DNA of 63,333 nt, the filler included, from Dimorphilus gyrociliatus (taxonomy: Eukaryota > Animalia > Annelida): NCBI GenBank assembly GCA_904063045.1. It is 7 parts of 7 records of this genome, joined end to end, with 100 filler letters (N's around TTAATTAATTAA, not from the genome) between each part and the next. Parts side by side here need not be neighbours in the genome. Positions count along the whole stretch, not along the records: positions 7,559 to 27,990 come from CAJFCJ010000173.1; 6 more parts are not named here. One strand, 5' to 3'. The notes beneath the pieces were generated by a model. The model was not told where the DNA came from and did no database searches. It was given only the letters and a program-made list of their open reading frames with translations. How positions within the stretch are numbered: the first letter of the stretch is position 1; every line of letters begins with the position of its first letter. The translations under genes and the position numbers were made by a program. Below are positions 1-63,333 of the stretch, piece by piece.

Positions 1-1510
1 TTTGCCATTAAACATGTTCCTGTCTTGCAAGAAACAAAACGCTACTTTTTCCCTGTTTTTAACCAAACAGATAAATCTCTAATACTTGCTAATTAAACAT
101 CAGCACACCTATACAACTTTTGATGTAATGTTTTATAATTAATCTTGTTATATAGGATCTTTTTCTGTGCCTCAATTAGAGTACTCAGATCCATCATCTG
201 GTCTTTAAATAGTACTTTGAAATTAAGTAATGTATGATCAGCGCCAGGTTAGTGTGATTGCACTTTTCAACTTCAAGAATAGCAGCTCGTCTAGTGGATT
301 TGGATTAGCGGCTTTCCAACATATTCTTAAGCTAAAAATGCATTTGCTCACTTCTGGCTTCTATACTGACCTGACTTCTATCAAATCTTCCTGTTGGCAA
401 GTAAAGTCTTTCCTTTCATCCAGCTTGAAGATCGATTTTATGTTTGGTTAGAGTTCTTCTAACCTTATTGTACAAGCTAGTATACTCGTCAGGATGAAGT
501 TTAAACAAGCCAATGTAATAGTTGACGAGTAAAATTGCATGCTTATTGATGACTTTAAATAAATTTTGCCACTCAATTTTGTTTGGCATAGCAACTCCAT
601 TAGCCTACACAACTCTTTCCTGATTTTCATCAATGAGTCATTCGTTGTAGCACTGCTGGAGTTTTGAATAATTCCTAGGTATTTATATCCTTTAGAATTC
701 TCTGACAACACAGCTTGGTCTTGACATCCAACCCTGTTTGTTGCTGATTTATCTCGATTCATGTCAAGCTAGAAAGCGGAAAAGAAGAGAATCACTTTCT
801 TTATTAGTAGACGTAACATACTGCCATCACTGCTCATTAACTTTAAATCGTTAATAAGCAGCAAGTGGTTACAAGTGTGGGAAATATCTCCACGATATAT
901 ACAGTCAGCATGGTATATGTTCTGTTAAGTCTACGACTTAATGGATCCATGCATGGAACAAATAGAAGTGGTAAAAGACTATCGCCTTGCAAGATACCGC
1001 TACATACTTGTTTTTCAAAAAGCTTCTCTCTACCATTTCTAATATCCAAACGCCAGTTTGAAATGATAGATTGAAGGAACGCAGTAATCCACTTAGGCAG
1101 ACTAAGCTTGCTTACACCTTCTAATAAATAGTCATGTAGTATTAAGTCTACCCAAGTAGAAAACAGCTTATTGTTATATTGCTTGTTGATAGCAATATCT
1201 AGAAGAACTTGTTCCTTTGTCCCTTAAACCAACAGCAACAGTATCCAGCTGGTTTTCTGTCAATAATCCTCTGCGCTTTATTTCTCCCTGTATAACCTTA
1301 GTTACACATTTTGTAGTGAGCTTGTAAAGGTTTGACTTACAAGTTATTGGCCTAAAATCTGAACCTTTAGTAGGAATATCTTTGGTATCAGATAGGTTAG
1401 ACCCTTGTAAAACCAGTTTTCCTCAGTCTATCCCTCTACAACAATGTTGTAGATTACATTGTAAAATGGATTGTGGGTAAAGTCAACTTCTTGATAAAGA
1501 AGTTGTAGAT
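1..1510 (-). mobile_element. Degenerate non-LTR retrotransposon copy (RLE-clade RT, R2/R4/NeSL-like)
   Basis: ORFs 843..1049 (GILQGDSLLPLLFVPCMDPLSRRLN) and 448..762 (KGYKYLGI) are RT domain/thumb motifs. Many stops and frameshifts. Confidence 0.85.
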
Positions 1511-1559
1511 TTCATCTACACAACTGTACATATTTTATGCTGACTGTAAGTTATGGAGA

Positions 1560-2770
1560 TACTTCTCATACTTGTAACCACCCGCTGTTCATGGACGATT
1601 TAAAGTTGATGAGTAGCGACAGCAGTACGTTATGTCTTCTGATAAAAGAAGTAACTCTTTTCTTTTCCACTGTCGGGCTTGATACAAATTGAGATAAGTC
1701 AGTGACAAACTGAGTTGGATGTCAAGATCAGGCTGTGTCATTAGACAATTTCAAAGGGTATAAATACCTAGGCATAATTGAAAATTTAAGCAATGTTCCA
1801 ACTAAAAAGTCATTGATAAAAATCAAGAAGGAGCTGTGTAGGCTAGTGGAGTTGCTATGCCAAACAAAATTGAGTGGCAAAAATTTATTTATAGCCAGCA
1901 ATGAACATGCAATTTCACTCATTAACTATTACATCGACGTACTTAAACTTGATCCTGAAGAGTGTCTAGGTTAGACAACGAAATTAGAAAAATTCTGATT
2001 AAATATAAAATTCATCTCTAAGCTGGATGCAAGAACTAACTTTACTTGTCATGAAAGCAATTGGGTAAAGCTCTGACCAGTATAAAAGCCAAAAGTAAGC
2101 AAATGTTTTTTCAACTTAAGGATACATTAAAAAACTGCAAATCTAGATCTACTAGACAAGCTGCTACTTTTAAAATTGAAAAATGCAAATACACTCACCT
2201 GGCGCTGAACAGACCCTACTTGGTTTCAAAGTACCATTTGGAAGACCAAACAATGAATCTGAGTACCCTAATTAAGGTACGGAAAAAAATCCTATACAAC
2301 TTTATCAATAATAAATCATTACATCAAAGATTGTATAGCTGTGCTGATAATCAATTAGCAAGTATTAAAGACTTGTCTGTTTGATTGAAAAATGGGAATA
2401 ACTTGGCAAAAAAAAGGAACACTTTGTTCAATGAAAACATTGTTAAATGTCCCAATTACAAAGTAGAATTGCACACAGTTGATCATCTAGCAACTAAAGA
2501 TAATCGTATACTTTTATACGACTATTCTTGATGACACAATTAAGTGTTTAGTTGTATTTATCTACTCATGTGTTTAACGTATAGTCTAAAGTTATCCAAG
2601 AAGATTAGGAATAACTCTGTGCAGGTATCTTGGCCGATATCAAAGCTGAAAATAAAGTGGATACTCAAATTGAGACAAGTGTCATGATCAAGCACATCAA
2701 ACCCGATCTTTTCATTTTAAAAAAAAACGAAGTTTGTTAGGAGACTTTAGTCCACGTAATTTGATAATAT
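1560..2770 (+). mobile_element. Degenerate non-LTR retrotransposon copy: RT 3' part, thumb, CCHC and restriction-like endonuclease
   Basis: NHPLFMDDLKL near 1580, GYKYLGI (ORF 1735..1974), KCP..TVDHLAT near 2450-2500, KPDLF near 2700. Confidence 0.8.
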
Positions 2771-2779
2771 TAATTGAAT

Positions 2780-4505
2780 GATTATTAAATATAATCAAAC
2801 TATTGAAGACTTGGGTTGGGTGAATAAATCAGAAAAACTTTCTTCCGATAGCCTCAAGTCTGTTCAGACATGTATGAGGAAACTCAATTTAAAGTTGATA
2901 GTATTGAAACATATTTTTGAGGCAGTTTGTAGGTTGAGTGAGAATGTTCTGATTTATCAGAGGAAGCTGAGTAGTTACCAAATCAAATTATGTTATCGCA
3001 AGTAAAACTCTACTTTTGTGTTTGTTTAGAAAGAAATTCTATAGAGAGCTCACTCCTAATAATGACCAAAGCCTTCACAAAGGTTTTTCTGGGAGATGAG
3101 TCAATTTTTGTCAACAACATGAATAAGAAAGACTCTTTCAACAACACTTGCTATAAAGGCTATCTCTTAGAGTACATTTTAGATGAGATAGAAGTTTCCT
3201 TTTTATCTGAATCAGAATTTGAAGAAATTCTAGAATATATTCCGAACAGGAAGGCGGCCTTTGTAGATACAGTATACTTTGTAGAAGCAGTATAAGAACG
3301 AGCTATTTTTGACCTGGGTAGACGTCAAAAAAGCATTTGATTCAATACCACATGATTATTTTTGAATTGTGTGAGTAAGAATAGTCTGCCTAAGCATATT
3401 ACTTTGTTCCTTCAATTTATCATTTCCAACCGGTGTTTGGATATTAAAATCATAGAGAGAAGCTTCTTGAAAAGCAGGTATGTAGAGATATCTTGCAATG
3501 CAATAGCCTTTTACCACTTTTATTTGTTCTGTGCTTGATCTGTTAAGTCGTAGACTTAACAGTACATATCCCATGACTTCAGTAGATTGTGGAGATATTT
3601 CTCAAACCTGTAATCACTTGCTGTATATTGACAATTTAAAGTTGATGCGCAGCGATGGCAGTTCGTTGCGTCTTTTGATAAAAAAGGTAAATCTCTTCTT
3701 TTATCCTGTCGGACTTGACATGAATTGAGTTAAGTCTGGGACTAACTAGATCAGATGTCAAACCAGGCAGTATTGTTAGAAAATTCCAACGGGTATAAAT
3801 ACTTACTTAGGAATCATTGAAAACTCCAGCAGTGTTTTAATTAGAGAGTCATTGATAAACATCAATAAAGAGCTATGTAGAAGAATGGGGTTGTCATCTC
3901 TAACAAAATTGAGTACCAAAAACCTTTTTAAAGCAAACAATGAATATGCAATTTTACTCGTTAATTACTACATTGGCGTACTTAAACTTGATCCCCACGA
4001 GTATACTAGCTTCGACAATGAAAATAAATAAATTCTAACTAAACATAAAATTCATCTTCAAGCAGGATGCAAAAAAAGACATTACTTGCCAAGAAGAAAA
4101 TTAGGTGGTGGTCTGGTCAGTATTTAAACCCCGAAGTGCGCAGATGCTTCTTCAACTTAAGGATACGTTGGAAGCTGCAAATCTAGATCTACTAGACGAA
4201 CTGCTATCTTTAAAGTTGAAGAATGAAACCACACTCACCTAGCTCTGAGCGGACACTATTTAATTCCAATGTATCATTTAGACGAACAGACTATAGATCT
4301 GTGTACTCTAATTGAGGCACAAAAAACAATCCTATACAACAAGATTAATAGTAAAACATTATATCAGAAGTTGTATAGGTGTGATGATAATTAATTAGCA
4401 AGTATTAAAGACTTATCTATTTGGTTAAAAAATAAAAATAACTTGACACGGGAAGAGTAAGCACTTTGTCTTTTGCAAGTCAGATACATGTTCAATGAGA
4501 ACATT
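2780..4505 (+). mobile_element. Degenerate, internally deleted non-LTR retrotransposon copy of the same family
   Basis: N-terminal ORF region, then WVDVKKAFDSIPHDY near 3315-3360, NHLLYIDNLKL (ORF 3531..3728), and a thumb similar to 1735-2400. Confidence 0.8.
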
Positions 4506-5049
4506 TATAAATGACAATATTGCAAAGAAGCCAAAATCATCCGGTGGCTCAAGAACCTGTTTGGCCACCACATCCTAAGAACTACCAGGGCCCCTTAGTG
4601 GGTGAGGAGTTGTGTCAGTCATTTCTGGACATCTCCTCCAGAATCCAAATTATTGGATTTTACAAGATTCTCAGATTCACCGGGCAAGGCCCCAGAAACA
4701 TGACACAGTACCTCTCCCTCTCTTTCCTTATCTTATCTAATGATGAGTCAATGTAGAATGACTAACGACAGGTTTTGGACAATTAAAAAAAGTTTATGAA
4801 TATGTCGAAAAAAAATGGATGACTTCTTACAAAATCTTATAGTAAAGAATTTTCCAAAAACGACACAATTCTTACCTAAAAAAATTTTTTATGTCAAGAA
4901 AATTGTTTTAAATAATGACGTATTTTATCGATAAAAATCTAGCAACCCTGGTTTTGCTTATCTATCCCTGACCTAAAAATTTCTTTATTTTGAGCTCATG
5001 ACATTTTTAAGTTACAAATTTATATTTCTAGTGGAGAAGGTTAAAGATT

Positions 5050-5900
5050 CTTACTGAAATGCATTTAAATTCTTGAAAACAAACGAGCTCCTACACCTAC
5101 AGGTGACAAACAAAGAAACCGGGCAGTACCTCTTTCCTAGAGAGCTCTAAGTCTGTCTTCCTTAATCTCATTAATGGATGAGATTAAGGAAAGATGGCTT
5201 AAAACAGCCTTTGAAGCAGTGAAAGAGAGGTTTAGACGCATGCCGAGGGGTGTTTAAAAACTTCTCACAAAAACATTTTGTGAGAAATTTTGCAAAAACG
5301 TTCCATAATCATATCTGAAAAAATTTTAAAGTTTGAAAATTTATCAAATAATGACTTACTGTCTAGGAGATCAAAGACTGTTAAATCAAACATTACCAGT
5401 CTATTTCTGAGTAAGAAGTAGCTTTATGTAAAAGTTAAAAGCCTTCTCAAATTTAGAATTGAGGAGCTTAAATTGGTTGACATACAGCGGGTTGAACAAA
5501 CTTAAAGGATTCCATCTGAAAAGGTAGACAGTTAATTGCTTAATTTTTACAATTAAATATTTGAGAATGTTGTTTCAGTTAATAAGCCTAATTACATGAA
5601 GGAAATTGCTCGGTATTTCCAAGCCTCTCAGATCTGTTATAAAGAGCTGAGGTCTGTTAGGAGATTCAGGTTTATCTAATTTAATTATATTAATCAAAGA
5701 TTAGAATGTGTATTCAAATAACTAAAGACTTGGGTGGAATGAGTAAATCGGAAAAACTTTCTTCTAATAACCTCAAGTCTGTCTAGAGATGTATAAGGGA
5801 ACTTAATTTAAAGTTGGGAGTATCAAAACATGTTTCTGAGGCAGTTTGTAGATTAAGTGATAAAGTCTTGATTTAACAGAGGAATCTAGATACTTATCAA
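5050..5900 (+). mobile_element. Probable 5' region and N-terminal ORF of the same non-LTR family
   Basis: 5720-5900 is a clear paralog of 2790-2990. Upstream part contains two perfect hairpins. Confidence 0.5.
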
Positions 5901-6830
5901 GCCAGGTTAAATTATCACACCTATACAACCTTTGATGTAATGTTTAAATATTAATCTTATTGTAGAGGATTTTTTTCTGTAAGTATGGGATAAGTAAGAT
6001 CCATGAACAAAACAAATAGAAATGATAAAAGGCAATTGCCTTGCAAGATACTTTTACATACCTGTTTTACAAGGAGCTTCTCTCTACCATTTCTAATATC
6101 CAAACGCCAGTTAAAAATGATAGATTGAAGAAATGCAATAATCACTTAGGTAGACTAAGCTTGCTTACACAATCTAATAAATAGTCATGTGATATCAAGT
6201 CAAATGCTTTTTTGACGTCTACTCAAGTAAAAAACAGCTTATTTTTATATTGCTTGTTGATGACAATATTAAGAAGAACTTGTTCCTTTGCCCCTTGCAC
6301 CATCCAAACAGTACCTAACTGATTTTCTGTCAATAGTTTCCTGCATTCAACTTTTTCCAGTATAACTTTAGTCACACATTTTGTAGTCAGCTTATAGAGG
6401 TTTGACACACAAGTTATTGGCCTAAAATCTGTACCTTGGGTAAGAGTACCTTTACGTATCAGATAGATTAGGCCCTTGTAAAACCAATTCTCTTCGTTCT
6501 GTCCCTCAACAACAATGTTGTAGTTTACATTGTAAAGCGGTTTCTGCAGTAAAGTCAACTTCTTAATAAAGAAGTTGTAGATTCCATATACACCGGCCGC
6601 CTTCCAGTTCAGAATATATCCTAGAATTCTTTCAAATTTGATTTCAGATGAAGAGGAGACTTCTATTTCATCGGAGATATACTCCAAGAGATAGCCTTTA
6701 TAGCAAGGTTTGTTGGAAGAGTCTTTTTTATTACACATTGTGGACCAAAATTGACTCAATTCCTCAGTAGAAACCCTGCGAGGGCTTTGGTCATTATTAG
6801 GAGTCACCTCTTTATAAAATTTCTTCCTAA
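5900..6830 (-). mobile_element. Non-LTR retrotransposon RT fragment
   Basis: ORF 6223..6807 contains NWKAAGVYGIYNFFIKKL, DFRPITCVSNLYKLTTK and ENQLGTV. ORF 5957..6145 contains the ILQG motif. Confidence 0.85.
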
Positions 6831-7194
6831 AAAGCTCAAAGGTGGATAAAAATGGTCTTGATACCTAGCAATCTCCTTCATGTTTTTTGGTGAGTTACTC
6901 ATAGCCACATCCCATAATTAATAAAATCAAGTAATCGACTCTATACTTTCCCAGATGGAATCTTTGAAGTTTTTAACTAAGTGTATTATATTAAATTATC
7001 AAATAAAAAAAATGAATTTTTCATCAAGTCAAAAGTTTCTCAAAAACTTAGAAAACATATGATAGTTTATCAAAGATAACAATTTAAAATAAAATTAAAA
7101 ATTATGATTCGGTAGACTAAAGTAATTTATTTAATTGATTTAAAATTTTTTCTACAGTCTTTCAAATATTCAGATTGACTTCTTTAGTAATTCA

Positions 7195-7458
7195 TTGAAA
7201 TAATATAAAGAGTCATTTTAAGAACTTTTGAGCAAATATACCTCTCGACTTTAAGTAGAATCTCAAAGTCATTTCAGTGATTATTGTGATAACAGTCACT
7301 ACCCCACTCCACGTCATAATGTACAGAATCACATTTACACCACACTTGAAAATTATTGAAAGCTCATTCTCAAGTGAGTCATATTTTCTGAGCTTTCCAG
7401 TTTCTACAAGCTGCAATTGATTTTGGTCAGTAATACCTACTTTGTCTAAGTGATTCTC
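7195..7458 (-). mobile_element. C-terminal RLE endonuclease fragment of the non-LTR family
   Basis: ORF 7213..7416 (VETGKLRKYDSLENELSIIFKC..ILYIMTWSGVVT) resembles the E-K..KY end of RLE domains. Confidence 0.7.
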
Positions 7459-7558
7459 NNNNNNNNNNNNNNNNNNNNNNNNNNNNNNNNNNNNNNNNNN
7501 NNTTAATTAATTAANNNNNNNNNNNNNNNNNNNNNNNNNNNNNNNNNNNNNNNNNNNN
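7459..7558. other. Artificial contig spacer 1
   Basis: 44 N + TTAATTAATTAA (stops in all six frames) + 44 N. Confidence 0.99.
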
Positions 7559-8220
7559 TTAAGGCTGCTTGGGACCGCCCTCAAAGAACTATTCTCAAGT
7601 TGTATGATGGAAGCAAGGAGTGTTCAAAATTCAAAAAAGACTTTAATCAGGCATGTTATGCTTATGGTTGGATAGGAGAAGATGTTGTGAAAGCAAATCT
7701 TTTAGATTATTTAACTGGTCCTGCAAAGGATTTGGTGTTGGCTCTGGATGGAGAGCCTACTGTGGAGGAAATATGGAAAAGCCCTCCATGACGAATTTGA
7801 TCGGATCCTTTGGAGTATCAAGAGAAATTGCTTAACTTAAAGCAAATGAATGGCGAAAGTGTGGTTCAGTTTGTTAATAGAGCAAAGAAATTGATAAAGA
7901 GGTTTTCTCCCACCTAGACCAATGGAACCACAATTGCTTGCAACTATTGAAAGAAATAAAACTGATGGAAGTTTTACAAAGAGGATTTACAACAGGATAT
8001 TCTACATTTAGTGTACACCTTACATCCTAAATGTCAAACATTGGGAGAACTATATGAGGCTGCTAAGCAAGCAGAAACTTCATTAAAACTAACTCAAAGA
8101 AAACTGATCACAATGGTGTCAAAATTGGAAACTCACAAAGAAAAGAGACCAAAAAGACCCAGTAATCAGAAAAGATGCTTCTACAGAAACCCCCAAATTT
8201 TGGAATAGAAAGCATGTACC
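7559..8220 (+). pseudogene. Gypsy A gag (middle and C-terminal part, frameshifted)
   Basis: 7559-7903 is the same sequence as 54914-55259, which follows an LTR, PBS and gag ATG. Confidence 0.8.
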
Positions 8221-8380
8221 TGACAACAAAAATGGTACTAAAGAAAAGTTTTCAAGCCAAAAAGTCCAAAAAGTATGCACCAACTACAACAAATAGGTAT
8301 TATAAGAAAAATCAACCAGCAAAGACGATACTGAAAGAGAACCTAAGCTACAAAAATTAGAAACATTAGACAATGAAAGC

Positions 8381-8896
8381 ATGTCAGAAAGCGACAAAGT
8401 TCAAGATATTCTCTGTTTTTCAGATAGTGACAAATCCACTTGTCAGCTGTTACAAAGCAAACAATCTGAGCGAAATGCTTCAACATTTATTGGACAATTT
8501 GAAACTAATACTGGTTTTAAGTTTGATGCCTTGATAGACTCTGGTAGTGATAGATCTTTCATTTCAAAAAAGGTATTAAGACAAGTTCAAGGAAAAGGCA
8601 TCCTTCCAGAACAAACTGTGAAAAATGCTAGAGATGCTTCAGGAAATAGCATCAAGATATGTGGAGAAATCATTCTCAGACTTTATTTTAATGGAAAGAT
8701 TATTAAACAATGCTTTCTGATCAACAAAATCATTACACAACAATGTATTATTGGGTGTGACTTTCTACAACAAAATGGAGCTACCCTTGACTTTGGCAAG
8801 AGACAGATTATACTCCAGCCAGGTACAGAAAAGAATTACCCTGTGGAACACAACACTTATCTTTCAAAGGATTTTACCCAGTTCCTCTTATTATGA
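8381..8896 (+). CDS. Gypsy A aspartic protease region
   Basis: ALIDSGSDRSFIS catalytic motif and IIGCDFLQ flap-distal motif. Confidence 0.85.
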   Translation: MSESDKVQDILCFSDSDKSTCQLLQSKQSERNASTFIGQFETNTGFKFDALIDSGSDRSFISKKVLRQVQGKGILPEQTVKNARDASGNSIKICGEIILRLYFNGKIIKQCFLINKIITQQCIIGCDFLQQNGATLDFGKRQIILQPGTEKNYPVEHNTYLSKDFTQFLLL

Positions 8897-9079
8897 AAAA
8901 GAATGAGAGTCAAATACATACCCTTCAGACAACAATTGAACAAGAAAATCCCGAGATAAAGGACAAAGTTACCCAAATTTTGGTGAAATATAAAGAAACT
9001 ATTGCAGAAGACAGATTTGATATTGGCAATCCAGAGTACCACCCTTGGAAATAACTCTTGAACCAGGTTCAACCAACAT

Positions 9080-10500
9080 ATAGACAAAGGCCATATAGAA
9101 TGCCTCCTCAAAAACAGGAAGAATGTAAGCAACAGATAGCTGAATTGGTAAAAAGCAAAGTTATTCAACCAAGCAAGAGCAATTGGGCTTCACCAATTGT
9201 TTTCGTAAGAAAGAAAGGAAGGTAGTCTACAAATGTGTGTAGATTATAGAAACTAAACAAAATGACAGTTAAAAACAAGTATCCACTGCCAAATCAAGAT
9301 GATCTTTTTGACCATTTGGGAGGAGGAAATAAATTCTTTTCTACAATGGATTTGACAAGTGCATACCACCACATTAACATCAAGAAAGAAGATAGGTCTA
9401 AAACAGCATTTATTTACACCTTTTGGCTTGTTTGAATTTATTAAGATGCCTTTTGGATTAATGAATGCCCCTCCTCATTTTAGTTATGTAATGAATTCAT
9501 TTGTGCTAAAGGATGTAAAGCATTTGTGCCTAAACTACCTTGATGACATAATAATATTTACCAAGTCGCTGGACCAACATTGGGAAGCATTGGGAGACCA
9601 TTCTTCAACAGATTCAAAAATACAATTTTAAGATTAAACTAAGTAAATGTGTGTTTTTGAAAGAACAAGTTCAATTCTTGGGACACATTGTCCAAAAAAA
9701 AAAATTTTATCAGAAAAGGGGATTGAAACAGATAAGTCCAAGACAGATAAATTATATAATTTACAGCCACCAGTGTTTGCAAATTCACTACTAAGCTTTG
9801 TTGCATTTTGTGGCTATTACAGAAAATTTATACAAGATTTTGCAAGAGTAGCTAAACCTCTGTATATGTTAATGAAACTACATGGGAAAAAGGATAAATT
9901 GCAATGGACTGAGGAAGCCAAGCAATCATTTTTCAAGTTGAGAGATGCAGTAGTTAACCCTCCTGTATTACAACTACCTGATTTTGCTAAAGATTTTCAC
10001 TTAACAACAGATGCATCAAATGTAGCTGTAGGAGGAGTTCTTGAACAAGTTTATGTAGATGAGAATGGGAAGAAAACAATGAAAACCCATTGCCTATGCT
10101 TCAAAACAACAATTCAACAATAATCAAATGAAATATGCAGCCTATCAAAAGGAAGCATTTGGTGTTTACTGGGTTGTAAAGAAATTTTTACATTACCTTC
10201 AAGACAAGCCATTCTTTTTATATACTGACCATCAGAGTCTAGTACAAACATTTAAGCAAACAAATTGAATGTCAGCACAGCAAAATGGGTCATGGCTTTA
10301 ATGGATTTAAAATTTACAATTAACTATGTGACAGGACGAAAAAATAGAGCAGATGCATTAACAAGATTAGAAGAATATACACCCCCAAGGAAAGTAACAT
10401 TTGAAGAGCTAATTCATGGAAGAATCAAAGAGGAGAATTCTCCCTCTATTTCAGTTAAAATGGAACAGTATGAACATACACCAGAGTTAACTTTGTAGCT
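9080..10500 (+). pseudogene. Gypsy A reverse transcriptase and RNase H (frameshifted)
   Basis: RPYRMP, WASPIVFV, KMPFGLMNAP, NYLDDIIIF, AFCGYYRKF, LTTDASNVAVGGVL, LYTDHQSL, GRKNRADAL. Confidence 0.9.
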
Positions 10501-11217
10501 ACCAGTGATAACAGTGAAGAGAAAATTGATTTGTCTTCTGTTGACTTACAGTCAGAAGCAAGAAAAAGATGTGAATTTAAAATCAATTAAAGAATATTTA
10601 ACACTGATGGTCAGCTACCTATTCCTTATTTTGGAACTTTTACACCTTTTGATAATGGAGATGTTTGTTCACAAGGAAATGATCTGGATTATCCTTGAAG
10701 AAAGAAACATTCTGGTTTTACCTGACCAGTTGGAAGCACTGACAAAACCCCACATGAAATATTATTTGGATTGAAGAATAGAAATGTCTTAGATCTATTA
10801 ATGGAAGTTCAATATTAGAACCAACAACAAAATTCTTATTTGATAGAAAACATGAACTTGAAGAAATTAGAGCAACAGCACTTTGTAAATCTGTTCTAAC
10901 AAAGAAGAAATATAGAGATAGAGTTAATAAAGCTATTACAAGAAAACCACCAACTTACAAAATTGGTGATAGGGTACACATAAGAAATGAAAACATTGGT
11001 CAAGGAATGAACAGAATAAATACAAGCAAATGGAGTGGACCATACCTTGTACTGCTACTGATACTACAAAATGTTTGTATGAATTACAAATATTGGCAGA
11101 TAAAAGAAAATTCTATCATGATAGTAGACTAAGACTAGCTAACAAACAACCTATAACAGTTAAACACAGTGACAGTAAGGAACCAACAAACAAATGGTGG
11201 AATACTTCCTATCAGAG

Positions 11218-11334
11218 TGTACAACTTTGGTTATATTTTACATGCTTGAACTCTATTATTTTATGCAACTTATACATGTACATCTTAAAACCTACGCAAG
11301 AAAATGCTATAATATTGGCCAAACATAAGTCTGA
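11218..11334 (+). repeat. 117-bp 5' fragment of LTR-A
   Basis: Begins TGTACAACTTTGG and matches 53970 onward up to AAACATAAGTCTGA. Confidence 0.85.
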
Positions 11335-11339
11335 AACAT

Positions 11340-12125
11340 AATATAACTAAAGACCCCTACCATAAATTCCCACTGGAAATGAGAGAAGCTGCCCAAACAG
11401 CTACCTTACTACATGGTATTGATTCAAATTTTAAGAATTTAAAAAAATTTACCCAACAGCTGTCAAGTCTTCTCTGCTTTTCCAAGTGGAACCAGTTACT
11501 CATGTGTTACAGCAAGTCAATTTGGAAGAGATTACCTATAATGAGTGTAGGTCTAACCAGTTATTCTACAAAACAACTCACAATCAATTAAATCCTATAA
11601 GAAACCAACTGATGAAAGACAAAACATATGTGTATTATTCAGAAAGAGGATGCAGATTTCACCACTGTGTCTGCAAAATCCATTCAGTTAAATATCCACA
11701 ATCACCTTTTCTGAACCAAAAATTGAAATTGCCTGATTAGCGACCTACTCCACCATGGGGTAAAGAAGGATATTAGAACTGATCTTACAAATTCCAGTTA
11801 TGCTGACAATAAAATAACAGAGGATACAAACTACAAGATCATTTCAAATAAAGAAGCTAATAGTATGGAGAAATATATTGGAAAGAAAACATCACTAAGA
11901 AAGGCCAATGTCACAGAAATACAAGATATTTTAACATATAATGATTGGTATAGAGATGGTGACAAAACCTAGCATATGCTGTTAAGAAATCATGCAACAC
12001 CATTAGTGAGGACTTGGTTTGTCAAAGAAATTATTTCTCCAGACATCTGGGATATTAACAACAAATACAAATATACACTTTTACAAAGAAAACCAATAAA
12101 TCACAATGAAAGAGGAAACAATTAA
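11340..12125 (+). pseudogene. env-like ORF3 fragment 1
   Basis: Near-open Cys-containing frames directly after the IN C-terminus. KTYVYYSERGCRF is paralogous to KTFIYYTRKGCRF in ORF 13507..13920. Confidence 0.5.
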
Positions 12126-12149
12126 AAAGCATAGAAATTCCAGAATCAC

Positions 12150-12620
12150 ACTGTACTTTGTTGTATTGTAATTGTAGGAAGTCCTAGCTCGTCACTATCA
12201 AATTCGTCCTCTCCAATCATTTACCAATGTGCCAAAGTACTGGTCCAAATAGAACCTTTCAAGTTTGTCCACAAGTAGTCTTAATAAATGTAATTCCAGT
12301 AAAGATTAACCAACAAACACCAGTATTTCATTCAAAGAATATGTATTTGAGTAAATGAGTTTCTAGTTCTAAACAAGCAAGTTTGAACAACCAGCTGATG
12401 GTTAGAAAACTGAACTGACTACTGTTAAATTCGTAGGGTTTATATACTTTTCCAATAGTTCACAGTTCACGGATAAAAATATTCACACAAACAAATGTAA
12501 CAATTTGGATAAAGGGAAAGTTCAAATATACTTCCATGTTTGTTACTTTTTCTTATCTTGGAGAACTTTTGCTCCCTATTTTAGTAGGTCAGAAAGTTGC
12601 CTAAGATGTAACAATTATTA
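12150..12620 (-). mobile_element. Gypsy family B LTR/leader plus gag N-terminus fragment
   Basis: Homologous to 24700-25035 and 53200-53700. Encodes GEDEFDSDELGLPTITIQQ. Confidence 0.6.
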
Positions 12621-13199
12621 ATAGAAGTTGGATTGATTCCAAAACACAAAAATAGGAAAAGGTCAACTTGATGCTGTTTTAATATACAACAAATTATTAA
12701 TAATAATTGTTTGTGTAAGATAATATGTTTCTGTGTAAAGGACTGGTAGGATAAAAGTATTAAACTTAATCATCCAATATAGTATTGTGCATACAATACT
12801 GTTGAAAAGTGACAATAATCTAAAAGCTCCAAATATAAATAGAATAGTGGAAGATATAATTAATATTCATTAAATATGATGTGTATAATAATTAGGGTTA
12901 ACATCTAAGTTGTAAAATACTTTTACAACTTAGTTTAAATAGTGTATGTTGTAGTTTTAGGTGTGTAGAGTACTCTATAATACTCTTTCAATATTGCTTT
13001 CCATTGATGAATGAAATGTAACAATTTGGGTGTATTGTGTGAATTTGCGAGCCTGGTTACAAGCTTATGTGTTTAGTACCTACAAACTGCCTAAATGTGT
13101 ACACACACCAAATAAATATAAAAAGATGCTATAATAACAGCTGCACTGTTAAACAATATTGACAAAAATTTTCAAAACTTTCCAACAGTTTTTAAACAA

Positions 13200-14249
13200 G
13201 TTTCACAACTTTTATGCAAAGAATTTATCATGAGAAACAGGATGATAGCCCTACTTACACCACTATCACCTCAACTACCAACAATACTTGGATCTAAACA
13301 TGGAACCCATAGTACATGGTTAGGAGATCTAACAACCCTCAATACATGTACAGAATTAAAAACTGTTCAAGTAGTTTGTGACACAACAATTATAACAAAA
13401 AATGGATTATGTTCAAAAGAATTTCTGATCAAATATAAAGATCTCCTATTCTCAATTGATCCAATACTTCATCATGCTTACCACATCACTAAAGAAGACA
13501 TAAAATATGGTACATGTGACCAAATTCAGCATCTCTTCAAGATCAAGAAAAATCATTTTGGATGCAGAACAAAACCAATATGCCATACATTCTGGCAAGA
13601 AGACATTTATCTATTATACAAGGAAAGGATGCAGGTTCCAAACAGCAGCAGCACAATCAATCAGAATGAAAATCAACAGTGAAATTGAAGAACCAATTGA
13701 AGACTTTAATCAGGCATGTTATGCTTATGGTTGGATAGGAGAAGATGTTGTGAAAGCAAATCTTTTAGATTATTTAACTGGTCCTGCAAAGGATTTGGTG
13801 TTGGCTCTGGATGGAGAGCCTACTGTGGAGGAAATATGGAAAGCCCTCCATGACGAATTTGATCTGGATCCTTTGGAGTATCCTTGTCACCAACACAACA
13901 TCTATTTTCTTCATGGATAAGAAAACCTTTCAAAATACTAATAGACACACTTCTTCCAATTATACTCTTGATTGGAATTGGATTCTTCATTTACTTTATT
14001 TGGAAGAAAAAACTGAAAAGAGTTCAATTTACCAGACTGTCTAAACTATTGACAAAAACAAAAAGATTACCTTCAGCTCCAACAGCTGAATCAGAAGAAA
14101 TAGAACTGCAAAATTATCCTATGTTCAGAAAAAATGGTGATAACATAATTGTCACAAGTCCTAGACCTTTTGTGGAAGCAATAAAACCTATTAAATTATA
14201 TAAAGAATATTGCTATTTGCAACCTAGCATTAATATTACAATTTATTAA
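13200..14249 (+). pseudogene. env-like ORF3 fragment 2 with C-terminal transmembrane anchor, interrupted by a gag-A piece
   Basis: ORF 13884..14249 has LLPIILLIGIGFFIYFIW followed by KKKLKR. 13701-13882 matches gag A. Confidence 0.6.
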
Positions 14250-15029
14250 TCCATACATTTAGGATTTTCAACTAAAACTAGTTAAATTAATTATCAATTA
14301 TGCTAAAATTCTAAGTTTAGATTATATTCACTATCCAACAGTATTGTGTATACAGTTTTTGGGGAATCATGAAATGCTTGAATCCATAGTGAACTTAACA
14401 AAGGGTCTAAGTCTGTCACATTTGGAAAACATGTCACTTAATGGAGCATTTACAATAGACTGTCTTTATTATGAGGTAACACTTCAGTAGTTCATATTCA
14501 GTCATTTGAATTTACTAATTTTCAGATTTCTACTAAGAAATACATTTTAAAAATAGAAAATATTTATAATAGAACAGAAACAAATGAGAAAAATGATATT
14601 TGTTCATTAGGCTTATTAGTTAAAAAACTTTTGCAAAAGAGACAGCAACACATCAATATATTAAAGCAAAGATAGTGAAAAGAGTTCTATGCAACTATCA
14701 GTCTCTCTTTCTCTAGGACTGAACAAATATTCCCATTTTTCTACAGTCCTATGTGTAAAATATGTGAAATTTTCTCTTTAATAATAAAATATTACTTTTT
14801 TGAAATTATATCGTGATCTTTGAACTAACCATTGCTACGAAGCAATGGTCTGTGGCATTGAAGTGAGTGGTTGTGAAAACCAAAGTGTTATGTTAATGTT
14901 AAATGTATGTCATATGTTAAAAAGAGGACACAGAGACATCTCGATGTCCAAAGCATGAACTTGATGTAAACTATTTTCTATAAGCTTTATTCAAATTTTT
15001 TAAACAGAAAGAACATTTAAGAAATGTTT

Positions 15030-18000
15030 TCATTCCTTGAACTCTCTTTCTTTTAGTAATAGACTATTGGCAATATTACCAAAGGCAAAAATATCCTGTT
15101 TTTCATTTAATAAAGTCTTCTCACAAATACATTGTGTATGTAAAAAATACTTGTCACAAGAAATCTAAGATATAAAGAAGAGAAAAAATGAATAGTTCAT
15201 GTAAAGAATAATTGCTGCTAATATTTTTACCTCATAAAGAATATCATTTAATGATATATTTCCATTTAAAGACAGGTTATTTGAATGTGAAAATTCCATG
15301 GCTTTTGTAATATGTATTAAGCACTTTAGCAGCTCTCTTTTTTCCATCAATTTACTTGATTTACTTGATATCTCTACCTTTTTGTATGAATTAAATGTGA
15401 TCTTATGACCAAGAAAGAAGGTATTCAGGTTGTTGTAAAAATCAAAAGCTATAAATATAACAAAAGTATCACTTGAAACCATGAAAGATTAGCATAAAAA
15501 CATTTCTATATAAGTTGTTCATCAATGTCCTCCAAGTTAATTTATTGTTGAAGAATAAACTAAATGTTATTAAATAATTACCTTTAGACATTACATCTAT
15601 ATTGTCCTGTTGTTCTCTGTGATTTAAATTAGATAAAAAAAGAGATGAAAGGAAAAAAGAAAACAATTTCAAGTAAAACTTAACAGTCTCTTGAGAAGTT
15701 TGTTTCTTTCCTTAATTTTATAGTTAACAAATTCACCACAAATGAAGCATAATGGGTCAAAAACTGAATTAAAAACTAACATAATTGAAATATACAGAAT
15801 AATTGTATTGTTTTTTAATGATTTAAAATCAAAGAATGAAAGTATTCCTGTTTGGAATGAAAGAAAGATAATATACAATGAATATAACTTCATATACTGT
15901 ATATGAAAGGGGTCGGGTGTGAACGTACCTGGGTGCGAACGTACCCGGGTGCGAACGTACCCTGGGCGGGTGCGAACGTACCTGGGTACGTTCGCACCCT
16001 ATTTTTATATTTATTTTATTTTTGAATTTTTGAATAAACATGTACATTGACACCCTTTTTTCCTTCTGTTCCTTCATTATATATTTGTTAATATATTGAT
16101 TTGATAGAATGCAGATATTAAATAGAATACATATCCCATCAATATTAAATTACTACTTTAAAAGAAAATGTTGTTGAAAGTGAAATAGCAGCCATTTTAA
16201 TAGTGATAGTTTTATTAAATAAACTTTCACTTGGAATATTTATCCTTGCAAAAGTAAAGCTATATTTACTGAATAAATTTGGACAAAGTTCTTCTTGGAA
16301 GCTTCAACAGAAGTGAGTATTTATATCTAATCATTGAGATTGTTGATTCATGATATTTTGATGTAATATACTATCTTCAATTGTGAAAAAGCTGAATATT
16401 TTTCATAAATAAAATTTCAGCCATTTTGAATATTTGGAAAGGAAATTTATTGATAACTGGAAATATTTTTAGATAACCATCTACATTTGATTGAAGATTA
16501 AAAAATGGCTTTCAAATGTCACAATTGTCATTCAACAATTTATGGAAGGCAAAAATATTTGAAATGCAGCCTTTGTAAGAATCTTATTCATAGGAAATGC
16601 ACAGGTATGTAACTCTTTAATCAGCTTTCATGTAATTATATTTTTTAACATATTCTTATAGAAACACATAACATACCAATTTGCAAACCTTGTAACAAAA
16701 GAAAATGTACTGTCATGCTCAAGAAGTTAACTAATCTGGAAATTCATCAATTCAAAGTAAATTCTGAAGAAAGCTTTATTGATGAAAGAAATAAGATTGC
16801 TGCAGTTGAGGAATCAATATTGGAGGATGAAAATCATGTTCTTTCAGAATGCCAATCAATGGACCTAGACTCTTTGGAGGAAGTTGAAGAGAATGCTGAA
16901 GAATATTGTGAATCATCCACAAAAAGTGATTTTGAGATTGTAAAAGGAGGAAGTAGAAAGGGACATGACATTTTACTGAATGATGGATATTCTTTTGTTG
17001 TTAAACATAAAACACCATCAAGTACTATTTGGGTGTGCAGTGTGAGAAGTAAGAAGAAAAGATGTGTGGCCAGAATAAGACAAAATGGAAATTTATTTCT
17101 CAAAGGCAATTTGGAACATAATCACAACAGAAAAAAGAATTTAGAAGTGGATATTAAAGTGAAAACAGATTTGAAAATTGTTTGCAGAAGTGATAATCAA
17201 ACATCTGGAAGAAGCATTGCTGAAAAAGTTCTTCTATCCTATGAACCCAATGCAACTTGTCTTCCTGATATCAACTATTTGAAGAGAATGGCAAACTCAA
17301 ATAGACAAAAGTTTAGGCCAGTGGAACCTAAAGTGTACAACTTTAATTTAGATGAAACATTTTTGCCTGATGAATTTTTGCAGAAAGATATTTGTGAAAA
17401 TGGAGAAAGAATTTTAATCTTTGCAACAAACCATCAGCTGAATTTATTATCAAAATCCAACTGTTGGTACATTGATGGTACTTTCAAGATTGTAAAAGAA
17501 CCATTTTATCAACTTGTCACTATTCACTCATTTGTTAAGAAGAGTGGTGATATGAAGCAAGTTCCTCTTGTTTTTATTTTTCTGACTTCAAAGCATACCA
17601 AAGCATACTTACAAGCATTTCAAGTAAATATTTCATATTATCTCTTCAAAAGTGATGATAAATAAAGTTGCTTTTTTGTAGCATATCAACAATCTTATCA
17701 ATGATTTTCATCCAAAAAGAATTACAATGGATTTTGAAAAAGGACTATGGAAAGCATTATCAAAAGTATATCCCCTCACTGAATTTCAAGGTTGTGTATT
17801 TCATTTCACACAAGCAGTATACAGGAAAATACAAGTCAGTTACATTCAAATATATATAACATTATCTATTAAGTAACTTATATTATTGAATAGGCTCTTG
17901 GCTATGTAAAGAAATACAAAGAAAAAGGAAATGATTGGAAAGATTTCAGAAAATTGATGGCTCTGCCATTCTTGCCAGCACATATTATTCAACCAACATT

Positions 18001-21000
18001 TGACAGCATAAATGCAGAACTTTGTGAAAAAAATAGATTTTTGGACCTGCTGCAATACTTCCAAACAAACTGGATCAAAAATAAATTATGGAAACCAAAT
18101 AACTGGTCAGTTTTTGGTTTGTCTATTAGGACCAATAATGATTGTGAAGGATGGCATCAAAGAATGAATAGTAAGCTGCCTGCTAAAGGTTCTTTTTACA
18201 TGCTGGTTGATGAGCTAAAAAAAGAGTCTGAGTTGATTGCAGTTTATGAGAAATTACTGTCAGAAAAAAGGATTTACAAACATCAAAAGAAAAAGTATAT
18301 TGACATCCAAAAGAAAATTTTTGATTTATGGGATGATTTCAAGTTGAACAAATTGACATCAATTGATCTATTAATGCAGACATCCCATATCTACTCTCCA
18401 GCATAAATATCATTTGTCAAGCTTTATTGTTTTTTAGTATAATATTTAGTCTTTTAAATACATACTTTTAGATTTATAGCTAAATCTTTTATTCAAAAAT
18501 TCAAAAATAAAATAAATATAAAAATAGGGTGCGAATGTACCTGGGTACGTTCGCACCCGCCCAGGGTACGTTCGCACCCGGGTACGTTCACACCCAGGTA
18601 CGTTCGCACCCCAACTCTATATGAAATTCAATGTGGTAGAGAGATTTTCTTACACAAATTCCTTTGATAAATATTGTATAGTCTTAGCGATTTACTCTTT
18701 TTCAGAACATATTTTGTTATCAGCTGTAAGAAAAGCTCCCATCAACCCTTTAAGAAAACACTTTTAAATACCTAATATTGAAAAAAACAACCAGGCAAAC
18801 ATATTTGAAAATGATATTGATACAAGTGCATTATGTAATTTCACTTTAGTTCCATTTTTTGCATTCAATTTTTTTGTTGATTTAATATATAAACTACTTA
18901 TTATACAACAGACTATTGGTGTGATAATACTAAAGATAGTGAAAGGCATTATCCAATATTTTTTATTCTCCTTTCGTATTTGTACAAAAAAACAAATTGG
19001 AGAAAGGCTATGCATTTTCTACAAAAACAACAATTTTTCAATGCTATTAATGAAATGTTTTAAATTTTTATTCTTTTGGCCTACACTATTATAAGCTAAA
19101 GGAATGATTGACATGAATAGGCAAAAAATTATTGATATAGAGGCAAATTTCCATTTTGAGGACTTTTTAATCAGAACAGTATGATAACTACTGAGACATA
19201 TCAAAAGTGTGCTTGTCAAGGATAACACTGATGAAAAAGTCATAGCTATTCCTAAAAATTGGCAAATATTACTATTCCTCCATTCATGATCAATTTCTAT
19301 ATAAGATAATGAATAATATGCATCAGCAACTGCTATTGCTACCACATAACATGATGTTAAAAAGTCACTTATTATCAAAAGTATTTGAAAATATTTTAGG
19401 TTTTTGTTCAAGTAGACACTTAAACAGAAAGAAACTGCATTACCAATTAGACCCATTATACCAAAAGACCAGAATATTATTCTTACTGAAGTTGAAGTTA
19501 ACAGTGTTTTACAATTAAAAAAAAATGACAAAGATGGAAAACACTCTGTTAACTTTCCAAAATATTTCCACACAAGGCAACAAAATTGAAATTTATCACC
19601 ATGAATTTCTTTTACTTTTGTTAGTCCAGATAGCATTTTTCTTGCCTCCAAAATTGAAATATTTGATTGATTTATATAAAGGAATTTAAGATTTTTCAAT
19701 GAAAGAAATGATTCATTTTCAATGGTTTTAATTGGACAATTTGACATTTTCAAAATCTCTAATCTATGCAAAATTTTAAAATCACCTTCTTTAATTATGT
19801 TCACATAATTGAATGAAATGTCAAGATATCTTAAATTGGAACATTGCAAATTCTTTGAAATAAAATTTAGAGATTGAACATAATTAAATGAAATATCTAA
19901 ATGCTGTAAAATTGTTAGAGGTCCATATAGGATTATTAGTGTTTCAAGACTATTGGTAACATTATTAAGTTGTAGATAAATTAAATTTGGAAATAGAGTA
20001 GCATTCATTTGAAACTGTAAGGAATGTTTTACACTCAAAAAGAATAAATCTAATGATAAAAAATTCAGAAAATCTTTTGGCATTGTTCCAATAATTAAAA
20101 TTCTTTTGAGATATATCAATTGGCTACTTTTGTTATTTTTATATTGAAGAAATTGTACTTGATCAACATCTGTAAATTGGCAGGACATTTGAATATTCAA
20201 ATTGATATTACAATTTGATGTTGCAGTTATATTTGGTATTGAACAAAACAATTCATCACTTCCACTTAAACAATTCACCAGTCCATCACAAACTTTTGAA
20301 GTAGTAATAAAATATCTTTGATTTCTGCACTTAAAATACCCATTTGCTACAAAATTATCTGAATTTATGGTGAAAACTGTTGAAATATTATAGATTTTTC
20401 TATATGAAACTAACTGCAATCTGTTTCGTCATCAGCTAGGTAACAATCAAGTGTACCATCACAAATTTGTTCAATGGATATGCAATAGTTGCTTTTATAG
20501 CAGAGATATTGTCCATAAGGGCATGATGTTCTGACACATTTTGATGTTACTGAGTATAAATCAGTTTTTGGTAGTCCTATAGTGTTTTTCAGGAAATAGC
20601 ATCTACTTTCATTAGGCTCTAAAGTGTCTCTAGTCTCTTTTTCGTCAATAGTACAGTCTCTTTTTCCATCATTTTTCATAAAAACTGGTATACAATAATT
20701 CTCGCACTTTAATTGAAAATCTCTGTTACAACCTGTGCAAAGCATACAAAGTAGAAAAAATAGAATCTAAATGGATCTTGCCTGTTTGATACTCTTTTAT
20801 CAAAGCATTTTCCATAAAGCAAATTTCATCAGATTGATCAAAGCAGTTTTTTTCATTATCACATATTTGACTTTTATGAATGCATTGTTTATTGTGACAA
20901 TTTCTACATTACAATATAAAAGAAAAGTAATCTTTTTTTAAAAAGATTGTACCTACATGAAATTTCCAAAACAGCTTTCCCTTTCTGTGAAAAATAAAGA

Positions 21001-24000
21001 AAAATGGTAATGAATTGTTATGTTAAGAAGATATTGAAAGAACTAACTACAATATCTTTCATCAGAATTGTCAGAACAATCATTCTGATAATTACAAACA
21101 TTTACAAAGCTAATTTTTTCCCTTGTGGAAAAACAGTGAAAGTAGTTAGTTTGATGGTCTTGGCAGAATTCTTTGTCTTCATCTTCATTAGTTATACAAT
21201 CATTAACTCCATCACAAATGTATATTATATTTATATATATTTTAGTACGGTAACAAAAAAAAGTATTCAGCAGGATTGGAGCCTTTTTCTTATTTATTTC
21301 TTCAAAGTTTTCTGGTCTATATACATCTATAAATCGAGAAATTGAATATGAAGGAATTGATATAGTGAATAAGAGGGAGAATTGTAAGACTTTAGAGCTA
21401 ACTCTGAATTTTTTGACAGTAGACTGGTCTTTTAAATTTTTCAAAGCAATTGAAAAATTCTACTTCTAAATTATTAATTATCAGAATAGCAGAGCTTTGT
21501 GTCATAAAAATTAACTGCTAAGTAATGACTCAAATTAAAATTGCTTTTAATTACCTCTCATCTAAATCACCTTTTGAATCCTGAAAACTCTGTGCAGCAT
21601 ACAATGAAATAACAAAATATTCAAATAGTTTTTTCTTTCATGTTGTTTTAGTTCAAGACTTACAAAAAGTGACAACTTCAAACATTTAGATATAAGTAGT
21701 TGTTCAGCAGGTTTTGGTTTAAAAAGAAATTCTCTGTTAAGATTATCAAAAATATGATTTGACTGAAAAAAAAACCCTTTATATATTTATTATTTTTAAT
21801 ATTTTGTTACTTTTTTCATCACTAACATCACTATGACTGTAAAGAGGAATATTGGTATTTATTCCACTTGAACTCCCATAGACTGAATAGTTATTGTGAT
21901 GTCTCTCTTTTAAATGTACTATTGAAAGAAAAACAATCAGTTAATTTGAAAGTTTGTTGGAAAAGATATATTTTGAGATCATTTACTAATAATATAATTT
22001 CCATAATTGGACTTTAAAGATACTCTAGAATTTTCAATTTCTTCCTTTAGTGCTATTAGATTGAGAACAAAATTTTTTTCCATGGTTGAAAAATCAGCTA
22101 GTTTTAGATTTTCTCTTTGACAAACCAATTCCCTCTCCTTGATATTTAATGATATATTTGCATCAAATGAATAATAACATATGTCATATATTATTAAGAC
22201 TTTTTCACCAAAACAACCTAAAGATAAAAGTTCCTTACAAAAGAGTGGGTTTAGAGCAGACAGAACAGAGGGTACAAAAGAACTGTCAATGTCCTTACTC
22301 CCTGGATTACAAATAGACCCTTTGTATCTTTGTTAGACAAACCTATATATGATCTGTTTGAACATTCTATAAAGTACATTGCTGCCATGGTACTTTTTTG
22401 AATTATCATTTCATTCCTATTAAATTACAGATATAATTTAATATGCATTGTCAATTTGGAGGTTAAAGACAAGTGACTTCACAAACAGTTGACCAGGGTG
22501 AAATATGATTAATACATAAAATAAAACAAATAAAACCTGCCAACTTTATATTTTGTGTTCAGTTGTCCTGAATCCTCTTTTACTTTACTACTAAAATTAC
22601 GATTTAATGATATTGCAATTAAAAAGGGAAGTTTCATTTCCATTGCACTGAAGTGATGAATATAAAGCTAAATTGTTTTTCACATAAAGTAGTTCGTGGT
22701 ATCTGCTAAAGTATAAATTTTCTCCAATAATAGTTCCATACTTGAAACCAAATGCTTGGCATATCTTTTGAACTTCATTATAGTATAAATAAGCAAAACT
22801 GATCCAAGTAAAGTTATATACTTGAAATCTTCCAGCAAAACTATAAAATGAGTGTTTGTCACCAAGATATAGAATTTTGTCAGGGCTGTTATATAATCTA
22901 AAGGCTACAGAATATTTGATTGTGGCTTTAAATTTTGAAAATAAATGCTATAGAGAAAAGTACAGGAATTATCCTTAACTTTATCACATTTTAGCGAAAC
23001 AAGAATGAATTCAACTTTTACTTTTGGAGAAAGTATTACACATGTCTGATTAATGTCTTCAATATTTTGACATTTTGTTAAATATGGTATTTGTTTCTAT
23101 TAAGCAATTTACAAATATACTTAACAACATTGTTTTAAAATTATAGACTTTTGAGACCTCTAAATCATTTGTTTTTTTAAAGCAGCTATCTTCTTTCAGT
23201 GACATTGACATTAAGCCACAAAATACTTGGCAGTAGAAAATGGATGAACTTTCTCTTTTATTGTAGACTGTTAATAGTAAGCCATATGTTTTGGATTTGA
23301 TAAAATATGGCACTGTTTCCTTTGAAACATATGATAAATAATATTTTTCCCAATTTTTTGCTTCACTGTATTCTAATACTTGAAAATCTTTGAAAAAATA
23401 CAAGTAAAACATGTCATAACATTGTTTTTTTGAAAATGTTCAGAGAAAGTACCTTCAAAATCCATATATGAACAAAAAACATAATGGATGCTCTGAGATA
23501 TTTCATCAATCATTATTGATTTACTTGAATTTAAAAATAGTTTGATTTGTCTTGAAATATTGGCTGCAACAATTGGATATTGAAGAACAAAACTACTTTT
23601 CCTACATATTTCCTTTCTGTCCTCTGGATAAGAATAGACTTTGTAATGTTTAAAATTTTTATAGAAATATAGTTGATATTTATTCTCTGATATTTGACTA
23701 GAAAAATACTCTGCTATAATATCCAATGGAATATTAGAAATTAATATTAAAAAAAATCAATATGTATCAATTACTTTTTTTGGAACAAATTAAAAGTATT
23801 CCATTTTCATTGTCATCTTTTTTTGAATTACTTGAAATATTTCTAGAAGATAGGTTTATAATGACTAGCTAGATGATTTTTTCAATTATTCTCAATACTT
23901 ACAAAAAACAATTTGCTATTATTTCATTACAAATCATTTGTACAAGACTGGTATTGTTATCAACAATCTGCCATGGGTAAGACAGGGAATGGAGTACATT

Positions 24001-24225
24001 ATAACCCAATTTTGAACAGAAGGAATTAAGAACAATATCTGAAAACTGGTTATAACTTGCAAAATATTCCTTTTCAATTACTTTAACTTTTAAAATTCCT
24101 TTAATCACAGATTCATTCTCTTCCAATTTAATCATAGAAAATTTAATTTGGTCATATGCTGGTAATCCATCAACTATGGAGATAATGTATTTACATATGA
24201 GGTTGAATGTGAATGATTCATACAC
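15030..24225 (-). CDS. Multi-exon GRL101/LGR-type GPCR: divergent SRCR-like modules, C-type lectin, six LDLa repeats, LRRs, 7TM and a kinase-like tail (5' end unresolved)
   Basis: LDLa motifs (CDGVNDC, CNYQNDC, CDNEKNC, NDGKRDC, CDGTLDC, CDGLVNC), LDISFN LRRs, FCCL hinge, TM1 GLIGNA, ECL1 W.NSNICQFLG, TM7 NSVFDP. The 3' exons splice in phase at GT-AG junctions. Upstream junctions were not fully resolved. Confidence 0.8.
15909..18617 (+). mobile_element. Mutator-like (MULE, Phantom-type) DNA transposon, apparently complete
   Basis: 130-bp TIRs (15909-16038 and 18488-18617) with tandem GGGTGCGAACGTACC units. Perfect 9-bp TSD TATATGAAA at 15900-15908 and 18618-18626. Confidence 0.95.
16505..18406 (+). 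CDS. MULE transposase, 575 aa: PHD finger + FLYWCH + DDE; join(16505..16604,16662..17623,17682..17834,17894..18406)
   Basis: C4HC3 pattern, W.C...C...HNH, YIDGTF, MDFE, GCVFH, TNNDCEGWH. Three 57-59 bp GT-AG introns restore one open frame of 1728 nt. Confidence 0.88.
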
Positions 24226-24699
24226 TTTGTTTTTTATGAATTACTCTACAAGTTTCAATGTATTTTTATAGCCTATAGTCTACTCTAGAAAAATAACAAA
24301 TCTATTTTAGAAGAAATCACTTCCATCTTGTATACATGTCTACCATTTGATTGGAACTAGGTTTATGATATACTGACAGAAACAGAATGACTTTTCTCAC
24401 AGAAAATCCCTAATTTCTTTTTTTTAACTGCTTCAAATTTTCATGGTCTTCCCCTTCAATATGATCCATCAATCTCCCAAAAAAATAATAATCAGATGTG
24501 ACTAAATCAGGATTCTGTGTTGAAGAGGGACCCCTCCTAAAAAATCTGTTGGGAGGAGGTATGTTTGCAGTTTGGCATTATCATGCTGCAGTATGATCTC
24601 TTTTCTTTGATCAAATTCTGTGCAATCTTTTCCTTAATCTCTTTAGGATCTCAACATATCTAATGAAGTTGATTGTCTTAGCATTCTCCATAAATTCAA

Positions 24700-25035
24700 T
24701 ATTGATTATGCTTGAATGTACTTTGTTGTATTGTAATTGTAGGAATTTCTGCTTCTTCAGAACAATATTTGTCCTTTCCAATCATTTATCAATTTACCAA
24801 AGTACTGGTCCAATTAGAACCTTTCAAGTTCATCCACAAATAGTCTTAACAAATGTAATTTTGGTAGAAATAATTCAACAAAATACCAGTATTTCGTCCA
24901 AAGAATATGTATTGAGTAAATGAGTTTCTAGTTCTAAACAAGTAAGTTTAAACAACCAGTTAACTGTTAAAGAACTGAACTGACAAGCTGAGGAAATGCA
25001 TTTCCTTTTATACATTTCCAAAGCTTGGGTTCAAG
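24700..25035 (-). mobile_element. Gypsy family B LTR/leader plus gag N-terminus fragment
   Basis: TATAAAA followed by TCAGTT, then MIGKDKYCSEEAEIPTITIQQ. Homologous to the 12.2 kb and 53.3 kb copies. Confidence 0.6.
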
Positions 25036-25269
25036 TGGTCAAAGGATTACAAAGTTGAAATCTGATGGTCTCATAATTCTCATGTAACAAAAATATGAAA
25101 AACTGTTATATCACACATATAAAATATAATCCTAAGATTAGGGCCACATGTCAAACATGTGCTGCAGTAAACAGGCCTGCCTCATCAGCATCTGGTATTT
25201 GACCTGCATCTTTTCCATGTTCTTTGTTCCTTTGTTAATTCCCAATTAGCCACCATCTGTTACAGTCAA

Positions 25270-25480
25270 GAGTCTATTTCTTACGAAATAGAGTTCTTTC
25301 TAAAGTACTAAAAGCTAACTCTACAAAATAAAAGTCTTTCTAAAGTTCCACCACTATAATTCCTATGAAATATAAGTATTTCTATAGTTGCACCAGTCTA
25401 ATTCTTATAAAATAGAAGTCTTTCTAATGTACCCTTATATCTAAAGTCTAAGTATTGATATATTATTATATCTAAGTGCA
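25270..25480 (+). repeat. About 40-42 bp minisatellite core of a dispersed repeat family
   Basis: About four degenerate units of AAATA.AAGTCTTTCTAAAGTT.CACC, related to the cores at 49.15-49.7 kb and 50.37-50.5 kb. Confidence 0.6.
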
Positions 25481-25973
25481 CATTGAAAAAAACAGAAAAC
25501 TGAGCCCAGCAGTTTCTAAGCTGATATAGCCATATTGAATCCTATTTGGGTGAAGACACAAACTATATCAAAGAATATATCCTTCTTTCAGAATCATAAA
25601 GATTTGTCAATACTTCATCTTAGGCTACAACTTTTTTTCAAAAAGTCTTCTTTTTCTGCAGTTTACTTTTAGAGTAGCTTGGAAAGATGATTCACTCTCA
25701 CCTCTTTTGATCTCCATTAGCATCATGAGGAATCATATTGCACAAATCTTTTTGTACTCAACCTCCTTTAGCATCTTCCCCAAATCTTCTTGTCAAGTAT
25801 ACAATTGTTTGTGGATTGCTCTCTGAGAAATAGTCTGATCTTTCCTGCTGACTCTGTTGATTGTTTCTCTGCTGTAATCATCTGCAGATTTCTTTGGGGT
25901 GAACAGATTTTAGTAAGTCTTCAAAGTTTTTTCTTCATTTTTTAAGTCAAATGACAACCACCACTCATAGTCT

Positions 25974-26591
25974 TGTACTGCTCTTGCTGGCAAAATCTAT
26001 GCGTTTGCAAGTTATAACAATAACTTTAAATGTTTAAATTAAAACAGTTTATTCGCAATAATAATACTTAAGCAAGTAACAATATGAGAGTTCGATAGCA
26101 GAGTAGGATAGTTCGTAAAAGCAGGTTGCCATATTACCAAACTGTCTTCCAATGTTGAGGAGTAGATGGATGGTTCCAGTGGAGGTTGTTTCCAGATGAT
26201 TTTCCCAGGTCCTTGGGTCCAGATGGGAAGCTGCATGCCAAATGAGAATAGTGAGGATTTATATACTTTGAGGTTTGTCTCTGACATCCAATCATCACTT
26301 TACAGTTGCCAAAATGTGTAGTTCATATTTATCTTTAGTAACAGGATATTACAAGGTTCAACATTTAGGAAGGTTAATTGAATTATAACTTGGCCACACC
26401 CTAGGCAAGTTAATTAAATTATAACTTGGCCAAACCTTTATTGGTAATTAAAGATGAGCCTTCAAGCTGACTAATCAGACTTATGTTTGGCCAATGTTAT
26501 AGCATTTTCTTGCGTAGGTTTTAAGATGTACATGTATAAGTTGCATAAAATAATAGAGTTCAAGCATGTAAAATATAACCAAAGTTGTACA
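25974..26591 (-). mobile_element. Solo LTR of Gypsy family A (618 bp)
   Basis: TGTAC...GTACA termini, near-identical to 53970-54604, with 4-bp TSD GTCT at 25970-25973 and 26592-26595. Confidence 0.93.
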
Positions 26592-27074
26592 GTCTCATTC
26601 TAAATATACCTTCTAATCCATATATAAATTTTCATTGAATGGGCCCTCTCATAAACTAAATGTGCAAGGGATCAACAGAAAACAGCCCCAAGAAGGATAT
26701 TTGAAGGCAGCATTTTGGGTTAAGAAATGGTTAGGTGGAAAAAAGCATTTATTGATTTGTAGTTAAGGGGGTCCCATCTAAGGTTTAGGAGTAATGAAAA
26801 AGGGTTAGGGATACATTTGGGATGGTTTAAGGTTAGGGTAAAACCATGCTTTTGGGGCTGTTTTTTGTCGCATCCAATGTGCAAATACTTTTCACTTATC
26901 AAAATGTGTAAACATGACATGTAGTTGCTTAAAAATTTATAGTGCCTAGACAGAATCAAGAGAAAGGTTTAACAATGAAAATTTAGTAATTAATAAAAAT
27001 TATTACAGAGTATCAGAGATAGTAATCAAGCTGTTTACAAATTAAAGCAAGTGTATGAATCCTTTTGAACCTAC

Positions 27075-27870
27075 CTAATCAGGGGAGAAATATAAACATT
27101 GTGTACTAACCATTATTGATGTTTTCCACACAATTGACATTAAGTACCCTTTTTTGTGAAAAAGAAGTCCTTGTTTCAATTGAACAGAATATTCTACCAT
27201 AATTTTCAGATGTTGCACAATATTGGAAATAATAAAATGACCTCTGTTGAAGGAAATTATTATGTTATCAATTATTTTATGAAATATTTTACAAACTTTT
27301 GGAACAAACTTTATAGGCTTGCATGAATGATAATCAATTGATTTATTAATTAAGCCACAAAGAAAGGTACATGCATCATATATTTGAACTGTATTGCTAA
27401 ATGCAGTTGGTATAATTCCAAAAGATTTTGACTTGATGTAGTATCTTAAGGATTGTTCCTCATCAAGAGTGAGTGAAAACAAATATTTTTCCAATAATAA
27501 ATGATTTAAATTTGCTAATTCTAATTTAATGTCTTTGAAAAAATAATATTAAATGTCTTACATATGAAGACACTTTTAAGTCATATATACCAACCATGCA
27601 GTTGATGAGAGAAGCATGTCATCATTAAACTAAAATTAAACTTTTGGAAACTTTTCTTATAGGTTTCATTTGAGTATAAAGCCAGTGAAACACCAAAAGT
27701 CAGGTTGTATTTTATATATGTTATAATGAAGAATTCAGCAAGTTTACAAAAATCATTTTTAGCTGAACTGTGACCTTGAATTAAATAATTCTTTTGTTCA
27801 TTTCTTAGAACTAAGTTATAGGTTTCAATTCTATCTTTGCTTGAAACTGGTATAGCAAAGATATCTGTAA
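27075..27870 (-). CDS. Exons encoding divergent extracellular modules paralogous to the GPCR ectodomain exons (same gene or neighbouring paralog; partial)
   Basis: YYIKSKSFG..CTFLCGL (27075..27494) versus YFIKSKTYG..CQVFCGL (23059..23412). Confidence 0.5.
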
Positions 27871-27990
27871 TAAATCAGTATGGAGAATGAAAAAGAAAAG
27901 GAACAAATGTCTAACAGGTAGAAACTTTTCTGAAACATTTCAACCACATTGCTCCATTGCTGTTTCTCCTGATATAATTTATGTTTGTTT

Positions 27991-28090
27991 NNNNNNNNNN
28001 NNNNNNNNNNNNNNNNNNNNNNNNNNNNNNNNNNTTAATTAATTAANNNNNNNNNNNNNNNNNNNNNNNNNNNNNNNNNNNNNNNNNNNN
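27991..28090. other. Artificial contig spacer 2
   Basis: 44 N + TTAATTAATTAA + 44 N. Confidence 0.99.
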
Positions 28091-28932
28091 AAAGGCTTTT
28101 TTTCTAGTTTATAAATTTTTTCTTTATTTTTAAAAACACAACCAACTGTTCTTAAGATGCTTCTAATTTCTTGTTTATTCGTACTTATTTGCGGTATTTT
28201 ATCTAAACTGACTTTAAAATCATTAATAATTAAAAGTAGAATAATAGAATAAGTTTGTACTCTTAATCTAAGTCTGGTAGAAAGTTTATAATCCTGTATT
28301 ACTCTCATAAAAGATGGTACTTTTTTTATTAAAGTTTTTTGTTCATTTTTTTCGTAACTCAAAAAAACCAATAAAAAATTCAAAAATTGAATTTCAGTTG
28401 AAAATTTTACATATTTTTCTTTGTGTTGTGCAATCCAGGGATCTACTTCATTGAACTTGGATACCTCATTAAACATTTTCATAGGAAACATATTTTCCAA
28501 GTTGTAAATTAATTCTGGATTATTTGTATCTTCCAATGGTGGTAAATATTCTACAAGTTCATTATTTGCTAATCTTTTTGGATCTAAAGTAAATTTATCC
28601 TTTGTTTTTAACATCCTTTTAGTTTTTTTAGTACCAAAGTTCATTCTTAAATCAGATAAAGAAGCATTGTTTTCTACATTTTGTGCATCATTTGCTATGG
28701 ATGTTTCAAAGTTATAAATGTTTGTTTTAAAAGCTGAAAAAGTTTGTTCATTTATACAAATTTTATCATCGCTTTCTTTTTCACTACTTAAAATATAGAA
28801 ATTACATGGAATATAACATTCTATAGCTTTTTGTTCAACTATTCCATCACTAGATGTTAATATATGTCGATTATTAATTTTTTGAACACAAATTTTACTT
28901 TCTGTTTTTTTGAAATTTGACAAAATAAACAT
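28091..28932 (-). CDS. RPA49: RNA polymerase I-associated factor A49-like (3' partial)
   Basis: LRMNFGTKKTKR and YLPP..IYNLENMFP resemble the A49 family. Intronless, CCCC just before the ATG. Confidence 0.65.
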
Positions 28933-28958
28933 TTTAGGGGATCAAATTTTTATTTAAT
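28933..28958 (-). promoter_or_regulatory. Microsporidian-type AAATTT + CCC-like start signal in a 26-bp intergenic spacer
   Basis: Minus strand reads ATTAAATAAAAATTTGATCCCCTAAA-ATG. Confidence 0.7.
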
Positions 28959-29231
28959 TTAAATAAGCCTCTTAAAGCTGCTTCCTACTGCCTTACCATG
29001 ACCTCCTGCACTTTTCCACACGACTGATCCACATCCTGAACAAGTCCTTGTAGCTTGAGTATGTGAATAGCAAGTTGTTTCACTGTGACAGCCACCACAT
29101 TTCACACTAATAAAGTAACCTTTAGACTCTGGAAATAGTCTATTTCTCTTACATGTTTTGATAACATCCTTTTCTGCTGGATTTAATAAATCTTTTACTG
29201 GTTTAAATTTTTCTGAATTATCTGCTGCCAT
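28959..29231 (-). CDS. RPS27: 40S ribosomal protein S27 (eS27)
   Basis: DLLNP, YFISVKCGGC, YSHTQ and CSGCG zinc-finger pattern; 90 aa. Confidence 0.95.
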   Translation of the reverse strand: MAADNSEKFKPVKDLLNPAEKDVIKTCKRNRLFPESKGYFISVKCGGCHSETTCYSHTQATRTCSGCGSVVWKSAGGHGKAVGSSFKRLI

Positions 29232-29989
29232 TTTAAGGGTAGAATTTTTTTAATTTTAAAAATTTTTAAGATAAAATAAACTCATTCTAAATTTTTTTTA
29301 TTCAAATTTTGGAACAAAGAAAACATAAATAAACCAAGGAATGGTATTTTAAAAGAAACCTAAGCTCAATTATTAATTATTTAAATCTGTTAGAGAACAC
29401 TTTTCATGTTATGAGGTTGCACATTTTATTGGTATTGCTATATATATTGTTTAAAAAATTCTATAAAAAATTTAATATTTTTTTTAATAAATTTTTTTTG
29501 GATTTTTAATTCACTTATTAAATAAAATTTGAACTTTTTTTAAAAATTGATTTTTTCGTATTTTTGCTTTCTTCCAAAAAAAGATTCGTAAAAATATAAA
29601 ACTGTATGCTTTTAAAAGTTTTACTATATTTAAATTATTTGATTAATTCCATCATAATTCGTTTATTGTAATTTTAAATTTACTGATTTTTTAATAAATC
29701 AGGAAATTGTTTTTTAATAAAAACTTCCTATTTTGTTGATTAGAAAATATTGGGGGTTTAAATGTCAAACATGTCATTTTTTAGTAAACATTCATTCGAA
29801 TTGGCACCAAAACCAAAGTTTATTTAAAAATTCTGAAAATAATTCTTTTGGAAACCGCTTATTTTTAAATTAAAAAACCATCTATAGCTTTGTGAATTAT
29901 ATTTTTATTTTATTAATATAATTTGTTTTAATTGTCAGTCGTATTTAGTATATTTGTGTTTATTTAAGAAGCTAATTTCTCAATTAGCA

Positions 29990-31480
29990 ATGGGGCAAAA
30001 AAAGGATAATCAAAAGAAGCTGGATCCACTTGATTATTCTAATAAAATATTGTTTACGAACTTTGATAACACCACTAATTTATTTCAAGACTATGATATT
30101 ATGACAGGCGAGCCAATCGACTTATTCATAAGGTCTGATGCAAAAAGTGATTCTAATCATTCGTTAGATGATTTGGATGTGCCATGTGAATTGCCTGATA
30201 CTACTAATTTATACAAGGAAAATGATGATAATAGCCCTCAAATTGGGCTATTTAATAAAATAAATAATAATTATAAAAAGGTCCTGAGCTGAGTAGTTTT
30301 GAATACGATGAAGACTTTTATGATAATGATAGTATACTGGACAATTATAATATTGGAGAAGATGTAAGTGCACTTGATATTAATCAGGTGATTGGGCAAT
30401 ATATGAATAATAATGAATGTCTGGATATAAACTCCAACCGTAATGCTGATTTTATTTCTAAAGAACAGTCCTATGATAATGTAAAATATTCCAGTGTTGA
30501 TAAAAATTTAATAGGCCAAGTAGAAAATGATTTAACTAGCAATCAAAAAAATATAAACGAAAATCAAGATTTGGCAAGTATGTCTAGAAAAATAGACGAA
30601 GATTTATTAGGCTATGAAAATACGTATCATAACTTTAATAAAACAAATAAGACCAGTTTAAATGATAATAGTCCATCTTTATTTGCCTTTTCACAAAATA
30701 AAGGTATTCCTAACAGAGAACATATAAATACAAAGCTTAACAACCATAAACGTATTGGAAAAACATATATGAACATAAACAATGAGACCAAAGAGATTTA
30801 GAATGCTTACATACACCAAAGAGTTTATTAGAGTTTTTTTCGAGCATCTTCAAAAAGATCTTATATTATATAAAAGACTAACGTTAAAAGAGAAAGAAAC
30901 TATAAAGTCTGGCTCAACTTTTGTATTTTGTAGTGATGCAATAAGAAGATGGACTGACCATAGAAGATGGAGCTTTAAGAAAAAAACAGGGATTTTTTTA
31001 GTTCATTTGGAATCATATATGACCCAAAATGCCAATTCGGATAACTTAGATACAAATTTATTGTTAAAAAAAATCATGAAATTGAGGTATCAAAAGAGGT
31101 ATTACACTGTTATAAATTATATAGGAATAAATAAAGAAAAAAATAGTGAATGTAGAAAATACATTGAAGAAATGAGAAAAGTAACAAAAAGACCAAACAA
31201 AGATGAACAGTTAGATTACTCTTCATTAGAACATTTACATGACCATTTGAGTATATCCCGATCAGATAAGGGGGCTTTCGTAATGGATCAGTACGAGAAA
31301 AGTGCTTTAAATAGACCAAGTTTTAATTTAGATAATTCTAGCCATCATAATTTAGAACATGAAAATTTGGAGTTTGCAAATTGCCCTTTTAATAAAGTAG
31401 GTAAAGTTAATAATAAATACCTAAGGAACCATTTACTAGAGCAAAAATATAAATATAAAGTCCCTTCAGATACGAAATAG
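29990..31480 (+). CDS. Gti1/Pac2 (WOPR) family transcription factor, probably one gene with two frameshifts
   Basis: ORF 30782..31480 has KRLTLKEKETIKSGSTFVF..IRRWTDHRRWS..GIFLVH..LLKK. Upstream ORFs 29990..30292 and about 30274..30801 are Asn/Asp-rich and overlap in different frames. Confidence 0.7.
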
Positions 31481-33879
31481 AAAAAATGTTAAAAAGAAAA
31501 ACCTTAAAATTGTACGGCAACTTTAAATTACCCGATCTGAATCTTGAAATGGAAATTAAAAATATATTAAAAGATGTATTTAAGGAGCGAACATCCACTA
31601 TAACTAAAAGTAGAAAACGCACATCTTTATCGTCTATCAACCTTAATGATAACTGAATAAAATGGATTATTTATTAAATTTATGATTATTTTTTAAGTCA
31701 AACAAAAAACCAAAAAAATCAACTTATCATAGAATTGTAATCTATCACTTGATTTTAATTATTTTTTTGACAACGAAAATAAAGGTATTTACTGACCATT
31801 TTTAGTCTTCAAAACAGTATGTTTTCTAGTTATATTTAATTATAACATTGAATAATTAATTCCATTTCCAATATACCATTAGAAATTAACTGAAGCCCAG
31901 CTGGATACCAAATAAACTTCGGTTAGGATAGAAAAAATAATAATCCAGATATATTTTGGCACTTTTTCTTTTGAGATTAGAAAAAATTGTCTAATTCTGT
32001 TAAACCTTAATAATCGCTCTTCTATAGTTTATTAATAGTAAATGGTTCAGATATTTCATATAATTAATATATATACTTTATATGATTAAGTATAGATAAT
32101 ATCTAAAACTAATGCTTGATAATTATATTATTAAAAATTTTCATTTAAATAAATTTCAATTTATAAGTTTATGAATAAATCAATGTTAGATTGTTTATTT
32201 TTATTTTACCTATTTTAAGCCAAATAAGTGTCTGTTAAGAAGAAAGTTTATATGTTTAACATTGAAAAAAAGTAATCTTTTTGTTTTTTCATGTGTTAAT
32301 TTATTTTATACTTGAATTACAGTATCTTAGCAAATGTTTTTATTTAATTATATTCTTATGATAAAGCCTGTCTATTCTGTTAGCAGATGCAGTTAAAAAT
32401 TATACAAGAAAGTCTTCATATTAGATATTCTACTATTAAGCTAGTAATATCAACAAATAACAAGTTTTATTTGTAAATTTACTTAGCTTTAAACGTTTAT
32501 CACCATTGCTATATACTTTTTTGTTCATAGCATCTAATTTCACTTTTTTATACAAAGAAATTTTAATCAAAAAAAGCAAATAAAATGAAATCCTCAGATA
32601 ATACATTTGTATACCTTCTATTAACTTAGATATAGAAAATTAAATAGTAACAAGCCTTTATAATCTAGGGGGATCTATATAGCATATTTATAGTAGTAAA
32701 ACAACTAATTCTAAAATGGCACTATTTAAAATTTTAAACTTCACCATTTATTTAATCTAAAAACTACAAGACTTTACATTAATTATTTCAAGACATAATA
32801 TATAGAAAATATGTTTGGAAATAATCTTCCTCTAGTGTATTATAACTCTATAAAATATTAATAACTAGTGTGATATACTTTTTGGTTATAAGCAAAAAAC
32901 TTATAATCTATAAATATAGAATTTCTCTTAAACTTAGGTGGACAAAGTAGTAAGGTTTAATTAAAAGATTATTTTTAAAGCAATAACATTGATAAGTAAT
33001 TAAAAGACTATATAAAATCTTTTTGTGATGTGTAAAAAATATATTTTAAGAGAGAATGTTAGAGTCTATAATACTTAATATACATTGAATGTAACACCCA
33101 ATCAGATTGAGTTAATGATCGAAGTAGGAGAGTACTTTCTTAAAAACAATAATTATAAAAAGAATAGATTATAATATGAAATAGTACGGTTTATATATAA
33201 AAAGAGCTAAAATAAAGGTTTTTGTCACTGAAAAATATTATAGAAAATTTATGTAGATCAAAACTTAAAAGTAGAAAATACACCATTTTATGTCCTTGAT
33301 ATACGATTATTAACATTTTTTGTGTAGTAAATCTACAAATAAGATAAAATATTTGAAATATTTTAAATAAATAAAAATAAATTCTTAAGATAAAATATTT
33401 TGAATGAATAAAAAATAAATTCTTAAGATAAATAAATAAATAAAAAATAATTTTTAGTTTTTAATAGAATTATAGAATACTAAAAAATTCCTTATTTGGA
33501 AATAAAATCTGTTTTTAAAAAATATCTAATTAATAATAATCGTAGATACCAATTGAGAAAAATGGTTTTATAATTTGGATATTTAATTTTTGGAATTTAA
33601 AAAAAATTACAAAACTTTTCTCGATCATTTTTGAGAAAAATGCATCAATTATTTGTTATAACATTATATATTGTTTTACAAAAAAGGCAAATTTGAAAGA
33701 TTTTTATAAAAAAAATTCTCTAGTTCTTTTTAGGTTTGTAACTATAAAATTTGTTTTATTTTTATTTTTTTTATAAATTTATAATTATAAGATAGAAAGA
33801 AAGAAGAAATATATTGTTTCTATTTTATTATGAAAAATAATTTAAATTAAAACTTTTATTTTTTTATAACCTTAAGAAA

Positions 33880-36309
33880 ATGAGTTTTAATAAAGAAAAT
33901 ATAAAAATACAAAAATATATAGAATGTGAAACAGAAATAATAAAATTATTAAATAATTTATTAAAATCAAATACAAAAGAAGTAGAAAAATATAAAAATA
34001 TATTTAAAGACACATTTTATATAAAAAGTTGTAACAAAAGAATAAAGGCTATGATATCAATTCTTGAAAGATTGGTGAAGATTTTTTTAAAAGATAATTT
34101 GGAAATAAAAAAAGATGAGATTTTAAATTATTTTATAATAATTGATAAAGAAGTTAAAAGTTGTAATTTAGACCAAAAGTTTAAAGATGTATTAAAAAAG
34201 ATAAAAATTGTACTAAAGGAAGAAAATACTAAAAATAATATTTTAAATATTAAAAAAATCAAAGAAAAAATCAAAAGTTCTAGATTAATTAAGAACCTAA
34301 AAGAATCTGTTTCATTCAAAAACATTCAAATTTATGTTATTTTTTTTATTTTAAAGCTAAAATTAAAAAAATTTTTTTTGTTCAAAATTGATGAGAGGTT
34401 TACAAAAAGTCTTATCTTGTATTGCTTAGTTTTTAATGAAAATTTTTATTTAAAGATTAAACAAATACTCTATAAAAGAGAGGATCTGATTAGCAATACT
34501 TTAGAGCGATTCTTGGGTAAAAAATGGGTCAATCATGAAGAATATAAAAAATCTGTATTTTCTAATGTAATTAAACTATTAGAGGAATTTAAAATACATA
34601 AAGCAATATTAGAATTGAAAAAAATGTCAGATTTTGAGTTGATTTTATCAAAAAATGTTTATCTCTGTCATAATAGTATATTAGTGAAAAATTCCAAACA
34701 AAATAAGTATATTTATAATATTCTATATTTTAATTTAATGTCTCTTCTTATGCTTTATACTGCAGATTATTATAAATGTAAAAAGCTACTTGATTTGTTA
34801 CTAATAAAAAGTAGAGAACAAGAAAGTATTTATTTCTCAAAAAGAATGTTATTTCTAGAAAGAATAGCAGGGATTCCCGGTGTTTATATAGACTTGGAAT
34901 TTGGACATTATTATGATTTAGTCTTTACAAAAAACACTCATTTAAATTTACTTAATATAAATAAACATGAAGTTAGTAACAACCATATTATTTTTCATGA
35001 TATAAATATAAATAATGAGTTTTTAGAACTTTCTAACAATTTTCTAAAAAACCATAAACTATTTAGGAATATTATTCTAAAAAGTAAGATTACATTAATA
35101 CGTGAGATAAGAAATTGTTATTATAAATTTGAAGATCCAAAAAACAATTTAATATTTGACTTTATAGACCATGCTATAAAAGGGAACATTTATGACTTTT
35201 CTACAAAATGGTATAATGACTCTTTGAGAGACGAAATCTTTGAAGTCTATAATAGAATATATAATCTAGTAAATGATAAGAATTCAAGAATAGAAGAAAA
35301 ATATAAAAATGTTTTTTTAGAAAAATTAAGCTCGATAAACAAATTAGAATCAATACAAAAAAATATAAAAGTAATAATATTAACATTTTTCTTATATGGA
35401 GATACGCTTATAATTAAAAACTTTAGAAATAACAAAAAAATTGAATTTAGATCATTTGATCAAAAAATAGGTGAATTTATATCAATAATACAAGAAAGTA
35501 GAAATTTGTTTAGTACAAAAAAAGGCGGAAATAATTACTACATAAACTATAAACTAAAAATACTAGATAAAAGGTTAAAAGAATTTTTGGAATATGAAAT
35601 TTTGTTAAATGATGATTTTTTGTATGATAATGTAACAACAACCAAATCAAATAGAGTTTTAATTATTTTAGATGATAATCTAACAGAAGTTCCCTTTGAA
35701 AGTTTCAAAACGCTAGAAATGTTTGATATCAGTAGAATTCCATCTGTTGAGTATATGAATTCTAATCTTAACACACAAAACAATAAACCTAAGAGAAATA
35801 TAGCATTTATAGATTATAACCAAAATTTAATTGAAACACATAAAAGGATAGTACCTTTCCTTAACAAAAAAAATATTAACATTACAAAAAGCTATTCAAA
35901 AAAGGAAAATATAGACAATCTATTTTACTTTGGACATGGAAATGGAGATAAGATTACTAATCTAGGAAAGATAGTCAATGAATTAGAAGGAAATACTATT
36001 TCTTATTCTGAAAATTTAGGATTTCCTAAGAATATTTTTTTATTTGGTTGTTCAAGTGTTCGAATTTTATATCAAAATAATTTTTTAAGAAATGGGATTG
36101 TTTTAGAATATTTAAAGCATTCTAACCTTATTTTTGGTAGTTTATGGAATATAACATCCAAAGATTTGGATAATTTCACTTTAGAATTTATTGATGGACT
36201 TTGTAGAGGAGACAATATATTTAATTGTTTTAGAAAAGCTAAAAGCAAAATGGAACTCTTTTATTTGAATGGCGCCAGTTTAGTATTCTATGGCTCGAAT
36301 TTTATATAA
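33880..36309 (+). CDS. ESP1: Separase (peptidase C50), 809 aa
   Basis: C-terminal LIILD..VPFES, ISRIPS, YFGHGNG (His), LFGCSS (Cys) and GSLWNITSKDLD. Confidence 0.92.
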   Translation: MSFNKENIKIQKYIECETEIIKLLNNLLKSNTKEVEKYKNIFKDTFYIKSCNKRIKAMISILERLVKIFLKDNLEIKKDEILNYFIIIDKEVKSCNLDQKFKDVLKKIKIVLKEENTKNNILNIKKIKEKIKSSRLIKNLKESVSFKNIQIYVIFFILKLKLKKFFLFKIDERFTKSLILYCLVFNENFYLKIKQILYKREDLISNTLERFLGKKWVNHEEYKKSVFSNVIKLLEEFKIHKAILELKKMSDFELILSKNVYLCHNSILVKNSKQNKYIYNILYFNLMSLLMLYTADYYKCKKLLDLLLIKSREQESIYFSKRMLFLERIAGIPGVYIDLEFGHYYDLVFTKNTHLNLLNINKHEVSNNHIIFHDININNEFLELSNNFLKNHKLFRNIILKSKITLIREIRNCYYKFEDPKNNLIFDFIDHAIKGNIYDFSTKWYNDSLRDEIFEVYNRIYNLVNDKNSRIEEKYKNVFLEKLSSINKLESIQKNIKVIILTFFLYGDTLIIKNFRNNKKIEFRSFDQKIGEFISIIQESRNLFSTKKGGNNYYINYKLKILDKRLKEFLEYEILLNDDFLYDNVTTTKSNRVLIILDDNLTEVPFESFKTLEMFDISRIPSVEYMNSNLNTQNNKPKRNIAFIDYNQNLIETHKRIVPFLNKKNINITKSYSKKENIDNLFYFGHGNGDKITNLGKIVNELEGNTISYSENLGFPKNIFLFGCSSVRILYQNNFLRNGIVLEYLKHSNLIFGSLWNITSKDLDNFTLEFIDGLCRGDNIFNCFRKAKSKMELFYLNGASLVFYGSNFI

Positions 36310-36364
36310 GATAATATAAGTTTCTCATTAAAGAGTAACAAATATTTTCCAAACAACCAACCCC

Positions 36365-37021
36365 ATGCATGAACCAAACGATTTAGAAAAAACCTATAAA
36401 TCTTTGTATATAAGAAGGGAAAATTTAATAAAATACATCAATCAAACACAAGATACACAACTAAGGTTCAAAGCTGTCCAAAGACTAAATGAAGTTGAAG
36501 AAGAAATTCATAAACTAGAATTTTCTAATATTTTGAAAAACCCAGCAAATGATAATCAAAATAAGATTAAAGCAAAAGAAAACACTAACACAGCTACAAA
36601 TGATGTTAAAAACACCTCTAATCTATCTTATTCTATAATTCAAGAGCTTAAAGATGAGAAAAGAAAAAAAGAAGAAATAAATAAAATTTTGGCATTTAAA
36701 TCTAATTCGTCTAATGATTTGAAGGAAAAAAATAGACAATCTTCTTTAATCAAAGAGTTCATAGAAAGGCATAAAAATGATAACAAGCTTAGTAAAGATA
36801 TAGAATCTAAATTAGTTGAAGATTCTTATAACTTTCTAGAAACACTTTTTAATGGAATAGAAAACATGTTAGAATATGGTTTAAATTTCAACCAAAAGAA
36901 TGTAGAAAATGTATATAAAAACTTATTTATTGATAAAAATGAAAGATATGAGTCAATTCTTAAACCTGACAAAAAACATTTAAAGAAAATTAAAAAAATA
37001 AATGAATTTAAAAAAATCTAA
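36365..37021 (+). CDS. Hypothetical coiled-coil protein, 218 aa
   Basis: Long ORF with CCCC immediately before the ATG, 55 bp after separase. No family recognised. Confidence 0.75.
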   Translation: MHEPNDLEKTYKSLYIRRENLIKYINQTQDTQLRFKAVQRLNEVEEEIHKLEFSNILKNPANDNQNKIKAKENTNTATNDVKNTSNLSYSIIQELKDEKRKKEEINKILAFKSNSSNDLKEKNRQSSLIKEFIERHKNDNKLSKDIESKLVEDSYNFLETLFNGIENMLEYGLNFNQKNVENVYKNLFIDKNERYESILKPDKKHLKKIKKINEFKKI

Positions 37022-37327
37022 CCTAATTTGTAAATATTAGAAGATTTTAAATGTTATTCCTAAAATATACAAAGAACTCCTTTTAAATAAAACAATTTCA
37101 AATGATTCTTTAACTTTTTATAGCAGATTAAAAAATTCTACAATTTTAAAATTAAATTTATAGTCTAAAATGTTATAAAAAATAAAATTTTTAATTAACA
37201 ATAAAAAGAACAACTCAAGTCGTATAATGTATGAATGAACAAACACCCAATATATTTTTTTCAATTAATTAATTCAAATGTTGTATTTTTTTAATTTATA
37301 TGAAAAATTAATATATAAACATCTTTT

Positions 37328-38481
37328 GGCAAGATGGAACTTAGGATCCCCTTCGATCAAAAATTGATTTTTTTGGAAATATGGAGAAATTGAAGAGAAG
37401 GGGATAAAAATAAAATAAAAAAAATTTTTTTTACAACATTTCTAAAGTACTATTTTAGCTCTTTTTAATTAAAAATTATTGAGATTAGTTTCAGAAACGC
37501 CTCTTTTTCATACTTTTTTCTAAATATCCATCTGGAAATAACAAAATCAAAATTATTATGTATGTTAATACAATTACGTCGAATATACCTTTTTATAACA
37601 CCCCAAGTGTTTTCTATTGACTGTGTATTCGCTCCAGTATATGGATCTATAAACTCTCTATCATGATTAACGGTGTCATGTATATAGCCTAGCTCTTCTA
37701 GTTTTATGTATCCAGGCCACTCGTCGGTATAAATAATGCTATCTCGATGTACATACCTTGTAACTATGTCATTGATTGTTTCCTTTTTCCTATCAGTCAC
37801 TTCAACAAAAAATGTTTTCTTCGTATAGATATCTATACCACCAATCACCCACTTTTTTTAAGAAGCCTACCTACATTATACTTTCTTTTAGAAAACATAC
37901 TTTCATCTATCTGTACTATATGACCAGGTCCTCCTATCATCTCATTTTCACTACTTATCATAAATGAATAAATTTTTTCGTCTATTTTTTGAGTCCATTT
38001 ACATACGGACTTTAGCGACAAATCTTGGAGTTCATTCGCTAATTCATTTTTATTTAAATTCGTATGCATATAAAAATATAGAAAATCAATGAATACATTA
38101 ATTTTAATTTTTGAATTTTTCAGGATGGTATTTTCATATAAAGAAATCGCACTTTTACATGAACTACACTTATACCTGTAAAAATCTTTATATTGTACAA
38201 TAGTGGCTCTTTTATTGATACATTTGGTGCATATCTTATATCTACTAATAAAACCTTTATCTAATAAAAATTCAACACATTTATTTTTATCTGAAGTTGC
38301 TAAAACTAATTCCCTATGGTTCATTAGAAGGTTAATATAATTTGTTTTTATAATAACAATATTTTAGAAATGTTGTAAAAAAAATTTTTTTTATTTTATT
38401 TTTATCCCCTTCTCTTCAATTTCTCCATATTTCCAAAAAAATCAATTTTTGATCGAAGGGGATCCTAAGTTCCATGTTACC
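37328..38481 (-). mobile_element. Merlin (ISXO2/IS1595-like) DNA transposon with 119-bp TIRs
   Basis: TIRs 37328-37446 and 38363-38481 start with GG (GGCAAGATGG vs GGTAACATGG, then identical by eye). No convincing TSD. Confidence 0.9.
37465..38324 (-). CDS. Merlin transposase (zinc finger + DDE), one frameshift in an A7 run near 37852-37858
   Basis: VQIDES..KRKYNVGR, (W)VIGGID, IYTDEWPGY, VNH..F, NTQSIENTW. Confidence 0.88.
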
Positions 38482-38764
38482 AAAATTTTATTTTAAATAC
38501 GAAAAGTAAAACATTAAAATTTCAAATTTTTTATTAATTTTTTATAAATTTTTTATAAATTTTTTATGATTTCTTAGATTGGAAAGAAAAGTTGAAAATT
38601 ATAAACTTTGAGGAAATTATTTTTTGAAACTATAATTTCAGTTTTATTTTAATTTTTTTTAATAAATTTTAAAAATTTCAAAAATTTAAAAAGAGAAAAA
38701 TAAATTCTTTTTAAATATAAAAAAATTTATTTATCAAATAGAGAAAAAAAAGTATAAAACCATT

Positions 38765-39348
38765 TTACTTTATTTTGATTTTTAATTCTTCAAACATACT
38801 ATTTAAAAATTTGCTAAATTCAATTCTAAGTTGAAATTTTTTAGCTTTTGATTTGTAGCTTTTACTTCTGATTATTAAAACACAGTCTAAAACATCAATA
38901 CCCAACGATTTTTCTGTCCTCGTTTGTAAAGAGAAATTTTCGAAATAATCGAATTTTTTAAGTTTTAGAAATTGATGAATTTTCATTTGCATTTCGTTGT
39001 AAGCACTTGGATTTATATCTGTATCAAGTTTAAATGTGAATAAAATTCTTTTCTCTGGTGATCTAGTCATATTTATTAAACTTTTCTTCCATAAAACAGC
39101 ATTTAACATTTTTATTTCACCACCGTTTAAAGCTAAGAACGTAGTTGACAATATTCCTATTTTATGAACAACATGTAAAACTTCGTCAATTAGAATATCA
39201 TCACCTACATCGAAGGGATGACTTACTAAGACCATTATATTATCATAAAGATCTTTTGCCATTGAACTTACTGTAAAGTTGAGCAGTAATGCACTTGAAA
39301 GAACGAGTGCGAGTAAATCTTTCAAGGATATTCCATAAATTACAAGAT
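38765..39348 (-). CDS. MscS-like mechanosensitive channel (5' partial)
   Basis: SHPFDVGDDILID and IGILSTTF..GGEIKMLNAVLW match the MscS TM3/beta-domain pattern. Confidence 0.85.
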
Positions 39349-39448
39349 NNNNNNNNNNNNNNNNNNNNNNNNNNNNNNNNNNNNNNNNNNNNTTAATTAA
39401 TTAANNNNNNNNNNNNNNNNNNNNNNNNNNNNNNNNNNNNNNNNNNNN
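39349..39448. other. Artificial contig spacer 3
   Basis: 44 N + TTAATTAATTAA + 44 N. Confidence 0.99.
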
Positions 39449-39946
39449 ATTACAGGTGGTTGTTCTTCATTAGTTTGATGTTGAGTAGGGTTAGCTTCCA
39501 AATTTCTATGATTGAATGGGCCATAGGATTAGTAAATGCATTGAAAGAGAGGGCTGGCACATACATCAAAGAAAATTTCAACTGAAAAGATTACGTGCCA
39601 ATAATCATGTTGTTTGGCCAAATAAGAAAAAAAAATCATAAAACAATAGTAATTTTTATAAATAAAAAAATATGTAAAAACTCACCTAAATGCTTTTTGA
39701 AAGAAATTTATATAAAATTCCAAGTTTAATCTATAATTTAAGACTGAGAAAATAAAAATAATAATCTTTCTTCATAATGAAAAAGATTATTAATATTTCG
39801 CCTATCAAAATTCAAGGTGTGCCTATATACATGTTGCTTACTTTATACTGAACAGAACAAACTACATTTGCTATGTTATTTATGTGTTACTAAGAATCAG
39901 TGTCAATGTTTGAATGAATGAGTGTTTGTCCTGTGTTGAGGGTGGC

Positions 39947-39990
39947 TGACTCAGTTTCTTATTGTGGCTGGATGGTTTGACTTGACGTCA
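39947..39990 (+). promoter_or_regulatory. Possible bZIP site pair (AP-1 TGACTCA and CRE TGACGTCA) upstream of the MAM gene
   Basis: Exact consensus sites at 39947-39953 and 39983-39990. Motif match only. Confidence 0.25.
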
Positions 39991-40458
39991 CTTCATAAGT
40001 TAAATAAAAAATTCAATTTTATACATTTACACTGTATTGTTTTTGTTTAGCTAAATTGAGGCATTTGCAATAGTTCTAGTAGAGATCATGTCATATTATA
40101 TATCACATCAATTTGTAGATGTGTAGAGTCAAGCAAAGATAGGTATTCAGAACACAATACAAAATTTAAATTGATTCAAATATGTGAAAATAAGTAACTG
40201 TTCTTTTCTTTTTATATATCAGAAATTTATTAAACTTCTCTCAAAAATCCTTTGAAATAACCATGTCTATACAAATTAATATATTGCTGTAAAGATATTT
40301 AGTATGTAGCTACTGATTTATTATTATTAAAACGGGTTATTTACTATCCTACTTTCATTTTCACTTTGTAAAGTATTCTACTTCCTTTTTTATACATATA
40401 TATATATATCCAAAAGAGCTGTTTTTTTGCATTTGATAATCAGTTTTTAATGATAATC

Positions 40459-43400
40459 ATGAAGAATTTTTTACTTTTAATTTCTATGTTGATTCTTTTA
40501 ATTAACAGAAATTTTGGTAAATTTCAATTATATTTTTACTTTTTTAAGTCTTTTTTTTAAATAATAAATAGGTCAAGAAATTTATTGGAATTGTGATTTT
40601 AGTGCAAATGATTGCTCTTTTGTGTCGAATGTGCCAAATGGAATTGAATTATTTAAATTTAAAAGAGGTTCACAAAGTTTTATTAATTCCAAAGGGGAAA
40701 ATGGTAAATAAATTGAAAAAATAATCATATATACATAAGTTATGAATATTTCTGTCTTTTCAAGGAATATTTATGTCAACTGCAAACATGGCAACAAAAT
40801 TTAAAGAAACTTTTCTAATATCACCAATTATTGAATATAATTCAATCAAATCAACTAGAACTTGTCTTCGATTCAATCGTATAATTGATGATATCGATAT
40901 CAAATTAACAGTATTCTTACTTAAAAATGGATTAATTATTGATGAAAATATCTTTTTCGGATCATTTAACAATGAAAAACAATGGAAAAAAACAGTAATA
41001 CAAACAAATAAGGCCTATGATAGAGTAAGAAATTAATTACAATACAAAGAAAATGAAAATTAAATATTTTTTTTTTATACAAAAAAGTTTATTATTAAAG
41101 TTGAAAAATTCAATTTAATATCAAGAATTGTTGCAATAGATAATATTCAAATAAATGATTGCAAAGGTAAGTAAATGTTATATACCTATATAATCTATAT
41201 ATATATAAATTATTTAATTAAGCTGAAAATGATTACATTGAACCAACAAATGAACCAGTTTACAATGATCCTTGTAAGTTTTTATTTCTAGTTTTTCTTC
41301 ATTTATTCAACGTTTTGTTAATAAATCTTTAGCAAGTTTAAATTGTAATTTTGAAATGAACTTTTGTTTATGGAAATCTTTTAAATATCCTCTAACTGAT
41401 TATAATTATTATGAATGGACTTTAAACAATGGGAAAACTCATTCTTGGTTTACTGGACCAAGTGTAGATCATACTTATGGTAATACAATTGGAAAATATG
41501 CTTTTGTTGAAGCTTCTGTCAGTAAGAAAGGTCAATTCGCTGAATTGGTGTCACCATTTTTTCAATTGAAAAACAACATTTATTGTTTCAAATTGTATTA
41601 TCATATTTTGGGTAAAGAAGATTGGACTGGTAAACTAGAAGTTTTTGGCTATTTTAATCAAAAAGAAACAAAGTTTTTTGAACATTCCCATAGTCTTGGT
41701 GACAAGTGGAATGAACTGTTAATAAACTTGAATCCACTCCAAAGAAAAACTGACCAAGTAAGTATATAGAGCATTGAGTACAAAGAAAATGTCTATATAG
41801 GATTAAAACTCTCCACTGTAATTGTATTGTTTGAAAATATCTACTGAACAAAAGACAAAAGTGTTATATTGCTTTTGTTTTTAACAATTTCACTAACTGT
41901 AGCTCTTGTTAAATTATTTTTATAAAATCTTATATTTATATATATAGAGATATTTGAATTTCAGATTGTAATCAGAGCAACGTCAGCAGGTGATTATCGA
42001 GGAGATATTGCCATAGATGATATATCTTTTACTCAAGGATTATGTAATAACAATACAACTACCTCAACAAGTCCAGGTTCCTATACATTTTCAATAATTT
42101 CTTTATAATTTTGACCTAATTTAATTATGCTTTTTTGTCTTATTTTTTAAGGAGATTTGACTTGTAATTTTGAAAAAAATTTTTGTTCTTGGTTTGTAAA
42201 AAAATCATCAAATAATCCATCAAACAAATATGTATGGACAAGATTCTCTGGATCAACTCCAACTCAGTACACAGGACCAAGTAGTGATTCCCATGGGCAA
42301 AGTGGATATTATATATATGTTGAGGCTAGCAATAGTCAGTTCGGCACCTCATCTGAATTGAAATCACCAATTTTTAATTTGGATGGAAAGAATTATTGCT
42401 TACAGGCAGTTTATCATATGTACGGGTCACAAACCAATATTGGAAAATTTGATATATTTACTTCTTATAAAGGAATTTTAAGAAAAAATGTTTTCTACAA
42501 AAACCAAAATATTGGAAATCAGTGGAATAAAGTAAACATTCCTCTAAAATCGAATGAAGATATTGATCAAATAATAATTAGAGCAACATCCGGAGGTGAT
42601 GAAAAAGGTGATATTGCATTAGATGATATCACTGTTATTGAAGGAAACTGTTCTAATTTGGTGCAACCAAATACAATTTGCTCTTTTGAGAAAGATATTT
42701 GTGGTTATCAAGTGTATTTTAACAATTCTAATTGGAAATTTGAAAGAAATGGTATTTCTGATGTATCAATTTCTCCTTATCATGGTCATGTATTGCTTAG
42801 TGCTATATCTACTAGTCTTTCCCCTTCCACTGTTACTACACTTTCAACTGGACTTAGAAAAATGAATGGTGTCAGTTGTTTTTCATTCTATTATAGTATA
42901 GACAGTTCCAGCAGCAATTCTGGCGGAAATTTGAATATTCAATTAAGGGATAACTTGAATGGGCCAAGTTATTCTTTGATTACATTTAGATCAACAAATA
43001 AAATTTGGAAGAAACAGGAAATAGAAATATCTTCCTCCTCATTTGAGGTCATTTTTTTCTTCTCTCCCTCTCTCTTATAGTTTTGAAATAATATTAAATT
43101 ACATTCTCTTCTAGATTTTGTTTCATGCTATTCAAGGATATTCAAAGAAAACTGAGATTTTTATAGATTATATAAAAGTGACGAATGGAAAATGCTCAGG
43201 ATTGAATCCAATTATTCACCCAGCCCCAAAATATGGTATGAATTGAATTGTTTTGTTAGAGAAAGTCGTATTTCTTTTATTTCTGAACAGATGAAAATGC
43301 AAATTGTAATTTTGATAAAAGTTTATGTGGTTATCAATTAACTTCAATGAATGATGATAATTTATTCCAGTGGACTAGAAGACAATCAACAACTCCAAAA

Positions 43401-44956
43401 TCAGATATTGCATTGCAAATTGGTGGTATATCGGCAAATTCTAGTTCAAAAGCAACTATTACGTCTCCTATATTACCTTCAACATTAAAACCTAGATGCC
43501 TCAGCTTTACATTGAAGGATTTTTCAATTGCTGAGCAGGAAAGTGCAGTTTTACCAAAAATATATTTGTATATAAAAGAAAAGGGTATAAATTCATTTAG
43601 GTATATTTTGAAAAAATAACTAGTTATAAAAAAATTTCTCATTCTCCATCTACCTGTTTTTTTTTCTTGTAGATTGGCAGAAGAAATTGAAATTTCAAAA
43701 GAAAGCTTTTGTGATAAACCCCCAAATTCCACTTATTTCAGAACTATAGAAAGTATTGTTGAACAATATCAAATAGTTGCTGAGGTATCAAGAAAGCAGA
43801 TGGTCAAGGTCATATCAATTAGCGAAATATATTTCAAAAATGATAACTGTTTTTCAGAATCTGGTAGTTTTTTTAAATTGCTATTATCATATTTTTAGAA
43901 ACTTTTTTTTTGTCTTTTGATTTTAGATATTGATAAGATTGGATTAAATCCTCCAAGTTGTGGTTTGGTATCACATACACCTTTTATAATTGATGGTTCA
44001 AAGGCTGATATTAAAAATTTTCCTTGGCAGGTAGAATGATGATTCCTATCACATTAAAATATACTTTTTTTTGAAATTTACATTTGAAAATTAAAATACA
44101 GGCAGTTATAACATACAGAAAAAATTCCATTCCATATGTTTGTGGTGGTACCTTAATTCATGAAAAATTTGTTTTAACTGATAGCTCATGTGTCTCAAAA
44201 GAGTAAATATTTATTTTTTTCAAATATTCCTATTTATTATAAATTAAAATTGTTTAAAAAGAAATGCTCCATTTAAGACCCTTTTGGGATCTAATTCATG
44301 GAACGGAGGAGATACATATAATGGAAATTCTGTCTTTATTCATCCAAATACAAATGCATCCTTTAGTTCTAGTATAGCACTCTTAAAATTAGAATCGAAA
44401 GTTGCCATGAGCAGTTCAATAAATGTAGCATGTTTAAGAAGGCAGCCATTAAGAGGAACAGAAGATTTTGATTGTTATACTACTGGTTTTGGGGCATATA
44501 CATTGAAAAGTATATCTCTTTTCAACAAAAGTAGTTATTTTATTAAATTTCAAAAATTTGTCAATTTTTAGATATCACTTTAGCAAGTATTTTCTTACGG
44601 AAAGCAAAAGTTACTTTAAAGGATGATAGCTTTTGTTCATCCCATTTAAAATCTATAAAATCAAATCTAAACTTAAGCTATCCACAAGAACTTTGTGTAT
44701 GGAATAACGAAAAAAAACAGGCTTGTCGTGTAAGTTGATTTCAATAAAATATGCAAAAATAGGAATATAAAGAAAGAAAACTTATCTATAGGGTGATCTA
44801 GGCAGTCCTTTATCTTGCAAAATTAACAATAAATGGATTGTTCCTGGAGTTATTAGTCGTCATTTAGAACCTTGCAATCAAGAATTGTCAATAATTGCAC
44901 AAGCTTTATATTATTTTGATTGGATTTCTACAATTATTTCACAAAATAGTTGTTAA
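40459..44956 (+). CDS. Secreted multi-MAM (about five) protein with a catalytically dead trypsin-like domain; multi-exon
   Basis: Signal peptide MKNFLLLISMLILL, repeated C.FE/D..C.W and GDIALDDI MAM motifs. Trypsin fold landmarks IIDG, PWQ, CGGTLI, IALLKL, GD.G.PL.C. GT-AG junctions in the protease part are phase-consistent. Confidence 0.88.
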
Positions 44957-45124
44957 ATGGCCACAGAAAATAAATTTTAATTTGAAAGTAAGGTTCTTAT
45001 TCCAATACATCAAATACAAATTATTATTTCAAAGTGTATATTTATTGTTTGCTTTATTACATATATGGGTTATTAGATCTATAAATAGACAAAGATAAAT
45101 TTCAATGTCAGAGTGTATGTATGA

Positions 45125-45430
45125 GTATTTCATGCAAAGAAAATGTATTGAGTGAAATGAGCTGCCTTTTCTAAACAAGCAAGTTTAAACAACCAGCTAA
45201 AGAACTGAAATATCAACTATTCATTTTGTAGGGTTTATATAATCTTTTTAAGGGTACATAGTTCATAAAAAGAAAAGTAGCATTCTTTTTTACTATTTGT
45301 GAAGGGCTGTAGCAATCATCAAAAACATTAAAGAATGTCAAATTACCTATCTGTTCCAGAGAGGATCTGTTTTCCAAACCTGGAAATTTGTATGTAACAA
45401 TTTTAGTAGGACAAGGTCAACAATTAAAAT
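45125..45430 (-). repeat. Gypsy family B LTR-like fragment
   Basis: Homologous to 53400-53700 (AGGGTTTATAT, ATGTAACAATTTTAGTAGGACAAG). Confidence 0.55.
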
Positions 45431-45949
45431 ATGCAATTGCTAAAACTGTAGAAATAAAAGACTTATAGGCTTAATACTACTCCAATACTATTCTTCAGAG
45501 TAAAGATTAGAAATGTAAATGTAGAGCACAAGGAAATGTTTAAATAGTAAACATTGACAACAACTCTCATTTTTGACCTTGTAAATAGGTTATATCAATT
45601 AATTTGGCTGAATCATTGCTTATCTTAAGCCTAAAAATAGGCACTTTATAAGCTTCCCTGCTGTTTTAGCATTCTAACAATTGTAGACAGGCAAAGAATC
45701 TTGATTATTCTTATTTTGAAATGAATAGAAGGTTTGTTTTAAAATAGATTTGTAATATAAAATATTTAATACATAAATAATGACATCATTTTGCAATTCT
45801 CTTTATCAAAAAATATATTTTTTTTCAAGTGTAACAATAACAAAGTTTTTAATATAAGTTTTTATATAATTTTTTTATTTCATTTTTTTTCTTATTTTGT
45901 TTGGGCTTTGTACAAATTAGTCAGGAGCATAAATGTTCATATTTTTCTT

Positions 45950-46280
45950 ATTTTTGCATATGACCACCCTCTTTTTCAATACATTTGCAGACTGTATGGC
46001 CCATTCCATTCTATAAACATGTTAAGTGGTTTCTCTTTTATAAGCTCATAAGAGTACTTTTGAATTTTTCTGCGAATTTGAGTCTGACGATGAATTGTGG
46101 ACAGTCTATCTACCAGTTTTTTGATGATGTACCACATGTTCTCAATTGCACTGAGGTTGCGGCTATTTCCATCCCTGCTTTCTGGAGACCTTCGTAAATA
46201 CAAGAAAGATGCTGTCTTCTTCTTTCTAACCATTTTTCAATCCAAAAAAGATTTCATATTCTGGATGAAATTCTCAAGAT
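45950..46280 (-). mobile_element. Tc1-like transposase C-terminal remnant
   Basis: GNSRNLSAIENMWYIIK resembles the SPDLNPIENLW motif. Ends ..KKRGWS. Confidence 0.6.
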
Positions 46281-46292
46281 AATACATTTAAG

Positions 46293-46560
46293 GCTGTATT
46301 TTCAGGTTTTTATCACCTTGATGTATCTGCTGGTTTGTGGCCAGGAATGCAAACTGTTGTTCTTAGAACAGTAAGCAACAGACAAATCCTAAGTATTCAA
46401 AGATTAAAGGATATAACAGCATTTAGAGGTATGAGCAGAGCAGGAATATTAAAATTGGAAAAAAGTGATATTGTAACAATTGAGATAATACGCAATCTTT
46501 ACAGTGATACATAGAAATTAACATCTTTTGCATTAGTTTATGTTTCTTCACTATACTACT
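46293..46560 (+). pseudogene. C1q globular domain exon remnant with an in-frame TAG at 46512
   Basis: GFYHLDVSAG...MSRAGILKLEKSDIVTI...LYSD..TSFALV follows the C1q domain pattern. Confidence 0.5.
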
Positions 46561-46995
46561 ACCATTTTCTCTTTCTGAATTTCCCCAAAACTTGCTCTAT
46601 CGTTACTTTGGATCTAAAATTTGAAATTTCTGAAAAATGAAAAATACTTTGATTATGTTTTGTTATGTTTTTTTCACCAAAAAAAATGAAACTGTGGTCA
46701 GTGAAATTGATTGTAGATGTACTTTGTGTACTTTGCAAAATGCTATTGTTAAGTATTCATAATAAATAGTATTGAGCTAAGTCTATGGTTTTCTAAAAGA
46801 GCATCTATATTGAACTGAAGTGCACACTTTGTTTTATTGTAATTGTGGAAATGTCTGGCTTTTTCACAACAATAATATCAAAATGTCACTACTTCTGTCT
46901 TATTTATATATATTTATAATCTTAATTTGAGATAATACATCTAAAAATTTATCAAATTGTAAAGTTAAGTTGCAAATAGCAATATTTGATAAAAC

Positions 46996-47095
46996 NNNNN
47001 NNNNNNNNNNNNNNNNNNNNNNNNNNNNNNNNNNNNNNNTTAATTAATTAANNNNNNNNNNNNNNNNNNNNNNNNNNNNNNNNNNNNNNNNNNNN
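46996..47095. other. Artificial contig spacer 4
   Basis: 44 N + TTAATTAATTAA + 44 N. Confidence 0.99.
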
Positions 47096-47562
47096 ACACT
47101 TACCTAGAAAATACGTAGATATATTTTCAAGTATTTAAACTACATTTTAGATAGAATTAGATTATGAATAATAACATGGGACACTTGTTGAGAGGAGATT
47201 GATAAAAAGCTTTCAAAATATACAAAGAGATTATATATTGTGAATCATTGGTTTTTAGTTATTCAATATCAGCAAACATTTTTTGAATAAAATTGATTTG
47301 GCATTATCAAAAATGAATTACTATCTTTTTCTACTGCCTACCCAAAATCTGTAATAGGATATTGATTTTATTCCAAATAATCATAGTTAGCAAGTAGGAA
47401 TACCAGAAAAATTTAAACAAAGAAAATATTGAATTTTTAGCCCTTAAAATATTAGCATAGTGAAAAACCTACCTATAGTGTTCACTTAGAAATATCAGCA
47501 TAATAATATTTAGACTTTAGATATTATAGAACTTTAGAAAGCCTCATATTTTGTAGCAATTT
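47096..47562 (-). repeat. Inverted copy of the roughly 780-bp repeat unit
   Basis: Reverse complement of about 49660-50123. Confidence 0.9.
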
Positions 47563-47652
47563 GAATGGCTTTTTTATAGCCAAAAATTCATTACATTCTT
47601 TGTTAAAATTTTCTATAAAAGCAATGTGAGTATTTATTCTGCATTTTTAAAG

Positions 47653-48814
47653 ATGAAAGAAAGAACTATGAATTTCTTAATCTTCCTGACAGTTGTATTG
47701 TGTCAATTTGGTATGTCTTTTGTTTTGAATTTTGATTACTTGTTTATTTACAAATTTTTACTGGAATATATTAATTTTTTGTAACAATTAATTAATATTT
47801 TTAGAATATTCTGCATTGACATCCCCCACCAAGTTTTATTTTTAATACTGGAGTGGAATTTAATGAAGGGGATGAAGTAGAAATAAAAATCAAGGGAGGG
47901 GTTCCAGCTCATACTTGCAGGTATGAAATGATTGATCCTTTTAGTAAATATCAATTTGCTCTTTTTTCTCTTTCAGTATACAAGTTGATCCAGATTATTC
48001 AGGTACTGGTGCCACATCATTTTCAAATTTAGAATCATCACAAACAGTAACTTTGACATTATCAATTGTAAGTGATGGTGAAACTGAAGGTCTTGAAGAA
48101 AAGATATTACGCTATAATTGTCCTTCATCATACTATAAAAGTTTCACAAGTACCATATCTATTTTAAGTCAAGGTGGTGGTGGTGGTGATCCACATTTTT
48201 CTGTTTTTGTAAAGGATAAGAATGGTTTGGGAATGAAGCAAATTTGTTTTGATGTTTCTTCAACTTATTACAGGAAATTGAAAATTTTTAAAGATTTCAA
48301 ACAAAATATTACTGTATTTGGTGTTCTAAAAGATGACTACTATATGCATCAGATTGTCTTTTCTTTAAATAATCATAATTTGGCCATTGCTCTAGATGGA
48401 GTGTACATTCAGGATCAAAAATATCAAGACTGGCATTCTACAAAAAAACCAATTCAAATTGGAGATTTTACTGTGACTCTAGCACCTGAGAATAATATAT
48501 TTTTAGTTGGAATAAAGAAACAGAACCACTCTAAATCTGAATTTTTCTCAGTAAAAAAATCAAAGAAGCTTGTAGTTGGAGAATTTTTAGATATTATCAT
48601 TCAAACACAATTGGCAAACAAGAAAAATGGAGGATTACTTGGTATTGTTTACCAAAAAAATTTTCATTTCTTTAAGAATGTTCAAGACAGTGAAAATAAT
48701 ATGGACTCTTCCGTCATAGTAAATGATAGACTGGTTCATTCCAAGATAGTAAAGAGATATAATAATGATTGTTGGCTACTTGATGTAAATGATATCCTCT
48801 TCCAGAAAATTTGA
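47653..48814 (+). CDS. Small secreted protein: Calx-beta-like module + GDPH + ITIH C-terminal-like domain (three exons, one homopolymer frameshift)
   Basis: Signal exon 47653-47711, GGGGGDPHFSV..ICFDV, GLLG and CW near the end. Exon 2 reads through only if the C5 run near 47823 is C4. Confidence 0.7.
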
Positions 48815-48914
48815 ACAATTATCTTGAATAATCTTATTATTTGTAATGTAATTCTATCTACAATTTTATTCAAAACATAGACCCTAATTGCACTAAATAA
48901 ATGTCTTATATTTC

Positions 48915-50690
48915 AACATTTTTTGAATAAAATTGATTTGGCATTATCAAAAATGAATTAATATCTTTTTCTAGTGCCTACCCAAATACTGTAATAGGAT
49001 ATTCATTTTAATCTGATTAATCATAGTTAGCAAATAGCAATATGAGAGAAATTTAAAGTTCTATAATATAAAGTTCTAGAGTATCATTAGAAAGACATAA
49101 TAATGTGCTGATATTGAATAACTAAAAACCAATGCTTCACAATAATAAGAGCCTTTTTAAAGTTCTAGACTATAATTGTACTAAATAAATGTCTTTCTAA
49201 TCTTCCACCATTAAAATGTCTTTCTAATCATTCACCATTAAAATGTCTTTCTAATCTTCCACCATTAAAATTGCTACAAAATAATCTAATTCTATCTAAA
49301 ATGTAGTTTAAATACTTGAAAATATATCTACGTATTTTCTAGGTAAGAAAAAACAACTCTGAATAGAAATTTTATATAAAAGTGTGAGAAAAAACCAAAA
49401 ATATGCAATAAAAAAGCAAGTGTTACAACTGGATTCAAATAATAACAATAAACAAGAGTTGAAAAACCTAATATCTTTGTCTGTAAACTAAGGTGGGGTT
49501 AGTTTAACATGCATTTTTTCAATATTGTTTGTGCCATTGTTAATTCCATAATGCAACATCTGTTTTGGTCAAAGAATATGTTTCCTATGAAATAAGAGCC
49601 TTTTTAAAGTTCTAGACTAAAATTGTACTAAATAAATGTCTTTCTAATCTTCACCATTAAAATTGCTACAAAATATGAGGCTTTCTAAAGTTCTATAATA
49701 TCTAAAGTCTAAATATTATTATGCTGATATTTCTAAGTACACACTATAGGTAGGTTTTTCACTACTGTAATATTTTTAAGGCCTAAAAATTCAATATTTT
49801 CTTTGTTTAAATTTTTCTCATATTCCTACTTGCTTACTATGATTATTTGGAATAAAATCAATATCCTATTACAGATTTTGGGTAGGCAGTAGAAAAAGAT
49901 ATTAATTTATTTTTGATAATACCAAATCAATTTTATTCAAAAAATGTTTGCTGATATTGAATAACTAAAAATCAATGATTCACAATATATAATCTCTTTG
50001 TATATTTTGAAAGCTTTTTATCAATCTCCTCTCAACAAGTGTCCAATGTTATTAATCATAATCTAATTCTATCTAAAATGTAGTTTAAATACTTGAAAAT
50101 AAATCTACATATTTTCTAGGTAAAAAAAAAACAACTCTGAATAGAAATTTTATATAAAAATGTGAGAAAAAACCAAAAATATGCAATAAAAAAGCAAGTG
50201 TTACAACTGGATTCAAATAATAACAATAAACAAGAGTTGAAAAACCTAATATCTTTGTCTGTAAACTAGGGTTGGGTTAGTTTAACATGCATTTTTTCAA
50301 TATTGTTTGTGCCATTGTTAATTCCATCATGCAACATCTGTTTTTGTCAAAGAATATGTTTCCTATGAAATAAGAGCCTTTTTAAAGTTCTAGACTAAAA
50401 TTGTACTAAATAAATGTCTTTCTAATCTTCCACCATTAAAATTGCTACAAAATATGAGGCTTTCTAAAGTTCTATAATATCTAAAGTCTAAATATTATTA
50501 TGCTGATATTTCTAAGTGAACACTATAGGTAGGTTTTTCACTACTGTAATAATTTTAAGGGCTAAAAATTCAATATTTTCTTTGTTTAAATTTTTCTGAT
50601 ATTTCTACTTGCTTACTATGATTATTTGGAATAAAATCAATATCCTATTACAGATTTTGGGTAGGCAGTAGAAAAAGATATTAATTCATA
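48915..50690 (+). repeat. Complex repeat array: roughly 780-bp tandem units plus 27-bp and about 41-bp internal tandem repeats
   Basis: ATAATCTAATTCTATCTAAAATG recurs at 49281 and 50058. AATGTCTTTCTAATCTTCCACCATTAA occurs three times (one with variants) at 49188-49268. Confidence 0.9.
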
Positions 50691-61789: not shown

Positions 61790-63333
61790 CTTTCTGACTA
61801 TTTGAATTTTTTCTTGAGCGAAGACCTTCTTGAATATTTCCAATGCTACGTAAAACTTCGGAAACTGATTGTTCATTATTGGATACTGTTTGTGCAGTTG
61901 TAAAAAACGTTTGTCCACCTGTTGCATCTGCTATAGCCTTTAGAAAAGGAGTTGCATGTCTTGTTAACATGATGCTGTAAACAGTGACGCCTGAATCGTA
62001 GGCAATTTCTTTCGCTCGTTGTAAGTCGTCATCGTCGGATTCTCCATCTGTCATGAGTATTAAAATACCTCCCCGAGCAGCATCACGTAAAGTCTCTACT
62101 CCGCCTTTTACTCCATACATGATGGAAGTTCCACCAGAGGCATAATTAGGAACCTTCTCTAGGATTCCTGGTTTATTCGCACTTGTTACAGTTATTAAAC
62201 TCTGTAAGACTCTGTGGCGATTATTAAATCGTACAATACCAATGCGATCACCAGGAACGACATAATCAGTTATGTACTCGATGCAGGCTGAATATACAAT
62301 CTGTCGTAGGGGATTTACGCCCCCATCTGGTATTTTATCCATACTGCCTGAAACATCAAGAACCAGTACAATATTTAGGGTGTCTGAAGTTTCTCGGTAA
62401 AAATGGAAATTTGGCCTCAAATTGATATTTCCTTGTTGAGCAATTGGTGGATTGTTGCCGTTTCTAAAATCATCCGATTCCCTCAAAACCTCCCAAGCAC
62501 TTTTTCCATCACAGAAATAGTTTTGAGGTGTTGGAGCATCTGAATTATGTCTTTCATTTTCTGGAATGTCTTCAGAATCATCACAAAATTTCGTAGCCTA
62601 TTTTCATTAAAATTAGTGTGATACTTATACGATAAAGAGTAATACAAACCCCACTAAATGGATAATACATCGCGCTTGCCGAATCATCTGCCTTTATCTT
62701 AAGTTTGCAGTTTTCTGGAACTTTTAGACATTTATCTGTCACTTGACACTCTTTGCCTTTACTATCAATCGTTTCAACTAGAATACTCTTGCTACATCTG
62801 TTTTTCATATTTCATATTTAACTTTTTACACAATCACTATAGTTATTTAGTAATCGGTACCTGATTGCCTCAACTTTGTTTCCAGCATTAACATAATATG
62901 CCTCTGATGATCGAAAGCATTTCCGAATTCATCTCGAAGACCATATAAAAGATGACCAAATAAATGAAGCATAAACGCTTGTGGTTTTCCAAAGGTACTT
63001 TTATCTCCTACTAGGAATTTGCGAGTAAAGTGTATGTATTCACCAGGTTCACCGCATTCTTCCAAATTTAGCACGTATGGATTATGTCCGTATTGAGCAT
63101 TGGGTTTTTCAGTCACAATAATGCTTTCTACAGGTATTTGATTAGTAACTTTCGTAGAACTAATCGATGTCCAATTTTCTAGAATGAAAAGAAACAAGTA
63201 TCATACAATCTGGATTAATGAAAAGTGTGATGAATATCACCTGGTATTATAATATTGACATTTTCAATGTAGCCTCTTCTGTTAGTAGCTTTGAAGAGAG
63301 CTTCAGAGCTATTCGTTAATAGCCACTGTGAAA
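61790..63333 (-). CDS. CLCA: CLCA-like protein (N-terminal metalloprotease-like domain + vWA), partial, three introns seen
   Basis: LFKATNRR, CGEPGEYIHFT, FC..HN.DAP.QN.FC..SAWEVL, VLVLDVSGSM, GGTSI, ILMTDGE. Introns of 52, 63 and 62 bp. Confidence 0.9.

Follow-up and report, generated by a model that had tools for sequence, protein, structure and literature searches.

A receptor gene of the annelid Dimorphilus gyrociliatus, lying on the minus strand of the 63,333-nucleotide stretch of DNA analysed here (the window), likely belongs to a lineage-specific family of LDLa-LRR rhodopsin-type seven-transmembrane (7TM) receptors resembling GRL101/LGR, in which the disordered C-terminal tail has been replaced by a folded domain derived from the kinase core. 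An animal receptor of LGR/GRL101 type with a kinase-derived tail has not previously been described, and, if the reading is true, this would be the first 7TM–kinase-fold fusion on such a receptor, earlier fusions having all been found outside bilaterians (PMC12716839).

All features of the receptor gene are on the minus strand. Its upstream exons span 19019..21444, with LDLa repeats in the ORFs at 21444-21043 and 20745-20410 and a single 466-codon frame at 20419-19022 carrying LDLa, LRRs and TM1-TM4. When the window's frames were compared with Pfam, Ldl_recept_a, LRR_8 and LRR_4 exceeded their cut-offs in the ectodomain exons; no 7tm_1 match came from these frames, and PF00001 is present in homologues P0069-P0071. 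TM5 and TM6 lie in an exon at 18764..19015, an ORF that ends ..FFSILG and is co-linear with the frame ..IVFSILG..GISSLFYD of paralogue L013. The exon for TM7 and helix 8 (15685..15847) is preceded by an AG at 15849-15848 and is entered in phase 1 and left in phase 2. Its product reads ..GILSFFDF..NSVFDPLCFICGEFVNYKIKERNKLLKRL and carries ..NSVFDPLCF..NYKIKERNKLLKRL, and it matches a TM7 HMM with E=6e-24; 25 TM7-like paralogous matches were found in the genome.

Downstream of helix 8, the frame would be carried across two or three short introns into a further ∼130 residues. In the three-intron model, proposed intron 1 (15617..15684, 68 nt, GTTAAGT..CACAG) has its donor at 15684 in phase 2, and inside it lies the in-frame stop at 15671-15669 that ends the unspliced frame, as the original prediction had placed it near 15669. 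Proposed mini-exon B (15582..15616, 35 nt, EQQDNIDVMSK) follows from phase arithmetic, and proposed intron 2 (15449..15581, 133 nt, GTAATT..TTTATAG) has its donor at 15581 in phase 1. Tail exon C (15231..15448) contains a linker, the beta5/alphaD remnant, alphaE (LLKCLIHITKAMEFSH), a degenerate catalytic loop (SLNGNISLND) and beta7 (ILYE), while intron 3 (15165..15230, 66 nt, GTAAAA..TCTTAG) is in phase 0 at a position that recurs in paralogues. Tail exon D (15030..15164) contains beta8 (KYFLH), alphaF with the subdomain IX motif (EKQDIFAFGNIANSLLLKE) and a TGA at 15032-15030. The splice sites, phases and terminal TGA originally predicted all agreed with the sequence when the coordinates were re-checked: the phases match at each of the three introns and T-rich tracts precede all three acceptors. 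The proposed introns, at 68, 133 and 66 nt, may be set beside the species' median intron of 66 bp (PMC7854359). Since the DNA is 28% GC, a path of GT-AG sites carries little weight by itself, and support for the model comes from homology. Exon B is its least certain part, being too short for a homology test. A donor directly after helix 8 is also possible in many paralogues, and in the window two alternative paths lead in-frame from helix 8 to exon C, one from the 15684 donor to an AG at 15473-15472 (a 213-nt intron) and one that uses a weak GTTTTA donor lying 5 nt beyond it together with the acceptor of the original model. Every splice path enters exon C in the same frame. An AATAAA stands at 14986-14991 on the minus strand, ∼40 nt past the stop codon; the motif is common in AT-rich DNA and lends weak support.

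The state of the window's own copy is a separate question from the existence of the family. Neither the E/DRY nor the NPxxY hallmark of a rhodopsin GPCR is kept in it: the end of TM3 reads SSY where paralogues have ERH, ERY or DRH, and TM7 reads DPLCF where paralogues keep NPxxF. The TM6-TM7 intron, the last large one, is occupied by a 2.7-kb DNA transposon (15915..18611, plus strand) with a FLYWCH-domain ORF at 16715-17662 (Pfam FLYWCH E=4.4e-7), bounded by inverted tandem arrays of the 16-mer GGGTGCGAACGTACCC at 15915-15987 and 18564-18611. Given the lost E/DRY arginine and this insertion, the window copy has probably begun to decay or become uncoupled from G proteins. It is a serious possibility, although we lean against it, that the copy is a pseudogene whose spliced protein is never made, the family-level reading being right all the same. 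Both altered motifs and the transposon would fit this, as would the genomic setting: the contig is small and rich in TEs, C150 and C205 carry near-identical copies, and on C205 no TM7 exon was seen up to 1.5 kb from the tail. Against it, all exon frames are open and the splice signals intact, and an intronic transposon does not per se break a gene. Functional GPCRs with DPxxY-type TM7 motifs exist, which also counts against a pseudogene.

Exons C and D can be placed in a far larger family. Exon C matches positions 3-72 of the tail profile (E=2.4e-20) and the coding part of exon D, 15164-15033, matches positions 72-113 (E=2.2e-12); profile searches of the genome found at least 168 matches to the two, and in alignment A3 dozens of paralogous exons line up with them without a shift in register. 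The intron between them falls after ..Y[E/D/Q/K] recurrently in paralogues, and in seven paralogues C and D form one intron-less frame. The fold and profiles were built on these natural intron-less paralogues, and the window exons were used singly, not as a joined protein. A genome-wide 7tm_1 scan gave only canonical GPCRs, and co-location was counted with our own TM7 HMM. By this measure, a TM7-like exon lies upstream on the same strand within less than ∼1.2 kb in 23 of 34 distinct tail loci, the other 11 having no TM7 exon within the stretch of sequence examined. Of the 25 TM7-like matches mentioned above, 19 have a tail match no more than 1 kb downstream, compared with ∼0.1% expected from the density of tail matches. 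Older paralogue pairs have a pN of 0.28-0.36 against a pS of 0.65-0.84. Young pairs give dN/dS of 0.7-1.4 over ∼40 codons, too few to decide, and on account of these values some tail copies may be pseudogenes. Judged from this conservation, exons C and D are real coding sequence, and the genome appears to hold about a hundred copies of the tail, most of those examined sitting behind putative LDLa-LRR seven-helix receptors. On the genomic evidence the tail is the hallmark of a large lineage-specific gene family rather than a one-off.

Public annotation scarcely reflects this family. Among 68 significant matches to the tail profile in 1.8 billion proteins, there is no long product, annotated or derived from transcripts, that has both a 7TM region and the tail, and therefore public annotation omits either these genes or the tail. 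The only annotated D. gyrociliatus match is to exon D alone, in P0062 (NCBI CAD5126779.1, DgyrCDS14824), which maps to C82 (identity up to 98%) and in which the D exon is joined to an unrelated ectodomain. When the 466-residue frame and P0070 were used in word-based protein searches, only a few fragments and no annotated D. gyrociliatus proteins came back; AT-rich words had probably filled the limit of 8000 candidates, and these searches are uninformative on annotation. The family seems to sit mostly on small TE-rich scaffolds and is apparently absent from the public protein set.

These observations bear on whether the tail belongs to the receptor at all. Exons C and D could be conserved coding sequence outside the receptor mRNA, belonging to a small gene of their own or copied along with the receptors in segmental duplications, with the receptor ending after helix 8. 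This arrangement would accommodate the lack of any annotated long protein linking 7TM and tail, the 11 loci of 34 without a TM7 exon, the tail copy right behind a retroelement both in the window and on C118, and the D exon fused elsewhere in P0062. We nevertheless consider it improbable. The order TM7-C-D is fixed on one strand, at a spacing of 150-600 nt behind TM7, across 23 loci, and a 3.6-kb contig from a second organism carries LDLa-LRR-TM1-4, TM5-6, TM7 and tail in the same order (its frame matches 7tm_1 at E=2.3e-4, below the Pfam cut-off). Good donors directly after helix 8 give in-frame paths, in spliced members no ATG stands close to where homology begins in the exon C frame, and a 110-residue intracellular-type domain with neither a signal nor a membrane anchor of its own suits a fused tail.

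As for the nature of the tail, the original prediction had called it kinase-like, specifically a pseudokinase, and had pointed to alphaE, to a degenerate catalytic loop comparable to the HGN of guanylyl-cyclase kinase-homology domains and to the DVWSFG motif of subdomain IX. All three landmarks were recovered in profile, profile-profile and structure comparisons: the alphaE helix, the loop SLNGNISLNDIL, with N-G-N at the position of H-R-D, and the D-x-W-x-x-G motif of subdomain IX/alphaF (DIFAFGNIA). Profile and structure searches with the tail, of the kind proposed as a check, returned almost only kinases and pseudokinases. The kinase core was therefore upheld, but a whole pseudokinase was not, the tail being a ∼110-residue beta5-alphaF fragment; HRD, DFG and most of the N-lobe are missing as predicted, and so are the activation loop, APE and alphaG-alphaI. 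Neither the Gly-rich loop, the VAIK lysine nor the alphaC glutamate of the N-lobe is present, the profile and the model both starting at beta5, and the linker from helix 8 to alphaE is only 30-60 residues. The last ∼110 residues would run from beta5 and the hinge through an alphaD remnant, alphaE, a degenerate loop with N-G-x for H-R-D and a beta7-beta8 hairpin directly into alphaF, with 24-27 residues missing where DFG, the activation loop and APE would stand. Conservation falls on the structural skeleton of the kinase core: a histidine closing alphaE, the loop's N-G and, in alphaF, the Asp and Gly. In alignments A2 and A3 no columns are better conserved than H, D and G, which in the window lie within EFSH and QDIFAFG, while the Asp position of the loop varies among K, N, Q, D, E and G across the family. 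Lacking an N-lobe, the HRD aspartate, DFG, an activation loop and alphaG-alphaI, the predicted tail cannot be catalytic.

Taken singly, each sequence-level match to kinases is weak. The best tail member matches Pfam Pkinase at E=0.0045 and 16.9 bits, against a gathering cut-off of 31.7, and PF00069 and PF07714 gave no match on the window's own exons. When the family profile A3 was compared with PDB sequences, 31 of 34 matches were kinases, aligned in two co-linear pieces, the best being NEK1 at E=0.0041; among 1.8 billion proteins it matched four kinases that Pfam confirms, with E from 7.9e-7 to 6.8e-5. An hhalign comparison with the kinase P0047 gave a probability of 92.6% and E=4.5e-7. AlphaFold confidently predicts an independently folding tail (pLDDT 92.4, pTM 0.84), and the top Foldseek matches of the model are all kinases, with E of about 0.01 and none below 0.001. 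In VIA-align, 100-109 of 110 residues were aligned in the top 50 structures, which are all kinases or pseudokinases (Z 7.6-10.9, including Rad53 at 10.9 and the RNase L pseudokinase at 10.6), and in the ESM Atlas the named neighbours are all Pkinase clusters. A homodimer prediction for the tail scored 0.26 against a mark of 0.32, which speaks neither for nor against self-association. The kinase-core fold is present for the beta5-alphaF portion only, the protein ending before alphaG-alphaI. Together, the sequence comparisons and the model support reading the tail as a ∼110-residue kinase-core remnant from beta5 to alphaF. That the tail is a genuine receptor domain of a new small alpha/beta fold, its kinase likeness arising by convergence or from AT-rich composition, gains something from the Pkinase score that no member lifts to the cut-off, from PDB and Foldseek E-values no better than 0.004 and ∼0.01 and from a shared extent of ∼110 residues with few motif positions, but it is very unlikely given that four independent types of comparison yield kinases alone over the same co-linear region, that the hhalign gap of 24 residues falls exactly at DFG and the activation loop, that the 50 best structural matches are kinases without exception, and that the conserved alphaE histidine and alphaF Asp..Gly are known structural anchors of the kinase core.

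Receptors of the GRL101/LGR type (LDLa, LRR and 7tm_1) have the same ectodomain, and probably the same 7TM architecture, as the window receptor, whereas a typical relative, P0071, ends ∼30 residues past NPxxY with no folded tail. Kinase-derived domains without catalysis are known elsewhere. The kinase-homology domain of receptor guanylyl cyclases is regulatory and non-catalytic, with an HGN-type degenerate HRD loop, and like the tail it is a pseudokinase linked to a membrane receptor, HGN standing where the tail has N-G-x; in contrast to the tail, which has no N-lobe and nothing after alphaF, it has two full lobes, binds ATP and is followed by the cyclase domain. KIND, the kinase non-catalytic C-lobe domain of Spir, PTPN13 and very-KIND, offers a protein-binding surface and, like the tail, derives from a kinase without N-lobe or catalytic residues. 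KIND, however, is a whole C-lobe of ∼200 residues through alphaI, while the tail has no activation segment and does not continue past alphaF; no KIND family match occurred among Pfam results at E<=10 for the window exons and tail members, and to our knowledge KIND does not occur on GPCRs. Close parallels are the 7TM-kinase fusions, which a 2025 survey found only in oomycetes, amoebozoans, choanoflagellates and sponges, and which have arisen repeatedly with none characterised functionally (PMC12716839). Like the tail, GPCR-TKL/K and GPCR-TK of choanoflagellates and sponges and the oomycete and amoebozoan fusions place a kinase fold at the cytoplasmic C-terminus of a 7TM region (PMC12716839), but they carry whole, Pfam-detectable kinase domains on 7TM families unrelated to LGR/GRL101, whereas the D. 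gyrociliatus case is a bilaterian LDLa-LRR rhodopsin-type GPCR with a 110-residue non-catalytic fragment. The order of 7TM followed by kinase fold is shared; the complete kinase domain C-terminal to 7TM that marks GPCR-TKL/K and GPCR-TK is absent. A literature search found no publication combining GRL101 with a pseudokinase, and the D. gyrociliatus genome paper does not mention the receptor-tail family (PMC7854359).

Without catalysis of its own, the tail would serve in protein interaction, much as KIND domains and other pseudokinase scaffolds do, and might link receptor activation to a partner in the cytosol or to contacts between receptors. More speculatively, and on balance we are doubtful, some hundred bilaterian LGR-like GPCRs may end in an autonomously folding 110-residue minimal kinase core that forms a new receptor-proximal signalling or docking module, supplementing or replacing G-protein and arrestin coupling in a fast-evolving, largely unannotated and possibly chemosensory or immune family. 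We know of no kinase-derived domain smaller than this beta5-alphaF core, and the tail would show how far the kinase fold can be trimmed and yet kept. The D. gyrociliatus genome was described as having few expanded families (PMC7854359); as a large family is seemingly missing from the public protein set, the gene counts and receptor repertoires of the species may be incomplete. The window also holds a second, convergent copy of the tail on the plus strand at 14350..14657 (C-like 14350-14481 and D-like 14520-14657, with profile E=6e-11 and 3.8e-15), which lies directly behind a retroelement, and the same retroelement-tail junction is found on contig C118.

The receptor gene lies on the minus strand of positions 7559–27990, a clearly eukaryotic stretch (GC ∼29%) that belongs to contig C173 of the Dimorphilus gyrociliatus assembly. 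Its LDLa exons (21444–21043 and 20745–20410) are followed by a 466-codon frame that holds LDLa and LRRs, both matched by Pfam, and TM1–TM4 (20419–19022), by a TM5–TM6 exon (19015–18764) and, after a 2.9 kb intron, by the exon for TM7 and helix 8 (15847–15685). We re-derived the path beyond TM7 base by base: donor GTTAAGT at 15684 (phase 2), exon B (15616–15582), donor GTAATT at 15581 (phase 1), exon C (15448–15231), donor GTAAAA at 15230 (phase 0) and exon D (15164–15033), closed by a TGA at 15032–15030. All phases agree, and the splice sites and stop codon of the original prediction stand; the unspliced frame, predicted to stop near 15669, ends at 15671–15669. The three introns measure 68, 133 and 66 nt, and since the median intron of this 73.8 Mb genome (about 350 scaffolds) is 66 bp (PMC7854359), those of 66 and 68 nt are typical for the species. 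Exon B, of 11 codons, is the most tentative part of the model, and two other in-frame paths lead from helix 8 to exon C, though every such path preserves the frame of exon C. The same link in paralogues is sometimes one short intron, for example of 51 nt on contig C199 and 63 nt on C36.

Since a GT-AG path in AT-rich DNA is little proof, we sought relatives of the tail encoded by exons C and D. Exon C alone as query returned dozens of weak paralogues within the assembly, and queries with exon D and the TM7 exon likewise found paralogues there. At the paralogous loci TM7, C-like and D-like exons recur in this order on one strand within <1 kb, with a common C/D intron position after ..Y[E/D/Q/K], while in seven paralogues (C69, C13, C205, C199, C12, C36 and C152) C and D form a single uninterrupted frame. 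These seven, together with single-exon rows and with no exons joined, make up the tail-family alignment and profile A3, in which the window's exons C and D align in register. Searched against the assembly, A3 gave at least 168 matches, a lower bound with 150 of 435 candidates scored. In 23 of 34 distinct fetched loci, HMMs of TM7 and of the tail placed a TM7 exon 150–1200 nt before the tail and in the same orientation; in the reverse direction, 19 of 25 TM7-like matches in the assembly had a tail match at most 1 kb downstream. Old paralogue pairs show far fewer non-synonymous differences than synonymous ones (pN 0.28–0.36 versus pS 0.65–0.84), and young pairs, compared over only ∼40 codons, are near neutrality. 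Most tail-family matches are on small contigs (C34–C265), not on those of megabase size, and many have another member beside them in tandem or convergent arrangement (e.g. C160 and C72), a placement that suggests hard-to-assemble, rapidly duplicating arrays.

The same gene was found in L060, a 3612 bp Logan contig (SRR23372228 and other runs) with 21% GC, on which LDLa-LRR-TM1–4, TM5–6, TM7 and lastly an intron-less tail follow one another, with very short introns. Its tail is only 41% identical to the best D. gyrociliatus match, and the contig is that of another, even more AT-rich organism. On these sequence grounds we conclude that the tail is a regular C-terminal domain of a family of LDLa-LRR 7TM receptors, because of the paralogues, the TM7-C-D order, the intron-less frames, the pN/pS of old pairs and the second-organism contig. 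The splice re-derivation and the paralogous loci show the receptor–tail architecture and confirm, at the level of the genomic sequence, the predicted splice model that links a 7TM receptor to this tail.

Similarity of the tail to kinase folds was found both by profiles and by predicted structure. Pfam gave no match on the window's own tail exons and a sub-threshold Pkinase match on a single paralogue (E = 0.0045). Among all PDB sequences at E ≤ 10, protein kinases account for 31 of the 34 matches of A3, with NEK1 (0.0041) and titin kinase (0.0057) at the top. Each alignment to a kinase falls into two co-linear pieces, A3 positions 21–72 to kinase alphaD/alphaE, catalytic loop and beta7, and 74–112 to the region that leads into and includes alphaF, with ∼27 kinase residues skipped in between. 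A search of 1.84 billion representative proteins gave 68 significant matches, mostly ORF-sized fragments of the tail family, among them four genuine Pfam-confirmed kinases (E 7.9e-7 to 6.8e-5, the scores summing several weak stretches). Aligned to one of these four by hhalign (probability 92.6%, E = 4.5e-7), A3 shows a 24-residue gap spanning the DFG and activation loop.

At the structural level, an AlphaFold2 model of the intron-less C69 member, made with A3, reached pLDDT 92.4 and pTM 0.84 and consists, in order, of a strand, one short and one long helix, a hairpin and a second long helix. The best PDB matches by Foldseek were all kinases (TM 0.5–0.6 on the query, E ∼0.01), and in an independent search against 48,000 structures the top 50 were kinases and pseudokinases only, including Rad53 (Z 10.9), the RNase L pseudokinase (Z 10.6), NFR5, PEAK3, PAN3 and IRAK3, with 100–109 of 110 tail residues aligned. 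The named neighbours of the tail in the ESM Atlas were all Pkinase clusters. Together, profiles and model assign the tail to the fold of the kinase core.

In the window tail, LLKCLIHITKAMEFSH corresponds to alphaE; in SLNGNISLND, N-G-N takes the place of H-R-D, S that of the loop lysine and D that of the loop asparagine; strands beta7 and beta8 are ILYE and KYFLH, respectively; and EKQDIFAFGNIANSLLLKE is alphaF with the Asp and Gly of subdomain IX. This mapping supports the original kinase reading (alphaE, a degenerate catalytic loop and a subdomain IX motif) and upholds the claimed absence of HRD, DFG and most of the N-lobe. The N-lobe, the activation loop, APE and alphaG–alphaI are all absent, and the catalytic Asp position is unconserved across the family. 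The tail shows the loss of all catalytic elements and is only the structural skeleton of a kinase core; judged by its residues, it cannot be an enzyme.

KIND, a kinase derivative consisting of the C-lobe only, is the nearest concept for this domain, which is about half its size and gives no match to the KIND profile. By analogy with KIND domains and other pseudokinases, the tail could serve for docking or scaffolding at the cytoplasmic end of the receptor. G-protein coupling may persist beside it, since most paralogues keep ERH/ERY/DRH and NPxxF. The data support reading the window gene as a putative receptor–kinase-fold fusion, whose kinase part is a non-catalytic remnant. The 7TM-kinase fusions known from oomycetes and amoebozoans (2025 survey, PMC12716839) differ in having whole kinase domains and 7TM families unrelated to the window receptor. 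Our literature search found no paper covering both GRL101 and pseudokinase, and the genome paper leaves the tail and receptor family unmentioned (PMC7854359). The receptor–tail family seems to be unannotated or mis-annotated, because a 1.8-billion-protein library held no long annotated protein uniting 7TM with the tail, and the only annotated D. gyrociliatus match of the tail profile is CAD5126779.1 (DgyrCDS14824; contig C82, 34173–36077). In that protein an unrelated, ectodomain-like region rich in cysteine leads straight into a D-type exon, with no membrane segment; it is probably a chimeric gene model.

The window copy itself has SSY at the end of TM3 (∼19120–19230) and DPLCF in TM7 (∼15740–15770), both on the minus strand, where paralogues have ERH/ERY/DRH and NPxxF, which suggests that canonical G-protein coupling was lost or that the copy is in decay. 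It may be a decaying family member, given these residues, a transposon in the TM6–TM7 intron, the TE-rich 54-kb contig C173, and near-identical copies on C150 and C205. Upstream of the LDLa exons, several minus-strand frames of 110–140 codons at 23059–24225 and 27075–27494, without a Pfam match, are similar in sequence (..YYIKSKSFGIIPT.. and ..YFIKSKTYGLLLT..), possibly as repeats of an ectodomain module at the N-terminus of the receptor. As the contig ends at 27990, the 5′ end of the gene may be cut off.

The intronic element is a FLYWCH-type DNA transposon of ∼2.7 kb (15915–18611) with a FLYWCH zinc-finger ORF (16715–17662) and a further ORF (17954–18403). Tandem arrays of a GC-rich palindromic 16-mer, GGGTGCGAACGTACCC, flank it in inverted orientation (15915–15987 and 18564–18611). 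On the plus strand, a Gypsy-type retroelement (7600–13900) carries frames for aspartyl protease and RT-RNase H, several of its frames being interrupted, and an exact 143-nt direct repeat (7637–7779 and 13700–13842); it may correspond to ‘Dingle’, an element that PMC7854359 names. Directly after it, a second tail copy with C-like and D-like exons (14350–14657, plus strand) is convergent with the receptor gene. The retroelement–tail junction recurs on C118 (locus L058, 1874–2283), C150 and C205; retroelement and tail were therefore duplicated together as one block. Finally, an open plus-strand frame without a Pfam match (13884–14246) encodes a single strong transmembrane helix (ILIDTLLPIILLIGIGFFIYFIW) with KKKLKR behind it, and could be the membrane anchor of an env-like protein of the retroelement or belong, as an exon, to the tail gene on the plus strand.
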